Part shown: piece after piece, positions 1 through 64,000 of the stretch
How the letters are laid out: every line of letters begins with the position of its first letter
How positions within the stretch are numbered: position 1 is the stretch's first letter
Assembly (NCBI GenBank): GCA_965368165.1
Contig: CBDULT010000012.1
Location: 65,349 to 129,348, forward strand
Length of the DNA stretch: 64,000 nucleotides
Direction: 5' to 3'
Source: an uncultured Thalassospiraceae bacterium
Lineage (GTDB): Bacteria > Pseudomonadota > Alphaproteobacteria > Rhodospirillales > JAPHRK01
Notes under the pieces: model-generated
The model's database searches: none
Told to the model about the DNA's origin: nothing
Seen by the model: only the letters and a program-made list of their open reading frames with translations
Position numbers and translations under genes: made by a program

Positions 1-1608
1 AAGCCAACCCTAGCAGCTTTTGCTGCTCGTTCTTCTTTTGTTGATTGGAAGGACGCCAAGATCGCGACCTTTACCCCCAGCCGAATTAAGATTGAAGTGC
101 TCTCAGGACTGACAGTGGCCTTGGCTCTGGTTCCTGAAGCGGTGGCTTTCTCTTTTGTTGCTGGCGTGCACCCCCTTGTCGGTCTTTACGCCGCCTTTAT
201 TGTCGGGCTGATCACAGCCCTTATGGGGGGGCGTCCCGGCATGATCTCTGGGGCGACAGGTGCTTTGGCTGTGGTGATGGTTTCCTTGGTGGCAATTCAT
301 GGGGTTGAGTATCTCTTTGCCACCGTTGTTTTGATGGGAATTTTGCAGATTTTGGCAGGGGTTTTCCATCTGGGAAAATTCATTCGTTTGGTTCCTCATC
401 CGGTTATGCTGGGGTTCGTGAATGGTCTGGCGATTGTTATTTGTCTGGCGCAACTGAGCCAATTCCAAATTCAAGGCCCTGAAGAAGGCGTAAAAGTCTG
501 GATGTCAGGTTGGCCCTTAGCCAGAATGTTGGCTTTGGTGGCTTTAACCATGGCAATCATTTGGCTGTTGCCCAAAATAACCAAGGTTGTTCCGGCACCT
601 TTGGCTGGAATTGGTATTGTCGCCGCCATCGTTATTTTCTTTGGCATTGACGTTCCTCGGGTGGGTGATTTGGCTTCCATCAAAGGAGGGCTGCCAGAAT
701 TTCATATTCCCACAGTGCCTTTGACCCTTGAGTCTCTAAAAATTATTTTCCCCTACGCTTTAATCCTGGCGGCAATTGGCCTCATTGAGAGCTTGCTGAC
801 CCTCAACCTTGTGGGTGAAATGACAGGGCGTCGCAGCGGGGCGTCGCAAGAATGCGTCGCCCAAGGTCTGGCAAATACGGTGACGGGCTTTTTCGGGGGC
901 ATGGGAGGCTGTGCGATGATCGGTCAGTCCATGATCAATGTTAAATCTGGCGGTCGCACGCGATTATCTGGCATTGCCGCGGCTCTTTTCTTGCTGAGTT
1001 TTATTCTCTTTGCTTCAGATATGATTGAGCAAATCCCCCTTGCTGCTCTAGTTGGGGTGATGTTCATGGTGGTGATTGGTACATTTGCTTGGCAAAGTCT
1101 GATGATCCTGCGGCGCATTCCCCTTACCGATGCTTTGGTGATGATTTTGGTCACCGTGGTGACGGTGATGAGCGATCTTGCCATTGCGGTGGTGGTTGGG
1201 GTCATTGTTTCCGCTCTGGCTTTTGCCTGGAAAAATGCCACTCATATTCATGCCTCGGTCCATGTGGTTGATAAAGACACCATGGTTTATCAAATTGAAG
1301 GGCCGCTTTTCTTTGGCTCTATCGACGGTTTCTCTGGTTTGTTTAAGCCCCATAGTGACCCCGATTTGGTGATCGTGGACTTCATGAACAGCCAAGTTGT
1401 GGATCAGTCAGCCTTGCAGGCCATCGAAGACCTTGCCTTGAAATATCAAAAACATGGTAAAACGTTGCAATTGCGCCACCTCTCCCGTGATTGCCATCGT
1501 TTGCTCAACCGGGCCGGACAATTGATTGTCGATTCAGATGATGACCCCGATTACGGAATTGCCGTCGATTATTCCATCAGAACCGGTATGTTTGGCAGCG
1601 GGCATTAA
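1..1608 (+). CDS. SulP-family anion transporter with C-terminal STAS domain (5' end probably off-window)
   Basis: The ORF track gives 97..1608 with a GTG start, but the same frame is open from base 1 ([32 protein letters not shown]), so the true start is likely upstream of the window. Multi-TM SulP core; STAS-like tail [38 protein letters not shown]. Confidence 0.85.
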
Positions 1609-1616
1609 ATAATTAC

Positions 1617-2801
1617 TTACACCACATCCAGACGGGGCTTAGGGGGTTCTAAATCTTCACTTGGTCCCTCTTCGCCCAGTTCCACGTTCTGAATTTTCTC
1701 GCCACGGCTAATGACTTTTTTAGTCGATGTGCGGATTAGGTTGATATCACGACTGGTTTGGTCAAAGTGCTTGGCGAGGTTTTCCACCCGGTTGTCTAGA
1801 CGGGCCACATCATCCATCATGGTGGCGACTTCTTTTTGGATCAGCCCGGCCTGTTCGCGCATTTGGGCATCTTTAAGCACAGCCCGTACCGTATTGAGGG
1901 TCGCCATCATAGTGGTGGGTGAGACAATCCACACCCGACGCTTAAATGATTCTTCAACCACATTGCGGAAGTTGGCATGGAGTTCTGCATAAACGGCTTC
2001 GCTTGGCAAAAACATCAAAGCGGATTCAGCGGTTTCACCAGGAATAATATACCGCTCAGAAATATCTTTTACATGCTTGAGAATATCAGCAGAGAAAGTT
2101 CGACTTGCCTGGACCTTGTTAATATCGTCTTCAGCATCCATCAGGTTTTGATAGCTCTCCAGGGGGAACTTGGAGTCCACAGCAATGGAGCCGGGAGGGT
2201 TCGGCAAGAGCAAAAGACAATCGGCACGTTTGCCGTTGGAGAGGGTCGATTGAAAGGCATAGGCTGAGGGCGGCAGGGCATTCTTAACTAAATCGTTAAG
2301 TTGAATTTCTCCAAAAGCCCCCCGGGCTTGTTTATTAGAAAGGATATCCTGCAAGCCGACAACCTTGCTGGAAAGTTCAGTCAAATTACGTTGGGCCGCA
2401 TCGATCACTGCGAGCCGTTCATGCAAAGCCGACATGGTTTCCCCGGTTTTTGAGGCATGTTGGTGGAGGTTTTCTCCTAGGCGTTGGGAAAGATGCCCAA
2501 GGCGATCTTCCAGAGTCTTTGAGATTGCGCGCTCCTGGGCCTGAACCCGCTCCGCCGCATGGTGCTGCGCCTGGGCTTGGCTTTCGCTCAAAGCAGCTAA
2601 GCGGCCTGCGAGTTCACTTTGCGATGCCGCCAAGGTTTTGGTGATTTCGGCTAAACCTTGAGTATTTTCTGCCGCTTCAGCCCGGCTTTTTTCACCGCGT
2701 AAATATAGGGCAATCATCAGGCAAAATGCCCCAATTCCTAAAACCAATGCGCCAAAAGCCAAAGGGTTGGTATTTATTATGTTTACTATCTGTTCTTGCA
2801 T
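1617..2801 (-). CDS. rmuC: DNA recombination protein RmuC
   Basis: N-terminal TM helix, coiled coil, then RmuC core (GAFGEIQLNDLV, RADCLLLLP, IAVDSKFPLESY, MFLPSEAVYAELH). The ORF-track start at 2843 is TTG; I prefer the first ATG at 2801 (MQEQIVNI). Confidence 0.85.
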   Translation of the reverse strand: MQEQIVNIINTNPLAFGALVLGIGAFCLMIALYLRGEKSRAEAAENTQGLAEITKTLAASQSELAGRLAALSESQAQAQHHAAERVQAQERAISKTLEDRLGHLSQRLGENLHQHASKTGETMSALHERLAVIDAAQRNLTELSSKVVGLQDILSNKQARGAFGEIQLNDLVKNALPPSAYAFQSTLSNGKRADCLLLLPNPPGSIAVDSKFPLESYQNLMDAEDDINKVQASRTFSADILKHVKDISERYIIPGETAESALMFLPSEAVYAELHANFRNVVEESFKRRVWIVSPTTMMATLNTVRAVLKDAQMREQAGLIQKEVATMMDDVARLDNRVENLAKHFDQTSRDINLIRTSTKKVISRGEKIQNVELGEEGPSEDLEPPKPRLDVV

Positions 2802-2907
2802 GCAGACACTTTGCCCGACCCTGATTAAGAACTCAAGAGGCAATTGCCTTGCTATAGCCCTATTTTGTGAACAAAATTAGGGTATGAAAAAATCAGAGGA
2901 GAGATTT

Positions 2908-4329
2908 ATGGGTCGGGTTTCGTTCTTAACCACCGTCATATACATGATGACAAGCTTTGGGTTGGCAGTAGCTGGGGAAGTCGAAATCTCGGCAAAAGAC
3001 CGAACCAATCTAGCGGTCACTCTCTATAGCAACGGCTTTGCTATGATCGACGAAACCCGGACAATTCGTGCCCTTAAGGGGATTAATAACTTTGCTCTGA
3101 CGGGGATTGCCAACCAAATCAGTACGGATACGGTTCTCATTGAAGCTGAAGGGTTAGATGTCCTGGAAATTGGCTATGACAAAACCACCCTTTCTCCCCA
3201 TACATTGCTCGAGCGCAACGTGGGCAAAGAGATTTTAATTGAGAATACACACCCACAATCAGGTAAAATCAGCCGACAAAAGGCAACGCTGATAAGCATC
3301 AATAACGGCATTGTTGTAGAAATTAATGGTGAACTTTATTCAAAAAACCCTAGTCAGTTCGTTTACCCATCGGCATTTAAGAACCAACTTCGCACGGAAC
3401 CCGCTTTAACCTTGATGGCGGAAGCTGAGAACGAAAATCTAAAAAATGTTCATCTGAGTTATCTTGCGCGTGGTTTCAGTTGGCGGGCAAATTATATCGC
3501 CGTTCTCAACCAAAATGAAACAGCTCTTGAATTGACAGGCCGGGCAACCCTCACCAACTCAGGCGGAATGGACTTTGAAAATGCTGCCATGACCCTGATC
3601 GCCGGGCAGGTCAACGCGCCTCAAAGGGCTATGCGAAAACAGTTGAGATCTGCTCCCATGGCAATGTCAGCTATGTCGTCTGATGCCGTGGCTGAAAGTG
3701 CACCTCGGCAATCTTTCTCTAACCAACACCTTTACACTCTTCCTGGACTAAGGACACTCCGTGCTGGAGAGAGTAAACAAGCCGTGTTGTTTAAAGCCCC
3801 CAAAGTGAAACTTGAGCGGCGTTATGTGTTTACGGGAGGGGTCATTGGGGGATATCAGCGGGAAGAAACGCTAGAGAAAGCCAATCTTCGAATCCGTTTT
3901 ATAAATAACTCTCAAGAAGGTCTAGGTGTTCCTTTGCCAAGTGGAACGTTAAACGCTTACAAAAAAGATAAAGCGGGCATTCTTCGTTACGTGGGGCAAA
4001 ATAATCTTGGAGATATCCCTATTGATAAAACCGGGCAACTTGCCCTTGGCAAAGCTTTTGATATTTCCCTCAAACGTATCCAGACGGACTTTAAATATAC
4101 CGGAAATAAAAATCGAAACTATGAAAATGCCTGGAAGTTGGAGATTTCCAATTCAAAAGCCGAAGAGGTCCTTGTCACCCTTGAAGAACGCATGCACGGT
4201 GACTGGAAAATTATTCAATCAAGCCAGAAGGTACAGTCTAAAACGGCCCAAAATGCTGTTTGGCAGATAAAAGTTCCGGCTAACGGAAAATCGACTCTTA
4301 CCTATCGGGTTGCTGTTAATAACAGATAA
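2908..4329 (+). CDS. Secreted DUF4139-like protein (mucoidy-inhibitor MuiA-like family)
   Basis: The ATG at 2908 follows AGAGGAGAG with good spacing, and the product begins with a signal-like peptide (MGRVSFLTTVIYMMTSFGLAVAG). The ORF track also allows 2884. The block LSYLARGFSWRANYIAVLNQNETALELTGRATLTNSGGMDFENAAMTLIAGQVN matches my memory of DUF4139. Confidence 0.6.
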   Translation: MGRVSFLTTVIYMMTSFGLAVAGEVEISAKDRTNLAVTLYSNGFAMIDETRTIRALKGINNFALTGIANQISTDTVLIEAEGLDVLEIGYDKTTLSPHTLLERNVGKEILIENTHPQSGKISRQKATLISINNGIVVEINGELYSKNPSQFVYPSAFKNQLRTEPALTLMAEAENENLKNVHLSYLARGFSWRANYIAVLNQNETALELTGRATLTNSGGMDFENAAMTLIAGQVNAPQRAMRKQLRSAPMAMSAMSSDAVAESAPRQSFSNQHLYTLPGLRTLRAGESKQAVLFKAPKVKLERRYVFTGGVIGGYQREETLEKANLRIRFINNSQEGLGVPLPSGTLNAYKKDKAGILRYVGQNNLGDIPIDKTGQLALGKAFDISLKRIQTDFKYTGNKNRNYENAWKLEISNSKAEEVLVTLEERMHGDWKIIQSSQKVQSKTAQNAVWQIKVPANGKSTLTYRVAVNNR

Positions 4330-4458
4330 CCAAACTTCGTTTGGAATTATTTTAAGGGCTTTAACGCGCCTTGAGTTAAGGGACATAAATATTGACCTTT
4401 AACCCGGCTACCCTTATGTGGTGGGGCTTAAGACCTATCACAGAATTAAGAGAAGCCT

Positions 4459-4974
4459 ATGGCCCTGCTGCCCATCCTTACCGCTCCCGACCCTCGCCTG
4501 AAGAAAAAAAGCCTTCCGGTTGAGAAAGTTGACGACGAAATTAAAAAGCTCATGAGCGATATGCTGGAGACCATGTATGATGCCCCTGGCATTGGCCTTG
4601 CGGCCCCCCAAGTGGGTGTGCTTAAGCGCGTGCTGGTCATTGACATTACCAAAGATGAAGAAACCGAAGGCACCCCTATGTGTATGGCCAACCCGGAAAT
4701 TATCTGGGCTTCGGATGAAAAAGTTACTTATGAAGAAGGCTGCCTGTCGGTGCCGGAGCAATTTGCTGAGGTCAAAAGACCCGAAGAGGTAAAAGTTCGC
4801 TATCTTGACCAAGAAAATGAAATCCGTGAAATGAAGATTGATGGCTTGATGGCTACATGTGTGCAACATGAAATTGATCATCTGGAAGGTGTTTTATTTG
4901 TTGATCACCTCTCCACAGTGAAGCGTGGCATGATGATGCGTAAGGCGAAGAAGAGCAAAAAACAAACCATGTAA
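4459..4974 (+). CDS. def: Peptide deformylase
   Basis: Motifs [17 protein letters not shown] and HEIDHLEG; sits directly upstream of fmt. Confidence 0.96.
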
Positions 4975-4984
4975 GGACCACCCT

Positions 4985-5908
4985 ATGCCAGCCCTTCGAC
5001 TCGTCTTTATGGGAACACCTGATTTCTCCGTCCCAATTCTTGAGGCTCTGATTGGGGCCGGACATGAGGTGATTTGCGCCTATAGCCAACCTCCTAAACC
5101 GGTCGGCCGAGGACACAAAACCCGCCCCACTCCGGTACATGCTTTTGCCGAAGAAAAAGGCATCGAAGTTCGGACTCCTAAGAATTTTAAAGACAACGCG
5201 GATAAGCAAGCCTTTATAGATTTAGAGGCCGACCTGGCCATTGTCGTTGCCTATGGCCTTATCCTTCCAAAGCCTATTCTTGAGGCCCCTCGCTTGGGTT
5301 GTGTCAATATTCATGCCTCTTTACTGCCTCGCTGGCGTGGAGCTGCTCCCATCCAACGGGCTATCCTGGCAGGTGATAAAGAAAGCGGTGTCACCATTAT
5401 GCAAATGGATGAAGGGCTCGACACCGGGGATATGTTGATGGGTGAAACCATTCGTCTTACCCCCCGGACAACGGCTGAAGAGTTGCATGATAATCTTGCC
5501 AAACTTGGTGCTGAGCTGATTGTTAAGGCTGTCTCGGGGTTGGACGAAGGCCGTTTGGTCGCAGTGCCTCAACCTGAACAAGGGGTAACCTACGCCTCAA
5601 AACTTGAGAAAAATGAAGGCCGCCTGGATTGGTCAAAACCTGCTCTTGAATTACAACGGGCCATTAACGCTTTCACGCCTTGGCCGGGCGCAACATTTAA
5701 CCACGGGGAAACCCGTATCAAGGTGCTGGAAGCTGAAGTGGTTGAAGCGAGTGGCCCCCCTGGCACTGTTTTAGATGATGCCTTAACAATCGCCTGTGGA
5801 GACCAGGCATTGCGACCTTTAAAAGTCCAGCGTCCAGGCAAAGGGCCGATGGAAACCCAAGCCTTGTTGCGTGGCTATCAAATTCCGCCTGGGGCTGTGC
5901 TGAACTGA
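4985..5908 (+). CDS. fmt: Methionyl-tRNA formyltransferase
   Basis: [31 protein letters not shown] and C-terminal transformylase domain; def-fmt order. Confidence 0.96.
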
Positions 5909-6651
5909 TGCCCCGCTATAAAATCACCATAGAATATGACGGCAGCGGGTTGGTCGGATGGCAACGCCAGGATAATGGCCCCTCGGTACAAGAAACTTTA
6001 GAGCGGGCCTTGAGTAAACTTTCCCCCAATGAGGAAGTCCCAACCGTTTTTGGGGCCGGGCGCACCGATGCTGGGGTTCATGCCCTCGCCCAGGTTGGGC
6101 ATTTTGATCTCAAAGCCGATTTGACCCCCGATAAAGTCCGGGATGGCATAAATTATTACCTGCGCCAAACCCAGGTGAGTGTTCTTAAAGCCGAGTTGAC
6201 CGATGGAGAATTTAATTCCCGTTTCGATGCCAAGGGCCGGGCATATCTCTACCGCATTCTTAACCGCCGCCCTCGGGTCGCCATGGAGCGAGGACGGGTG
6301 TGGCATGTAAAAGTGCCTCTTGATGTAAATGCTATGCATGACGCCGCCCAAGTCCTTATTGGCAAACATGATTTTTCCACCTTTCGGGCCACAAGCTGCC
6401 AGGCTCAATCGCCGCTCAAAACCCTTGATATGATTGAGGTTACTCCTCACGGGGAAGAAATACATGTGCGGGTCAAGGCGCGTTCCTTTTTACACCACCA
6501 AGTACGCAACATCGTCGGCACTTTAAAGTTGGTTGGGAACGGGAATTGGACCAAAGAAGACGTCAAAAAAGCCCTTGAAGCCAAAAATCGTCCCGCAGGG
6601 GGTCCCACAGCTCCTGCTTGCGGACTATACCTAACCGAAGTAGTCTATTGA
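5908..6651 (+). CDS. truA: tRNA pseudouridine38-40 synthase TruA
   Basis: YDGSGLVGWQRQ, GAGRTDAGVHA and FLHHQVRNIVG. The start ATG overlaps the fmt stop (TGATG at 5906-5910). Confidence 0.95.
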   Translation: MPRYKITIEYDGSGLVGWQRQDNGPSVQETLERALSKLSPNEEVPTVFGAGRTDAGVHALAQVGHFDLKADLTPDKVRDGINYYLRQTQVSVLKAELTDGEFNSRFDAKGRAYLYRILNRRPRVAMERGRVWHVKVPLDVNAMHDAAQVLIGKHDFSTFRATSCQAQSPLKTLDMIEVTPHGEEIHVRVKARSFLHHQVRNIVGTLKLVGNGNWTKEDVKKALEAKNRPAGGPTAPACGLYLTEVVY

Positions 6652-6706
6652 CAGTTCGTGCCCCAAACGATCTAAGCTTGGGATAATTTATAAACAGGAG
6701 GTTAGT

Positions 6707-7009
6707 GTGGCGCAGATTGGTGATAATCGTTCAGGTTCTGACAGTTCATCGGGAAAGATGGATCTCAGTCTCACACCTCAAGAAAGCAAACCTGTTATGG
6801 GCTACGCCGCCGTTATCCTTGGTATTGTCGGAATACCTTTTAGTGCCGTTTTTACCGTCATCGGTATCATCTGCTCTTTTATCGCTTTGTTTATGGGTCA
6901 GGTTTCTTTAGGGGTAATTGGCCTCCTCCTCGGCCTCGCCGGTATTATCACCTCCCCCATCCTCATGGGCCTAATCGGGGCCAGCACGATCTGGGCCTGG
7001 TTTAGCTAA
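6707..7009 (+). CDS. Small hypothetical membrane protein (two predicted TM helices)
   Basis: The GTG at 6707 lies 5 nt after AGGAGG (6696-6701). Hydrophilic N-terminus, then two Gly/Ile/Leu-rich hydrophobic segments. The 3' end overlaps the convergent DUF3179 gene by 39 nt. Confidence 0.5.
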   Translation: MAQIGDNRSGSDSSSGKMDLSLTPQESKPVMGYAAVILGIVGIPFSAVFTVIGIICSFIALFMGQVSLGVIGLLLGLAGIITSPILMGLIGASTIWAWFS

Positions 7010-8386
7010 AAGTTTTGCCTTCTTTGGCTTGAATCCTTGCCAGGCGAACCAATAGGCGACATGACCTGGCAACCGTTCTAAGCGGGCCCCGTTTGTATCT
7101 ACAAGGGCGTCTTCTTTGATGGTCCATAAGTGTCCCATTTTGTCTTTTATTTGTGACGAAGTTGGGCCTGCGACGAATCTTTGCCCTTCGGCTCGATAGG
7201 CCCGGACAGTTCGAGTTTTAGTCTGACCAATCAGCACCACGCCTTGACCTCCCAGTTGGTCATTTACCACAGCCCCGCCCTCAAAGAGGGATAGGGGCCA
7301 GGCTTTTTCCTCCGTTGTCGTCCGCAAAGCGAAGACATAGTCTTTAGGGTCATGGCGTTTATTGGTTATTAAAGCCGGGAACATGAGGTCGGGAGAGTTA
7401 AAATAGGCTCCATAAGCGTTATGGGGCGTGTACTGACGGTCAAAGCCTGTCTCTAAAGACAAAACTTTACTTTTTGGGTGCTCTGTCCGCCATTTAATCC
7501 AACTGGTGATAATCACGGGCCGCACCTTGAGCTGAATATTAGAATCTGTCAGGGGGCCGACCACTGGTTGTCCGGTGAACTGGCTCCATAATGAGTGTGT
7601 TTGTTGATCATACATCAGTTTATTGGAGCGATAGAGAAAACCTGAAGACCCAAAAATAAAAGGGCGATCACGGCTCGAAAGCTTGGTTTCAAATAAAATA
7701 CCTGATCCGCAAAGGGTGCAATAAGCCAAGGCCACCGGTACGCCGCCAATGACATCATTGAACATTTCGTGCCAATCCATAATGCGGAGGGGATAAGCGC
7801 GGGTATCGCCATTAAGAGCTACGCCAAACACCAAATCCTCATCTTGAAGGTAGGAAGCTTCGAGTGCAGAGATAAGCTTGGGGTTGTTAAGAGACGGAAT
7901 TCCATCTTTACGTACCCCTCCCCAGGCAATCTCTTCTATACGAATTTTATGCTTGATGCCGGGGCTGAGGAATAGCCGGAAATCCTCATCAATTAGTGCC
8001 ATGACATCAGCTTTGAAGGCATCAAAACCGTCAAAAGGCTTGATCTCTGGGTGACCTTCAAGCCAGAGCATCCAGTCAAACCAGGAAGGCCCATGTTGCT
8101 GACCTACTAAATTTACGAGAGCGGCGTTAATATCCTGATGAGACCCGACAAACCGTAAAGCCTGGATGAGAGCAGGAACCGCATCCAGCTTCCCTCGATC
8201 TGTCAATTTCTTTAAGGCAGCTAACCGTTTTTCCCGGGAATTTCCAAACAACTGCCGGGCCAGACTTTGAACAGTCTCTTCGGTCTTGATATTTTCAATT
8301 GGGGCCGACGTTTCCTCGGCTAAAGCCATAGGGGGCTGCAGTCCCCATAAAATGGCACATAACCCTAACCTAAGAAACTTGATCAT
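6971..8386 (-). CDS. DUF3179 domain protein with N-terminal signal peptide and HEAT-like repeat
   Basis: DUF3179-like blocks: GIPSLNNP, ALNGDTRAYPLRIMDWHEMFNDVIGGVPVALAYCTLCGSG, FGSSGFLYRSNKLMYDQQTHSLWSQ, W..WRTEHP. The ATG at 8386 gives signal peptide MIKFLRLGLCAILWGLQPPMALA. The ORF-track extension to 8533 is unlikely. Confidence 0.75.
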   Translation of the reverse strand: MIKFLRLGLCAILWGLQPPMALAEETSAPIENIKTEETVQSLARQLFGNSREKRLAALKKLTDRGKLDAVPALIQALRFVGSHQDINAALVNLVGQQHGPSWFDWMLWLEGHPEIKPFDGFDAFKADVMALIDEDFRLFLSPGIKHKIRIEEIAWGGVRKDGIPSLNNPKLISALEASYLQDEDLVFGVALNGDTRAYPLRIMDWHEMFNDVIGGVPVALAYCTLCGSGILFETKLSSRDRPFIFGSSGFLYRSNKLMYDQQTHSLWSQFTGQPVVGPLTDSNIQLKVRPVIITSWIKWRTEHPKSKVLSLETGFDRQYTPHNAYGAYFNSPDLMFPALITNKRHDPKDYVFALRTTTEEKAWPLSLFEGGAVVNDQLGGQGVVLIGQTKTRTVRAYRAEGQRFVAGPTSSQIKDKMGHLWTIKEDALVDTNGARLERLPGHVAYWFAWQGFKPKKAKLLAKPGPDRAGPD

Positions 8387-8596
8387 TTTCGATACCTTCT
8401 TTTGCCTCAGATAGAGCATAGGGTGTGAGGAGGGTCGGACCAAAATCACTTTTTCGTTGAAAGCACGTGATGAAGGGCTGCCAAGAAAGGCCTTACCGAC
8501 CTGTTGCTCATATATGTTTCTGATGCTCTCCACTTGACCTGATGAGGTAACCGGACTAAGTGCAGGGCTACTCTTCTAAAAACGACGCGAGTTGTC

Positions 8597-9151
8597 ATGT
8601 CTGAAAATCAAAACCCCGGTTGGCGCGGTACGACCATTCTTTCTATCCGCAAAGGCGATAAAGTTGTTATTGCGGGCGATGGACAAGTCAGCCTGGGGCA
8701 AACGGTTATCAAAGCCAATGCCCATAAAGTGCGCCCTATTGGTGACGGTTCTGTCATTGTTGGCTTTGCCGGGGCAACAGCAGATGCCTTTACTTTGTTC
8801 GAACGCCTGGAAGCCAAGCTGGAACAATACCCAGGACAATTGACCCGCGCCTGTGTCGAACTGGCAAAAGACTGGCGAACTGATCGCTACCTGCGCAAGT
8901 TAGAGGCCATGATGGCGGTTGCTGACGAAAAAGTTTCTCTGGTTTTGACCGGGACCGGGGATGTGCTGGAGCCTGAAGACGGTATTATTGGTATTGGCTC
9001 TGGTGGCAATTATGCCTTAGCCGCTGCCAAAGCTTTGATCGACCAGGATATGGATATTGTTGATATCGCCAAGCGGTCCATGAAGGTGGCGGCAGATATC
9101 TGCGTCTATACCAACGAAAACGTTGTCATTGAGACCCTTCCTAAAAAATAA
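8597..9151 (+). CDS. hslV: ATP-dependent protease subunit HslV
   Basis: [24 protein letters not shown] with N-terminal Thr nucleophile context; followed by hslU. Confidence 0.96.
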
Positions 9152-9167
9152 TCGGCCTTAAAAAACT

Positions 9168-10478
9168 ATGACCAATTTTAGCCCCCGCGAGATCGTTTCC
9201 GAATTAGACCGCTACATTGTCGGTCAAGATGATGCCAAACGTGCCGTTGCCATTGCCCTGCGCAATCGCTGGCGGCGGCAGCAACTGCCCGATGATCTTA
9301 AGGAAGAGGTTCTGCCCAAGAATATCCTGATGATCGGCCCCACCGGGGTGGGTAAAACCGAAATTGCCCGTCGTCTGGCTAAGTTGGCCCAAGCACCTTT
9401 CCTTAAAGTAGAGGCGACAAAATTTACCGAAGTGGGTTATGTGGGGCGGGATGTTGAATCTATCGTCCGTGATCTGGTGGAAATTGCCATTCATCAAACC
9501 CGGGAACGCCTGCGCAAACAAGTAACAGCAAAAGCAGAGCTCTCTGCTGAAGAACGGGTGATTGATGCGCTCGTCGGGGATAATTCCTCGGAGGATACCC
9601 GGCAGAAATTCCGCAAAATGTTGCGCGAAGGGAAGCTCGATGACAAGGAAATCGAAATCAACGTTGCCGATACGAGCGGCGGCGGCATGCCTTCTTTCGA
9701 TATCCCCGGTATGCCTGGTGCCCAAATGGGTATGATCGACCTCACCGACATGTTTGGCAAAGCTTTCGGGGGCAAAACCAAACCGAAAAAGGTTAAAGTA
9801 TCAGAATCTTATGCTCTCTTGATGGATGATGAGAGCGACAAGCTGCTTGATGACGATAAGGTTGTGCGAGAAGCTATCGAAGCCGTTGAAAACAACGGTA
9901 TTGTCTTCCTTGACGAGATCGACAAAATCACCGTGCGCTCAGACCGCCAGGGCGGCGATGTCTCCCGTGAAGGGGTTCAGCGCGACCTGCTGCCTTTGAT
10001 TGAGGGCACCACAGTAGCCACCAAACACGGCACCATCAAAACCGACCATATCCTGTTTGTCGCATCGGGGGCTTTCCACGTGGCAAAGCCTTCAGATTTA
10101 TTGCCTGAACTACAAGGTCGTCTGCCCATTCGGGTTGAACTCAAAGCCCTGACAAGAAACGATTTTGTTCGCATTCTTACCGAACCGGAAGCTAATCTGG
10201 TCAAGCAATCCATCGCCATGATGGCGACCGAAGATGTGACCCTGGAATTTGACGACCAAACAATTGAAGAAATCGCCGACATTGCCGTAGAGATCAACAG
10301 CGGCGTCGAAAACATTGGCGCCCGCCGCCTGCATACCGTGATGGAAAAGCTCTTAGAAGACATCAGCTTCACCGCCACCGACCGCCCCGGCGAAACCGTC
10401 ACCATCACCCCGGATGACGTCCGCAATAACGTCGAAAGCCTCGCCAAAGATGCCGACCTGAGTAAGTTTATTCTGTAG
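9168..10478 (+). CDS. hslU: ATP-dependent protease ATPase subunit HslU
   Basis: Walker [26 protein letters not shown] and the HslU I-domain insertion. Confidence 0.97.
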
Positions 10479-10507
10479 TTTGATGTTGGTGTGACTTAAT
10501 CATTAAT

Positions 10508-10541
10508 AAAAGGGCTACGGTAGACCGAAGCCCTTTTATTT
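10508..10541. terminator. Rho-independent terminator after hslU (possibly bidirectional)
   Basis: AAAAGGGCT / AGCCCTTTT 9-bp stem with a 12-nt loop, followed by T-rich sequence. Confidence 0.7.
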
Positions 10542-10672
10542 TACTTATCGACAAGGATGGGAAATGCTTTTTTTCCAACCTTTGAGGCGTAGATTTTACG
10601 GCCTTTAACAGTAACCCAAGGACGGAAAATCAGTTTCTTATCTTTTGGAACAGGTGCATATTTTTTAGCCAT
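10541..10672 (-). CDS. Hypothetical 43-aa highly basic protein
   Basis: The ATG at 10672 is preceded by GGAG about 8 nt upstream. Product: MAKKYAPVPKDKKLIFRPWVTVKGRKIYASKVGKKAFPILVDK. Bracketed by two hairpin terminators. No family recognised. The ORF track extends it to 10732. Confidence 0.35.
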   Translation of the reverse strand: MAKKYAPVPKDKKLIFRPWVTVKGRKIYASKVGKKAFPILVDK

Positions 10673-10812
10673 TGCTAATCTCCATGCAAATTGGAGAGTA
10701 TCACTTTGCTTGCACCAAACTTTAAAAACCACTACTTTGCAAATTGAAGTATATTGCGGTGGGTTAGAGGTTGGCTCTATGTCAGGAATACTCTTACCGA
10801 CACGGAATTAAG

Positions 10813-10845
10813 AAAACGGAGTGCGCGCCAACGCACTCCGTTTTT
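10813..10845 (-). terminator. Rho-independent terminator of the higB / HTH-ImmA operon
   Basis: AAAACGGAGTGCG / CGCACTCCGTTTT 13-bp stem with a 6-nt loop, starting 3 nt after the stop at 10848-10850. U-tract present on both strands. Confidence 0.75.
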
Positions 10846-10847
10846 GA

Positions 10848-12059
10848 TTATGGAGTTATTGCTTTAAGCTCCTCCACAAACATCTTTCGAACTTTTTTAT
10901 ACCCGACTAGTGTCGTCAAAATTCGATAGTTACTTGAATTCTTGCGTATTTGACCAGCAATAATAGATGGGTGAATTCGTTCTTGTTTTGCTAAGCGTCT
11001 TACATCTTTGGCTTTTTTTGTAAAAAGGGCATCCGAAGCCCGTAAGGTACTTTCAGGTATTAATTTTTCAATAGCCCAGTTGTCAGCCTCTTTTTCTTTA
11101 TTGTCGTTGTCGTTGCCATCAAGCTCATCCATGTACCAGCCTTCAACAGTTTGCCCTAAGTGGAGAACCACATGAGCTAATTCATGAAAGAGAACATACC
11201 AGAAATTATCCAGACGATCATGGCGTAGAGTCATGCCAATAACTGGCGTGCCATCTGGTAAAGAGGTTGCTGCACCATCAAGTCGCGTTCGTTCAAAGTG
11301 GTCCTCAAATACTAGGTGAATACCCGCTTGTGCTAAAAATTCCTTTGCGAGTCTAGGGCCATTTTCTAAAGCACTTAGACCTCGTAATTGAGAAATGAAA
11401 GCATCATCAATTGCTTCTTTGTCATAGCTGTTTGGAAGTGTTTGGAATTGGGCTTTGGCAAGTATTATGTATTGCCAAGCTTTTAAGCCATTTACTTCAG
11501 TATTTGACCGTTCAGGAGCAATTGTTTGCCTATAGTGGGGTTGCGCCAATTCTGGTTTTAAAGAAAACTTATCGAAAAAAGCCCCTACTAACTCAGCTGC
11601 ATTTGCTTTAGCTTTTTGCGGGCTTTCAACAATAATATAGTTTCTTTTTTTCATCTGCCATACAGGCAACTCAGGGTATTCAATCTTTTCTAACTGTGTT
11701 TCTCGCAATAAAAGCTCGGCTGGAATACCCAGCCCCTTATGCAGAGCCTTAATCATTTGTTTGCTGAGGTCTCGTTTGCGGTTGCGGATTTCTGATACCC
11801 TCGTAGCGGAGCCGATATATGTGATGAGGTCTCTGTTTTCAAGCCCATTTTGTTCCATATAAAATTCAATCGCATCAACAGGGTCACTCTCTGGTACCGA
11901 TCCAAAAATTTTATCTTCATAATCAGCAATTATAAGCCCCAAGAGAAGCATCCGTTCGTAATTATCCGTTCCTTCATCAGGATTAGCATCAATCAAGCCT
12001 TCCATCTCAATAAGGCGGTTTTCGTATTCTGATTCATTTTTAATTATTGTAATGTTCAT
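10848..12059 (-). CDS. HigA-type HTH antitoxin fused to an ImmA/IrrE (COG2856, M78-like) zinc metallopeptidase domain
   Basis: The N-terminal ~120 aa consist of a helical region plus an XRE-type HTH (ITYIGSATRVSEIRNRKRDLSKQMIKALHKGLGIPAELLL). The C-terminal ~280 aa have HEXXH (YVLFHELAHVVLH) and the downstream KEKEADNWAIEKLIP typical of ImmA/IrrE. The ATG at 12059 (MNITIIKNESEY) lies 25 nt after the higB stop. The ORF-track extension to 12164 would overlap higB. Confidence 0.8.
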   Translation of the reverse strand: MNITIIKNESEYENRLIEMEGLIDANPDEGTDNYERMLLLGLIIADYEDKIFGSVPESDPVDAIEFYMEQNGLENRDLITYIGSATRVSEIRNRKRDLSKQMIKALHKGLGIPAELLLRETQLEKIEYPELPVWQMKKRNYIIVESPQKAKANAAELVGAFFDKFSLKPELAQPHYRQTIAPERSNTEVNGLKAWQYIILAKAQFQTLPNSYDKEAIDDAFISQLRGLSALENGPRLAKEFLAQAGIHLVFEDHFERTRLDGAATSLPDGTPVIGMTLRHDRLDNFWYVLFHELAHVVLHLGQTVEGWYMDELDGNDNDNKEKEADNWAIEKLIPESTLRASDALFTKKAKDVRRLAKQERIHPSIIAGQIRKNSSNYRILTTLVGYKKVRKMFVEELKAITP

Positions 12060-12084
12060 AGCTACTCCCTCCGTCTGTTTGAGG

Positions 12085-12372
12085 TTAAAATTTCTTTTTG
12101 TCATATTCTGCGTGTGTACCAAACCATTTGATGAACACTTGTTTGCCTGGATAATTAATACCAACTAGGAGCCGGTAGCTGTTCCCTTTGATATTAAAAA
12201 TTACTCTGTTTCCACTAAGAAAGGAAACAGAACCGAATTGTTGTTTAATATCATCTGGCCCGTTCCAGTTGGAATGTTTAACAAAATCATACCATACATC
12301 CAGGGCTTTCGCCGCATTTGGGTAATCTCTCTTAGCTCTCTCTATTGTTTTGCGACTAACTATATTCAACAT
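12085..12372 (-). CDS. higB: Type II toxin HigB-family (RelE-fold mRNA interferase)
   Basis: The 95-aa product MLNIVSRKTIERAKRDYPNAAKALDVWYDFVKHSNWNGPDDIKQQF..GNRVIFNIKGNSYRLLVGINY..VFIKWFGTHAEYDKKKF matches the HigB_toxin pattern. Toxin-first order. The ORF-track start at 12432 adds 20 atypical residues. Confidence 0.8.
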   Translation of the reverse strand: MLNIVSRKTIERAKRDYPNAAKALDVWYDFVKHSNWNGPDDIKQQFGSVSFLSGNRVIFNIKGNSYRLLVGINYPGKQVFIKWFGTHAEYDKKKF

Positions 12373-12539
12373 AAAATGCTTTATTACATACCCAAAAAAA
12401 TTAATCAATACAACATTACCAAAATGGGACATTTAGTAGGATATCCGCCCCGTTACAGTTTGATACAAACCGCACATAATGGGGTTACAGTGCGCCTTTA
12501 TGGTCTCCATAGTTTATAAATTAAGGTTGGAGATTTTTA

Positions 12540-13091
12540 ATGGGTATTCGTAATTCATCTGGTGGGTTTGGGGTTTTTGGGCTGGTTATTCATTGGGCCA
12601 TGGCGGTTTTGATGGTGGCGGGGTTTGCTTCCGGACAGATTATGGAAGATGCCGACAAAGTAACTCAAGGGTTCTCTGTGATGGGCTGGCACATTATGAT
12701 TGGGGGTGCCATTCTCGGGCTGGTTATTTTACGCATTTTATGGCGGCATATGGACCCCCCTCCTGCCTTGCCCGGCACCATGCCCGTTTGGGAAGTTAAG
12801 CTTTCCTGGCTGGTCCATATGGCCCTTTATGGGGTGATGATTGCCTTGCCAGTCACCGGGTTTTTAACTCTCACCACTTTGAATGTCTCGGTTCCTGTCA
12901 CCGATAGCTTTACTATGGCCCCTTGGATGCCTTCAGCGTCCCTCAACGATGGGTTTGAAGAAATTCATGAAGCCTTGGTGGGTCTCATGATGGCCTCCGT
13001 CGGCCTCCATACCGTTGGTGCCCTCTGGCATCGTTATGTTAGCAAAGATGGTGTTGCCGAAAGAATGCTACCATTTTTAAAGAGGGCGTAA
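12540..13091 (+). CDS. Cytochrome b561 family protein
   Basis: Four TM helices with conserved His positions (VIHWAMAVLMV, GWHIMIGG, LVHMALYG, GLHTVGALWH). Confidence 0.85.
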   Translation: MGIRNSSGGFGVFGLVIHWAMAVLMVAGFASGQIMEDADKVTQGFSVMGWHIMIGGAILGLVILRILWRHMDPPPALPGTMPVWEVKLSWLVHMALYGVMIALPVTGFLTLTTLNVSVPVTDSFTMAPWMPSASLNDGFEEIHEALVGLMMASVGLHTVGALWHRYVSKDGVAERMLPFLKRA

Positions 13092-13105
13092 GAGCCCTCT
13101 TTATT
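13081..13105 (+). terminator. Possible terminator overlapping the cytochrome b561 stop
   Basis: AGAGGGC / GCCCTCT 7-bp stem with a 6-nt loop, followed by TTATT. Confidence 0.45.
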
Positions 13106-13178
13106 GCCCCTCAAACGCCGGGCGCGCTCTTCGCGCTTGGCTTACGGCAAAATGGTACGCCGGGGCTTCAATGGCCCA
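13106..13178 (+). repeat. Intergenic repeat family A, copy A1
   Basis: GCCCCTCAAACGCCGGGCGCGCTCTTCGCGCTTGGCTTACGGCAAAATGGTACGCCGGGGCTTCAATGGCCCA; aligns with copies at 13657, 26730, 35675, 41538 and 43747. Confidence 0.9.
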
Positions 13179-13249
13179 TTAAAAGAGCTAAAACAATGGG
13201 TTAAAGATAATTTGAGTTAGTTATCTGGTACAGCACCAAAGTTTTTGGC

Positions 13250-13597
13250 TCAATCTAGGTCTCTGAGAAGCCGTTCTAATTTATTCTCATCCAGAGTCTT
13301 AATTTTTTCCGCTAACACGTTGGCAAGTAAGGTGGCCTTGGCAGATAGGCCGGCGGTTTCGATGGGGACGCGGGGGTGGGAGAGATGGGCCAGGCGTTTG
13401 AGTTCTTCGGCATCATCCCAGATCAGGCCGAAATATCCGGCAACCTGCATAACAAACCCAGGGCCAGGTCGACCCCGGTGACCATGCTCTAAAGCCGAGA
13501 TATAGGCCGAGGAGACTTCCATATCTTTTGCCATCTTCTTTAAAGTGATGTTACGAACATCGCGTAACTCACGAATTTTGAGACCAAAAGGGGTCAT
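13250..13597 (-). CDS. XRE-family helix-turn-helix transcriptional regulator
   Basis: HTH ITLKKMAKDMEVSSAYISALEHGHRG. To my recollection this is a conserved small alphaproteobacterial regulator. Perfect palindrome TTCAAGGGCACCCTTGAA (13598-13615) abuts the start codon. Confidence 0.8.
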   Translation of the reverse strand: MTPFGLKIRELRDVRNITLKKMAKDMEVSSAYISALEHGHRGRPGPGFVMQVAGYFGLIWDDAEELKRLAHLSHPRVPIETAGLSAKATLLANVLAEKIKTLDENKLERLLRDLD

Positions 13598-13656
13598 TTC
13601 AAGGGCACCCTTGAATAAAAAATCACCGAAGTTAATGGCAGAAAAATCTTCAATAA

Positions 13657-13755
13657 TAGGCCGTTGAGGCCTTGGCGAACCATTTTGCCGTAAGCCTCGG
13701 GTTCGGGTGTCCCGACGGAAAATTGGCGAAGAGCCCCGCCCGGCGTTTGAGGGGC
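13657..13755 (-). repeat. Intergenic repeat family A, copy A2 (with ~25-nt internal insertion)
   Basis: The reverse complement begins GCCCCTCAAACGCCGGGCG, 19/19 identical to the A1 start, and ends GGCTTACGGCAAAATGGTTCGCCAAGGCCTCAACGGCCTA. Confidence 0.85.
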
Positions 13756-13769
13756 ATCAAAACAATACG

Positions 13770-14381
13770 TCATTTCTTTTTCTTCAACATTACGATGAGG
13801 GCCCCTGTCCCTCCTTGTGAGGGGGTGCCGTAGGAGAAAGAAATAATCTTTTCTCTGTTGGGAGATTGGTTAAGCCAGCGCGGCACTTGGCTGCGCAGCA
13901 CACCTTCTCCCATATAGCCTTTACCTGTTATCACGGTCACGCACCGTTTGCCATTTTCCACAGCCCCCTCAAGATAACGGTCCAAGGCCCGGTGAGCCTC
14001 GTTTTGAGTCATGCCGTGCAGGTCAAGGCGGCCTTCAATGGGGACCTTGCCTCGGCGCAATTTTTGGGCGGTGCGTTTGTCCAGGCCGGGGGCTTTGCCG
14101 TGAGACAACTCCGGGGCCTGTGGTTTTGGGGGCGGCGGTAAATCTAGGGGTCTCGCTTGGGGGTAGGTTGAGGGTTTTGTCTTTTTGCCTGTGGTTGGTT
14201 TGGGGTCTTGGTTCATGTCCCCTTTGCGGTCGGTAATTTTAAGGCGAACCGACTGTTTTTTCATGGGGTCAACATTGCTGGTGACCTTTTTCCACAAAGC
14301 AAGGTCTTCAGGACTAACATCCAGTGGATTCTTTTTCTTGCGGCGGTTTTGTGCCATTTGGCGAGAAATATTTTTCGTCAT
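13770..14381 (-). CDS. Smr/MutS2-family domain protein
   Basis: C-terminal Smr domain LDLHGMTQNEAHRALDRYL..CVTVITGKG..GVLRSQVPRWL; basic and proline-rich N-terminus. Confidence 0.85.
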   Translation of the reverse strand: MTKNISRQMAQNRRKKKNPLDVSPEDLALWKKVTSNVDPMKKQSVRLKITDRKGDMNQDPKPTTGKKTKPSTYPQARPLDLPPPPKPQAPELSHGKAPGLDKRTAQKLRRGKVPIEGRLDLHGMTQNEAHRALDRYLEGAVENGKRCVTVITGKGYMGEGVLRSQVPRWLNQSPNREKIISFSYGTPSQGGTGALIVMLKKKK

Positions 14382-14387
14382 GGCTCC

Positions 14388-15074
14388 TTAAGCCACCTCG
14401 TCGTCTAGAAGCATGATATGCACCCGGCGGGGGCCATGAACCCCCAGGAGCAAGGTTTGTTCAATATCAGCGGTGCGTGACGGCCCGGTGATCCAGTTGA
14501 CGGTACGGGGCATGAAATTGGCCTGGTTGCTTTCACTGCGAATACGTGACCAGGTCTCTTCATAGTTGCCCGAGATGTCTGCCGTTCGGAGCAGGACTAT
14601 AAAGGTATCAGGGAGGAAATTAAGAGCTGTGGGGTTTTGCGGGCCGGACAGCGCGACCACGGTGCCAGATTCAGCCACACCGCCCCAAGCTGCAATCAGT
14701 CCTACATGGTCGGCATCTTCTGCATTGCCAAAGTTTACCGTCAGAGACGCTTCGTTGGCCCAAGGAATTTCTTGTAAAAGTGCCACCGGGGCCGCGCGAA
14801 CAGCTTTAGGCTGGTTAGTGTTTTCCAGATAAACTTTAATCGCCGCAGGTATTTGCTGCACCTCGGTCAAATGGTCCAGGGTGCAATCACATTGGGTCGC
14901 CATTTTGGCGAAGGTCGCGGCCCGTTCTTTAAGATCGCCTTGCCCGCGTGAGGGAATGGTATTGGCCGTCGGATTGGCAAGACGGTGCTCAAGGGCTTGA
15001 ACAGCTTCAGCCTCTAGCGGTCCTCGTTTGAGGGATTTGCGAATGTTTGCCAGCATGATGTCGCGAGAAGGCAT
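14388..15074 (-). CDS. lutC: Lactate utilization protein C (LUD domain)
   Basis: LUD-domain-sized protein; last gene of the lutA-lutB-lutC order, with start ATG at 15072-15074 overlapping the lutB stop at 15074-15076 by 1 nt. Confidence 0.75.
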   Translation of the reverse strand: MPSRDIMLANIRKSLKRGPLEAEAVQALEHRLANPTANTIPSRGQGDLKERAATFAKMATQCDCTLDHLTEVQQIPAAIKVYLENTNQPKAVRAAPVALLQEIPWANEASLTVNFGNAEDADHVGLIAAWGGVAESGTVVALSGPQNPTALNFLPDTFIVLLRTADISGNYEETWSRIRSESNQANFMPRTVNWITGPSRTADIEQTLLLGVHGPRRVHIMLLDDEVA

Positions 15075-16495
15075 CAGCGTTTTCCTCCCCGGTCAGACCA
15101 TTGCTGTTGGAAGGTGCGTCCTTGCGGGGCAGGTAAGTCCCGTCCATCGGTCCAGGCACGTGCGAAAGGTACCCATTTAAAACGTCCTTTTCGCCGCCCA
15201 ATTTTGGCAAGTAAGCTATATTTAAACCCTGCCAGCAGATGATAAAGCTTGGGTCGCTTGGCCATGAAAGCCCAAATGCCGAGAGCCATGCGGCTGATCG
15301 GGGTACTGAGTTTGTTATCATGTTCTCGTTGACGCCACACCCGGTTCATGGTGGGGATAGGAATGCGCAAAGGGCAAACCTCTTCACATTTACCGCACAT
15401 GGTACAAGCGTTGGGCAGGTGTTTTGTTTGTTCGTGCCCAATCAGGTTAGGGATCAAAACCTTGCCCATGGGACCAGAATAAACCCAGCCATATGCATGG
15501 CCGCCGATGGTGGTATAGACCGGGCAATGACCAAGGCAGGAACCGCAACGGATACAGCGCAGCATCTCACGAAATTCGTTGCCCAGCATTTCACTGCGCC
15601 CGTTATCGAGTAAAATAACGTGGAATTCTTCGGGGCCATCCTGGTCATCATCGCGGCGCGGGCCGGTGCTGAAGGTGGTATAGACCGAAAGCTCCTGCCC
15701 GGTGATCGACCGAGCGAGGACGCGCAAGATGGTGTTAGCGTCTTCTAGGGTGGGGACAACCTTTTCGATGGAGGCCAGGACAATATGAACTCGGGGGAGA
15801 ATTTGGGTCAGGTCGCCGTTGCCTTCGTTGGTCACGATGGCGGAGCTTCCGGTTTCGGCAACTAGGAAGTTGGCCCCGGTAATTCCCACATCGGCATTGA
15901 TAAAGCGTTGGCGTAAAATAGCCCGGGCTTCTTCCAGTAATTCCTGGGGTTCTTCAAGAGACCGGTTTGGGTCGAGCTTGGTATGGGCTTCTTTAAAAGC
16001 TTCGGCAACCTCTTCTTTGGGCACATGAATAGCGGGGCCGACGATGTGGCTGGGAGGCTCATTGCGAAGCTGGATAATATATTCGCCCAGGTCGGTCTCA
16101 ATGGGCTCGATCCCATTTTCTTCCAGATATTCGTTGACCCCCATCTCTTCGCCGATCATGGATTTGCCTTTGGTCACCGTTTTGGCATTGGCTGCTTGAC
16201 AAATCTTGAGGACGGTTTCGTTGGCTTCCTGGGTATCCTGGCACCAGTGAACCTGTCCGCCGTTCTCTTTGGCTTTGGCCTCGAAGCGTTCCAGGTAATA
16301 ATCCAGGTTATCAAGAACATCATTTTTAAGGGTAACGGCATCATCGCGGAGGGTATCGAACTCGGGCAAAGCTTTAATGGCCTTGGCCCGCAACATGGGA
16401 AAGCCGATTGATGTTTTGCGTAGGGCTTTTTGCAGAGTTTTGTCGATAAGGGCTTTATCTACATTGGCGTAGAAATCGGCACTGGTGGGTTTCAT
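15074..16495 (-). CDS. lutB: Lactate utilization protein B (4Fe-4S, LUD domain)
   Basis: Two ferredoxin-type Cys clusters (CIRCGSCLGHCP, CTMCGKCEEVCP) plus a LUD domain. 4-nt overlap with lutA. Confidence 0.88.
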   Translation of the reverse strand: MKPTSADFYANVDKALIDKTLQKALRKTSIGFPMLRAKAIKALPEFDTLRDDAVTLKNDVLDNLDYYLERFEAKAKENGGQVHWCQDTQEANETVLKICQAANAKTVTKGKSMIGEEMGVNEYLEENGIEPIETDLGEYIIQLRNEPPSHIVGPAIHVPKEEVAEAFKEAHTKLDPNRSLEEPQELLEEARAILRQRFINADVGITGANFLVAETGSSAIVTNEGNGDLTQILPRVHIVLASIEKVVPTLEDANTILRVLARSITGQELSVYTTFSTGPRRDDDQDGPEEFHVILLDNGRSEMLGNEFREMLRCIRCGSCLGHCPVYTTIGGHAYGWVYSGPMGKVLIPNLIGHEQTKHLPNACTMCGKCEEVCPLRIPIPTMNRVWRQREHDNKLSTPISRMALGIWAFMAKRPKLYHLLAGFKYSLLAKIGRRKGRFKWVPFARAWTDGRDLPAPQGRTFQQQWSDRGGKR

Positions 16496-17277
16496 GTCTC
16501 TTCCCCCTCGCCAATCGCAGGGATATCAGTCATCCCCGCCAAAATTTCTGCCACATGGCGGACTTCCATGGGGGCGTTTTCGCGTTTAAGCTTACCCGCC
16601 ATATTCATCAAGCAACCTAAGTCACCACCAACCAGGGTATGAGCCTTGGTTTCCTGGGCATCAGTGACCTTATCGCGGACAATGCGTTCGGAAATTTTAG
16701 GGTATTTGATGGAGAAGGTGCCGCCGAAGCCACAACATTCTTCTGCCTTAAGGGATTCGGTGAGTTCTAAGCCTTTCACGGAAGAGAGAAGTTTCCGAGG
16801 CTGGTTTTTAATCCCCAATTCACGAAGGCCAGAGCAGGAATCGTGGTAGGTGACTTGCTTGTCGAAAGTCGCCTTAACGGCTTCGACTTTAAGAATATCA
16901 GTCAGAAATGTAGTTAGCTCGTAGGTTTTCCCGGCTAAGGTTTTTGCATCAGCTTGCCACTGGCTGTCACCCTCAAAAAGCAGAGGATAGTGCTGACTGA
17001 TCATAGCCGCACAGGAACCAGACGGTAGAACAACATAATCGAAATCTTTAAAAGCGGAAATAACCTGCTTAGCAATTTCTAAAGAATTTTGTCGATCCCC
17101 TGAATTATAGGCAGGCTGCCCACAGCAGGTTTGGCCTTCCGGCACGGTAATTGTGCAGCCATGGTTTTCGAGCAATTTGATCGTGGCAAAGCCAATGCTT
17201 GGGCGAAATAAATCAACCAGACAGGTGACAAACAACCCCACATCTAGGGGGTGATTATTGTTTGATGTACTAACCAT
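16492..17277 (-). CDS. lutA: Lactate utilization protein A ((Fe-S)-binding CCG-domain oxidoreductase)
   Basis: Two CCG-type cysteine-rich domains (VGLFVTCLVD, GQTCCGQPAYNSG, VTYHDSCSG, ECCGFGGTF). Confidence 0.88.
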   Translation of the reverse strand: MVSTSNNNHPLDVGLFVTCLVDLFRPSIGFATIKLLENHGCTITVPEGQTCCGQPAYNSGDRQNSLEIAKQVISAFKDFDYVVLPSGSCAAMISQHYPLLFEGDSQWQADAKTLAGKTYELTTFLTDILKVEAVKATFDKQVTYHDSCSGLRELGIKNQPRKLLSSVKGLELTESLKAEECCGFGGTFSIKYPKISERIVRDKVTDAQETKAHTLVGGDLGCLMNMAGKLKRENAPMEVRHVAEILAGMTDIPAIGEGEET

Positions 17278-17453
17278 TCAACTAAAATGCGGTTAATTTT
17301 GTGGAAAAGCAAGCTAGAAAAAAACTAAAAAAAACTAAAAAATTGCCTACATGGGGGAGGACAGAATCGTAAAAATAAGCTAAGTTAATGAAAATAAAAT
17401 TTAACATGATGATGGGGTCTTGAATCCCTATTTAAGGATAGTACGCTAAGCCT

Positions 17454-18731
17454 ATGGCAGTATTCGATTTTACCCACCACCGGATTATGATTGCCGATAC
17501 TTGCCAGGATACGGTTGCCAAAGCGCGGACCGCTTATGCGCTCCAAGGCCTCACTAATTTTACCAGCTTTGAGTCTGGCTCAGAGGCTCTAAATGCCATT
17601 GATGTTTTTGACCCGGATGTGGTTATTGTTGGTATCGAGCTTAAAGATATTGATGGCATCGAACTGCTAGGTAAGATCCGCTCACACAATGGCGGTAAGT
17701 TTGCCAAGCTGCCAACGCTCCTCATGTTCGACAAAGATCATCAAAACCGATTGAAAGAAGCCAGTAAACTTGGCGTGGGGGGGGCCCTTCGCAAACCCCT
17801 CCAATCGGGCAAGCTTTTACGCATGACCCAAGTGGCTATTGAAAAAAGCCAACTTTCCACCTCTCCGCGAGTTGATACCTTTAAATTGGTTGAAGGGTCA
17901 GGGCCGATTGTTTCTGACGCGCCAAAACAACCAAAGAAGAAAGAAAAAAACCTTTCTTTAGATGGTGCCATGAAAATCGCCCAGACGGCCGGAGCTGAAC
18001 TTAAAAAAGACAAGCCAAAACCTCCGGCGAACCCCCTGGCGAAATCAAAGATTAAACCAAAGGCAAAAGCTCAGGTTAAAGTGGCCCCTGCCGTCGTTGA
18101 GAAAAAAACAGCCCCCCCAAAACTCGTCCCTAAGCCAGAAATTAAAAAAACGGCTGAAGCAGTAAGGGCCAAACCCAAAGAGGCTCCGCAAAAAGCTAAG
18201 GTTGAGGTTGAAGCACCAATTGATTTGGGTGAAGTGCTTGATGCACATCGCCATTGGGTCGATACGGCTCATAAAGAGGGCAAACGGGCCGCTTTGAAAG
18301 CGGTTGATTTGCGGGATCAGGAACTCACAAAGGCTGACCTCACGGGAATTCAGATTGTCGGCGGCCTCTTTAAAGGCATGGATCTTTCCGAGATTACCCT
18401 TCGTAAATCCAACCTCAGCGGCTCCAACTTTACGGGGGCAACCATGATCAGAGCAAACTTAGCCGTTTGTCGCTTGAAGATGGTTAAGTTAAAAAAAACC
18501 AATCTGAGTCTCTCTGATATGCGCGGTGCTGATCTTTCTAAAGCAGACCTCACAGAGGCCAACCTCTCCAATTGCGATTTGGGGGGAGCTCACTTGGAGG
18601 GGACCAACTTAAAAGGGGCGAACCTGTCGACAGCCAAGGGCTTAATTGTCAGTCAAATCAAACGGGCTATCTACGACAATAGCACCAAAATGCCCGCTTA
18701 TCTCTTAAAACAAAACAAAAAGAGTGCCTAG
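17454..18731 (+). CDS. Degenerate receiver (pseudo-receiver) domain, K/P/A-rich linker and pentapeptide-repeat domain protein
   Basis: The N-terminal CheY-like fold has MIADT in place of the DD pocket, VVIVGIELKDIDG with Gly where the phospho-Asp is expected, and LRKPL with the Lys kept. A low-complexity linker of about 100 aa follows. The C-terminus has about 20 A(D/N)LXX pentapeptides (ADLSKADLTEANLSNCDLGGAHLEGTNLKGANLS). Confidence 0.8.
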   Translation: MAVFDFTHHRIMIADTCQDTVAKARTAYALQGLTNFTSFESGSEALNAIDVFDPDVVIVGIELKDIDGIELLGKIRSHNGGKFAKLPTLLMFDKDHQNRLKEASKLGVGGALRKPLQSGKLLRMTQVAIEKSQLSTSPRVDTFKLVEGSGPIVSDAPKQPKKKEKNLSLDGAMKIAQTAGAELKKDKPKPPANPLAKSKIKPKAKAQVKVAPAVVEKKTAPPKLVPKPEIKKTAEAVRAKPKEAPQKAKVEVEAPIDLGEVLDAHRHWVDTAHKEGKRAALKAVDLRDQELTKADLTGIQIVGGLFKGMDLSEITLRKSNLSGSNFTGATMIRANLAVCRLKMVKLKKTNLSLSDMRGADLSKADLTEANLSNCDLGGAHLEGTNLKGANLSTAKGLIVSQIKRAIYDNSTKMPAYLLKQNKKSA

Positions 18732-19915
18732 TTATTCAATGCTCTGGGAAGCAATAGATAATATTTGCCTTGTTGCTTCATGACTCCGGCACGCCCTAAT
18801 GCTTCAGGACCGTGACCCCAGAAAAGATCGCCCCTCACCGTTCCTTTAATCGCCCCTCCCGTATCTTGAGCAACCACAAGGCGTCTCAAGGGGGTCTCAG
18901 GCTTGAGAGGGTCGGTGGTGTCAAGCCAGAGGGGAATTCCCATGGGGATAAATTGCTTATCAATGGCAAGGCTGCGTCCTGGCGTGAGCGGCACCCCTTG
19001 AGCACCGATGGGGCCTAGGCCTTTATCAGGGAGCGTCCTAAAGAATATATACGACTTGTTGAGGTCCATCACTTGGTTGGATTGACCCAGATTTTCCCGC
19101 AACCACTTGCGGATAGATTGCAGAGAGACCTCTTCGGTGCTCAGAATACCTCGGTTGACCAATTCACGACCAATGGCATAGTAGTCGTGCCCATTATGAC
19201 CATCGTAGCCAATGCGCAGGGAAGTCCCGTCCTCAAAGGTCACCCGACCTGAGCCCTGAATATGCAGGAAGAAGGCATCAATGGGATCGTCGACCCATAA
19301 AAGTTCCAGCCCTCGATTCAGCAAAGCACCTCGCCGAATGGCGGCCCTGTCCTGGTAAGGTTGTAGGCGTCCTTGAACAACCCGCCCCGCCGTGCGTTTT
19401 CCCTTAAGAGACTCTTTGAATTTGCCTAAATCCACCAAGACCAAATCATCTGGGCGTTTATAAAGGGGGAATCGGTAGCGAGGGGTTGGAAAGGGGGACC
19501 CGTTCAAAGAAGCTTCAAAATATCCGGTGAAAAGCCCTTCGCCTTGAACCACATAAGGGCGGAACCATTTTTCAAAAAATAATTTCGCTTTTTGGTGGTC
19601 GTTTTTCTCAACATAGGCTGCTGCGTAACAGGCTTGTCTCCAGTTGGCCATAATTCCAGCGACGCCGTTACCGCCGAGGGAGCGCTCACCCGGCTGGCTG
19701 TTCAGCTTTTTGCAGCTTTCACGCACGGCAGGCATAACTGCGCCATGGGAATCGTCTGCCCAACCGGGTAATTGGTCAAAATCAAGCGGCAGAGTGACGA
19801 GTTCGTCGACAGGCGACGGAGCTTTCTCAGGGGTTTTTTCGGCAAGCTTGGGAAGGGCACAGGAAGCCAAGGTAAAAACCAAAGCTAATGAAATAAAGGT
19901 TTTCCCCCCTTGCAT
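18728..19915 (-). CDS. mltA: Murein transglycosylase A (lipoprotein)
   Basis: MltA and 3D domain blocks (YYAIGREL, LAIDKQFIPMGIPLWLD, VAQDTGGAIKG..RGDLFWG). The ATG at 19915 gives the lipobox signal MQGGKTFISLALVFTLASC. Its stop overlaps the stop of the convergent gene within CTAG at 18728-18731. Confidence 0.9.
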   Translation of the reverse strand: MQGGKTFISLALVFTLASCALPKLAEKTPEKAPSPVDELVTLPLDFDQLPGWADDSHGAVMPAVRESCKKLNSQPGERSLGGNGVAGIMANWRQACYAAAYVEKNDHQKAKLFFEKWFRPYVVQGEGLFTGYFEASLNGSPFPTPRYRFPLYKRPDDLVLVDLGKFKESLKGKRTAGRVVQGRLQPYQDRAAIRRGALLNRGLELLWVDDPIDAFFLHIQGSGRVTFEDGTSLRIGYDGHNGHDYYAIGRELVNRGILSTEEVSLQSIRKWLRENLGQSNQVMDLNKSYIFFRTLPDKGLGPIGAQGVPLTPGRSLAIDKQFIPMGIPLWLDTTDPLKPETPLRRLVVAQDTGGAIKGTVRGDLFWGHGPEALGRAGVMKQQGKYYLLLPRALNN

Positions 19916-19928
19916 TGACTGCTGCCGC

Positions 19929-20666
19929 CTATGTAGGAACGTGGGTTGCAACCAGGAACCAATTGGGGTCTCGTGATTTTGTATCCCGGCTAAAGGTCCA
20001 AAGATCAACCACCTCAATCACTTGGTTGGGGTCGCCGTCAATGACCTTTCCGTCTTTATCACGGGTTGCATTGATCTGTTCCGTAACAAACTTAGCGGTC
20101 ACAATGGCGTCACGACCGTCCATACCTGCTTCAAGCAATTCAACTGATTTAAACCCAACCAGATGGTCTTCAACAGTTTCCCCCGCATCTTCGCGACCCT
20201 TTATGGCATCGCTGAAGTTGGCAAAAACGTCAGGACTCAAAAGAGGTTTTAGGGCTTTACTGTCGCCATGGGTGAAGGCACCAAGGATCATTTCAAAAGC
20301 CGCCGTCGCCCCTTTTTTGAAGTCATTTTCATGGAAGGAACTGTCGGCAAGCTTGATTTGGGTCAGGCCCGCTTCAAGAGGAGTTTGAGGCTTTGCTTCC
20401 TCAGCAATCTCATCTTCATCCTCGTCAAAGCCTCGGCCCTGGTTGGCAGGTTGAGCCGACCCATTGCGATCAGGGAGGTGGACAACGTTATCATTGCCGT
20501 CTTCCTGGTTATGAGAGTCGGGGGCTTCGCGATTGTTGGTGAAGGGGTCTTTATGGTTGCCGTCGGTACCGTCTCGACGGCCCAAAACCCCCCGGAGTCG
20601 CAGGATAAGAAAGATCGCAATCATTGCGAACAAAATAATGTCTACGAACTGAAATCCTTCGTTCAT
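19929..20666 (-). CDS. Tim44-like domain protein
   Basis: The ATG at 20666 gives an N-terminal TM helix (FVDIILFAMIAIFLILRL). C-terminal Tim44-like domain (FKKGATAAFEMILGAF..VTAKFVTEQ..DLWTFSRD..DPNWFLVAT). The ORF-track start at 20891 would overlap fxsA. Confidence 0.85.
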   Translation of the reverse strand: MNEGFQFVDIILFAMIAIFLILRLRGVLGRRDGTDGNHKDPFTNNREAPDSHNQEDGNDNVVHLPDRNGSAQPANQGRGFDEDEDEIAEEAKPQTPLEAGLTQIKLADSSFHENDFKKGATAAFEMILGAFTHGDSKALKPLLSPDVFANFSDAIKGREDAGETVEDHLVGFKSVELLEAGMDGRDAIVTAKFVTEQINATRDKDGKVIDGDPNQVIEVVDLWTFSRDTKSRDPNWFLVATHVPT

Positions 20667-20825
20667 TCTTTTTGGGCCTGTTAATGCTAGAACTTTAAGA
20701 ACAATAGCTGTTATTTGGAGCGAGGTAAACGCATGAACAACAGTCATACGGTTGACTCTCTGCCCCTGTAGGTTAGATAAGCCGTAACGCAACGAAGAGC
20801 AAGGGATAGCCTGAAAAGAAATATT

Positions 20826-21359
20826 ATGGGTTTTATTATTCTCCTCCTGTTTATCATCGTCCCCATCGCTGAGATCGCCATATTTATTCAAGCGGGGGAT
20901 GTTTTTGGCCTCTGGCCAACCATTGCTGCCGTGGTTGGAACTGCGGTGCTTGGTTCATATTTGCTGCGCTCCCAAGGTTTGTCCATCTTGTTTAGTGCCC
21001 AAAAGAATATGGAACAGGGTGTTTTCCCTGTGCAGGAAGTCTTTGACGGCCTTTGTATTGTTGTGGCGGGGGCTTTGTTGCTGACGCCGGGCTTCTTAAC
21101 CGATTCAATTGGTTTTCTGCTATTTGTTCCGCCCCTGCGAGCGGGGATAAGGACTTACTTTGCCTCACGCATGACCCTCCACACCCAGGCCTCTGGGGCT
21201 GGGTTTTCAGCCTATGGAGAAAGCCGTCCCTCTCAAAGAGGGCCAAATGGTTCGACTGTGATTGATGGAGAGTATGAAGAAGTTAACCCGGACGATACGG
21301 CTGAGATTGAAACCAAAGCCCCAAATCCCGACTCTCCCTGGTCAGATAAGGCTCCATAA
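20826..21359 (+). CDS. fxsA: FxsA family membrane protein
   Basis: IVPIAEIAIFIQAG.. and LLLTPGFLTDSIGFLLFVPPLR. Confidence 0.88.
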   Translation: MGFIILLLFIIVPIAEIAIFIQAGDVFGLWPTIAAVVGTAVLGSYLLRSQGLSILFSAQKNMEQGVFPVQEVFDGLCIVVAGALLLTPGFLTDSIGFLLFVPPLRAGIRTYFASRMTLHTQASGAGFSAYGESRPSQRGPNGSTVIDGEYEEVNPDDTAEIETKAPNPDSPWSDKAP

Positions 21360-21391
21360 AAAAAGCCCTCACCAAAAGGCAAGGGCTTTTT
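21357..21391. terminator. Bidirectional rho-independent terminator between fxsA and cspA
   Basis: AAAAGCCCT / AGGGCTTTT stem flanked by A- and T-runs. Confidence 0.7.
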
Positions 21392-21414
21392 AAAACTTGA
21401 GTAAACGAAGTTTA

Positions 21415-21624
21415 CTATTCAATAACAGACAGGTCTTCAGCAGAAGATTTGCCGTTACGGCCAGTTTGAAGTTCGAAAGAAACTTTTTGGCCTTCGTTTA
21501 AGGTGTTGAGGCCAGCGCGCTCAACAGCAGAAATATGAACGAATGCGTCTTGTGATCCGTCTTCAGGTTCGATGAAGCCATAACCCTTTGTAGGGTTGAA
21601 CCATTTAACTGTACCAGTAGCCAT
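21415..21624 (-). CDS. cspA: Cold-shock protein, CspA family
   Basis: [15 protein letters not shown] (RNP1) and DAFVHISAV (RNP2). Confidence 0.96.
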
Positions 21625-21896
21625 AGTATTATTTCCTCTAACAGGAATGTTGTTTCGTATTTCACACCGCGCGAAATACGGAAAAAATAACGTTCACATT
21701 GTTAGGGGATAACTACGCTAAATCGTCTGTAAACTATCAAGCATATGAGCCTGTTAGTTACTTAGGTAACTCACAACAAATGCAACACGTGAGAAAGATA
21801 TTTAGAGGATATCCAGAAGAAGTCAATATCTGTTGTTTATTAAGCTGAGACATGATAGCCAATCGCCAAGAGATTTTTTGAAGGGAAGGGAGCCCC

Positions 21897-22421
21897 ATGA
21901 GCGATAAAAACAGCGACAAAAAAGGTGAAGATAAAGCCCAAGGTAATGTAGAGCAGCAAGCAAACGTGCCTCCCATTGCCATTAATGGACAATATACCAA
22001 AGATTTTTCATTCGAAGCACCAAACACCCCCGGCATTTTTTCTAAAATGCAAAAAACAGAACCAAAAATTGGGGTTTCTGTGGATGTAAATGCGGCTCGT
22101 TTGAATGAAAATACCTTTGAGAGCACTGTACAGCTACGCGTTGAAGCCAAAGTTGAAGATGATACGGCCTTTCTTCTCGAGCTAACCTATAGCGGCAATT
22201 TTACCATCAACGTTCCACAAGAACATTTAGAGCCGGCCCTTCTTATTGAGTGCCCCCGGCTTTTGTTCCCGTTTGCCCGTAACATTATTTGTGATGCTAC
22301 CCGTGATGGCGGCTTCCCCCCCTTGATGCTCCAGCCCATCGACTTTGTGGCCATGTATCAACAACGGGTTGCTCAAGCACGCGCCGCCCAGGAAGAAGCT
22401 CAAGCAGAAGAAGCTAAGTAA
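21897..22421 (+). CDS. secB: Protein-export chaperone SecB
   Basis: QYTKDFSFEAPN, LIECPRLLFPFARNIICDATRDGGFPPLMLQPIDF and an acidic tail. Confidence 0.94.
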   Translation: MSDKNSDKKGEDKAQGNVEQQANVPPIAINGQYTKDFSFEAPNTPGIFSKMQKTEPKIGVSVDVNAARLNENTFESTVQLRVEAKVEDDTAFLLELTYSGNFTINVPQEHLEPALLIECPRLLFPFARNIICDATRDGGFPPLMLQPIDFVAMYQQRVAQARAAQEEAQAEEAK

Positions 22422-22442
22422 TTAAGTTTAAACCATAAATCG

Positions 22443-22479
22443 AAAAACGCCCCTCCAGAAATGGGGGGGCGTTTTTTTT
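22443..22479. terminator. Bidirectional rho-independent terminator (secB / yjfB-like)
   Basis: AAAAACGCCCC / GGGGCGTTTTT stem followed by a T8 run. Confidence 0.8.
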
Positions 22480-22675
22480 AGACGATTACATCAACCATAT
22501 GGCTTGAGGCAGCTTGAGCAGCAGCCTTCGCTGCATCTGTTACCTGGTCGGTGAGTTGAACGGCAGCTTGAGTTTGAGACTCCATTGCCATTTTCGTCAT
22601 CGCAACACTCACTTCTTGCTGCGCCATAGCCGAATTAGTACTTACCGCCAAGGCGGCTAAACTTCCAAGGTCCAT
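22478..22675 (-). CDS. YjfB-like putative motility protein (small Ala/Gln-rich)
   Basis: [41 protein letters not shown] resembles the YjfB_motility family pattern. I prefer the ATG at 22675 over the ORF-track start at 22711. Confidence 0.55.
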   Translation of the reverse strand: MDLGSLAALAVSTNSAMAQQEVSVAMTKMAMESQTQAAVQLTDQVTDAAKAAAQAASSHMVDVIV

Positions 22676-22752
22676 GGGTCCGGTCTCCTTTCTAGAGGTG
22701 GACGAAGGCAATAAGCCTATTCTTTAGAAGTTAAAGAGTCCATAAAGAGCCT

Positions 22753-23475
22753 ATGATAAGCCTTTTTCAAAATTCTGATCCAAAGACCGTTAACCTTGAG
22801 GGGACCGATGTCACGGTCACCATCAAGCGGAATGCCCGGGCTAAGCGGATGATTCTTCGGCTTGATTCTAAAGTTGCGGCAGGGGTTGTGGTTACATTGC
22901 CTAAGCGGGTGCCTGTTTCAGAAGCCCTGGCAATGGTAAGGCGGAAAAAAGAGTGGATTCTGGATAAGCTCGTTAGCCAACCGGAGATCCTTCCCTTTAT
23001 TGACGGGGGAATCGTGCCTTTCCGGGGGCGGGAGCACCGAATCCAGCATCATCCTGAGGCGCGAGGGACCGTTTGGCTCACCGATGGGGTGCTAAATGTT
23101 GCCGGAAAAGAGGCGCACCTCTCCCGGCGCTTAACCGATTGGCTTAAGAAAGAAGCCAAAAAACAACTCGTCACTCAAACGGACTATTTCTCCCAGCAAC
23201 TTGGTTGTGCCATTGGACGGATCACAGTGCGAGATACCCGGACACGCTGGGGCTCTTGCTCGGCTCAAGGCAATCTGTCCTTTTCCTGGCGGCTGATTTT
23301 AGCTCCTGACGATATATTGGCCTATGTGGCAGCCCATGAAGTGGCCCATTTGAAGGAAATGAACCACAGCCCCCAATACTGGGCTGTCGTCGGGGACATT
23401 TTTCCGGAATATAAAGCTAAACGGCAATGGCTGAAAAAAAATGGTGTGGCTTTGCATTGTTATGGGAAAAATTAA
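22753..23475 (+). CDS. YgjP-like metal-dependent hydrolase (DUF45 / M48-like, HEXXH)
   Basis: TRWGSCS..LSFSWRLILAP..YVAAHEVAHLKEMNHS. Confidence 0.85.
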   Translation: MISLFQNSDPKTVNLEGTDVTVTIKRNARAKRMILRLDSKVAAGVVVTLPKRVPVSEALAMVRRKKEWILDKLVSQPEILPFIDGGIVPFRGREHRIQHHPEARGTVWLTDGVLNVAGKEAHLSRRLTDWLKKEAKKQLVTQTDYFSQQLGCAIGRITVRDTRTRWGSCSAQGNLSFSWRLILAPDDILAYVAAHEVAHLKEMNHSPQYWAVVGDIFPEYKAKRQWLKKNGVALHCYGKN

Positions 23476-23528
23476 TTCTACCGCCGGATTCGGATAGAAC
23501 CAGAGCTTCGAATGACTAAGATGGCTTT

Positions 23529-24623
23529 ATGACTGAAACAAATTTTACTCAAGCCCTATGGCAAGCCGTGATCAATCGAGACCGTTGTATGGACGGGGTG
23601 TTCTATTACGCGGTCCTGAGTACAGGTATTTTTTGTCGCCCCTCATGCTCAAGTCGGAATCCCAAACCAGAAAATATTCGTTTTTATCGGCTGGCTTCCC
23701 TGGCTGAAAAGGCAGGTTTTCGGGCTTGCAAGAAATGCCGTCCTGAAAGGGTGGATTCTAAGGAGCCTGAAGTTGAGAGGGCCGAAAAGCTTTGCCGTAT
23801 GCTTGAGCAATCACTTGAAGAAAAGGGGGCGTTAGAGACCTTTGCCGAGAATGTTGGCCTGTCCCCCGATCATTTACGTAAATCTTTTAAAACCGTAGTT
23901 GGCCTGTCCCCCAAGCAATATAGTGCCGCTTTGAAAAAAGGACGACTTCAGGAAGCATTGCGGGAAATACCGAATGTTGCTCAAGCAATTTATGAAGCTG
24001 GCTACGGGTCTTCTAGCCGCGTTTATGAAAAGGGCGACAGCCTTTTAGGGATGTCTCCCGCTACTTATGCTAAAGGGGGGCGGGGAGCTGAGATTGTTTT
24101 TGAGATTAAAGACAGTCCGTTCGGGCGTTTGCTTGTTGCGGCGACTGAGCAAGGGATTTGCCATCTTTCCCTTGGTGAAGATGATCACCTGATCGCAGAA
24201 CTCCATAAAGATTTTCCCAAGGCCCAAATTAAACAGGGCGAGGGGCGTCTTAAGGGGTGGATTGGAGATATTCTCACCCATCTGGATGGGCGATTGCCCC
24301 ACCTTACCCTGCCTTTAGATATTCGTGCCACGGCCTTCCAAGCCCAAGTTTGGCAGGCTTTGCAGAAAATTCCTTTTGGCGAAACCCAAAGTTATAAAGA
24401 AATTGCCTTATCGCTTGGCAAACCAAAATCTGCCAGAGCAGTCGGACGGGCTTGTGCCTCAAATCCAGTTTCTTTGGTCATTCCCTGCCATCGTGCTGTT
24501 GGCAGTGGTGGGAGTCTTACAGGCTATCGTTGGGGCATTGAGCGCAAAGCGGCCTTGCTGGAACATGAGGAAGTTTTAACGGCTGGGGCGAAAAATAAAA
24601 CGTCTGGTCAAGGCGGGGAGTGA
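23529..24623 (+). CDS. ada: Bifunctional Ada: methylphosphotriester-DNA methyltransferase/AraC-type regulator and O6-methylguanine-DNA methyltransferase
   Basis: N-terminal Zn Cys4 (FCRPSCSSRNP..FRACKKCRP), AraC-type HTH in the middle, and C-terminal IPCHRAV active site. Confidence 0.92.
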   Translation: MTETNFTQALWQAVINRDRCMDGVFYYAVLSTGIFCRPSCSSRNPKPENIRFYRLASLAEKAGFRACKKCRPERVDSKEPEVERAEKLCRMLEQSLEEKGALETFAENVGLSPDHLRKSFKTVVGLSPKQYSAALKKGRLQEALREIPNVAQAIYEAGYGSSSRVYEKGDSLLGMSPATYAKGGRGAEIVFEIKDSPFGRLLVAATEQGICHLSLGEDDHLIAELHKDFPKAQIKQGEGRLKGWIGDILTHLDGRLPHLTLPLDIRATAFQAQVWQALQKIPFGETQSYKEIALSLGKPKSARAVGRACASNPVSLVIPCHRAVGSGGSLTGYRWGIERKAALLEHEEVLTAGAKNKTSGQGGE

Positions 24624-24639
24624 GAGTCATAAAGGGAGT

Positions 24640-25863
24640 ATGACCGATGTTTTCAGCCCCACCCCTTCAAAACACCCTTTGCCTTCTTTTTTGATTCTGG
24701 TTGGGTTGCTGACTTCCTTAGCTGCCTTAGGGCAAATGTCTACCTCGCTCTATACGCCGTCTTTTCCAGCCATAGGGGCGGCCCTTGGGGCCTCGTCAGA
24801 GCAGGTCAATTTGACCCTGGCTGTTTTCTTCTTTGGCTTTTCTTTTTCCCAACTGATCTATGGCCCCCTCTCTGATCGCTATGGACGACGCCCCATATTG
24901 CTGATCGGCATTTCAATATATGCGGTTGCCAGTTTGGCCTGTGCCTACGCCTGGTCTATTGAAATGCTAATCTTTTTGCGGTTTTGTCAGGCTTTAGGAG
25001 CTTCGGCGGGGCCGGTTTTGGCCCGCGCTGTGGTTCGAGACCTTCATTCGGGCAGCCGCGCCGCACAGATATTTGCTTATATTGGCTTTGCCTTCGCGGT
25101 AGTTCCAGCCCTTTTCCCTGCGGTGGGAGGGTTTTTACAGGGGTGGTTTGGCTGGCAATCGAACTTTATTTTCCTCACGATTATTGCGCTTTTGATTGGC
25201 TACACCGTATGGACAATTTTGCCTGAAACCAACAAGGAAATTGGTAAAAAACTTACTTCTATAAATACCCTCTTCTCTTCCTATGGCTTGTTGGTTCGTA
25301 GTCCTGTTTTTCTTGGTTATATGTTGCTGGTGGGGGGAGTCTTTGCGGGGTTGATGGTTTTTACCGCCTCAGTACCGTTCCTGTTTATCCAGACCTTAGG
25401 GATTCCAGCCCAACAATATGGGGTTATGATGGTGACCACCGTAACGGGCTTTCTGGCGGGAACGGTCCTTGCTGGCTTTATGGCTAAAAGGGTTGTTGTT
25501 CAACGGATGGCCCTTTTGGGGGCGATTTTATCAATGATCGGGGCACTCGTCGGGGTTGGGCTTGCCCTTGCTGGGATTTTTAATCCGGTAACGGTGATTG
25601 GCCCGATGTTAATTTATTTAGCGGGTCTCGGCCTTATTATGCCCAGTGGCATGGCCGGAGCTATGGAATCCTATCCTCAAATCGCGGGTACAGCCTCAGC
25701 CCTCATGGGGTGTTTTCAAATGTTGGCGGCCACGGCAGGGTCTATGGTGGCAGGCTGGATTTCTCATCAAAACCAATTGCCTATGACCATTCTCATCCTT
25801 GGTTGTGCATTAATTGGCTTTATGGGCATGGTTACTTTGGTCCGCCCTATAAAGGGTCGGTAA
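24640..25863 (+). CDS. MFS transporter, Bcr/CflA drug-resistance subfamily
   Basis: 12 TM helices; motif GPLSDRYGRRPILLIG. Confidence 0.85.
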   Translation: MTDVFSPTPSKHPLPSFLILVGLLTSLAALGQMSTSLYTPSFPAIGAALGASSEQVNLTLAVFFFGFSFSQLIYGPLSDRYGRRPILLIGISIYAVASLACAYAWSIEMLIFLRFCQALGASAGPVLARAVVRDLHSGSRAAQIFAYIGFAFAVVPALFPAVGGFLQGWFGWQSNFIFLTIIALLIGYTVWTILPETNKEIGKKLTSINTLFSSYGLLVRSPVFLGYMLLVGGVFAGLMVFTASVPFLFIQTLGIPAQQYGVMMVTTVTGFLAGTVLAGFMAKRVVVQRMALLGAILSMIGALVGVGLALAGIFNPVTVIGPMLIYLAGLGLIMPSGMAGAMESYPQIAGTASALMGCFQMLAATAGSMVAGWISHQNQLPMTILILGCALIGFMGMVTLVRPIKGR

Positions 25864-26017
25864 AGGCGGTTAAAGGCCAATTTAATCAGTTTATCCTTTC
25901 CTTGCCTCAACGGCTTTATAGAGAATTTTTTACCGCGTAAGGGTTGAGAATCCTTGCCCTCTGTATGAACCCGCATTAAGACCTAGCTAACGCTGGAATA
26001 ATGGAAAGATACTGGAA

Positions 26018-26557
26018 ATGATTAAAATCGTCCGTGCAAAACTTCATGGTCTTCGGGTTACCGGAGCCGACCTTAACTATCATGGCTCCATTACCCTGGA
26101 CCCTGAACAGTGTGAGTTGTCGGGGATTTATCCCATGGAGTTTGTTGAAATTTGGAACAAATCGAGCGGTGCCCGAATTTCCACCTATGTAATCTTTGGC
26201 GAGCCAGGGTCCCGCTGTTGCATCCTTAATGGGGCGGCTGCCCGCACCTGTCAGAAAGGGGATGAACTCATCATTGCGGCAGCAGATTACTGTGACCCCA
26301 GCAAGCTCTACGAAATTAAACCACGGATTTTAACTTACCTGCCTAACAATGAAGTGGATCAGGTCCTGGAATATGACGTCTTTGCTTCCGAAAAACGTCC
26401 CTATGATTTCCGTATCGTTGATGCCGACAAACATACGGTAGAAAGCTGCCATACTTATCCAAATGTGGATGTTACCGCCATCCGCGAGAGCCTAGAAGCA
26501 AAAGGCTGGGGCTCCGAAGAAATAGACAGCTTTGTGGCGAATCATTTTACTTTGTAG
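26018..26557 (+). CDS. panD: Aspartate 1-decarboxylase homolog with C-terminal extension
   Basis: [21 protein letters not shown] (Gly-Ser self-cleavage site), [17 protein letters not shown] and GDELIIAA align with E. coli PanD residues as I remember them. About 55-60 extra C-terminal residues. Confidence 0.8.
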
Positions 26558-26562
26558 GTAAC

Positions 26563-26584
26563 GCAAGCCTTTGGGCTTGCTTTG
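26563..26584 (+). terminator. Rho-independent terminator after panD
   Basis: GCAAGCC / GGCTTGC stem with a 4-nt loop, followed by TTTG. Confidence 0.6.
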
Positions 26585-26705
26585 CCCCTCAAGTGCCGGA
26601 CGTGCTTTATGTATGCGCAAGCTAAAAAGCTTGCTGCGTTCAAGTGCTACGCAGGCTCACGGCGACACGAATCGCCGGGCACGCAGTCGTGTGCTTATGT
26701 TGGAG
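26584..26705 (+). repeat. Intergenic repeat family B, copy B1
   Basis: About 120 bp, beginning GCCCCTCAAGTGCCGG. Aligns along its whole length with 41390..41511. Internal hairpins GCAAGC/GCTTGC and GGCGA/TCGCC. Confidence 0.88.
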
Positions 26706-26729
26706 TCTAGGTGAGATAAAATCATAAAT

Positions 26730-26801
26730 TGGGCATTGAGGCCCCGCCCGACCATTCGGGCGTGAGCCAAGCGCGACAAGCGCGCCCGGCGTCTGAGGGG
26801 C
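26730..26801 (-). repeat. Intergenic repeat family A, copy A4
   Basis: Reverse complement: GCCCCTCAGACGCCGGGCGCGCTTGTCGCGCTTGGCTCACGCCCGAATGGTCGGGCGGGGCCTCAATGCCCA. Confidence 0.9.
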
Positions 26802-26818
26802 AAAGGAACGATGTTCGC

Positions 26819-27811
26819 TTAAAACATCGTCTCAATAACACGGTCCGGAGGATTGTGTCCGTCCATGAAGGTTTGGATGTTGATCAGGACTCGTTCGCCC
26901 ATGTCCACGCGGGCTTCGATGGTGGCTGAGGCCATGTGGGGCAGCAGGACCACGTTGTCGAGGCTGAGGAGTTTTGGGTTGATGGCGGGTTCATTTTCAA
27001 ACACGTCAAGGCCTGCGCCAGCGATATCGCCATTGACCAACATGCGCGTGAGGGCGTTTTCATCAACCACTTGCCCCCGTGAGGCATTGATCACATAGGC
27101 GTGAGGCTGCAAAAGCTTAAGACGCCGCGCTGATAGCAGGTGATAAGTTGCCGGAGTATGAGGGACGTGGACGGAGACAATGTCCACACGGGCCAACATT
27201 TGATCCAGGCTTTCCCAGTAGGTCGCATCGATTTCGTTTTCAAAATCTTCCATCACCCGATGGCGGTTGTGGTAGTGGATGGACATGCCAAAAGCTTTGG
27301 CGCGTCTGGCAACGGCCTGACCAATCGCCCCCATGCCGACGATACCGAGGCGTTTACCGTTAATGCGGCTACCGAGCATCCAGGTGGGGGACCACCCTTC
27401 CCATTTACCACTACGAGCGACCCGTTCGCCTTCAGCAAGGCGCCGTCCGGTTGAGAGGATCATCGCCAAGGTCATGTCGGCAGTATCTTCTGAAAGCACG
27501 TCCGGTGTATTTGAAACTGAAATTCCTTTGCGACGACAGGTGGCGAGATCAATATGATCGACACCGTTACCGAAGTTGGCAATTAAACGCAGGTTTTCAC
27601 CAGCAGAAGACAAGACAGCAGAGTTGATTTGATCCGTCACAGTTGGAACAAGAACGTCTGCTTCTGCAACGGCGTCTTTTAACTCGCTCAAAGACATAGG
27701 CTTGTCTTCGAGGTTCAACTTAACGTCAAACAGCTCCATCATTCGCGTTTCGATGATGTCGGGGAGTTTACGCGTTACCACGACAACGGGTTTTTTTTGT
27801 TTGTGCGGCAT
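26819..27811 (-). CDS. D-isomer-specific 2-hydroxyacid dehydrogenase (glyoxylate/hydroxypyruvate reductase-like)
   Basis: NAD-binding GIVGMGAIGQAVARRA, catalytic-region NASRG..VDE and LLPHMASAT. I prefer the ATG at 27811 (MPHKQKKPVVVVTRK). Confidence 0.88.
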   Translation of the reverse strand: MPHKQKKPVVVVTRKLPDIIETRMMELFDVKLNLEDKPMSLSELKDAVAEADVLVPTVTDQINSAVLSSAGENLRLIANFGNGVDHIDLATCRRKGISVSNTPDVLSEDTADMTLAMILSTGRRLAEGERVARSGKWEGWSPTWMLGSRINGKRLGIVGMGAIGQAVARRAKAFGMSIHYHNRHRVMEDFENEIDATYWESLDQMLARVDIVSVHVPHTPATYHLLSARRLKLLQPHAYVINASRGQVVDENALTRMLVNGDIAGAGLDVFENEPAINPKLLSLDNVVLLPHMASATIEARVDMGERVLINIQTFMDGHNPPDRVIETMF

Positions 27812-27979
27812 GCCGACATTCTCCAGTGTATTGTAAACCAAGTGGCTTGGTATTAACCTTAGGTGTTGGGTAACAATATTGGTCCCGCTCTGTCCAGTAT
27901 TGAGTAGCCCTTAAAGACGATTTTGGGGTATTTTTTTACGAATGCCAAACATCAACTTGCTTAAAGGCCGATTATTCTC

Positions 27980-28519
27980 ATGAATTTCATATTTAGGGTT
28001 CTCCTTCTCGTTTCCTTTATCGCATTTTTTTCGCCGCTTAAAATCGTGCCGGGTTCTCTTATGGGCGTTCGTGAGGCCCAGGCTGCTGCGGGAAAAGGAA
28101 CCGGCCTTCCTTTGCCTCGATTTGTCTCTCTTCGTGCCAATGAGGTCAATATGCGGGCCGGGCCATCGGTCCGTTACCCGGTTGAATGGGTTTATAAGCG
28201 CAACAAATTACCTGTTGAGATTATTGCTGAGTTTGATACCTGGCGTAAAATTCGCGATTCTCAAGGCGGGCAAGGTTGGGTGCATAAAAGTATGCTGAGT
28301 GCTAATCGAACTCTTATTGTCTTAGGGAAGGTGCGGACCCTCAGGGCAAAACCGAATACAGGCTCAGCTGCCGTTGCTAAAATAGAGCCAAACGTTGTCG
28401 GCCTTATCAAAGAATGCCCACCAGAGATGGTGTGGTGCCAAATCCAATCCGGCGGCTATGAAGGCTGGCTGCGTCGTCAGGAATTTTGGGGTGTCTATCC
28501 AGGTGAAACCTTAAAATAG
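27980..28519 (+). CDS. SH3-like domain protein (DUF1058 type) with signal peptide
   Basis: LPLPRFVSLRANEVNMRAGPSVRYPVEWVYKRNKLPVEIIAEFDTWRKIRDSQGGQGWVHKSML. Confidence 0.8.
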   Translation: MNFIFRVLLLVSFIAFFSPLKIVPGSLMGVREAQAAAGKGTGLPLPRFVSLRANEVNMRAGPSVRYPVEWVYKRNKLPVEIIAEFDTWRKIRDSQGGQGWVHKSMLSANRTLIVLGKVRTLRAKPNTGSAAVAKIEPNVVGLIKECPPEMVWCQIQSGGYEGWLRRQEFWGVYPGETLK

Positions 28520-28529
28520 AGCGAGAGTT

Positions 28530-28590
28530 GCCCCCCTCAATCTTTCGCGCCCTCTTCCTTGCCCTGCCTGGCTTGAACAGGAGGGCCAAT
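28530..28590 (+). repeat. Possible degenerate remnant of repeat family A
   Basis: GCCCCCCTCAATCTTTCGCGCCCTCTTCC..CTGGCTTGAACAGGAGGGCCAAT shares the order of A-family blocks but is heavily diverged. Confidence 0.3.
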
Positions 28591-28682
28591 ATTTTTGGCA
28601 ACAAAAAAGGCGCGAGACCTTGAGAGTCATGCGCCTTTAGTATTCTAAGGTGGCTTAAGTTAAGCCTGCCCCCCAGAGAGCT

Positions 28683-29090
28683 TTAAGCTCTAGCTAATCT
28701 TACAACAACATCCACTTGCTTGATGATGGAACCTTCAGGTGCCGTGGGCATGTGGGTAATTGCTAACTCTTCGTCATCAATATCAGCCAAACAGCCGCTG
28801 TCTTCATAGAAGAAGTGGTGGTGGGCTGTTGTGTTGGTGTCGAAGTATGAACGACCCGCATCAACAACGATTTCACGCAACAAGCCCGCCGTTGTGAATT
28901 GATGCAGCGTGTTATAAACGGTGGCGAGGGAAACGCGAATGGTCGCGCCCAAAGCTTCCGTGTGGAGCTGTTCAGCGGTGATATGGCGGTCACCATTTTC
29001 AAAAAGTAGTTTCGCAAGGGCAAGACGTTGCCGAGTAGGGCGTAGGCCAGCAGTACGAAGACGATCGAGAACCTGGGTATATGGTCTCAT
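28683..29090 (-). CDS. irr: Fur-family iron response regulator Irr
   Basis: Fur-family winged helix (RPTRQRLALAKLLF..ATVYNTLHQFTTAGLL) and the HHH motif (TTAHHHFFYE) typical of Irr. The ATG at 29090 is preceded by AGGAGG. Confidence 0.8.
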   Translation of the reverse strand: MRPYTQVLDRLRTAGLRPTRQRLALAKLLFENGDRHITAEQLHTEALGATIRVSLATVYNTLHQFTTAGLLREIVVDAGRSYFDTNTTAHHHFFYEDSGCLADIDDEELAITHMPTAPEGSIIKQVDVVVRLARA

Positions 29091-29369
29091 GGTTCTAATT
29101 CCTCCTAAACTGTAGTTCCCATTTATAGGAGAACCATCATTTTTAAATATTTCCAAGCCACTACTAGGTTATCTTAAAATGGAATTGTTCGCAATATAAA
29201 CTAGAATATTTCAAAATTAGTGTTCATGAAGCGATCTTGTTTGAACAAGCCCCCGGTGGGGTGGGTCACAAACTTCCAAGCAATTGTTCTTTTTTAGTGG
29301 AAAGCATAATGCTTTTTCAAATTTGACAAATTCTATACTGGCCCCAAGGGGTAAAATCATTAACCCTGG

Positions 29370-30767
29370 TCAATCACCCGTCAAAATTCGATCCACTAAC
29401 TCTTTCACGGTCGGGATGAAGTTGTTTGAAAAGAAGGGGTCTTTGGCAAACTTAAAGGCGTTATGCCCGGCAAACATTAGTTCATTGTCGAGGTCACCGC
29501 CATGAGCGATGGCTTGCAAAGTTTTTTGAATGCAGAAACTCCGGGGGTCCGCCATGCGGCCTGTGGTGTTTTTTTCATTGTCGGCCCAGTTGCTGAACAT
29601 GCATTGGCTTAAGCAGCCCATACAAGCCCGCTGGTCGGCCCTGATTTCCTGTGCTTCATCTTCACCGCAGAACACCAAAGTATTGTCTGGAGTTCTTAAG
29701 GCAACGCTATGGCCTTCACTCATCCACCCCTCAGCCTTTGTTTTCGAATCGGCAGAGACATGGAAGGTTCGGTTGCGCGGACCCAACGTGAGTTCCGCAT
29801 TATTTTCCTCATCGGCTTCCGCCGCATAAGGAATTTGGCGTTCACTGCGGGCTTGTAATTTTTTAAGGAAGCCGTTGCGCACCCCTGAAGAATAAAATCC
29901 GGTGGGGCTGAACTTGTTAAGGTAGACATCCCCTTCTTTCAGGTTCATCAGGCGGCTCATCCAAGCCTTGGAGATGGGACTTTCTTGCGTGAGGAGGGGA
30001 CGGCTACCAAATTGGAAAGCGATGGGGCCAAGCTCAGGGTTATCGAGCCAGTTTTCCCAGTCGCGTAAATACCAGACACCGCCCGCCATAACGATCGGTA
30101 CATGCTCAAGGCCAACCTCGTTCATAAATTTACGGAGTTCGGCAACGCGCGGATAGGGGTCTTGGGGTACCTTGGGGTCTTCAACGTTAGAAAGGCCATT
30201 ATGACCGCCCGCTTTCCAGGGGTCTTCATAGACCACACCGCCGAGCCACTCGGGATAATTTTTGAAAGCCCGTTTCCACAGGGCCCGAAAGGCCCGCATG
30301 GAAGAGACGATGGGGAGATAATGCACCCCGTAGCCAGCAACAATTTCAGCGACCTTGTAAGGCATGCCCGCCCCACAGGTGACACCGTGGAGTTTGCCCT
30401 TGGTTTGCTCCAGCACCTCTTTGAGAATGCGCTGAGTCCCCCCGGCTTCCCACAGCATATTGATGTGGATACGGCCATTACCCTGAGATTTCTCATAAGC
30501 CAGATTAACTTGAGTGACGCCGCCATTAATGGAAAACTGGACCATTTCTTCAAAGCGTTCGCGCCGGGTTTTGGCTTTGTAAATTTGTGGAATGATCTTG
30601 CCATCTGCGTCATAAGAATCAGCGTTGACAACGGAAACAGTCCCGACGGCTCCGGCAGCTGCAAAAGCGCCTGCGCTAAGTCCGTTTGAAACAGCAACCC
30701 CTTTGCCACCTTCAATGATCGGGAGAACTTCCCGACCGGAAATCAGAATGGGTTTGACGGTCTTCAC
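29370..30767 (-). CDS. Nitronate monooxygenase / NAD(P)H-dependent flavin oxidoreductase family protein
   Basis: TIM-barrel FMN-protein pattern (PIIEGGKGVAVSN, GVTCGAGMP, PIVMAGGVW); long 465-aa form. Confidence 0.65.
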   Translation of the reverse strand: MKTVKPILISGREVLPIIEGGKGVAVSNGLSAGAFAAAGAVGTVSVVNADSYDADGKIIPQIYKAKTRRERFEEMVQFSINGGVTQVNLAYEKSQGNGRIHINMLWEAGGTQRILKEVLEQTKGKLHGVTCGAGMPYKVAEIVAGYGVHYLPIVSSMRAFRALWKRAFKNYPEWLGGVVYEDPWKAGGHNGLSNVEDPKVPQDPYPRVAELRKFMNEVGLEHVPIVMAGGVWYLRDWENWLDNPELGPIAFQFGSRPLLTQESPISKAWMSRLMNLKEGDVYLNKFSPTGFYSSGVRNGFLKKLQARSERQIPYAAEADEENNAELTLGPRNRTFHVSADSKTKAEGWMSEGHSVALRTPDNTLVFCGEDEAQEIRADQRACMGCLSQCMFSNWADNEKNTTGRMADPRSFCIQKTLQAIAHGGDLDNELMFAGHNAFKFAKDPFFSNNFIPTVKELVDRILTGD

Positions 30768-30913
30768 GCATAGTCTCCTATTTCGGCAGTCCCTGCTTTC
30801 CCCCCAACAACCTAGTTAGATAAAGCAGTTTCATTTATTCACTCGAATATAGATGATTTAATTCAAATGCGAAGCCCTCAAATGGGACCGTTCACGAATT
30901 ATTTCAATCTATG

Positions 30914-31624
30914 TCAGGTTAACCTATCCATAGCGGGAGGCAGGTCCGTAAACAAGGAATCAATGCCCCAGCTTAATAGTTTTTCAGCCATCTCAGGTTC
31001 ATTCACCGTATATGCTAAAGCTAGGTAGCCTGCTTCGTGAATCAACCCAATAATATTTCTATCTATCGTTTTATATTCTGCGTGAATAGATTGGCAGTCG
31101 AGTTTTTCAGCAATTTTTGCCCAGTCTTGTGGAAAATCCTCAAACAAAACCCCGCGTGGAAGCTGCGGCAGGGCCTTCTTGGCGGCCTTGAGCATAGGGG
31201 GGGCGAAGCTGGATAGCAGAGGCCGGGGAAGGGTGGAGGGCCAGTAAGCTTCAAGAATATTTCTTAAGACCCTCAAGGTCTCTCGTTCCATGCCGAGATT
31301 TTCTTTAAGCTCAATATTAAGACCTAAACCATGATCTTGGCACAGGTCGATAACTTCTTTCAAAAGAGGAACCGATTGCCCATTACCTGCGTCTAAGTCA
31401 GAAAGATCGGAGATTTTTTTCTTGGTCACATCCCCGACCCCGTTGGTGGTGTGCTTGAGGTTGCGATCATGGATAACCGCCAGATTGCTATCCGCCGTCA
31501 AGTAAACATCAAGCTCAATCCAGGTTAGTCCCAGTTTGGCGGCGGTTTCAAAACTTTCCAGGGTATTTTCTGGGGCGCGCCCGGCGACCCCTCGATGACC
31601 AATTAATTTGGGCAGGGTTAACAT
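30914..31624 (-). CDS. Glycerophosphodiester phosphodiesterase
   Basis: IGHRGVAGRAPENTLESF, ELDVYLTADSNLAVIHD, NIELK. Confidence 0.88.
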   Translation of the reverse strand: MLTLPKLIGHRGVAGRAPENTLESFETAAKLGLTWIELDVYLTADSNLAVIHDRNLKHTTNGVGDVTKKKISDLSDLDAGNGQSVPLLKEVIDLCQDHGLGLNIELKENLGMERETLRVLRNILEAYWPSTLPRPLLSSFAPPMLKAAKKALPQLPRGVLFEDFPQDWAKIAEKLDCQSIHAEYKTIDRNIIGLIHEAGYLALAYTVNEPEMAEKLLSWGIDSLFTDLPPAMDRLT

Positions 31625-31632
31625 TTGACAGC

Positions 31633-31665
31633 AAAAAGGGCAGCAGAATTACTCTGCCGCCCTTT
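31633..31665 (-). terminator. Rho-independent terminator after pnp
   Basis: AAAGGGCGGCAGA / TCTGCTGCCCTTT stem on the minus strand (one mismatch), followed by TTTTTG. Confidence 0.75.
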
Positions 31666-31690
31666 CCCTATGCATGTGTCGTTCAAAGGC

Positions 31691-33802
31691 TTAGCCTTCG
31701 ACGATTTCCAGGCCGGTTTCCTGGTCAACTGCTTTCAAAGACAGTTTCACTTTACCGCGGTCATCAATGCCGATGAGCTTAACTTTGATCTTGTCACCAA
31801 CGTTGAGGATGTCAGTTACTTTGTTAACGCGTTCATTAGCCAGTTGGCTGATGTGGACGAGACCGTCACGGGCGCCCATGTAGTTAACAAAAGCACCGAA
31901 GTCCATGATCTTCACGACGGTACCGTCGTAGATCACACCAACTTCTGGTTCAGCAACAATATCATTGATCATCTTGATGGCTGTAGCAGAGGCTGCGTTA
32001 TCAACAGCGGCTACTTTAACAACGCCGTCGTCATCAATGTCGATTTTGGCTCCAGATTCTTCACAAATATGACGAATCATTTTGCCGCCTGGGCCAATGA
32101 TGTCTCTGATCTTGTCTTTTTTGACATTTACAATGGTGATGCGTGGGGCGTTGTCGCTTACATCATCACGCGCTGTTGACAGAGCTTTTTCCATTTCGCC
32201 GAGGATATGGATACGGCCCTCTTTCGCTTGGTCGAGTGCGGTTTCCATGATCTCTTTGGTGATGGAGGTAATTTTAATGTCCATTTGAAGCGAGGTGATA
32301 CCGTCTTTGGTACCCGCCACCTTAAAGTCCATGTCGCCGAGGTGATCTTCGTCGCCCAGGATGTCAGACAAGATGGCAATGCCTTCGTCGTCTTTGATCA
32401 AGCCCATGGCAATACCAGCAACTGGGTTCTTAAGCGGAACGCCAGCGTCCATCATGGCCAAAGAGGCACCACAGACAGAAGCCATGGAAGAAGACCCGTT
32501 TGACTCGGTGATTTCAGAAACAACCCGAGTGGTGTAAGGGAAGTCTTCTTTGGAAGGCATCAAAGGATGCACAGCCCGCCAAGCTAGCTTGCCATGACCA
32601 ACTTCACGACGTCCGGTAAAGCCTGTACGGCCTGTTTCACCAACAGAGTAGGGAGGGAAGTTATAGTGCAGCATGAAGTGCTGGCGATAAGACCCAGCCA
32701 GATCATCAATGATTTGCTCGTCAGAACCGGTGCCCAAAGTTGCAACAACCAAGGCTTGGGTTTCCCCACGGGTGAACAGAGCAGAACCGTGTGCACGAGG
32801 CAAAATGCCGACGTCGCATTGAATAGGACGAACGGTTTTGGTGTCGCGACCATCGATACGGATGCCGGTTTTGACCAGATCACCACGAACAATCTTCTTC
32901 TCCAAAGATTTAAAGCCGTCGGCAACCATTTCGCTTGGAACACTATCGTCATCAGCGAAAGCTTCTTTAACCTTAGAGCGAACATCACTGACCAAATTTT
33001 GGCGTGTTGCTTTGTCGCTCTCTTTGTAAGCAGTCCGCAAATCAGCTTCACCAATTTCAGTAATCTTAGCTTTAACAGCTTCTAGATTTTCTGGTTCAGC
33101 AGGCATTTCCCAAGGGTCTTTAGCACAAGCTTCAGCCATTTCGATGATGGCATTGATAACTTTTTGACATTCGGTATGACCAAAGTTGACAGCACCGAGC
33201 ATGACTTCTTCGGAAAGCTCCGTGGCTTCTGATTCAACCATCATCACGCCTTCTTGAGTTCCGGCCATGACCAGGTCAAGAGTGGAATCAGCCATTGTGT
33301 CCATAGCGGGGTTCAGGACGTATTCACCGTCAATGTAACCGATACGAGCAGCACCGATTGGACCCATAAATGGCATGCCAGACAGGGTAAGTGCCGCAGA
33401 TGCGCCAATCATAGCAGGGATGTCAGGATCGTTTTCCATGTCGTGGGCAATAACCATCAACATAACTTGGGTTTCGTTTTTAAAGCCCTTTGGGAACAAA
33501 GGACGGATCGGGCGATCGATCAAGCGAGACACGAGGGTTTCTTTTTCGCTCGGGCGCGCTTCACGCTTGAAAAACCCGCCTGGAATTTTACCAGCTGCAT
33601 AAGTTTTTTCAGTATAGTTTACGGTCAGCGGGAAGAAGTCGATGCCTTCTTTTGGTTTCTTAGCGGCAACGGCAGTGCAGAGCACTTTCGTGTCACCGTA
33701 AGTAACAATAACGGCGCTATCGGCCTGACGGGCGATGCGGCCTGTTTCAATAATTAAAGGGCGTCCGCCCCAATCGATTTCTTTCCTAAATTCGTTAAAC
33801 AT
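31691..33802 (-). CDS. pnp: Polyribonucleotide nucleotidyltransferase (PNPase)
   Basis: Two RNase PH domains, then KH and S1 ([18 protein letters not shown]); 703 aa. Confidence 0.97.
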
Positions 33803-33864
33803 GTAGTTTTTTCCTTACCACGTACGTTCTAACTAGGGACTCATTTCCGAAGCTAGTTGAGTTT

Positions 33865-33973
33865 ATTAGGATTGATCAACGATCAATCCGCGTTCAAATG
33901 CCACTTAAGTAATAGGGAGTATCCCTATAACCCCTGGGTCTTGCGCCAAATATTTGGCGGGCCGTCGTTAAGG
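33865..33973 (+). repeat. Intergenic repeat family C, copy C1 (in the rpsO-pnp spacer)
   Basis: ATTAGGATTGATCAACGATCAATCCGCGTTCAAATGCC..TAGGGAGTATCCCTA..GCGCCAAATATTTGGCG; aligns with 62208..62323. Three hairpins. Confidence 0.88.
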
Positions 33974-34004
33974 CCTTAAATGTGTTTTGCATCTTCTAAA
34001 ATGT

Positions 34005-34036
34005 AGAGAGGCGCTCATTCACATGAGCGCCTCTCT
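34005..34036 (-). terminator. rpsO terminator / pnp-leader hairpin
   Basis: Perfect 14-bp stem AGAGAGGCGCTCAT / ATGAGCGCCTCTCT with a 4-nt loop, 13 nt after the rpsO stop; followed by ACATTTT. Confidence 0.75.
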
Positions 34037-34048
34037 TAATTTTGATTT

Positions 34049-34318
34049 TTAGCGGCGGAGGCCCAAGCGTTTGATGAGCTCTGCATAGCGTTCCGCATTT
34101 TTGCGGTTCAAATAATCGAGCAAACGGCGGCGTTGACCAACCAACTTCAACAGCCCACGACGGGAGTGAAAGTCTTTGTTATGCTCTTTCATATGTTCGG
34201 TCAGATTGGTGATCCTCTCGGTGATGATCGCAACCTGAACTTCTGGTGAACCTGTATCGCCTTCTTTGGTGGCGAATTCTTTGACGACTTCGTTTTTCCG
34301 CTCTGCGGTAATCGACAT
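34049..34318 (-). CDS. rpsO: 30S ribosomal protein S15
   Basis: [59 protein letters not shown] at 34318. Confidence 0.96.
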
Positions 34319-34343
34319 CGTATACTCCATTAAAAAATAGTTG

Positions 34344-35270
34344 TTACATATTCATGACCCGTACCGGCTTTATTTCAGAGCCAGTAATTCGAGCCAAAGC
34401 TAAGAGCTTTCCAGAGGCCATGACGCAGACAATGCTGTCTTGAGCCAAAACTAAATCTGGAAAACGGTTTGCCACATGCAGCAGGGAAACACCCTGTCCG
34501 TTGTACATGGAGCGGGCTTCTTCTTCCGTTAAGGCCAGTGCCGGGATGTCGTCCAGCGCGGTCTCAACGGGAAGTAGCCAATTTTCGGACGGCGCACTAT
34601 TCCCTAGAGTGCTTAGTTTTTCAAGGGAAATCGCCATTTTTTCGTCAAACGGACCAACCTTAGTGCGTCTTAAGGCAATAATATGTCCAAAAGTCCCCAA
34701 TTTAAGAGCTAAATCCCGGCCTAAGGCCCGAACATAAACGCCTTTACCGCAAGAGACTCGAAACTCTGCTTGGGACTCATCGGACGCATTGAGCAGTTCA
34801 AACTCATCAACCTGGACAAGGCGTGATTTAAGAGTCACTTCTTTGTCAGCCCGGGCCAGGGCGTAGGCTCTTTCTCCATCGACTTTGATGGCAGAATAGA
34901 TCGGTGGTGTTTGTTCAATTTCACCGATAAAGCCAGGAAGGGCTGTTAAGATTTCTTCTTCGGTTGGTCGCTTGTCACTGCGGTCACAGATATCGCCTTC
35001 AGCATCATCGGTTTCAGTGGCTTCACCCCACTTGACGGTGAATTTATATTCTTTGCTGCCAGCCATAGCATAAGAAACGGTTTTTGTCGCTTCACCCAAG
35101 GCAATGGGGAGGATGCCCGTTGCGAGAGGGTCAAGGGTGCCACCATGGCCAACCTTGGCCGCTTTTGTGTGGCGACGCACGGCGCCAACAACTTGGTTGG
35201 AACTCATTTCCAGAGGCTTGTCGATTGCCAACCAGCCGTGGAGGGGAAGCCCCCTGCGTTTACGCCCCAT
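34344..35270 (-). CDS. truB: tRNA pseudouridine55 synthase TruB
   Basis: [47 protein letters not shown]. Confidence 0.96.
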
Positions 35271-35667
35271 CTTCGTCTTCTTCGTGGTTCAAATCACGCG
35301 CAACTTGGGGGTCACGAAGCAGAGCGTCAATATGGCTGGCTTCGTCAAAGGTTTCATCCGGTTGGAATGAAATTTTTGGGGTATGGCGTAACTTTACCTG
35401 GCGAGATAATTCGCCCCGCAAATAATCCCGAGCCTTATTTAAGGCCTTTACGGCCCCTTCCGGGTCTTTGCCGCCCAGAGGGGTGACGAAAGCCGTGGCA
35501 TTTTTAAGGTCTGGGCTAACACGCACTTCCGTAATGGTGACCAGAAGGTCTCTTAAGGCGGGATCGCGAAAATCTGCGCGGGAAATACTCAACGCCAAAA
35601 CATGGCGCAACTCTTCCCCAACCCGTAATTGCCGTTGACTAGGTGGCTTGCCTTTACTTCGTGCCAT
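35260..35667 (-). CDS. rbfA: Ribosome-binding factor A
   Basis: RQLRVGEELRHVLA, VTITEVRVSPDLKNATAFV. 11-nt overlap with truB. Confidence 0.94.
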   Translation of the reverse strand: MARSKGKPPSQRQLRVGEELRHVLALSISRADFRDPALRDLLVTITEVRVSPDLKNATAFVTPLGGKDPEGAVKALNKARDYLRGELSRQVKLRHTPKISFQPDETFDEASHIDALLRDPQVARDLNHEEDEDGA

Positions 35668-35674
35668 TTTAAAT

Positions 35675-35747
35675 GTCCCTCAAACGCCGGGCGCGTTCTT
35701 CGCGTTAGGCTTACGCCCGAATGGTCGGGCGGGGCCTCAATGGCCCA
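35675..35747 (+). repeat. Intergenic repeat family A, copy A3 (inside the infB-rbfA spacer)
   Basis: GTCCCTCAAACGCCGGGCGCGTTCTTCGCGTTAGGCTTACGCCCGAATGGTCGGGCGGGGCCTCAATGGCCCA. Confidence 0.9.
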
Positions 35748-35803
35748 GGTAAAATAGTTAATTTATACCCCAAATTCAGATTCTCAAAGAGGCTAAAATT
35801 AAC

Positions 35804-35829
35804 GTCATTCCCGCGAAAGCGGGAATGAC
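35804..35829. repeat. Perfect palindromic hairpin GTCATTCCCGC-GAAA-GCGGGAATGAC
   Basis: 11-bp perfect stem with a GAAA loop, 25 nt downstream of the infB stop. It resembles the ATTCCCGCGxxxGCGGGAAT palindromic repeats that generate ..SRFRGND.. pseudo-ORFs in many proteobacteria (from memory). Confidence 0.8.
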
Positions 35830-35853
35830 CAAAGGGATTATTAACCTTAACTC

Positions 35854-38454
35854 TTACTCTTCCAACTGCCTTGCGACTTCGGTGACTTCGAAACATTCGA
35901 TGACGTCACCTGCTTGGATATCAGAATACTTTGCGAAGGACATGCCACATTCGTAGCCTTCTTTAACCTCTTTCACTTCGTCTTTGAAGCGTTGCAAGGT
36001 CGATAGGTCGCCTTCGTGGATAACCACATCGTCACGCAGCAAGCGCACTTTGGAACCCCGCTTAACCACACCGCTGGTGATCATACAACCGGCAACCTTA
36101 CCCACTTTCGTAATGTTGAAGACGTTGCGGATTTCGGCGTATCCAAGGAAATCTTCCTGCATGGTCGGTGCGAGCAGACCAGAAAGGGCGTTACGGAGAT
36201 CGTCTACCACGTTGTAGATGATTGAGTAATAACGGATTTCAATGGAATCCCGTTTAGCCATATCCCGGGCTTGTGGGTTAGCACGAACGTTAAAGCCAAT
36301 AATCAAGGCATTAGATGCGCGGGCCAAGGTGACATCGGATTCGTTGACACCGCCAACGCCGCTGTGGAGAACCCGAACCTTCACTTCGTCGGTTGCCATG
36401 CGTTCCAAAGCCCCGGCAATGGCTTCAACAGAGCCTTGAACGTCGGCTTTAATGACCACGGGTAACTCTTGAACTTCACCTTCTTTGGCTTTGGCGAACA
36501 TTTCTTCGAGGGTGCCACGAGAAGCAGCCGCCGCACGCGCCTGGCGTTCTTTGCGTTCACGGAACTCAGCAACTTCACGTGCGCGCCCCTCAGATTTAAC
36601 CACAACCAGGTCATCGCCCGCAGACGGAACGCCATTTAGGCCAAGGACCTCAACAGGAACGGCGGGGCCTGCGCCATCAACGTCTCTGCCATGGTCATTC
36701 ACAAGAGCCCGTACCCGGCCCCATTCCTTGCCGGCAACAATAATATCGCCAACTTTTAGAGTGCCGCGTTGAACCAATACGGTGGCAACCGTTCCCCGGC
36801 CCCGTTCCATTCTGGCTTCGACAACAACGCCTTCGGCTGTGCGATTTGGGTTGGCTTTAAGGTCGAGAATTTCTGCTTGCAGAAGGATCGCTTCTTCAAG
36901 CTTGTCCAGGTTCAGGCGTTTCTTGGCAGAAACTTCAACCGCCAAAATTTCACCGCCCATTTCTTCAACAACCAATTCATGGCTCAACAATTCGGTGCGG
37001 ACACGATTGGGGTCGGCACCAGGTAAATCCATTTTGTTGATGGCGACAATAATAGGCGCGTTTGCGGCCTTGGCATGGTGAATAGCTTCAACAGTTTGAG
37101 GCATAATCCCGTCATCAGCAGCCACAACCAAAACCACGAGGTCAGTTACGCTGGCTCCCCTCGCACGCATGGCACTAAAGGCAGCGTGACCAGGGGTATC
37201 GATAAAGCTAATTTTATCACCACTTTCCATGGTGACCTGATAGGCCCCGATATGTTGGGTAATACCGCCCGCTTCGCCATCGGCAACATCGGTGGCGCGC
37301 AACGCATCCAAGAGCGATGTTTTACCATGATCAACGTGGCCCATTACGGTCACGACAGGGGGACGAGGAAGGCGTTGGCCCTCAACATCTTTAATACCCT
37401 CAAGACCAATTTCAACGTCGGCTTCACTAACCCGTTTGACTTTATGGCCAAATTCTTCAACCACTAACTCAGCAGTATCGCCATCGATAGATTGAGTGAT
37501 GGTCGCCATAACGCCAAGCTTCATCAGAGCTTTGATAACGTTACCGCTTCTTTCTGCCATCCGGTTGGCAAGTTCCTGGACGGTTAAGACTTCAGGAATA
37601 ACCACTTCACGGACAATTTTTTCATCCCGGTTAAGCAAAGCTTGTTGCTTAAGCCGCTCTTTTTCACGGGCACGTTTAACAGAAGCCAAAGATCGTGTGC
37701 GGCCTCTGCCGTCAGCATTATCCAGGGCTTGGTTGATGGTCATCTTGCCACCGCGACGTCGAGAATCACCGCGTTTCGGAGCCGCGCGTCGCTGCTCTTC
37801 AACCTTTTGCGGGGCTTTCTTGGCTTTGATGGGGCTAGGGTCTTTGGCATCAACCGTCAGTTTTTTCTTCCGCTCGGCTGGTTTAGCCTCAGGAGTTGAC
37901 TGAGGCTCTTTAGCAGGGGCAGGTTTTTTAGGTGCTTCCTCTACTTTAGGCTCAGTTTTAGCTTCGGCAGCAGCTTTAGCGTTTGCCTCTTCTTCTGATT
38001 TGCGCGCAGCTTCTTCCGCTTCTCGCTTCAGGGCCTCTTCGGCTTCCTGTTGGGCACGGCGGGCTGCTTCTCGTTTTTCGTTTTCAGCGGCGTCTTCTTG
38101 GGCTTTCTGGGCAAGTTGGATGGCCCGAACTCGCGCGGCTTTTTCTTCGTTGGTCAGGTTGCCAACGGGTTTTTCTTTAACAGGCTTTTTAACCTTTTCT
38201 TCTTTGACGACCTTAGGTTCTTCGACCTTGGGCTCAATGATCGGAATTGGGGCGTCTTTGACTTCCTTCATCTTGCCGCCACCGGCTTGAGTGTAAGTCC
38301 GTTTTTTGCGCACCTCAACAGTCACCGACTTAGACCGGCCATGGGAGAAGCTTTGCTTAACTTCGCCTGCTTCGACGGTCTTGTTAAGCTCCAACTTTCC
38401 AGGCCGTGCGAGGCTCAGAGTTTTTTTGCCGTCAGTGGTTTTCTTGTCCGTCAT
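35854..38454 (-). CDS. infB: Translation initiation factor IF-2
   Basis: K/E/A-rich N-terminus; GTPase motifs [21 protein letters not shown]; C-terminal IF2 domains. Confidence 0.97.
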
Positions 38455-38485
38455 AGTAGCCCGACTTCCATCAAATTCTTAAATC

Positions 38486-39103
38486 TTACGTTTCTTTGTC
38501 ATCATCGTGAGGCTGAGACCCCGCCCGAAACCCAATGAGTTTCTGGCAATACCCCAGCGCTTTGTCAGCCAATCCACGAGAAGTCAGGACCAGATGAACT
38601 GTATTATCCCGACCAATTGCGGCGGCAAGCTCAGCACTGTTAAACAGTTCCACTAAGGGGACGTCTGGTGCTAAAGCCTTTATCTTTCTTCTGCCGTCGT
38701 CGGCTCCATCAGCAGCCGCAAACAACAAACTAACCTTACTGTGGTTGATGGTCTGGTCTTTCAGGCAGGCTCTCACTTTTTCGTAGCCCGCAACAACCTT
38801 TCCTGAGCGCCGCCCTAACCCAATAAGATCAAGACACCTGCCAACCAAGAGAGCTTCGATTTTGTCGGCCAAATCAGACGGCACAACAACTTTTTTTCGC
38901 GCTCCTTTGGCGAAGGCATTTTTCCCGCAAGCCGTATTGACCACCTCGCGGGTCGCACTCAACCACAATCCCCGGCCTGGAAGTTTCCCGTCAATATCAG
39001 GGACGACTTCTTCGGTCGGGCCAACCACAAAGCGTATTAGACGTTCCTTAGGAAGAACCTCGCCGGTTACCAGACATTTTCGCTGGGGCTGTCCATCCTT
39101 CAT
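38486..39103 (-). CDS. YlxR (DUF448) RNA-binding domain fused to an L7Ae/YlxQ-like domain
   Basis: RKCLVTGEVLPKERLIRFVV..GKLPGRGLWL (DUF448), followed by GLGRRSGKVVAGYEKV..LLFAAADGADD (L7Ae-like). Sits between nusA and infB. Confidence 0.85.
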   Translation of the reverse strand: MKDGQPQRKCLVTGEVLPKERLIRFVVGPTEEVVPDIDGKLPGRGLWLSATREVVNTACGKNAFAKGARKKVVVPSDLADKIEALLVGRCLDLIGLGRRSGKVVAGYEKVRACLKDQTINHSKVSLLFAAADGADDGRRKIKALAPDVPLVELFNSAELAAAIGRDNTVHLVLTSRGLADKALGYCQKLIGFRAGSQPHDDDKET

Positions 39104-39124
39104 GAGTATCTAATCCGCTCCGCT

Positions 39125-40672
39125 TTATTCTCCGTCGCTACCTTTAGCAGGTTTAGCAACCTCTTCATCTTCAAACCAGTGGGCCCGCGCTGCCATGATG
39201 ATCTCATTGGCCTGATCTTCGTTGATAGAACCTTTGGGAAGGATTTCCATCAACTCGTCAGAGGCCAGGTCGCCAAGATCATCTAAGGTTTTGATCTCTT
39301 TTTCACCAAGAGAAACCAAGTGACCCGGCAAAATACCTTCAAGAGCCGCAACTTCGTCGCTGACGCCAAGTTCTTTGCGCTTGTCTTCCTGTACCTTTTC
39401 CAAGCCTTCTAAGAAGGCGCGGGCACGGGCGCGAAGTTCTTCGGCAACATCGTCATCAAAGCCTTCAATGGTTGCCAAGTCAGCGCGAGGGACGAAAGCG
39501 ACTTCTTCCACTTCTGAGAACCCTTCGGTAACCAGCAGGTGGGCGATAACGTCTTCAACGTCGAGGGCTTCAACAAACATTTGAGAAAGGCGGTTGAATT
39601 CTTCAACCCGGCGCTCAGACTCGGTGCTCTCGGTGAGAATATCAATGTCCCAGCCGGTTAGCTGAGAACCCAAACGAACGTTTTGTCCACGGCGACCAAT
39701 GGCAAGGCTCAATTGGTCATCGGGTACAACCACTTCAATTTTATCGGCTTCTTCATCGAGAACAACTTTAGCAACCTCTGCAGGAGCCAATGCATTCACG
39801 ATGAAAGTTGCCGGATCTTCCGACCATTGAATGATGTCAATTTTTTCGCCCTGCAGCTCACCTACAACGGCTTGAACACGAGAGCCTCTCATACCAACAC
39901 AAGCACCAACAGGGTCGATGCTGCCATCGTTGGAAAGAACGGCAATCTTCGCTCTGGAGCCAGGATCACGGGCTACGGATTTGATTTCAATGATACCATC
40001 ATAAATTTCTGGCACTTCCTGGGTGAACAGACTGGCCATAAATTGAGGATGGGTCCGGGAAAGGAAAATTTGCGGCCCCCGCTGTTCTTCACGAACATCA
40101 AGGATATAGGCGCGAATCCGGTCACCGTTATTAAAATGCTCACGCGGAATGGTTTCGTCCCGACGGAGGAAGGCTTCAGCCCGACCGAGGTCAATGGTCA
40201 CGTTGCCAAATTCAACCCGTTTGATCACGCCGTTAATGGTTTCCCCGATGCGATCTTTATATTCGTTGAACTGACGTGCCCGCTCGGCGTCACGTACTTT
40301 CTGAACGATAACCTGTTTTGCCGTTTGGGCAGCGATGCGCCCAAAGTCGATGGGAGGCAGCGGATCAACCAAGAATTCACCGAGAACGGCGTCTTCTTTA
40401 ATGGCTTGAGCTTGTGCCAAAGTGGCCTGCATCGCCTCGTCTTCGACTTCCTCGACAACTTCTGTGTAACGGGCAAGAGTTATCTCACCTGTTTTTTTGT
40501 CGATGGCAGCACGGATGTCCCTATCGTGGCCGTACTTAGAGCGTCCGGCTTTCTGGATAGCTTCTTCCATGGCTTCGAGCACTTCATCGCGCTCAATGCC
40601 TTTATCTCTTGCTACGGCATCAGCCACTTGAAGCAATTCTGGGCGCGGAAGCCCCGCGGTCATTTCACTCAT
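39125..40672 (-). CDS. nusA: Transcription termination/antitermination factor NusA
   Basis: S1 and two KH domains (GACVGMRGSRVQAVV, AIGRRGQNVRLGSQLTGWDIDI) plus C-terminal acidic repeats. Confidence 0.97.
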   Translation of the reverse strand: MSEMTAGLPRPELLQVADAVARDKGIERDEVLEAMEEAIQKAGRSKYGHDRDIRAAIDKKTGEITLARYTEVVEEVEDEAMQATLAQAQAIKEDAVLGEFLVDPLPPIDFGRIAAQTAKQVIVQKVRDAERARQFNEYKDRIGETINGVIKRVEFGNVTIDLGRAEAFLRRDETIPREHFNNGDRIRAYILDVREEQRGPQIFLSRTHPQFMASLFTQEVPEIYDGIIEIKSVARDPGSRAKIAVLSNDGSIDPVGACVGMRGSRVQAVVGELQGEKIDIIQWSEDPATFIVNALAPAEVAKVVLDEEADKIEVVVPDDQLSLAIGRRGQNVRLGSQLTGWDIDILTESTESERRVEEFNRLSQMFVEALDVEDVIAHLLVTEGFSEVEEVAFVPRADLATIEGFDDDVAEELRARARAFLEGLEKVQEDKRKELGVSDEVAALEGILPGHLVSLGEKEIKTLDDLGDLASDELMEILPKGSINEDQANEIIMAARAHWFEDEEVAKPAKGSDGE

Positions 40673-41169
40673 TGTCCCGCCTTACGTCCTTGTTGTTTCG
40701 TTGCTTTAATCATGTCGTCAGTGATAACCAATTTTGCTCGACTAATATCGGCAAAAGCCACGACCACCACATCATCTCCAACGTTCATCTTCACCATGCC
40801 GTCTTCAATTCCGTCGAGGCAGCCTTTAAACCGCCTTTGACCGTCTATAGGACGGGCTAACTCAATTTTTGCCACTTGACCGGAAAACCGTTCATAGTCG
40901 CGTTCACGCACCAAAGGTCTATCCAGACCCGGCGAGCTGACTTCCAGCGTGTAGGCACCATGAATAGGGTCTTCCACATCAAGGATCGCTGAAACGGCTC
41001 GACTGATTTCGGCACAGTTTTCAACAGTCATGGCGTTCTCGTCTTTACGCTCTGCCATGATTTGCAAAATACTGCCTTCTTGCCCCATCATTTCTATTCG
41101 AACGAGGGTAAATCCCATATCGTCCAAAGTAGGTTCAATCAGGCGTTCGATTTTTGCAGGGTTTCCCAT
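40669..41169 (-). CDS. rimP: Ribosome maturation factor RimP
   Basis: LEVSSPGLDRPL motif; 4-nt overlap with nusA. Confidence 0.93.
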   Translation of the reverse strand: MGNPAKIERLIEPTLDDMGFTLVRIEMMGQEGSILQIMAERKDENAMTVENCAEISRAVSAILDVEDPIHGAYTLEVSSPGLDRPLVRERDYERFSGQVAKIELARPIDGQRRFKGCLDGIEDGMVKMNVGDDVVVVAFADISRAKLVITDDMIKATKQQGRKAGQ

Positions 41170-41389
41170 GCTTGCCTTTATCAGTCTGGTGTCATTTCTC
41201 AGGCTGTATTTTCAAGAATCGGATCTTGAGAATGCCTAGCCCATAAACAAAAAAGAAGCGGGCCGTTGCCCACTTCCACTTAAACCTGAAGTGCATCCAG
41301 GCCTTCAATAAATCTGTGTTGTGGGTGTTATAAATGAGTTTCCGTGAAACTCAAGCGATTTTGTTAGATTTGCTATATGCAAACCCTTA

Positions 41390-41511
41390 GCCCCTCAAGT
41401 GCCGGGCGGGGGCTTTGTTGGACGCAAGCCTAAATGTTTGCTGCGTTCAAGTGCCACGTAGGCTCACGGCGACATGGGTCGCCGGACCCGCAGGCGCGGC
41501 CCTTGGGGGAG
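41390..41511 (+). repeat. Intergenic repeat family B, copy B2
   Basis: GCCCCTCAAGTGCCGGGCG..GCTGCGTTCAAGTGCCACGTAGGCTCACGGCGACATGGGTCGCC..; aligns with 26584..26705. Confidence 0.88.
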
Positions 41512-41537
41512 CTAATGCTTGATACTCTTTTTTTGAA

Positions 41538-41610
41538 TGGGCTATTGAGGCCCTGCCCGACCATTCGGGCGTGAGCCAAGCGCGAAAAGCGCGCCCGGCA
41601 CCTGTGGGAC
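41538..41610 (-). repeat. Intergenic repeat family A, copy A5
   Basis: Reverse complement: GTCCCACAGGTGCCGGGCGCGCTTTTCGCGCTTGGCTCACGCCCGAATGGTCGGGCAGGGCCTCAATAGCCCA. Confidence 0.9.
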
Positions 41611-41621
41611 TAAATACCAAA

Positions 41622-42320
41622 CTATCTCACTTTCCGAAGGAAAGTGAGATAACTGCTTTTAATACCCTGTTTGAGAGCCTTCGCCTCATAGCGCGTTTCG
41701 GGCCAATCGTTGGGGCGGGTGCGCCAGTCGCTGGGTTTTTTGGCGGTCCATTGAAAACGGTCATCCGCTGTCAGATGGCGCAAAGCCCAGCGGACATATC
41801 CGGTATGGTCGCTGCCAAAACGGAGCTCGGCATTGTCTTTAAGGAGGCGCGCAATAGCGTCCATATTTTCGGGCGAGATAAAGCGACGGCGGTGATGCTT
41901 TTTCTTAGGCCAGGGGTCGGGGAAGAGAATAAATAGACGCGCGATGGATGCATCGGGCAGGGAATCGAGTAAGGGTCGGGCGTCGTCATCGAGGATACGA
42001 ATATTTTTGAGATTTTTCGCGTCGATATGATGGAGAGCGCTGGCAACGCCATTAATAAAAGGCTCGCAACCGATCAAGCCAATCGCTGGGTTCATCTCCC
42101 CTTGGGCCGCAAGATGTTCGCCGCCGCCAAAACCAATTTCTAACCAGATATCGTCTACGGGTTTGTCAAATAAGGAGTTGGGGTCGAGAGTTTCCCCTTT
42201 AGCTGGGGCGACGACCCTAATGGTTGGCAAGAGGTCATCGACCAATTTTTGACGGCTCTCACGAAGCTTATGTCCGCTCCGGCGTCCGTAAAATCGCCGA
42301 TGTTCTTTTTGGTCTGTCAT
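41622..42320 (-). CDS. trmB: tRNA (guanine46-N7)-methyltransferase
   Basis: LEIGFGGGEHL, FPDPWPKKKHHRRRF. Confidence 0.94.
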   Translation of the reverse strand: MTDQKEHRRFYGRRSGHKLRESRQKLVDDLLPTIRVVAPAKGETLDPNSLFDKPVDDIWLEIGFGGGEHLAAQGEMNPAIGLIGCEPFINGVASALHHIDAKNLKNIRILDDDARPLLDSLPDASIARLFILFPDPWPKKKHHRRRFISPENMDAIARLLKDNAELRFGSDHTGYVRWALRHLTADDRFQWTAKKPSDWRTRPNDWPETRYEAKALKQGIKSSYLTFLRKVR

Positions 42321-42337
42321 ATCTTTATCGGCTTTTA

Positions 42338-42380
42338 TAAAAGCTTCCTGTCGCCCTTAATTGATTAAGAGCGACAGGAA
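42338..42380 (-). terminator. Rho-independent terminator after metK
   Basis: TTCCTGTCGC / GCGACAGGAA 10-bp stem with a 16-nt loop, followed by GCTTTTAT on the minus strand. Confidence 0.65.
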
Positions 42381-42394
42381 TTCGTGAACGGCTC

Positions 42395-43561
42395 TTAACA
42401 AGCAGCTTTAATTTTGTCAGCTAAGTCTGTGCTCTCCCAAGAGAACCCACCGTCAGTTTCTGATGGGCGACCGAAGTGGCCATAAGCAGCGGTCCGGGCA
42501 TAGATTGGACGGCTAAGGGCAAGGTGCTCACGGATGCCGCGAGGCGAGAGGTCCATAAGGTCTTGCAGAATTTTAGCCAGCTTGTCTTCATCCACTTGTC
42601 CGGTGCCGTAGGTATCTACGTAAACAGAAAGAGGTTTGGAGACGCCGATGGCATAGGCCAACTGAATGGTGCAACGCTCTGCGGCACCAGAAGCAACCAC
42701 GTTTTTCGCCAGGTAGCGAGAAGCATAAGCCGCTGAACGGTCAACCTTGGTGGGGTCTTTACCTGAGAAAGCACCGCCGCCATGAGGGGCTGCGCCGCCA
42801 TAGGTATCAACGATGATTTTGCGACCTGTGAGGCCTGCATCACCGTCTGGACCACCAATAACAAAACGTCCGGTGGGGTTCACGTAGAATTCTTCATCAG
42901 GGCACATCCAGCCGTCGGGAAGAACCTTCTCAACGTAAGGACGAACCAATTCACGAATTTCATCTTGAGTAAGGTCTTCAGCATGCTGGGTTGAAACCAC
43001 CACCGAGGTGGCTTTTACGGGTTTACCGTCAACATATTGCAGGGTCACCTGGCTTTTTGAGTCTGGCTCTAGGCCTTTTGCAGCACCGCTGTGACGGGCA
43101 ACAGCCATTTCTTTCAAAATATTATGTGAAAAAGCTATGGGAGCTGGCATTAACTCTTCGGTTTCGCCACAGGCGTAGCCAAACATAATACCTTGGTCGC
43201 CTGCCCCTTCGTCTTTATTGCCAGCAGCATCAACGCCTTGAGCAATATCAGAAGATTGTGAGTGAACATAGACATCGACAGAGGCATTTTCCCAATGGAA
43301 GCCCTCTTGCTCATAACCGATATCTTTAACCGCATTACGGGCCAAGTCTTCCATAACGGATTTGGTGATTGATGCCGGGCCACGGACTTCACCGGCCAAA
43401 ACAATTTTGTTGGTGGTGGTCAGGGTTTCAACGGCGACACGAGAAAGAGGGTCGGCAGCAAGAAAGGCATCGACAATTTCATCAGAGATGCGATCAGAAA
43501 CTTTATCGGGATGTCCTTCAGAGACGGATTCGCTGGTAAAAAGATAGTCAGATTGAGACAC
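42395..43561 (-). CDS. metK: S-adenosylmethionine synthase
   Basis: [47 protein letters not shown] start preceded by GGAAGGA. Confidence 0.97.
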
Positions 43562-43698
43562 AACTGGTCCTTCCGGTAATTAGGGTCCAAATTTGTGTGG
43601 AAGTTTGGGGCTTAGGCCATACTTGTCCACTTAGTGCCATTTTTTTACGTGGTGGCAAGTAGTGCAAATCCCCACGGTTGCTTAAGTTAACCAAAGCA

Positions 43699-43731
43699 AC
43701 GGGGCCTTTTCGCATTTGGAAAAGGCCCCGT
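43699..43731 (-). terminator. Hairpin terminator between the XRE-family gene and metK
   Basis: ACGGGGCCTTTTC / GAAAAGGCCCCGT 13-bp perfect stem with a 7-nt loop; weak U-tract (GCTTTGGTT). Confidence 0.6.
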
Positions 43732-43746
43732 CAAGCTTTAGTATAT

Positions 43747-43821
43747 GCCCTCAGTCGCCGGATGGGTCAGTCGACCCCTTGGGCTTACGCCGAAATGATT
43801 CGGCGGGGCCTCAATGGCCCA
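43747..43821 (+). repeat. Intergenic repeat family A, divergent copy A6
   Basis: GCCCTCAGTCGCCGGATGGGTCAGTCGACCCCTTGGGCTTACGCCGAAATGATTCGGCGGGGCCTCAATGGCCCA. Both hairpins are retained with different stem sequences. Confidence 0.8.
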
Positions 43822-43849
43822 TTGTAGAACAGGTGCTGTGCACCAAAAA

Positions 43850-44404
43850 CTATTCTTCGTCGGCGGCGTTGGCCAATGATTTGGTTAGCTCAAATAAACG
43901 TTTGCGAACAGATTCATTAGTTACCCGGTAATAGGCCCGAACCAGCTCCAAAGTTTCCCGACGCGTTAGAGGATCAGCATCTTCTTCATCTGGGTTGATG
44001 GCAACGGGGCGGCCTTCACGAAGGTCGTCGTTCATGTCGTCATAGAAGAAAGAGATTGGCACATCTAAAACACGGCTGAGATCGTAAAGACGGCTGGAAC
44101 CGATCCGGTTGGCTCCCCGTTCGTATTTTTGGATTTGCTGGAAGGTCAGGCCAATCGCTTCGCCTAATTTTTCCTGACTAAGACCTAATAACGTCCGGCG
44201 GAGTCTGACCCGACTACCCACATGGATATCAACAGGGTGAGGTTTGCCCGGAACGCGGGGTTCAATATAAACTTGTTTCGCTGCTGGTCCGCTTCTTGAT
44301 TTGCTCACGGTTATATTCCCATAAATGTTGCCGCCTACGTATAGGTGGTTGGTGAAGGAGGGAGATTCTCCAATTTGTATATCAATAAACACAGGATAAG
44401 CCAC
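43850..44404 (-). CDS. XRE-family helix-turn-helix protein
   Basis: HTH LGLSQEKLGEAIGLTFQQIQKYERGANRIGSSRLYDLSRVL. Both candidate starts are GTG (44404 and 44308), so the 5' end is uncertain. Confidence 0.8.
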   Translation of the reverse strand: MAYPVFIDIQIGESPSFTNHLYVGGNIYGNITVSKSRSGPAAKQVYIEPRVPGKPHPVDIHVGSRVRLRRTLLGLSQEKLGEAIGLTFQQIQKYERGANRIGSSRLYDLSRVLDVPISFFYDDMNDDLREGRPVAINPDEEDADPLTRRETLELVRAYYRVTNESVRKRLFELTKSLANAADEE

Positions 44405-44473
44405 CTAGGACGGGTAGGTCAACAAATAATTAATACTAAAGTATGTATATACTAAAGTATGTAATTTGGGGTC

Positions 44474-46021
44474 CTAAAGGGCTCTGCGATGGAGGAAAAA
44501 AGCCAGGGCAAAAGAAAATACAAGCAAAATACCTAGAAGGAAATTATGGTAAGTACTGTAAGGGGTTGGGTTGCTCAAAGCTTGGGGTAGGCGGCTATCA
44601 AGGACAGCCTGTTGGCCTAAGTCAAGCTGGGCAATATTTCTTCCGTAGGCATCGAAAACAGCGGAGATACCCGTATTGGCTGCTCTTATGAGGGGGATTC
44701 CTTCTTCAACAGCCCTGATTTTAGCACTGGCTAGATGCTGATAAGGCCCCGAACTTTTCCCAAACCAGGCATCATTTGTTAGGTTGAGGAACCATTCAGG
44801 GCGATTTTGAGGGCTGTAAAGCTCTCCGGGAAAGATCACTTCATAACAGATGAGAGGGCTCAGAGCAGGTAAGCCAGGAATTTGTAAAGTACTGGGGCCG
44901 GGACCAGGGGTGAAATCGGTCCCCCCCAGGTTAAGGTTTCCCCAAGTCAGGAGAGAACGAAAAGGAACATACTCCCCGAAAGGAACAAGGTGATGTTTAT
45001 CATAACGAGCGACAATTTGCCCTTTATCGCTAATGGCTAGGATACTGTTATAAACTCTAAAGGGACCATCATCTTTAGCCGATGCACTGGGGCTGCCTGT
45101 AATGAGAAGACTCTCTTTTGCTAAAATACTCCCAATATGGCCCAGCCGCGCTTTATCAGTGGCGAGAAAGAAAGGAACGGCTGTTTCGGGCCATATAATG
45201 TGGGTGGGAGGTTTCTCTTGATCGCCTCTGGGATCGGCACTCATGTAGAGAAGTTTAAGGAAATGCTCCTGGCGAAGATCCCGTTTCCACTTGTCTTGCT
45301 GAGCAATATTTGGCTGAACGATACGGAGTTTGATATCATCAACATAGGTCGTCTCACTACCCGACAGCCGAATTTCCCCTCCCGCCCAAAAGACCAAAAG
45401 TAAAACATAAGGAAAAATCGCGGCTATCTTATAGTTAGAAGTTAGAAGGGCTGGAGAAGCTGCGGCAAGAACCGTAAAAAGGCTTAAGCCAAAAGCACCA
45501 AAAAGAGCCGTGGATTGGAGCAGGGGGTCCGAGAAGGCCCAGACGGAACCGAGTTGGTTCCAGGGAAACCCGGTAAAAATCCAGCCCCGAACCCATTCAA
45601 AGCCTGTCCAACAAGCGGCCAAGTTCAGCAGACCTGCAAGGCCTCGAGGTTCGATAAGCCAACAAAGCAGGGTGGATAAGCCAATAAATATTGCCAATCC
45701 TGCCGCAAGACCGATGATGGCGAAAGGTGCCATCCAGCCATGGGTCGCGGCATCGACAAAAAACGAATGAGCAATCCAATAAAGTCCAACAGAGAAATAG
45801 CCCAGGCCAAACCACCACCCCAAAGCAAAGGCGGCCTTTTTTGTGATGACTTCTTCAAGGAGCCACAACAAGAAGGTAAGGCCAGGGATCAGGAGGAAAA
45901 CCAGATAATAAGGGGGGAGGGCGGTTCCGGCTAAACAGCCAAGAACGAAGAGGAAAAACCGGAGTTGCCATTTGCTAAAGGCAAAAACCTTGCTTTTCAA
46001 TCGGTCCAGGAAATTTAGCAA
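44474..46021 (-). CDS. lnt: Apolipoprotein N-acyltransferase
   Basis: Multi-TM N-terminus and CN-hydrolase domain (LICYEVIFPG, NLTNDAWFG). The ORF-track start is TTG, so the exact start is uncertain. Confidence 0.92.
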   Translation of the reverse strand: MLNFLDRLKSKVFAFSKWQLRFFLFVLGCLAGTALPPYYLVFLLIPGLTFLLWLLEEVITKKAAFALGWWFGLGYFSVGLYWIAHSFFVDAATHGWMAPFAIIGLAAGLAIFIGLSTLLCWLIEPRGLAGLLNLAACWTGFEWVRGWIFTGFPWNQLGSVWAFSDPLLQSTALFGAFGLSLFTVLAAASPALLTSNYKIAAIFPYVLLLVFWAGGEIRLSGSETTYVDDIKLRIVQPNIAQQDKWKRDLRQEHFLKLLYMSADPRGDQEKPPTHIIWPETAVPFFLATDKARLGHIGSILAKESLLITGSPSASAKDDGPFRVYNSILAISDKGQIVARYDKHHLVPFGEYVPFRSLLTWGNLNLGGTDFTPGPGPSTLQIPGLPALSPLICYEVIFPGELYSPQNRPEWFLNLTNDAWFGKSSGPYQHLASAKIRAVEEGIPLIRAANTGISAVFDAYGRNIAQLDLGQQAVLDSRLPQALSNPTPYSTYHNFLLGILLVFSFALAFFLHRRAL

Positions 46022-46031
46022 GGGGGATGCC

Positions 46032-46937
46032 TCAGTTTATATCATCGGTGGGTTTTGGCTCTCGGATTCGGAGGCGATATACCCGACGCGGATCGGCTTC
46101 CAGAACTTCAAATTCCCAGCCTGAAGAGTGAGTGATTAGTTCTCCTCGGCCTGGAACGCGACCAGCTACTGTAAAGACAAGTCCTCCCAGTGTATCTATA
46201 CTCTCACGTTCTTCATGGGTAATGACATCACCAAATTGATGCTCAAAGGCCTCTAAAGTAACACGGGCATCAGAATCAAAAGCCCCGTCACTTTGGGGAA
46301 TCAATACGGGTTCTTTATCATTATCGTGTTCGTCCTCAATCTCGCCGACTATTTCTTCGACCAAATCTTCGATGGTGACCAACCCGTCAGTGCCCCCATA
46401 TTCATCAACAACCAACGCCATATGTACCCGGGTTAACCGCATTTCCAGTAAAAGTTCAAGAACCCGCATAGAAGGAGAAACAAAGAGCAACCGCCGGGCA
46501 ATTGTTTCTACTTTAAAATCCTGGTTGTCGCGATTGACCGCTAGAAGGTCTTTGATATGGAGCATTCCTAAAACGTTATCTAAGGACCCTCGAATGACGG
46601 GAACCCGTGAGTGGCCTTCTTTGATGATCACTTGCACAATTTCATCAAGGGGGAAATCTGCCTCGACGGCGATAATATCAGCCCGGGGAACCATGACATC
46701 GTCCACGGTGCGATCTCTAAGATTTAGAATATTTTCCAGCAAAACCCTCTGATCATCGGCAATTGCAGCCTCAGGCTCTTCGCTCTCATCAATCTCACCG
46801 ATGAGTTCTTCCAGGGTTTCGCGAACTGTTGTTTCGCCATTTTTGACAGATTTGACCCATGGCAACCATTGTAACAAGCCGCCATTGCCACTGGAAATTT
46901 CGTCTTCTGGTTTTTTATCGTTCGTATTATCGTTCAT
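46032..46937 (-). CDS. corC: CBS-pair / CorC_HlyC domain protein (CorC/TlyC family)
   Basis: VDDVMVPRADI, HSRVPV, DEYGGTDGLVTIEDLVEEIVGEIEDEHD. Confidence 0.92.
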   Translation of the reverse strand: MNDNTNDKKPEDEISSGNGGLLQWLPWVKSVKNGETTVRETLEELIGEIDESEEPEAAIADDQRVLLENILNLRDRTVDDVMVPRADIIAVEADFPLDEIVQVIIKEGHSRVPVIRGSLDNVLGMLHIKDLLAVNRDNQDFKVETIARRLLFVSPSMRVLELLLEMRLTRVHMALVVDEYGGTDGLVTIEDLVEEIVGEIEDEHDNDKEPVLIPQSDGAFDSDARVTLEAFEHQFGDVITHEERESIDTLGGLVFTVAGRVPGRGELITHSSGWEFEVLEADPRRVYRLRIREPKPTDDIN

Positions 46938-47446
46938 GACAGATCATTATAAGGGTTTAAAACCCCCAATCCATTAAGAATTTTTGCTTCAAGTTGTTCC
47001 ATTTCCTCGGCATCTAGATCTTCCTGGTGGTCAAAGCCTAAAAGATGGAGGGTTCCATGTACAATAAGATGAGCCAAATGGTCAGCAAATAGTTTTGATT
47101 GCTCCACAGCTTCTCTTTGAGTGGTTTCAAAGGCAACAGCGATATCCCCAAGGACAATGGGTTCACCAACAGGAGGAAGAGGGGTGTCGCATTCAAGGGC
47201 GGCAAAAGACAGCACGTTAGTTGGTTCATCTTTGCCCCGGTAATCATGGTTAAGCTTTTGAACTGCCCCATCATCCGTCAGCAAAAAGCTGATTTCCAGA
47301 GGGTAATCTTTAAGCTCTCCTTCAGGAGAGCGCCCCCCTTTAAGAGCCGCGTGAGCGGTTTTAAAGATGAGGTCTTCCACATTGGGCAATGTTTCTAGCC
47401 AGGGAGCCTCTTCGATTGAGAGGGACAGAATAGGTCTTGTGAACAT
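46934..47446 (-). CDS. ybeY: rRNA maturation endoribonuclease YbeY
   Basis: HLIVHGTLHLLGFDH zinc motif. 4-nt overlap with corC. Confidence 0.95.
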   Translation of the reverse strand: MFTRPILSLSIEEAPWLETLPNVEDLIFKTAHAALKGGRSPEGELKDYPLEISFLLTDDGAVQKLNHDYRGKDEPTNVLSFAALECDTPLPPVGEPIVLGDIAVAFETTQREAVEQSKLFADHLAHLIVHGTLHLLGFDHQEDLDAEEMEQLEAKILNGLGVLNPYNDLS

Positions 47447-48516
47447 TAGGCTTGCTCTTTGCCTGCGGATTTTCCTTTACCATTACCGATCGGTGCTTTT
47501 TCGTAACGTGCTCCTTGGCGACGCTTGTTTTCTACTTTTTCGTATGCATTGACAATACGGGCAACCAAGGCATGACGGACCACGTCTTTTTCGGTAAAAG
47601 CATGCATGGAAACCCCTTTAACCCCCTCAAGAATTTCAGTGGCATCACGCAGTCCAGAACGGGTACCACTCGGCAAATCAACTTGGCTCAAATCGCCTGT
47701 AATTACCATGGAGGAGCCATCGCCGAGGCGGGTCAAAAACATCTTCATCTGAACGGCTGTGGTATTTTGGGCCTCGTCAAGAATGACAAAGGCGTTGGAC
47801 AGGGTGCGTCCACGCATAAAGGCAAGAGGGGCGACTTCAATTTCGCCGTTCTCAAGTTTTTTGGTCACCTGATCATCCGGCAGCATATCGTAAAGTGCAT
47901 CATAAAGGGGCCTGAGATAAGGGTCGACTTTCTCTTGCATATCACCGGGCAGGAAACCAAGTTGTTCACCTGCTTCAACAGCGGGGCGCGAAAGAATAAT
48001 GCGGTCAACCTGGCCGTTAATAAGGCGTTCCACAGCTTTTGCGACGGCTAAATAGGTTTTCCCGGTTCCCGCTGGACCGGTGCCAAAAACAAGATCACTT
48101 TTGTCCATGCCCTTAAGATACTCAGCTTGAATGGCTGTCCGGGGAGAGACTGTTTTCTTGCGGGTTTTGATAACAATATGGGAAGCTTCAGTAAGGGTGG
48201 CTTTGGCGTCCCCCGTGGTTTCTTCTCCGTACATGGCAAACCGCAGAGCGGCCTCGACCTCCTGTTTACCAACTTCTTGACCTTTTTCGAGGTCTTTATA
48301 AAGACTTTTTAGAACAACCTGAGCTGTTTCAACAGAGGCGGCTTCCCCTTGAATTGAAACCTGATTTCCTCGTGAATTCAGGGCCAAATTAAGCTTGCTT
48401 TCAATAAGAGCAAGATGGCTGTTGTGAATACCAAAAAGAGACAACAAAAGACTATTGTCGTCAAATTCCATAATGTGAGAAAAGGCGGTGTCTTGAGGAT
48501 TTTTAGGTGTCGTCAA
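47446..48516 (-). CDS. phoH: PhoH-family ATPase
   Basis: Walker A GPAGTGKTYLAVA, ILDEAQN, GDLSQVDLP. Confidence 0.94.
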   Translation of the reverse strand: MTTPKNPQDTAFSHIMEFDDNSLLLSLFGIHNSHLALIESKLNLALNSRGNQVSIQGEAASVETAQVVLKSLYKDLEKGQEVGKQEVEAALRFAMYGEETTGDAKATLTEASHIVIKTRKKTVSPRTAIQAEYLKGMDKSDLVFGTGPAGTGKTYLAVAKAVERLINGQVDRIILSRPAVEAGEQLGFLPGDMQEKVDPYLRPLYDALYDMLPDDQVTKKLENGEIEVAPLAFMRGRTLSNAFVILDEAQNTTAVQMKMFLTRLGDGSSMVITGDLSQVDLPSGTRSGLRDATEILEGVKGVSMHAFTEKDVVRHALVARIVNAYEKVENKRRQGARYEKAPIGNGKGKSAGKEQA

Positions 48517-49886
48517 GCGCAGGCTCCCATATCAAGGCTGGTTGAATTTTGGGTGTTGGTTGATTCGCCAGAAAGGCTGTTGGCTGAACCACTGATTATT
48601 TTAAGATCGGCGATTGAACCCTTAAGGCTTTGGGGGGCAGTGACATAAACGGGCTGCATATAGGGGCTGCGACCGACGAGTTGCCCTTCATTGCGTCCAT
48701 CGCGGTCTAAGAGGACGGGGAGGGTTTTACCGACGCATCCTTCATTAAATTCGACTTGGAGATCGGTCAGGAGTGCCTGGAGCAGAGTGAGACGTTCTGA
48801 TTTTACGGCCTCCTCCACTTGATTTTCCATAGTTACCGCCGGAGTTCCAGGGCGAGGACTGAACTTAAAAGAGAAGGCCTGAATGAATTTCATATCCTTT
48901 ATCAGGGCCATGGTATCTTCAAAGTCTTTATCCCGTTCACCGGGAAACCCGACAATGAAATCAGATGATAAGGCTAAGTCAGGTTGGGCCTGTTTCAGGC
49001 GCCGGGCCGTTTCACGATATTGTTCTGCATTATGGCCTCTGTTCATGGCTTTGAGAATGGGGTCGGCCCCACTTTGAACAGGTAAATGAAGGAAGGGCAT
49101 AAGCTGGGGCACCTCACCATGGGCGGCAATGAGGCTCTCGTCCATATCGGCGGGATGAGAAGTGGTATAACGGATACGGTCAATACCGTTCACCTCTGCC
49201 ACTTCGCGGATAAGGTCGCCTAAACCAAGGGTGCCGCCTTGAACAGAGGTGCCGTGGTAGGCATTGACATTTTGCCCAAGCAGGGTGATTTCCCGGACCC
49301 CATCGTCGGCCAATTTTTTAGTTTCATCGATAATCGCACTGACCGGGCGAGAAAACTCTGCGCCACGGGTATAAGGCACCACACAATAGGTGCAAAACTT
49401 ATCGCACCCTTCCTGAACTGAAAGGAAGGCACTGGTTTCCCCCCCGCCTTTTGGAGAGGGCAAGTGGTCAAATTTTGTTTCGGTTGGAAATTCTAAATCG
49501 AGAACCCCGCCCCCGGCCCTGGTAGCTTTCGCGACCATTTCAGGCAGACGGTGATAGGTTTGCGGGCCGAAAACCATGTCCACATAGGGGGCGCGACGGG
49601 TGATTTCTTTTCCGGCTGCCTGGGCCACACAACCGGCAACGGCAATAATGGTGTTCTTGCCTTCTTTGGCACGGCGGGATTTGTGGACTTTGATACGCCC
49701 GAGTTCTGAGAAAACTTTTTCAGCGGCTTTTTCGCGAATGTGGCAAGTGTTGAGAATAACCATATCGGCATCGTTGGGCTCATCCACAGCTTCATAGCCG
49801 AGGGGCAACAAAACGTCAGTCATTCTTTGAGAGTCATAGACATTCATCTGACAGCCAAAGGTTTTGATATGTAATTTCTTGCTCAC
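48513..49886 (-). CDS. miaB: tRNA-i6A37 methylthiotransferase MiaB
   Basis: KTFGCQMNVYDS, radical-SAM CDKFCTYCVVPYTRG, TRAM domain. GTG start. Confidence 0.96.
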   Translation of the reverse strand: MSKKLHIKTFGCQMNVYDSQRMTDVLLPLGYEAVDEPNDADMVILNTCHIREKAAEKVFSELGRIKVHKSRRAKEGKNTIIAVAGCVAQAAGKEITRRAPYVDMVFGPQTYHRLPEMVAKATRAGGGVLDLEFPTETKFDHLPSPKGGGETSAFLSVQEGCDKFCTYCVVPYTRGAEFSRPVSAIIDETKKLADDGVREITLLGQNVNAYHGTSVQGGTLGLGDLIREVAEVNGIDRIRYTTSHPADMDESLIAAHGEVPQLMPFLHLPVQSGADPILKAMNRGHNAEQYRETARRLKQAQPDLALSSDFIVGFPGERDKDFEDTMALIKDMKFIQAFSFKFSPRPGTPAVTMENQVEEAVKSERLTLLQALLTDLQVEFNEGCVGKTLPVLLDRDGRNEGQLVGRSPYMQPVYVTAPQSLKGSIADLKIISGSANSLSGESTNTQNSTSLDMGACA

Positions 49887-49969
49887 GAGGTCACCCCATT
49901 ATCTTTCTCAAGGGGTGCGGGAATAGTCATCAGAGGGTGATGAGTCAAGGTGTCACCATAGGGGTCAGG

Positions 49970-50389
49970 TCAGCCTTTCTTGATCGGGGTGCCATATAGC
50001 TCTAGGCGATGGCCCACGAGATCAAAGCCGAATTCTTTGGCAATCTTATGTTGTAGGGCTTCAATTTCTTCGTTGGTGAATTCAATGACTTTGCCGGATT
50101 GAACGTCGATGAGGTGGTCGTGGTGGTTTTCGGAGACCTCTTCGTATCTGGCGCGCCCATCTCCGAAGTCTAATCGTTCCAGAATGTTAGCTTCTTCAAA
50201 AAGACGCACGGTACGATACACGGTGGCGATGCTGATTTTGGGGTCAATATCGCTTGATCTTTTATAAACTTCTTCAACATCAGGATGGTCATCAGATTCA
50301 GACAAGACACGAGCAATCACTCGACGCTGCTCGGTCATCTTCATGCCTTTATCTATGCACATCCGTTCAATTCTGGACGGCGTTGACAT
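49970..50389 (-). CDS. fur: Fur-family metalloregulator (Fur/Mur type)
   Basis: MTEQRRVIARVL, IATVYRTVRLFEEANIL, HHDHLIDV. Confidence 0.9.
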   Translation of the reverse strand: MSTPSRIERMCIDKGMKMTEQRRVIARVLSESDDHPDVEEVYKRSSDIDPKISIATVYRTVRLFEEANILERLDFGDGRARYEEVSENHHDHLIDVQSGKVIEFTNEEIEALQHKIAKEFGFDLVGHRLELYGTPIKKG

Positions 50390-50527
50390 CTAATCCCCCT
50401 GAAAAATACAACATACCAACTACTTTACATATAATATCACACTGATAAAGTATGCGCCCCCTTGCAAGAAAAACAAGAGGGTGAAATGCAAATAGTTCTT
50501 AATGTTAAGGATTATTTGAAAAAAAAG

Positions 50528-50941
50528 CTAGCCCCGACGCTTGCGGGATTTGGTGCCAAGCCCAATTTTCTTCGCCAGACTACTGCGATGGGCGGCATAG
50601 TTTGGGGCCACCATTGGGTAATCAGACGGTAAGCCCCAACGCTCACGATATTCATCTGGATTCATGTCATAAGCTGTTTTGAGATGACGCTTTAGCATTT
50701 TAAGCTTTTTACCGTCTTCAAGGCAGACAATAAAATCAGGTGTTACAGATTTACGAATAGAAACTGCAGGCTGTGGACGCTCTGGCGTTGCAGAAACGGT
50801 TCCCAGGTTGGAAAGAGTACTGTATATATCTCGGATTAACTGAGGAAGGTCTGCAAGGGCGACGGTATTGTTTGCGACATGAGCTGACACTACTTCCGTC
50901 GTTAGTTCTAATAACTCACCCTTATTGATTTGATCAGTCAT
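50528..50941 (-). CDS. mucR: MucR/Ros family transcriptional regulator
   Basis: IVCLEDGKKLKMLKRHLKTAYDMNPDEYRERWGLPSDYPMVAPNYA. Confidence 0.93.
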   Translation of the reverse strand: MTDQINKGELLELTTEVVSAHVANNTVALADLPQLIRDIYSTLSNLGTVSATPERPQPAVSIRKSVTPDFIVCLEDGKKLKMLKRHLKTAYDMNPDEYRERWGLPSDYPMVAPNYAAHRSSLAKKIGLGTKSRKRRG

Positions 50942-50999
50942 TTAAGTTTTATCCTCAGTAATTTATTATTATACCACTTATAAAAGACAGGCTTCATTC

Positions 51000-51290
51000 A
51001 TGCAAGAATCAAATAAAGGAAATAAATCCAAAGATAGCGAAGATAATGATTTTGATTTCTTCCTGGATATTACCAATGAAGTCTGCCCTATGACTTTTGT
51101 GAAGACTAAGCTAATGCTTGAAAAGATGAATCCGGGGCAAATGGCTTTAGTACATTTAAAGGGAATAGAGCCTTTAAAGAACGTTCCTTTGTCAGTTAAA
51201 GAGCATGGCGACGAGATAATTTCCCTTGAAAATAAAAAAGGTGGTGACGACCCAGAAGCCGTTCACCACCTTGTTATTCGCAGGAATTAA
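51000..51290 (+). CDS. TusA/SirA-like sulfurtransferase family protein
   Basis: LDITNEVCPMTFVKTKLMLEKM (CPxP-type active Cys), with a charged N-terminal extension of about 20 aa. Confidence 0.6.
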   Translation: MQESNKGNKSKDSEDNDFDFFLDITNEVCPMTFVKTKLMLEKMNPGQMALVHLKGIEPLKNVPLSVKEHGDEIISLENKKGGDDPEAVHHLVIRRN

Positions 51291-51296
51291 ATGAGT

Positions 51297-52889
51297 TTAA
51301 TTTCTGGTAATATGGGCCAGGAAGTCATTCACGGACTCTTGAACCGAAGATGATTGCTCCGCCAGTTGGCTGGCGGCAATAAGAACTTCATTGGCTGCCG
51401 ACCCTGTTTGACCCACGGAAGCGGTCACCCCTGAAATATTGCTCGAAACATCGTTGGTATCAGAAGAAGCGCGATCAACATTAGAGGCAATCTCTTGAGT
51501 TGCTGCCCCTTGTTCTTCAACCGCTGAAGCAATTGCGGTTGAGACTTCACTAATATCGGCAATGGTGCGTTCAATTGATTGGATCGCTTCAACAGCCCCT
51601 TTGGTCTCATTCTGTACGCTGGAGATTTGCGCCCCGATTTCATCGGTGGCTTTGGCGGTTTGGTTGGCAAGGTTTTTAACTTCACTTGCCACCACGGCAA
51701 ACCCTTTGCCGGCATCCCCCGCCCGCGCCGCTTCAATGGTCGCATTGAGCGCTAACAAGTTGGTTTGTTCAGCAATGTCATTAATCAGGCTTACCACTTG
51801 ACTAATTTTTTCAGCGGCTTCCGCCAAGCCTTCAACTTGGGTGCTGGCCTGGCTGGCCTGTTGAACCGCTTCGGCGGCGATGCGGCTTGATGAGGCCGCC
51901 TGGGTACTGATTTCCTGAATAGAACTGCTGAGTTCTGTTGCTGCTCCTGCGACGGCCTGGACATTGCTAGAGGCTGCTTCGGCTGCTGACATCACCCTTC
52001 CCGCTTTGCTATCGGCATCATTGATTAATCCAGCCATGCCTTCCGACGTATTTTTCATGGTATGGGCAGCTTCAGAAACTTTATGGATCGCTTCACCTAC
52101 TTGGCTGCGGAACCGGTCCGCCATTTCCTGGGTTTCTTTTTTCTTTTGCTCTTCGCGGGCCTTGCGATTGGTTTCCCGTTCCTGGTCCATCTTGCTCATG
52201 CGTATAGCATTATCTTTAAAGACCTGAACGGCAGTCGCCATTTGGCCGACTTCGTCACTTCGGTCTTGGGCAGGGATATCTGCCTGATGATCACCAGAAG
52301 CAAGTTGGTTCATGGCAGATGTCATATCAAGCATTGGATGGATGATCATCCGTAAAATGAAAAAGACCGTGGTTAAGATGGCGGCTAACAAAATTAAGGA
52401 GGCCACTAGGCCCCAGCTTAACTGTTTGTTGCTGGATTGATTTAACAAAGTGTGAGAAAGTTGTAGAGTAAGGGTGCCGATCTTTTCGACCTTGCCATCT
52501 TCTTCGTGATTGATGTTGGCTGAAAAATTACTGAAGGCCCCTTTCTCAAGCATTTCCCCGAATGTGGCGATTTCCTCGCCCTTTGCATCGACAACCCAGG
52601 CGGCTTGAAAAGAAGGGTCCTTACTAAGTGCCTCAACAAGAGCTTGAACGCTATCTGTTTCAAAATCCCAAATAGGACGTGCCATGGCATCAGCCTGTAA
52701 GGCAGCAACCAGGTTGCCCCTGGCGGCGAGACTATTTGTCTCTTTACTGTTGTTGGACTGAACCATGACGGTTAGGGCAGCCCCAACAATAAAGATCATT
52801 GCGGTCGTAATGATAAGAAGGGACTTCGCAAAAATACTCATCCCCGCGTTTGGTTTATTAGTTTGTTCGGTCGTTTCTGTCTCGGACAT
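51297..52889 (-). CDS. Methyl-accepting chemotaxis protein
   Basis: Two TM helices flank a periplasmic region of about 130 aa, followed by HAMP and the conserved signalling hairpin ([36 protein letters not shown]). Confidence 0.93.
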
Positions 52890-53011
52890 AATCCATCCCC
52901 ACTAAAACTGTATTATGCAGTTTATCTAGCCCCTGCTGTCTGTGGCTAAGCGATAAAAAGATAGCTGGGGAAGACGTCATGACGCCTTCCCCAATCACAA
53001 AACGTTTAGGT

Positions 53012-53740
53012 TTATTTATACTCACCCAAGAGGGGACCCATAATTTTTGCATATTCGCCAGAGGCGACAAGTTTGTCCATGCCAGCTTGTAAGTACTTGT
53101 CTGTTTCCCCGCCTTTTTGGCCTTTAGGCAAAATGGCACGAACCTCAAAGGATTGATAAAGCTGACGTTCGATATTTGTCAGTTTAAGCTTTTCAACCAG
53201 AGAATCCATTTCCAACATGGCAAAGATGAAGCCATCAATACGTCCGGCATTAACTTTCTTCATGCTAGATTCAAAGTTGGATGAGCCTTTGATATTAAAA
53301 GGGAAATATCGGGTGTGGGCAATGCTTGTTTCAATTTTTTTGGTGGCGAGATTTTCAAGAGTGACGCCCGCACCTTTGGTTGAATAGAGGACGAAGTGAA
53401 CTTTGAAAAACATCGCGTCTGACAGATCGAAAGGCAGAGAAGCGGGGTCTGTTTTTGGGTCTTCGAGTTCTGGTAAGTGATAGGCGGCTTTGCCTTGTAA
53501 AACATTATCAATAGAACGTGGGAATGGGAAAACGCCAATTTCTGAGGAACTCCCCATAACTTTATCGATGGCTTTTACCATATCGACCAAAATACCTTTG
53601 TCTTTGGTCTCAGCTAATACGGGGAGATGACCAAAGGACATAACACGATCAGCGGCCTGGGCAGAAGGTGCGGTGGAAAGGCTAACGGCTAGAAGGGAGA
53701 AGGCTCCCGCAATAAAACTTAAATTCTTTGAAATACGCAT
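53012..53740 (-). CDS. Periplasmic solute-binding protein (family-3 / PBP2-like), orphan
   Basis: Signal peptide MRISKNLSFIAGAFSLLAVSLSTAPSAQA. About 215-aa mature protein with PBP2-like blocks (NAGRIDGFIFAMLEMD). No permease or ATPase nearby. Confidence 0.5.
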   Translation of the reverse strand: MRISKNLSFIAGAFSLLAVSLSTAPSAQAADRVMSFGHLPVLAETKDKGILVDMVKAIDKVMGSSSEIGVFPFPRSIDNVLQGKAAYHLPELEDPKTDPASLPFDLSDAMFFKVHFVLYSTKGAGVTLENLATKKIETSIAHTRYFPFNIKGSSNFESSMKKVNAGRIDGFIFAMLEMDSLVEKLKLTNIERQLYQSFEVRAILPKGQKGGETDKYLQAGMDKLVASGEYAKIMGPLLGEYK

Positions 53741-54165
53741 TTTTTGCTTCCTCTGTTTTGATATCTATTGGCCGCCAATTAACCGTGGCAAAGCTCAACT
53801 AGAAAAGATAATTTTATTATTTTAATTGCTGAGTATGAGATTCGCATCCAGGACTGCCCCCATACTTCATGACTTATTAGATCAAAGCCTAATTTAAGCA
53901 AAAAATATGATCAAGCGGAATTCAGTATACCCCTATATACCAAAGGATAATTCAAGTAGATTGATTTGATGGACAAATAGTTGGAATTCAAACGTTTATC
54001 TGCTTGATCCTCCCCCTTTTTGAAGAATATTATGGTAGTAATTATCTTCAATAAACTCGAAGAGGGGCTTTGGATTGCAGGTGAAAAAACTCTTCTAGAG
54101 ATAAAATTTCTAGTTGAAATGCCCCGAATCGTCATTCTTGGCTTTAAAATTTGCTGCTCTTCCTG

Positions 54166-54621
54166 TTAAAGCACTATCTTTAAAATTAGAGCATCTTCAC
54201 GCTGGCCATCGGCGCGTTTGTAGTAGTTTTTTCTTAAACCCACCTGATTAAAACCATCCTTAAGATAAAGTTCTTTTGCCGCTTTGTTGGTTGCTGCCAC
54301 TTCTAGCAGCATTTCCGAGGCGTTTTGCTTTGTTGCCGTTGTTTTTGCTTCATGCAGAAGCCTGGAAGCAATTCCTAACCTTTGGTTTTGGCGTAAAACT
54401 CCAAGGGTGATCACTTCGCTTTCAACGCCTGCGACCCGACAGATAATAAAACCAACAGCTTGGTCTTTGAGGGTGGCAACAAAGGAAAAGGCTCCCGGCA
54501 TAACAAGCAGCTCTTTCAGGTCCTTTTCGCACCATCCTTGATCAAAGCAATCGTAATGGATGGCTTCATAAACAGCCGCAAAGGGGACCCCTCCAGGGCT
54601 GATTTGCAGCGTGCTGCTCAT
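54166..54621 (-). CDS. rimI: Ribosomal-protein-alanine N-acetyltransferase (GNAT)
   Basis: GNAT motif A (VLRQNQRLGIASRLL). 4-nt overlap with tsaB, the usual tsaB-rimI pairing. Confidence 0.85.
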   Translation of the reverse strand: MSSTLQISPGGVPFAAVYEAIHYDCFDQGWCEKDLKELLVMPGAFSFVATLKDQAVGFIICRVAGVESEVITLGVLRQNQRLGIASRLLHEAKTTATKQNASEMLLEVAATNKAAKELYLKDGFNQVGLRKNYYKRADGQREDALILKIVL

Positions 54622-55292
54622 GGGCGCAACCGCCCCCCATTTTTAGGTAGGGCTGCGTCAGGCGGCCGAATGTAAAGCGGTGTCACTTCGTTGCCCTGTT
54701 TGGGGAGTCCGCCTTGTTCTGCCAGTTGGGCGACGACGGCGGCATCGGGATAGCCGCTGGCTTTTGAAAGGGTGGCATCGGGGAAGAGAGCTTGGACCCG
54801 TTCTGCATAATCCCCGACGATAAGTAGCGGTGCTTTTCCGGTAAGGGCTAGTAGGGCTTCCGGTAAAATAGCCTGAGGCTCAGAAGTTGGGTTGAGCTGG
54901 CTATCAAAGCTTTGGGCATAAACATCTGATCGTTTGGCATCGAGCACTACCAAGACCTCTTTGTCATGACACTCTTCTTGCTCAATGCCGTGAGCAACAG
55001 CCTCCATGGTGGTGACCCCAATAAGGGGAAGTTTCGCCGCTAAAGCCAAAGCGCGTGCCGTTGACAAGCCAATACGCATCCCCGTGAAAGCACCAGGACC
55101 GATGGTGACGGCTAGAGCATCTAGTTCTTCAAATGTGGCCTTCGCTTCTTCCAGGCATTGCAACACCATGGGCAACAAAGCCTCTGATTGCCCGCGAGGC
55201 ATGACCTCAAAAAGACGTGCTTGTATCTCACCATCGTAACTTACAGCGACAGAACAGGCATTTGTGGCAGTGTCTAGGGCTAGGATTTTCAT
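54618..55292 (-). CDS. tsaB: tRNA t6A37 biosynthesis protein TsaB
   Basis: MKILALDTATNACSVAV, GPGAFTGMRIGLSTA. Confidence 0.92.
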   Translation of the reverse strand: MKILALDTATNACSVAVSYDGEIQARLFEVMPRGQSEALLPMVLQCLEEAKATFEELDALAVTIGPGAFTGMRIGLSTARALALAAKLPLIGVTTMEAVAHGIEQEECHDKEVLVVLDAKRSDVYAQSFDSQLNPTSEPQAILPEALLALTGKAPLLIVGDYAERVQALFPDATLSKASGYPDAAVVAQLAEQGGLPKQGNEVTPLYIRPPDAALPKNGGRLRP

Positions 55293-55345
55293 ACCTACAG
55301 GGTATACTGGTTTTATTATCCTGCCAAAAGAGGAAAGACGCGCAA

Positions 55346-55903
55346 ATGGATTTAGTCGAAATCACCGAAGAGACGCACGGCGTCCAGCTTGATTTAAAAT
55401 ATGCTACCGAAGACAATTTTACCGAGGAGCCCATCTATTCCCGCGCCGTCTGCTATCTCCACCCCACGGCCGAAGCCAAGCTCATCAAAGCCAAAGAGTT
55501 AGCTGCTGACATGGGTTATGGACTTAAAATATTCGACGCCTACCGCCCCACCGAAGCCCAATGGGAGCTGTGGAACCACACGCCCGACCCGGATTTTCTC
55601 TCCGACCCAAGACGCGGTTCCCCCCACAGCCGAGGCGTCGCTGTTGATTTAACCTTGTTGGATGAGAACGGTGAAGAAATCAACATGGGCACCAAATTCG
55701 ACTTCTTCGACCCCACCAGCCACCACGGCAACCGAGAGATCGGCAGTGAGGCCCTCAAAAACCGCTCAATCCTGTTGGGACTAATGACAGCGGCAGGCTG
55801 GGACTGTTTCATGAATGAATGGTGGCACTACCAACTCTTCCTCCCAAGAACCTATCCACTGGTGAGCGATAAGGCATTGGATGTTGGGATGATGGGGGAA
55901 TAA
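55346..55903 (+). CDS. ddpX: D-alanyl-D-alanine dipeptidase (VanX/DdpX, M15D)
   Basis: LDLKYATEDNF, IFDAYRP, GSPHSRGVAVDLTL, EWWHY. I prefer the ATG at 55346. The ORF-track start at 55217 would overlap tsaB. Confidence 0.88.
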   Translation: MDLVEITEETHGVQLDLKYATEDNFTEEPIYSRAVCYLHPTAEAKLIKAKELAADMGYGLKIFDAYRPTEAQWELWNHTPDPDFLSDPRRGSPHSRGVAVDLTLLDENGEEINMGTKFDFFDPTSHHGNREIGSEALKNRSILLGLMTAAGWDCFMNEWWHYQLFLPRTYPLVSDKALDVGMMGE

Positions 55904-55932
55904 AAAAAGCCGGAGGCCCCCCCCGGCTTTTC
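55904..55932. terminator. Bidirectional terminator between ddpX and pheT
   Basis: AAAAGCCGG / CCGGCTTTT stem flanked by A- and T-runs. Confidence 0.7.
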
Positions 55933-55958
55933 TCAAAACTAAATTGGCGCGAAATTCC

Positions 55959-58376
55959 CTATCCTCTTAATTCGCCCTTTGTCGCTCCGACGACTTTGCC
56001 GATTACTTTTTGGGCGATGGCTTCGATTTCATCGTCCTTCAAGGTGCGTTCCATGGGCTGGATTGTCACGTTGATGGCGATGGATTTTTTGTCTTCGCCG
56101 AGGGATGCCCCTTCAAACAGATCAAAAACACTGACGTTGGTGATCAGGTTTTTATCAGCCCCTTTGGCGGCCCGGATGATTTGCTCGGCGGTGACGGTCT
56201 TGTCGACGACGAAGGCGAAATCCCGGTCCACGGTGTGGAAAGGGGAAATCTTGAGCAAAGGCTTGGTGGTTTTCTTGGGTTTGGCCTTGGGGAGGTTTTC
56301 AAGGTAAATCTCAAAACCAACCAAGGGACCTTTAACGCCGAGTTGTTTTAAAATTCCAGGGTGTATTTCCCCGAACCAAGCCAAAATGTTTTTAGGGCCG
56401 AGGCGCAAAGAGCCGGCCCGTCCTGGATGGTACCAGGCTGGGATGTCGTCGGTGAAGACCTGCAAGTTACCCGTTGGGGCACCAATGGCTTCAAGGGCAG
56501 CTAAAGCATCAGCCTTGGCATCGAAGGCATCGACGTTGCGAGGCGGTTGGGCCCAGTTGCGTTCGCCCGTTTTGCCTGAGCGCACACCTGTTGCGACCGT
56601 GCGTTGGTCATTGGGACCGTCCCCATGGTATTCCGGGCCGACCTCAAACAGACAGGCGTTTGGATTGTCGTGGTCGGCGTTTTTACCGCAGGCGACGATC
56701 AGGTTTGGCAGGATCGAGGGGCGCATGACATTAAGGTCGGCACTGATGGGATTTACCAGACGCACGGCGTCCTTTACTTCCCCGAACAGAGCCGCCTGAT
56801 CTTCAGACAGGAAGGAGTAAGTCACCGATTCAACCAAGCCGCGTTGCGCCAGAACACGGCGGGCCGTGCTGCGGTTTTTTTGAGCTGGTGTTAGGGCTTG
56901 TGCGGGGAGGTCAGTCTCGCGTTCCAGTGGGGTGGCAGGAATCTGCTGGTAGCCATAAAGCCGAACCACTTCCTCGACCAAGCCTGCCTCGCCTTCAAGC
57001 CCGGCAACAATATCTGGGCGCCAGGAAGGGGTCAGCACATCAAAGTCATCACCGTTGCGGGTTACTTCACAGCCAACAACTTCGAGAATACGGACAATCT
57101 CCTCAGCCGGGACGTTTACGCCAGTCAACTGCTCAACCCGATTACCCCGCAAACGGAGTTTTTGACGGATGTCGGGGGCAGAGCCGGCGACAACGATTTC
57201 GCTGGGTTCACCGCCGCAGAGTTCCCTCACCAAACGGGTGGCAATTTCGGCACCATCGTAAGTGAAGACCGGATCAACCCCGCGCTCAAAACGGAAGCGG
57301 GCATCGGATTGTAGATTGAGTTTGCGGCCCGTGATGGCAGTCCGGATAGGGTCGAAATAAGCGGACTCGATGAAGACGTCGGTGGTCTCGTCGGTGCAGC
57401 CGGAAATTTCGCCGCCCATGACGCCAGCAATGGCTTCGGCTTGATTTTCGTCGGCAATGACGGTCATTTCACCATCAAGTTCATATTCTTTGCCATCAAG
57501 AGCGAGAATCTTCTCACCTTCTTTTGCCAAGCGCACATGAATATCACCTTTAAGACGGGCGACATCGAACACGTGCAACGGGCGCCCAAGATCGAAGGTC
57601 ACCAGGTTGGTGATATCAACTAGGGCTGAGATCGGGCGCAGGCCAATGGCGAGCAGACGATCTTTGAGCCACTGAGGACTTTCGCAGTTTTTGACCCCGC
57701 GCACATAACGACCGACGAAGTAAGGGCAAGCCTCTTTGGTTGTTTCGTCAAAATCCAAGTGAACTTTAATTGGGCTGTCAAAAGTGCCAATGGCTTTGTC
57801 ATTGTTAAGGGCTTTGAGGCTCCCGATGCCAGCGGCGGCTAAATCACGGGCGACACCCCGCACCCCAAGGCAATCGCCCCGGTTAGGGGTGATGGCAATC
57901 TCGATCACAGGATCGTCGATGCCCAAGACCTTGATGGCTTGCGCACCCACTTGGGCGTCGGCGGGTAGATCTACAATGCCATCATGCTCGTCAGACAGGT
58001 TCATTTCGCGCTCAGAAAGCATCATGCCGGAACTTTCAACACCGCGAATTTTAGCTTTTTTCAGGGTGACATCGAGGCCGGGAATGTAGGTGCCTTCGGT
58101 GGCAAAGACCGCCTTCATGCCTTTACGGGCATTAGGGGCACCGCAAACCACTTGAAAGGTTTCGCTGCCAGTGCTGACGGTGCAGACTTTGAGCTTGTCG
58201 GCGTCTGGGTGTTTGTCGGCTTCTAGGACTTCAGCCACGATGAAGGACTCAAGGCCCTTGGTGCGGTCTTCAACCCCTTCGACCTCAAGGCCGATCATGG
58301 TCAGGGTATCAACAATTTTTTGCAGATCAGCGGTGGTGTCGAGGTGATCGCGGAGCCAGTTAAGAGTGAATTTCAT
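55959..58376 (-). CDS. pheT: Phenylalanine--tRNA ligase beta subunit
   Basis: 805 aa; tRNA-binding, B3/4, B5 and FDX-ACB domains. Start overlaps the pheS stop by 1 nt. Confidence 0.97.
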   Translation of the reverse strand: MKFTLNWLRDHLDTTADLQKIVDTLTMIGLEVEGVEDRTKGLESFIVAEVLEADKHPDADKLKVCTVSTGSETFQVVCGAPNARKGMKAVFATEGTYIPGLDVTLKKAKIRGVESSGMMLSEREMNLSDEHDGIVDLPADAQVGAQAIKVLGIDDPVIEIAITPNRGDCLGVRGVARDLAAAGIGSLKALNNDKAIGTFDSPIKVHLDFDETTKEACPYFVGRYVRGVKNCESPQWLKDRLLAIGLRPISALVDITNLVTFDLGRPLHVFDVARLKGDIHVRLAKEGEKILALDGKEYELDGEMTVIADENQAEAIAGVMGGEISGCTDETTDVFIESAYFDPIRTAITGRKLNLQSDARFRFERGVDPVFTYDGAEIATRLVRELCGGEPSEIVVAGSAPDIRQKLRLRGNRVEQLTGVNVPAEEIVRILEVVGCEVTRNGDDFDVLTPSWRPDIVAGLEGEAGLVEEVVRLYGYQQIPATPLERETDLPAQALTPAQKNRSTARRVLAQRGLVESVTYSFLSEDQAALFGEVKDAVRLVNPISADLNVMRPSILPNLIVACGKNADHDNPNACLFEVGPEYHGDGPNDQRTVATGVRSGKTGERNWAQPPRNVDAFDAKADALAALEAIGAPTGNLQVFTDDIPAWYHPGRAGSLRLGPKNILAWFGEIHPGILKQLGVKGPLVGFEIYLENLPKAKPKKTTKPLLKISPFHTVDRDFAFVVDKTVTAEQIIRAAKGADKNLITNVSVFDLFEGASLGEDKKSIAINVTIQPMERTLKDDEIEAIAQKVIGKVVGATKGELRG

Positions 58377-59449
58377 TAGTCGAGCCCTCCCACCATGCTG
58401 GGCGTTTGTATAGACTGGAAGCCGTAATGGCGCAGCCAGCGCAGGTCGGATTCAAAGAAAGTACGAAGATCAGGAATGCCGTATTTGAGCATGGCTATGC
58501 GCTCAATGCCCATGCCGAAGGCAAAGCCTTGGTAAACTTCTGGGTCGATGCCGCAGTTAATCAAAACCTGTGGGTTGACCATGCCGGAACCAAGAATTTC
58601 CAGCCAGTCGTCGCCATGCCCAATTTTGAACTCACCGCCTTCGCGGGTGCAGCCGATATCAACTTCGGCACTCGGTTCGGTGAAGGGGAAATAGCTGGGG
58701 CGGAATTTGATCGGCAGATCATCAACCCCAAAGAAAGCGCGGCAGAAATCGGTTAGGCAGCCTTTGAGGTGACCCATGTTGGTTTTTTTATCGATCACCA
58801 AGCCCTCGACCTGGTGGAACATGGGCGAGTGAGTGGCGTCGTAATCGCAGCGATAGGTCCGGCCCGGCACGATGATGCGGATGGGTGGTTCCTGGTTCTG
58901 CATGGTGCGGATTTGTACGGGCGAGGTATGGGTGCGCAGGACCATGCGGTTGCCTTCTTTCTCGTTAGGGAGATAAAAGGTGTCGTGTTCTTGCCGGGCT
59001 GGATGTTCTGGGGGAATGTTGAGAGCCCCAAAATTATACCAGTCTTCTTCAATGTCCGGCCCTTCGGCCACGGTGAATCCCATCTCGCCAAAGATGGCCA
59101 CCACTTCGTCGATGGTCTGACTGATGGGGTGGATACGTCCTTGTTCTTCTGGGCGCACAGGCAGGGAAACGTCGATGCGCTCATTGACCAGTTGGGCGTT
59201 GAGGGCGTCGGTTTCCAAAGCACTTTTGTGACCATCAATGGCGGCGGCGATTTCGGTTTTCAGCAGGTTAAAAGCTTGTCCGGCGGCTTTGCGTTCTTCC
59301 GGGTCCATTTTGCCCAGAGTTTTCATGAGACCAGAAACCCGGCCTTTCTTGCCGAGTTCGGCGACCCGAATGTCTTCAAGGGCTTTGAGGTCACTTGAAG
59401 CGGTAATCGCCCCTAAGATTTCACTGCGTAAGGAATCGACGTTATCCAT
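58376..59449 (-). CDS. pheS: Phenylalanine--tRNA ligase alpha subunit
   Basis: Class II motifs ([47 protein letters not shown]). Confidence 0.97.
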
Positions 59450-59483
59450 CGTTTATCTGCCTAAGTAATATATATAACAACAA

Positions 59484-59517
59484 AAAGGGGGCTCTGAGTG
59501 AACTCAGAACCCCCTTT
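59484..59517 (-). terminator. Rho-independent terminator between rplT and pheS
   Basis: Minus strand AAAGGGGGTTCTGAG-TTCA-CTCAGAGCCCCCTTTTTGTTG: 15-bp stem with one G-U pair and a T-run. Confidence 0.75.
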
Positions 59518-59557
59518 AAAAAGACCAAATTGTGTAAAGACCCTGCGGGTCCGTGCC

Positions 59558-59923
59558 TTAAGCGGTCTTGGTGAGAGCGGCCTGAGCCTGATCTACCAAA
59601 GTTTTAAACGCTTCTGGCTCTTTAACAGCCAAATCAGCAAGGATTTTACGGTCTACTTCGATGCCAGCTTTGCTCAAACCATTCATGAATTTTGAATAGG
59701 TCAAACCGTGGATGCGGGCACCAGCGTTAATACGTTGAATCCACAAAGAGCGGAAGTTACGTTTTTTAACGCGGCGATCACGGTAAGCATATTGAAGGCC
59801 TTTTTCGACCCGCTCAATAGCGATACGGAAGCTGGAGTTGCTGCGACCCCGGTAACCGGAAGCAGCATCAATGATTTTTTTGTGACGGGCGTGCGTGGTG
59901 ACGCCCCGTTTAACGCGTGACAT
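59558..59923 (-). CDS. rplT: 50S ribosomal protein L20
   Basis: [40 protein letters not shown]. Confidence 0.97.
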
Positions 59924-59935
59924 GGCTAGCGGTCC

Positions 59936-60136
59936 TTATTTAGCGTAGGGCATATATGATTTGACTTTTTTGGCATCCTGATCGCAAAGGATCATCATGC
60001 CGCGAGCTTGCCGAATCATTTTGGTGGGACGTTTGCGCATACCGTGGCTTTTAAAAGCCACTCCGGCGCGTACTTTACCAGAAGCGGTCAAACGAAACCG
60101 TTTCTTGGCGCTAGCCTTCGTTTTCATCTTGGGCAT
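59936..60136 (-). CDS. rpmI: 50S ribosomal protein L35
   Basis: [23 protein letters not shown] prefer the ATG at 60136 over the ORF-track start at 60151. Confidence 0.95.
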
Positions 60137-60514
60137 TTTGCTCTCTTTCATAATAACAAGAGGTCAACAAATTGAGTGATTGGGCATACCCGATAAGCCT
60201 CGCCACTCGTGAAGACGCGGTTTATAGCGGGAGAGGACAGGCAGTGCAAGGGTAATTGCAGGGTGGTGGGGTAATAGGACAGGATAGTGCGTGATATGAC
60301 GGATAATGCTATTATTCTTTAAATTTGACCAGGCCCTCTGTCGTGATGCGCAGACTTGACCCACTAATGTTTGGTTTATTTTTATGAACTCTATTTAAGT
60401 CATGAACAAATTAGACCGGGCAGCAGAGGGTTGAGCTCGTGCATGACGTTGATGGGTAAGAACCTTTCCGTCATCATATCTTTGCTCAATCCACACATAT
60501 ACATTGTCCAGTTG

Positions 60515-61609
60515 CTAAGGCACCAGCACCACCCCTCTATCCGGCGTCACCTTCCCTGCCAACATCTCTAAATACCCCGCTTTGATCGCCTCCGGGCCTT
60601 CACCTTGGGTCACGTTGATCCATTCTGTGAGTGGCTTTAAGAAGGTTTTCCAGGCGGCGACCATTCGTTGGTTGAGGCCCTGGCTTCCCCATTCCTGGCT
60701 GCGTTTTTTGGCTTGATTGGGGGCGAAGAAGAGGAGGGGTTTGGCACCGGGGAGGTCTTTGTCCATGCCGAGGTCATTCAAGTGGGAGCCGCCGACAATG
60801 GAATCGAACTTTAGCCTGTCGGCAAAGCGTTCATGGAGGGCGCGACGCAGGCCCTTATTCCCGGCAAAATCAATATAGGCGGCCGAGGTTTGGTTATCCA
60901 TTTGGGCAACCTCATCATAAAGGACAACGTCATTATATAGTCCCAAACCTTCGACAAAGGCTTTGTTGCCCGGTGAGGTCAGGCCAATAATTTTGCATTG
61001 GTCTTGGCGGTTGCGATTGAGTAGGAAGGCGGTTCCCAGAGCGGTTTTGCTTGAGGCACTGGAGAGGATGATGGTGCTGGCACCAAAAAAACCATTATCG
61101 GCGAAGTAATCATCAATCAGGAACGAGGTCATGAAAAGGGGGCGCAATAGCATTTCATAATCTTCGAATTTTTTATGGTAGATGGGGTCGGCGGCGCAGC
61201 GGGAATAGGCATTATAAACCGGGTGGAGTTTTAGGCGATGTTTACTGCCATCGCTGAACCCATGGTCGGTCATTTTTATGGGAGTCATCTTGAGGTAGCT
61301 GGATATGGGATAATAGCCATAAAACCGCTCCCCTTCTGCTACGCCCTCGCAGTTGCTTTTGATCACGTCTGCAAAACCCCAAACAGGCACCCGCCCCCAG
61401 CCCTTTTCCTCGGTTGGAAAAAAGTCCCAGTAGGAAAACCTCTCGCCCATGGCAGCGTAGGTAATATTGTTAGCAGTAAGAGCGAAACGGTCAATCTTGA
61501 CCACAATCTCACCTGCGCGTGGGTTTAAGTCTTCGAGGGGCGTAGCGGGAATAATGTCGCAGGTGACAATCGAGTCTTTGCGAACGATAAAATCAAATGC
61601 AGGGGGCAT
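60515..61609 (-). CDS. DUF2855-like protein (MDR/alcohol-dehydrogenase-like fold, unknown function)
   Basis: WGRVPVWGFADVIKSNCEGVAEGERFYGYYPIS resembles my memory of the DUF2855 signature; size about 360 aa. Confidence 0.5.
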   Translation of the reverse strand: MPPAFDFIVRKDSIVTCDIIPATPLEDLNPRAGEIVVKIDRFALTANNITYAAMGERFSYWDFFPTEEKGWGRVPVWGFADVIKSNCEGVAEGERFYGYYPISSYLKMTPIKMTDHGFSDGSKHRLKLHPVYNAYSRCAADPIYHKKFEDYEMLLRPLFMTSFLIDDYFADNGFFGASTIILSSASSKTALGTAFLLNRNRQDQCKIIGLTSPGNKAFVEGLGLYNDVVLYDEVAQMDNQTSAAYIDFAGNKGLRRALHERFADRLKFDSIVGGSHLNDLGMDKDLPGAKPLLFFAPNQAKKRSQEWGSQGLNQRMVAAWKTFLKPLTEWINVTQGEGPEAIKAGYLEMLAGKVTPDRGVVLVP

Positions 61610-61627
61610 GGTTTAACGTTCCTTCAC

Positions 61628-61996
61628 TTATGGGTCGCGGCTTAGCCCTTGGTCTTCAAGCTCTTGTAAATAATTGGCCCAGAGCTCATCTTGCCTTGCC
61701 CCAAAATCATACAAAGTGTCCCAGCTATAGAGGCCGCTGTCATGCAAATCATCAAAATTGATTTTAACGGCGTAGTTCCCCACAGGGTCGACGCCCATGA
61801 TGCCGACATGGCGGCGACCAGCGACGGTTTTCTTTTGGCTGGGGTGGTGGCCCTGCACTTCAGCCGACGGGCTTTCGACCCTCAATAGTTCTGCTGGAAT
61901 AGAGAAGGTTTTACCGTCTTCAAAAGTGACCTCTAAGGTCTTTTCTTCGCGTTTGATGCGAATTTCGATAGCTTTATGGGTGTTGCCGATGCTCAT
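61628..61996 (-). CDS. DUF971 domain protein (gamma-butyrobetaine-hydroxylase-like N-terminal domain)
   Basis: [40 protein letters not shown]. Confidence 0.8.
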
Positions 61997-62190
61997 TTCT
62001 TTACCTCTCCGTCTTTCAATTCTCTGGCTTCTTCCGGCAGCATCACAGGAATGCCGTCTCGGATGGGATAAGCCAAGCTGGCTTGGTCGCTAATTAATTC
62101 CTGGGCTTCTCTGTCGTAACGCAAAGGTCCTTTGCTGAGGGGGCAGACCAACAGGTCGAGTAATTTGGGGTCTACTTCTTGAATGGTCAT
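61993..62190 (-). CDS. Trm112/YcaR (UPF0434) family protein
   Basis: [35 protein letters not shown]. 4-nt overlap with the DUF971 gene. Confidence 0.88.
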
Positions 62191-62207
62191 AATTAAATTA
62201 CCTTTTG

Positions 62208-62323
62208 ATTAGGATTGGCCCGAGTCCAATCCGCGCTCAAGTGCCATATATGTGTAGGGAGTATCCCTTAAACCCTGGGGCTTGCGCCAAACGATTGGCG
62301 GCGCGCAGTCGTACCCTTGAAGG
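62208..62323 (+). repeat. Intergenic repeat family C, copy C2
   Basis: ATTAGGATTGGCCCGAGTCCAATCCGCGCTCAAGTGCC..TAGGGAGTATCCCTTA..GCGCCAAACGATTGGCG..CGCAGTCGT..GAAGGAG; aligns with 33865..33973. Confidence 0.88.
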
Positions 62324-62358
62324 AGTATAGGTGGGTTAATTTGTCTCATATACATCAC

Positions 62359-63027
62359 CTAGTTCTGAAACGGATTGTTGACATTAAGATAGGGGCTGGC
62401 GGCCATTTTTAACAGCATTTGCAGGAGTTGTGATCGGTCTCCCAAGGTGGCGGCCTCTAACAAAGCTTGTTTTTCCCGGAGTTCCAAGGGCAAAGCTGCG
62501 CAGAGGGCATTAACCAAGGCCTGGTCGGGTAAACGGGCGACATCTTCCATTTCGGCGTCGATTTCATTGGCTGCAAGGTAGCCCTGCAGGGCGTTAACCA
62601 ATTCATCGCGCCCTGTAATGGAGACCTGGTCCTCTAGCAGGTCACCTTTAAAGCGGCTGTAGTTTACCGTGACCTTGCGATAACCGTTCTCTCCTGCAAT
62701 CTCCTCGTGGATATCAAAACGACAGAGTCCAGTAAGCAAAATTTCCAAGCCACCGTCTTCTAACTCGTGGCAACGCGTGATTTCTCCGGCACAACCGATA
62801 TCATAAATTTCGGCTTCTTCTGGCACCGGGTCCATGGCGGCAATACGGGGTTGGATCATGCCAATAATATTGTTCCCTTGCTGGGCATCGCGAATCATAT
62901 TTTTATAACGGGGTTCAAATATGTAGAGAGGCAGGTTGCCTCCGGGCAGCAAGACAACGCCGCTCAAGGGGAAAATTCGTAAAGTCTCGGGAAGGTTTTC
63001 GTGGCTGGCTGTGGTAAAAACGGTCAT
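62359..63027 (-). CDS. LON substrate-binding (LON N-terminal) domain protein
   Basis: LRIFPLSGVVLLPGGNLPLYIFEPRYKNMI. No AAA+ or protease domain. Confidence 0.85.
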   Translation of the reverse strand: MTVFTTASHENLPETLRIFPLSGVVLLPGGNLPLYIFEPRYKNMIRDAQQGNNIIGMIQPRIAAMDPVPEEAEIYDIGCAGEITRCHELEDGGLEILLTGLCRFDIHEEIAGENGYRKVTVNYSRFKGDLLEDQVSITGRDELVNALQGYLAANEIDAEMEDVARLPDQALVNALCAALPLELREKQALLEAATLGDRSQLLQMLLKMAASPYLNVNNPFQN

Positions 63028-63033
63028 GATTTT

Positions 63034-63966
63034 TTAGGCAAACATCAAGGTGGAAAGTTTTCGGCGGGCGTTATTGGTTAAGGGGTCTCCCAGGCCGATA
63101 ATTTCAAAGAATTTGAGCAGTTGTTTGCGCGCGCTTTGATCACTCCATTCATTGTCCTGTCGAACAATTTCCAGCAAAGCTTCAAGGGCTTCCTCACGTT
63201 GCCCCCCCGCAAATAGAGCCAACGCCAAGTCATAACGGGCTTGGTGATCGCTCGCGTCGGCATCCACTTTCGCTTGGAGGGGGGCGATATCGCCAATACT
63301 GTCGCTTTGTTCTGCCATTTCGAGCGAAGCAACGGCTGAAGTGATTTCAGGCTTGCCCTGAAGTTTTGGGGGGATTTGCTCCACCATTTTACGCGCATTG
63401 TCTGTATCATCAGCGGCAATGCAGCACTTGATCAACCCTGCATATGCCTGAACGTTTTCATGGTCGGCGTTTAGTACCTGGGTGAAAATGCCACTAGCGT
63501 CTTCAGCTCTCCCTTCGTCAAGCAGGGCATCGGCCTGGTCCAGGGCTTGTTCAATCGGTGTTTTTCCCGTCCCATCGGTGAGCTTTGCAATAAATTGCTT
63601 GATCTGGCTTTCTGGCACAGCCCCTGTGAAAGCATCAACGGGCTGACCGTCTTTAAAAGCATAAACTGTAGGGACAGATTTGATTTGCAATTGGGCGGCT
63701 AGGGCTTGTTCTTTGTCAATATCGACCTTGACCATCTTGACCAGCCCCCCCGCAAGCAAGACTTGTTTTTCCAGCATAGGACCGAGGGTCTTGCAGGGTT
63801 CACACCAAGTGGCCCAAAAATCGACGATCACGGGGACGGATTTGGAAGCCTCAATCACGTCTTGGGCAAAACCCGCCGCATCGGTTTCTTTAATTAATTC
63901 CTCTGGGGATGTCCCCGCTTCAAGCCCTTGCAACGGTTGTCCCGCCTCATCAATTATCAATGACAT
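63034..63966 (-). CDS. Thioredoxin-domain / TPR co-chaperone (YbbN/CnoX-like)
   Basis: Thioredoxin fold with VIVDFWATWCEPCK, then a TPR-like helical C-terminal half. Confidence 0.88.
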   Translation of the reverse strand: MSLIIDEAGQPLQGLEAGTSPEELIKETDAAGFAQDVIEASKSVPVIVDFWATWCEPCKTLGPMLEKQVLLAGGLVKMVKVDIDKEQALAAQLQIKSVPTVYAFKDGQPVDAFTGAVPESQIKQFIAKLTDGTGKTPIEQALDQADALLDEGRAEDASGIFTQVLNADHENVQAYAGLIKCCIAADDTDNARKMVEQIPPKLQGKPEITSAVASLEMAEQSDSIGDIAPLQAKVDADASDHQARYDLALALFAGGQREEALEALLEIVRQDNEWSDQSARKQLLKFFEIIGLGDPLTNNARRKLSTLMFA

Positions 63967-64000
63967 TCTCTACATACCCCTACTTTATTATCGTCCGTTG

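Follow-up and report, generated by a model that had tools for sequence, protein, structure and literature searches.

Vassallo et al. (2022, Nat Microbiol; PMC9519451) demonstrated that PD-lambda-2 of E. coli ECOR42 protects against phage by abortive infection. Its fusion protein B is toxic alone, its HigB-like protein A is not the toxin and rescues B, and its third gene, C, encoding a Beta_protein (PF14350), is needed for defence against lambda-vir (PMC9519451). E. coli K-12 HigB, in turn, acts as an mRNA interferase that depends on translation, and HigA neutralises it (PMC2814082). ImmA, IrrE (PprI) and CapP are signal-activated proteases of the M78 family that cleave an XRE repressor. COG2856-Xre fusions beside RelE/PIN toxins were predicted from genomes by Makarova, Wolf & Koonin in 2009 (Biol Direct 4:19), who proposed a three-component toxin-antitoxin system in which the Xre antitoxin is cut by the protease. 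Our literature search found no mechanistic study of PD-lambda-2 or of pairs of HigB with a HigA::M78 fusion.

The locus described here lies in a window of 64,000 nt, the whole stretch of DNA that was analysed. On the minus strand, a higB-type gene, A, is followed after a 25-nt gap by gene B, which encodes a fusion of HigA and M78; thus the toxin gene comes first and the HigA-type antitoxin gene next, on the same strand. A sequence-only reading had outlined this pair, and its open reading frames, coordinates and quoted motifs were recovered exactly, all on the minus strand. The same reading had held that such arrangements next to toxins were only predicted computationally; this part does not stand, as the architecture is the A+B core of the validated PD-lambda-2 system (PMC9519451). 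The features of the locus are as follows.

12373..12539, minus strand: intergenic region upstream of A, separating higB from the divergent cytochrome b561 gene; promoter and operator presumed
12372..12085, minus strand: gene A, predicted 95-aa HigB-type (PF09907) RelE-fold toxin
12060..12084, minus strand: spacer between A and B, 25 nt, with the Shine-Dalgarno sequence GGAGGGAG for gene B
12059..10848, minus strand: gene B, 403 aa, PD-Lambda-2_B family; HigA-type antitoxin fused to an M78 metallopeptidase
11706..12059, minus strand: HigA module (B residues 1-118), N-terminal toxin-binding helices (by homology) and XRE helix-turn-helix
11325..11705, minus strand: helical linker region (B residues 119-245), family-specific, little conserved
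10935..11324, minus strand: ImmA/IrrE (Peptidase_M78) catalytic domain (B residues 246-375)
10806..10844, minus strand: intrinsic terminator directly 3' of B; perfect stem of 13-14 bp, then UUUUCUU
10541..10672, minus strand: gene S, 43 aa, with its own ribosome-binding site, inside the low-GC islet of A and B
10505..10540, minus strand: terminator hairpin after S (RNA fold -20.7 kcal/mol, z = -5.78)

Gene A is of HigB type. The longest open reading frame, from 12432, would encode 115 aa; alignments to the family models begin at residue 2-3 of the shorter, 95-aa form, and homologues of A are 92-100 aa long, in line with the 95-aa start. The protein matches PF09907 at 102 bits (cutoff 27; E 2.1e-29), with residues 21-92 covering model positions 2-73 of 74, and PADLOC PD-Lambda-2_A at 6.4e-33, which bears out the earlier call of a 95-aa toxin of the HigB/RelE fold. 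In addition, it aligns over its full length with E. coli K-12 HigB (5IFG_A/5YCL_B; 1e-4) and is 45% identical to HigB of Stx phage BP-4795, which comes from a higBA-like pair. Specifically, A contains GNSYR at residues 63-67 and GTHAEYD at residues 85-91. The corresponding motifs, GNxYR with its beta-sheet Arg and GTHxEYD with its C-terminal His/Tyr, are presumed to form the active site, a putative catalytic role, and both are kept in K-12 HigB. A looks like a catalytically intact HigB.

Gene B belongs to the PD-Lambda-2_B family: residues 1-397 of 403 match the PADLOC model at 2.4e-126 over model positions 1-399 of 402. The HigA module is recognised by a profile of the B family, which gives 1.4e-14 against E. 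coli HigA (5IFG_B/5YCL_A), with B residues 6-112 aligned to HigA residues 21-131. Consistent with this match, Foldseek places the module with 6KML_B and 6JQ4 at probability 1.0, and it is 40-47% identical to HigA proteins that plasmids and Stx phages encode in stand-alone or otherwise extended form. The proposal that the first ~120 aa of B are HigA-like with an XRE HTH is upheld by the profile match to E. coli HigA. The HMM checks that had been proposed gave scores above cutoff for HigB and M78, and one below cutoff for Pfam HTH_3, which by itself scores 14.6 bits in B (cutoff 23).

The AlphaFold model of B has a mean pLDDT of 87.4, and its linker region (~120-245) contains low-confidence loops at 121-125 and 178-183, which could conceivably serve as cleavage or hinge sites. 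The C-terminal part matches PF06114 (Peptidase_M78) at 34.3 bits (cutoff 22; 2.4e-8) over residues 268-357. The motif FHELAHVVLH places HExxH at residues 292-296 (nt 11186..11172), and the downstream motif KEKEADNWAIEKLIP is also present. In an alignment of 83 sequences, H292, E293, H296 and E322 never vary, H300 is missing from a single sequence, and position 326 is D or N; D326 of B here is Asn in the B proteins of E. coli PD-lambda-2 type. The best structural neighbours of this part are PprI (8SLN), CapP (7T5T) and IrrE (3DTE), found by Foldseek at probability 1.0 but with otherwise marginal statistics for a multidomain query (E 0.009-0.036, TM 0.2-0.34). The sequence profile of the B family retrieves no solved M78 structure at E<=0.01, and no GAF-like C-terminal domain is detected in B. 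Matches to Pfam, PADLOC and HigA are too strong for chance; they establish the family membership, and they confirm the domain identities that the sequence-only reading had assigned, a HigB followed by a HigA-HTH fused to an ImmA/IrrE metalloprotease. The extent of the protease had been overestimated at ~280 aa; the recognisable M78 domain spans only ~130 aa (~246-375), and residues ~120-245 form a family-specific helical region.

The terminator directly after B folds at -22.4 kcal/mol (z = -5.07) and is rated strong, and it marks the end of the A-B operon. The hairpin after S is so positioned that it could also suit the convergent gene hslU. A, B and S lie in an islet of ~2 kb between hslU and the cytochrome b561 gene, with a GC content of 0.35-0.46 against 0.50-0.55 in the flanks. 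The islet was probably acquired horizontally, and it bears the core genes A and B of the PD-lambda-2 family but no Beta-protein gene; no credible flanking direct repeats were found around it as insertion scars. The source genome encodes a Ros/MucR regulator, which points to an alphaproteobacterium.

Upstream of A, a consensus scan found no convincing sigma-70 promoter. No convincing operator was found there either, and there is no palindrome like that of the closest homologue locus (L004). The sequence ACTGTAAC occurs in two copies at 12452-12459 and 12484-12491 and nowhere else in the window, a weak repeat; in 13 of 100 shuffles, the window holds at least two copies.

A third gene of the PD-lambda-2 type is absent. 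A Beta_protein HMM built from 11 C proteins finds no match among all open reading frames of at least 30 aa in the window, and the same HMM finds C in ~20 related loci. A 63-aa open reading frame downstream of B matches neither PADLOC nor Pfam. The locus is therefore not a full PD-lambda-2 system (A+B+C): A and B are adjacent and in the right order, and C is missing from the window. The E. coli three-gene locus L087 has an operon of 2,625 nt, equal to the published ECOR42 coordinates. We take it to be the published system, based on this identical length, a 92-aa A fitting the published HHpred ranges, which extend to residue 92, and equal HTH and M78 positions in B; the ECOR42 accessions RCO93355-57 were absent from the cluster look-up for L087.

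The pair is widespread. Homologues of B number 441 cluster representatives at E<=1e-30, and the fusion family occurs in at least 592 species. We scanned 84 related loci, 81 from metagenomes or GTDB and the three E. coli three-gene loci; the source genome was not among the genomes with related loci in the scan of species representatives. B was found in 82, with A upstream of B in 74 of these 82. The Beta_protein gene is absent from 44 of the 65 loci with a recognised A and readable downstream sequence, and no neighbour recurs apart from A and Beta_protein. A+B is a conserved autonomous unit. Across the related loci, every degenerate HigB is accompanied by a third gene, and a canonical HigB usually lacks one. 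Relatives are found in integrative elements, plasmids and defence neighbourhoods, beside genes for integrase, PglZ, SNF2, type I R-M and SIR2. Taken singly, the present locus adds one more member to a class already recognised and is no discovery in itself; the family is very large and includes a validated anti-phage system with toxin and antitoxin roles opposite to expectation.

We favour, with about an even chance of being right, a toxin-antitoxin module in which A and B restrain each other and the protease is the switch. A would be a HigB of the family of ribosome-dependent mRNA interferases. By analogy with E. coli HigBA, B would bind A via its HigA-like N-terminal module, and its HTH probably represses the A-B operon. 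Because the E. coli relative of B is toxic alone and silenced by A, we propose that the two form a single complex in which each restrains the other. The complex would come apart once a cue activated or released the protease; related M78 enzymes respond to DNA damage, to single-stranded DNA or to signals derived from phage. The protease might then cut the linker of its own B chain, a second copy of B or some other target, and the HigB thus freed would arrest translation.

What we infer for this module is that A binds B, that the operon is autoregulated, what triggers the protease and what it cleaves, and whether the pair acts in phage defence. Self- or trans-cleavage of the HTH linker, which had been suggested from the sequence, is purely conjectural, and the broader idea of a protease-linked toxin-antitoxin or abortive-infection system agrees with what is known of the family. 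Several observations count against the favoured module. The only tested relative, PD-lambda-2, shares 34% identity in B and ~21% in A, has a degenerate A, behaved opposite to a classical HigBA and depended on a third gene that this locus lacks. No convincing promoter or operator was found, and the fold matches of the protease part are marginal. The locus would fit simple addiction or selfish maintenance just as well; no phage-defence neighbours, integrase or tRNA were found in the 64-kb window.

The roles of A and B could also be reversed, as in PD-lambda-2. B would then be the toxin, as an unrestrained metalloprotease or through its HTH, and A its antidote; without C, the pair would confer no phage defence and would persist as an addiction module. 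We regard this as possible but rather unlikely. It draws on the E. coli experiment, in which B was toxic alone, A rescued and C was required for defence (PMC9519451), on the family-wide conservation of the catalytic residues of B and on the lack of C in the window. Against it, the E. coli-type A proteins (L085-L087) are degenerate: they are 86-92 aa long, at most ~21% identical to A here, and lack GNxYR and the whole C-terminal GTHxEYD segment, whereas A here and 63 of 74 aligned family A proteins keep both motifs. This retention argues that RNase activity is under selection in the subfamily with canonical A. The 45% identity of A to the HigB of a higBA-like pair likewise speaks against reversed roles. 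The assignment of HigB as toxin and HigA as antitoxin in the sequence-only reading runs opposite to PD-lambda-2, where B is toxic and A rescues, and is favoured by the HigB motifs that A keeps here; since A keeps GNxYR and GTHxEYD, a classical HigB toxin is easier to credit for this locus than for its E. coli relative.

Gene S adds a further element. Its product is a basic protein of 43 aa (pI 10.5) from a previously undescribed family of 42-49 aa, and phrog_33859 matches 8 of 11 family members. The AlphaFold model has a pLDDT of 84, and a PDB fold search with S gave no meaningful match. Of the 18 other clusters and viral contigs that were read, 15 have a relative of S downstream of an XRE+M78 module (8 of 9 clusters, 7 of 9 viral contigs), 130-185 nt 3' of the XRE+M78 genes, and these modules may be split, simply fused or HigB-associated. 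Judged by this gene neighbourhood, S probably works together with an XRE-M78 switch or is its output. It is a more speculative and, in our view, unlikely extension that S is a third component of XRE-M78 switches generally, as a derepressed output or effector or as a protease activator. The islet would then have three parts, in which inactivation of the HigA-HTH by the protease would free active HigB and switch on S. The distribution of third genes over loci with degenerate and with canonical HigB would then record steps by which the killing function was handed over from HigB to other parts. S in that reading would be an alternative to the Beta-protein arm of PD-lambda-2, and a general partnership of S with ImmA/IrrE-type switches, if true, would bear on the induction circuits of prophages and ICEs.

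The position of S beside XRE+M78 genes could also indicate a repressor-protease switch of the ImmR/ImmA, DdrO/IrrE or CapH/CapP type, with HigB as an accessory and with S, or a CapH-like XRE protein encoded at 13250-13597, as the output. The XRE gene matches PADLOC capH at 3.5e-6. We consider this improbable: S occurs in only 2 of 82 genome loci of the B family, and the regions upstream of A and between B and S share no common motif in five loci, with counts at or below shuffled expectation. Moreover, the CapH-like XRE gene lies outside the low-GC islet, past an opposite-strand gene, and no XRE neighbour recurs in related loci. The same position and lack of recurrence led us to reject the protein at 13250-13597 as a trans substrate of the protease.

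An ordinary higBA pair, whose antitoxin carries an extra domain with the protease outside toxin control (through another substrate or as a vestige) and in which Lon/Clp turnover frees HigB, is quite improbable: the HigA module does occur alone or with other C-terminal extensions beside HigB of the same type (218 aa in BP-4795, ~120 aa on plasmids) and is thus self-sufficient elsewhere, but all 441 representative clusters conserve the ~400-aa fusion along its whole length, with HExxH…E invariant, so that a vestigial protease is not expected, and in E. coli the fusion is toxic in its own right (PMC9519451).

The favoured module of mutually restraining A and B resembles several known systems in part. 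Like E. coli K-12 HigB-HigA (ygjN-ygjM; 5IFG, 6KML), the locus is a toxin-first operon whose A aligns full length with HigB, and the C-terminal motif is THKEYD in K-12 HigB and THAEYD in A here. Unlike K-12 HigA, which is a stand-alone protein of 138 aa, the HigA module here is the N-terminal third of a 403-aa metalloprotease-bearing protein. With ImmA/ImmR of ICEBs1, IrrE(PprI)/DdrO of Deinococcus and CapP/CapH of CBASS, the locus shares an M78 protein with HExxH…E and an XRE HTH partner. In contrast to those pairs, the locus has HTH and protease on one chain, with an HTH of HigA type and a RelE-fold toxin as partner. The likeness of B to capP is confined to the metal-binding core (PADLOC capP 2.9e-5, 68 residues). 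In the Rosmer system (RmrT/RmrA), RmrA is likewise an HTH + M78 protein with a toxin partner, but that toxin differs from A; B matches RmrA models at best at 6.4e-6 over 62 residues around the HExxH core. Membership in the Rosmer or CapP systems was rejected, the matches being partial and core-only (57-129 residues, E 6e-6 to 6e-3), and no RmrT or CBASS genes lie near the locus.

The locus also resembles PD-lambda-2, in which a HigB-like gene likewise precedes a ~400-aa HigA-HTH::M78 fusion; both genes here have full-length PADLOC matches, and B is 33-35% identical end to end to that of the E. coli three-gene loci. Unlike PD-lambda-2, the locus has no Beta_protein gene (PF14350, ~375 aa), B being followed by a terminator and the 43-aa gene S instead. 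The locus is exactly of the class that Makarova and colleagues described in 2009, a 'Zn peptidase (fused to HTH)' whose operon also holds a RelE-family toxin; they did not split canonical from degenerate HigB, nor did they note third genes for Beta proteins or small proteins. The comparison set assembled here comprises two-gene loci with an intact-looking HigB (the majority), three-gene loci with a degenerate HigB and a Beta protein, and a few loci with a small conserved protein, and it makes testable which partner kills and what the protease targets.

The locus comprises a gene for a HigB-type protein (A), a gene for a HigA-protease fusion (B), and a small gene (S) with its own terminator:

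12372..12085, minus strand: A, open reading frame of 95 aa with a PF09907 match
12059..10848, minus strand: B, open reading frame of 403 aa, HigA module plus Peptidase_M78
10844..10806, minus strand: hairpin with a U-tract directly after B (13-14-bp perfect stem; -22.4 kcal/mol, z = -5.07)
10672..10541, minus strand: S, 43 aa, with a GGAG ribosome-binding site
10505-10540, minus strand: hairpin, terminator of S

The sequence-only reading had proposed a 95-aa HigB/RelE-type toxin 25 nt ahead of a 403-aa gene, and the open reading frames are as it described; the 25-nt spacer carries the ribosome-binding site GGAGGGAG. A matches the Pfam HigB_toxin model PF09907 with an E-value of 2.1e-29 (102 bits, curated cutoff 27 bits) and aligns end to end with the E. 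coli K-12 HigB structures 5IFG_A and 5YCL_B (E 1e-4). The HigA-type N-terminus proposed for B is borne out by the B-family profile, whose match to E. coli HigA (5IFG_B) covers residues 6-112 (1.4e-14). In addition, B residues 1-120 share 40-47% identity with HigA-type proteins of plasmids and Stx phage immunity regions, which stand alone or bear other C-terminal extensions and adjoin HigB genes. As for the proposed ImmA/IrrE-type zinc protease (M78) domain, FHELAHVVLH and KEKEADNWAIEKLIP are both found in B, and PF06114 matches residues 268-357 at 34.3 bits, also above its curated cutoff (22); the suggested size of ~280 aa does not hold, as the recognisable protease part spans ~130 aa, and the ~120 aa before it form a poorly conserved region specific to this family. 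The NCBI pipeline already labels the members of pairs like this one 'HigB family toxin' and 'ImmA/IrrE family metallo-endopeptidase'.

The AlphaFold model of B (pLDDT 87.4) predicts a helical HigA module (residues 9-117), a further helical region, low-confidence loops at 121-125 and 178-183, and a beta-sheet (248-276) followed by the HExxH helix (283-300). The best PDB neighbours of the model are E. coli HigA and the M78 proteases PprI/IrrE and CapP, with probability 1.0 and marginal E-values of about 0.005-0.04.

A related arrangement is seen in Stx phages, including BP-4795 (NC_004813.1, 8212-10956), where a 95-aa HigB that is 45% identical to A lies beside cI and is followed by a 218-aa protein. 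The first 120 residues of this protein are 47% identical to the HigA module of B, and its C-terminal extension is unrelated to that of B; therefore, the same toxin/HigA core carries different C-terminal domains.

The hairpin and U-tract directly 3' of B indicate that A and B form a two-gene operon. Between the hslU stop (10478) and the cytochrome b561 gene, which starts at 12540, GC content is 0.35-0.46, compared with 0.50-0.55 on either side; this A-B-S region is a small islet of horizontal origin in a chromosome that appears alphaproteobacterial. Housekeeping genes flank the islet (hslVU, cytochrome b561, Smr and LutABC), with Fur, Ros/MucR, MiaB and SecB farther away, and neither a tRNA nor an integrase was found in the 64-kb window.

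Three other features of the window were recorded. Outside the islet, adjoining the Smr-domain gene (13770-14381), a 115-aa XRE-family HTH protein (13250-13597, minus strand) gives a full-length PADLOC capH match (3.5e-6), and no link between it and the M78 protease of B was found. Upstream of a cold-shock-type gene region, positions 21359-21774 (minus strand) match the Rfam cspA thermoregulator (81.6 bits, gathering threshold 78), which has no relation to the A-B locus. A 425-aa protein of unusual architecture (17454-18731, plus strand) combines a response-regulator receiver domain with pentapeptide repeats, and the local kilobase around it is lower in GC (0.444).

The B family is large and widespread. 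A full HMMER scan yields 441 representative clusters (50% identity level) at E<=1e-30, nearly all of ~400 aa and aligning end to end, and a scan of species-representative genomes places relatives in at least 592 species of Proteobacteria, Cyanobacteria, Chloroflexota, Verrucomicrobiota, Spirochaetes, CPR and other taxa. The nearest relative of the window B is only 54% identical and lies inside an integrase-bearing element. Across an alignment of 83 B proteins, H292, E293, H296 and E322 never vary, and H300 is present in all but one.

Both proteins match the PADLOC models of the defence system PD-lambda-2: A matches PD-Lambda-2_A over its full length (6.4e-33), and B residues 1-397 match positions 1-399 of 402 of PD-Lambda-2_B (2.4e-126). 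According to Vassallo et al. (2022, PMC9519451), PD-lambda-2 was obtained from E. coli ECOR42 by functional selection, acts by abortive infection, and has three components: a HigB-like A, a HigA-like HTH-peptidase fusion B, and C (PF14350), which resembles the P4 Beta protein. Earlier, Makarova et al. (2009, PMC2701414) described COG2856 'Zn peptidase (fused to HTH)' genes adjoining toxins of the RelE and PIN types and suggested that a protease cleaves the Xre antitoxin, which is essentially the idea of the sequence-only reading. That reading held such modules to be predicted computationally and mechanistically uncharacterised; beyond the prediction, the class was partly validated by experiment in 2022. 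No later mechanistic work was found in the literature searched.

K-12 HigB has been shown experimentally to be a translation-dependent mRNA interferase that cuts translated mRNA, and HigA both neutralises it and represses its own operon (PMC2814082). The M78 proteases ImmA, IrrE/PprI and CapP cut XRE repressors in response to DNA damage, zinc release or single-stranded DNA (PMC2701414, PMC6868357, PMC7907104). In PD-lambda-2, B is toxic and is silenced by A (PMC9519451). We give an even chance to a model in which A and B would form a complex, each restraining the other, until the complex is disrupted by a cue, either through activation of the protease or through removal of A; the freed HigB would then arrest translation, and free protease may add toxicity of its own.

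A PD-lambda-2-like orientation, with B as toxin and A as antidote, is possible but rather unlikely. In its favour, E. coli B is toxic alone, 'unexpectedly', and is silenced by A (PMC9519451). This 'reversed' toxicity is not simply transferable to the window, because it was measured with a degenerate A, whereas the window A looks intact. Specifically, 63 of the 74 aligned A proteins keep the motifs GNxYR and GTHxEYD, which the window A and K-12 HigB also have, while 11 are shorter and lack both (L012, L034, L040, L046, L050, L051, L057, L063 and L085-L087 in the A-protein alignment). All three E. coli three-gene loci retrieved (L085, L086, L087) have a degenerate A, which shares with the window A ~21% identity or no significant similarity, and E. 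coli-type A has probably lost its RNase site. L087 is a candidate for the ECOR42 system itself: its operon, at 2,625 nt, has exactly the length of the published ECOR42 coordinates, and its 92-aa A fits the published HHpred ranges.

The two classes also differ in gene content. Of the 84 loci in our neighbourhood sample (81 from metagenomes/GTDB and three E. coli loci of the three-gene type), 82 yielded B, and 74 of these have a HigB-like gene directly upstream of it. About 20 related loci carry a Beta_protein gene 3' of B, and the seven examples tested match PADLOC PD-Lambda-2_C at 1e-38 to 1e-158. A third gene accompanies degenerate A in 10/10 loci with room to judge (nine C and, in L012, one S) and canonical A in 12/55 (Fisher 3.6e-6, for phylogenetically non-independent loci in which the degenerate class represents at most two lineages). 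In a neighbour-joining tree of B without support values, C-bearing loci group together, and the window and its closest relative, L004, branch beside them. No account of the canonical/degenerate split, or of a tie between degenerate HigB and a third gene, was found in the literature searched. Apart from A, no neighbour recurs in the two-gene loci of the survey; genes downstream of B vary (PglZ, SNF2 helicase, Prok-E2/multiubiquitin protein, RadC and others). In seven three-gene loci, a conserved ~204-aa gene is convergent to the Beta_protein gene (e.g. L039, 2786-3400, minus strand) and may be a further accessory of PD-lambda-2-like systems.

S lies 175 nt past the B stop, beyond the B terminator and within the islet, and was independently called by gene callers on three metagenomic contigs with the same locus. 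It encodes a basic protein (pI 10.5) of a 42-49-aa family with invariant IFR…A…G…A.PILV; Pfam and NCBIfam give no match, and the sole family match is the phage family phrog_33859 (8/11 members). S is modelled with confidence (pLDDT 84) as a small, beta-rich fold, for which no PDB neighbour was found. An S-family gene lies 130-185 nt downstream of an M78 peptidase gene on the same strand in 8/9 clusters with contigs read and in 7/9 viral contigs, where each of the seven peptidases matches PF06114 (1e-12 to 1e-15). The genes upstream of S fall into three arrangements:

HigB plus HigA::M78 pair: window, L012, L091-93, L099, L103, L104
Split XRE (~120-150 aa) plus M78 (~180-220 aa): L098, L101, L107, L108, L110, L111, L114
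Simple XRE::M78 fusion: L109

Because S follows XRE-M78 with or without HigB, it most likely belongs with the repressor-protease switch as such, and no account of S as a recurring XRE-M78 companion was found in the literature searched. In S-bearing loci, a perfect inverted repeat (9-13-bp arms, 6-nt spacer) immediately follows the M78 stop codon:

10813-10844: window, the only one of the four with a clear U-tract
~5203-5232: L012
~3355-3385: L091
~3350-3375: L098

The structure is kept between these loci and the arm sequences differ. Only 2/82 B-family genome loci contain S, which is thus an occasional alternative third gene. A search for an operator motif shared by the B-S spacer and the promoter region of A found none, so that co-regulation of A-B and S is no more than possible. 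A pure regulatory switch, with S or another gene as output, is improbable, and so is a plain higBA pair whose extra domain is unrelated.

Mutual restraint of A and B is the preferred model. A phage-defence role at this locus is no more than possible, because the only tested relative required C: E. coli PD-lambda-2 has C, whereas the window locus lacks C and has S. The window pair adds a member to a class that was predicted in 2009 and received partial validation in 2022. With its two genes, the accompanying S and a HigB that looks intact, it would lend itself well to experimental comparison with E. coli PD-lambda-2.
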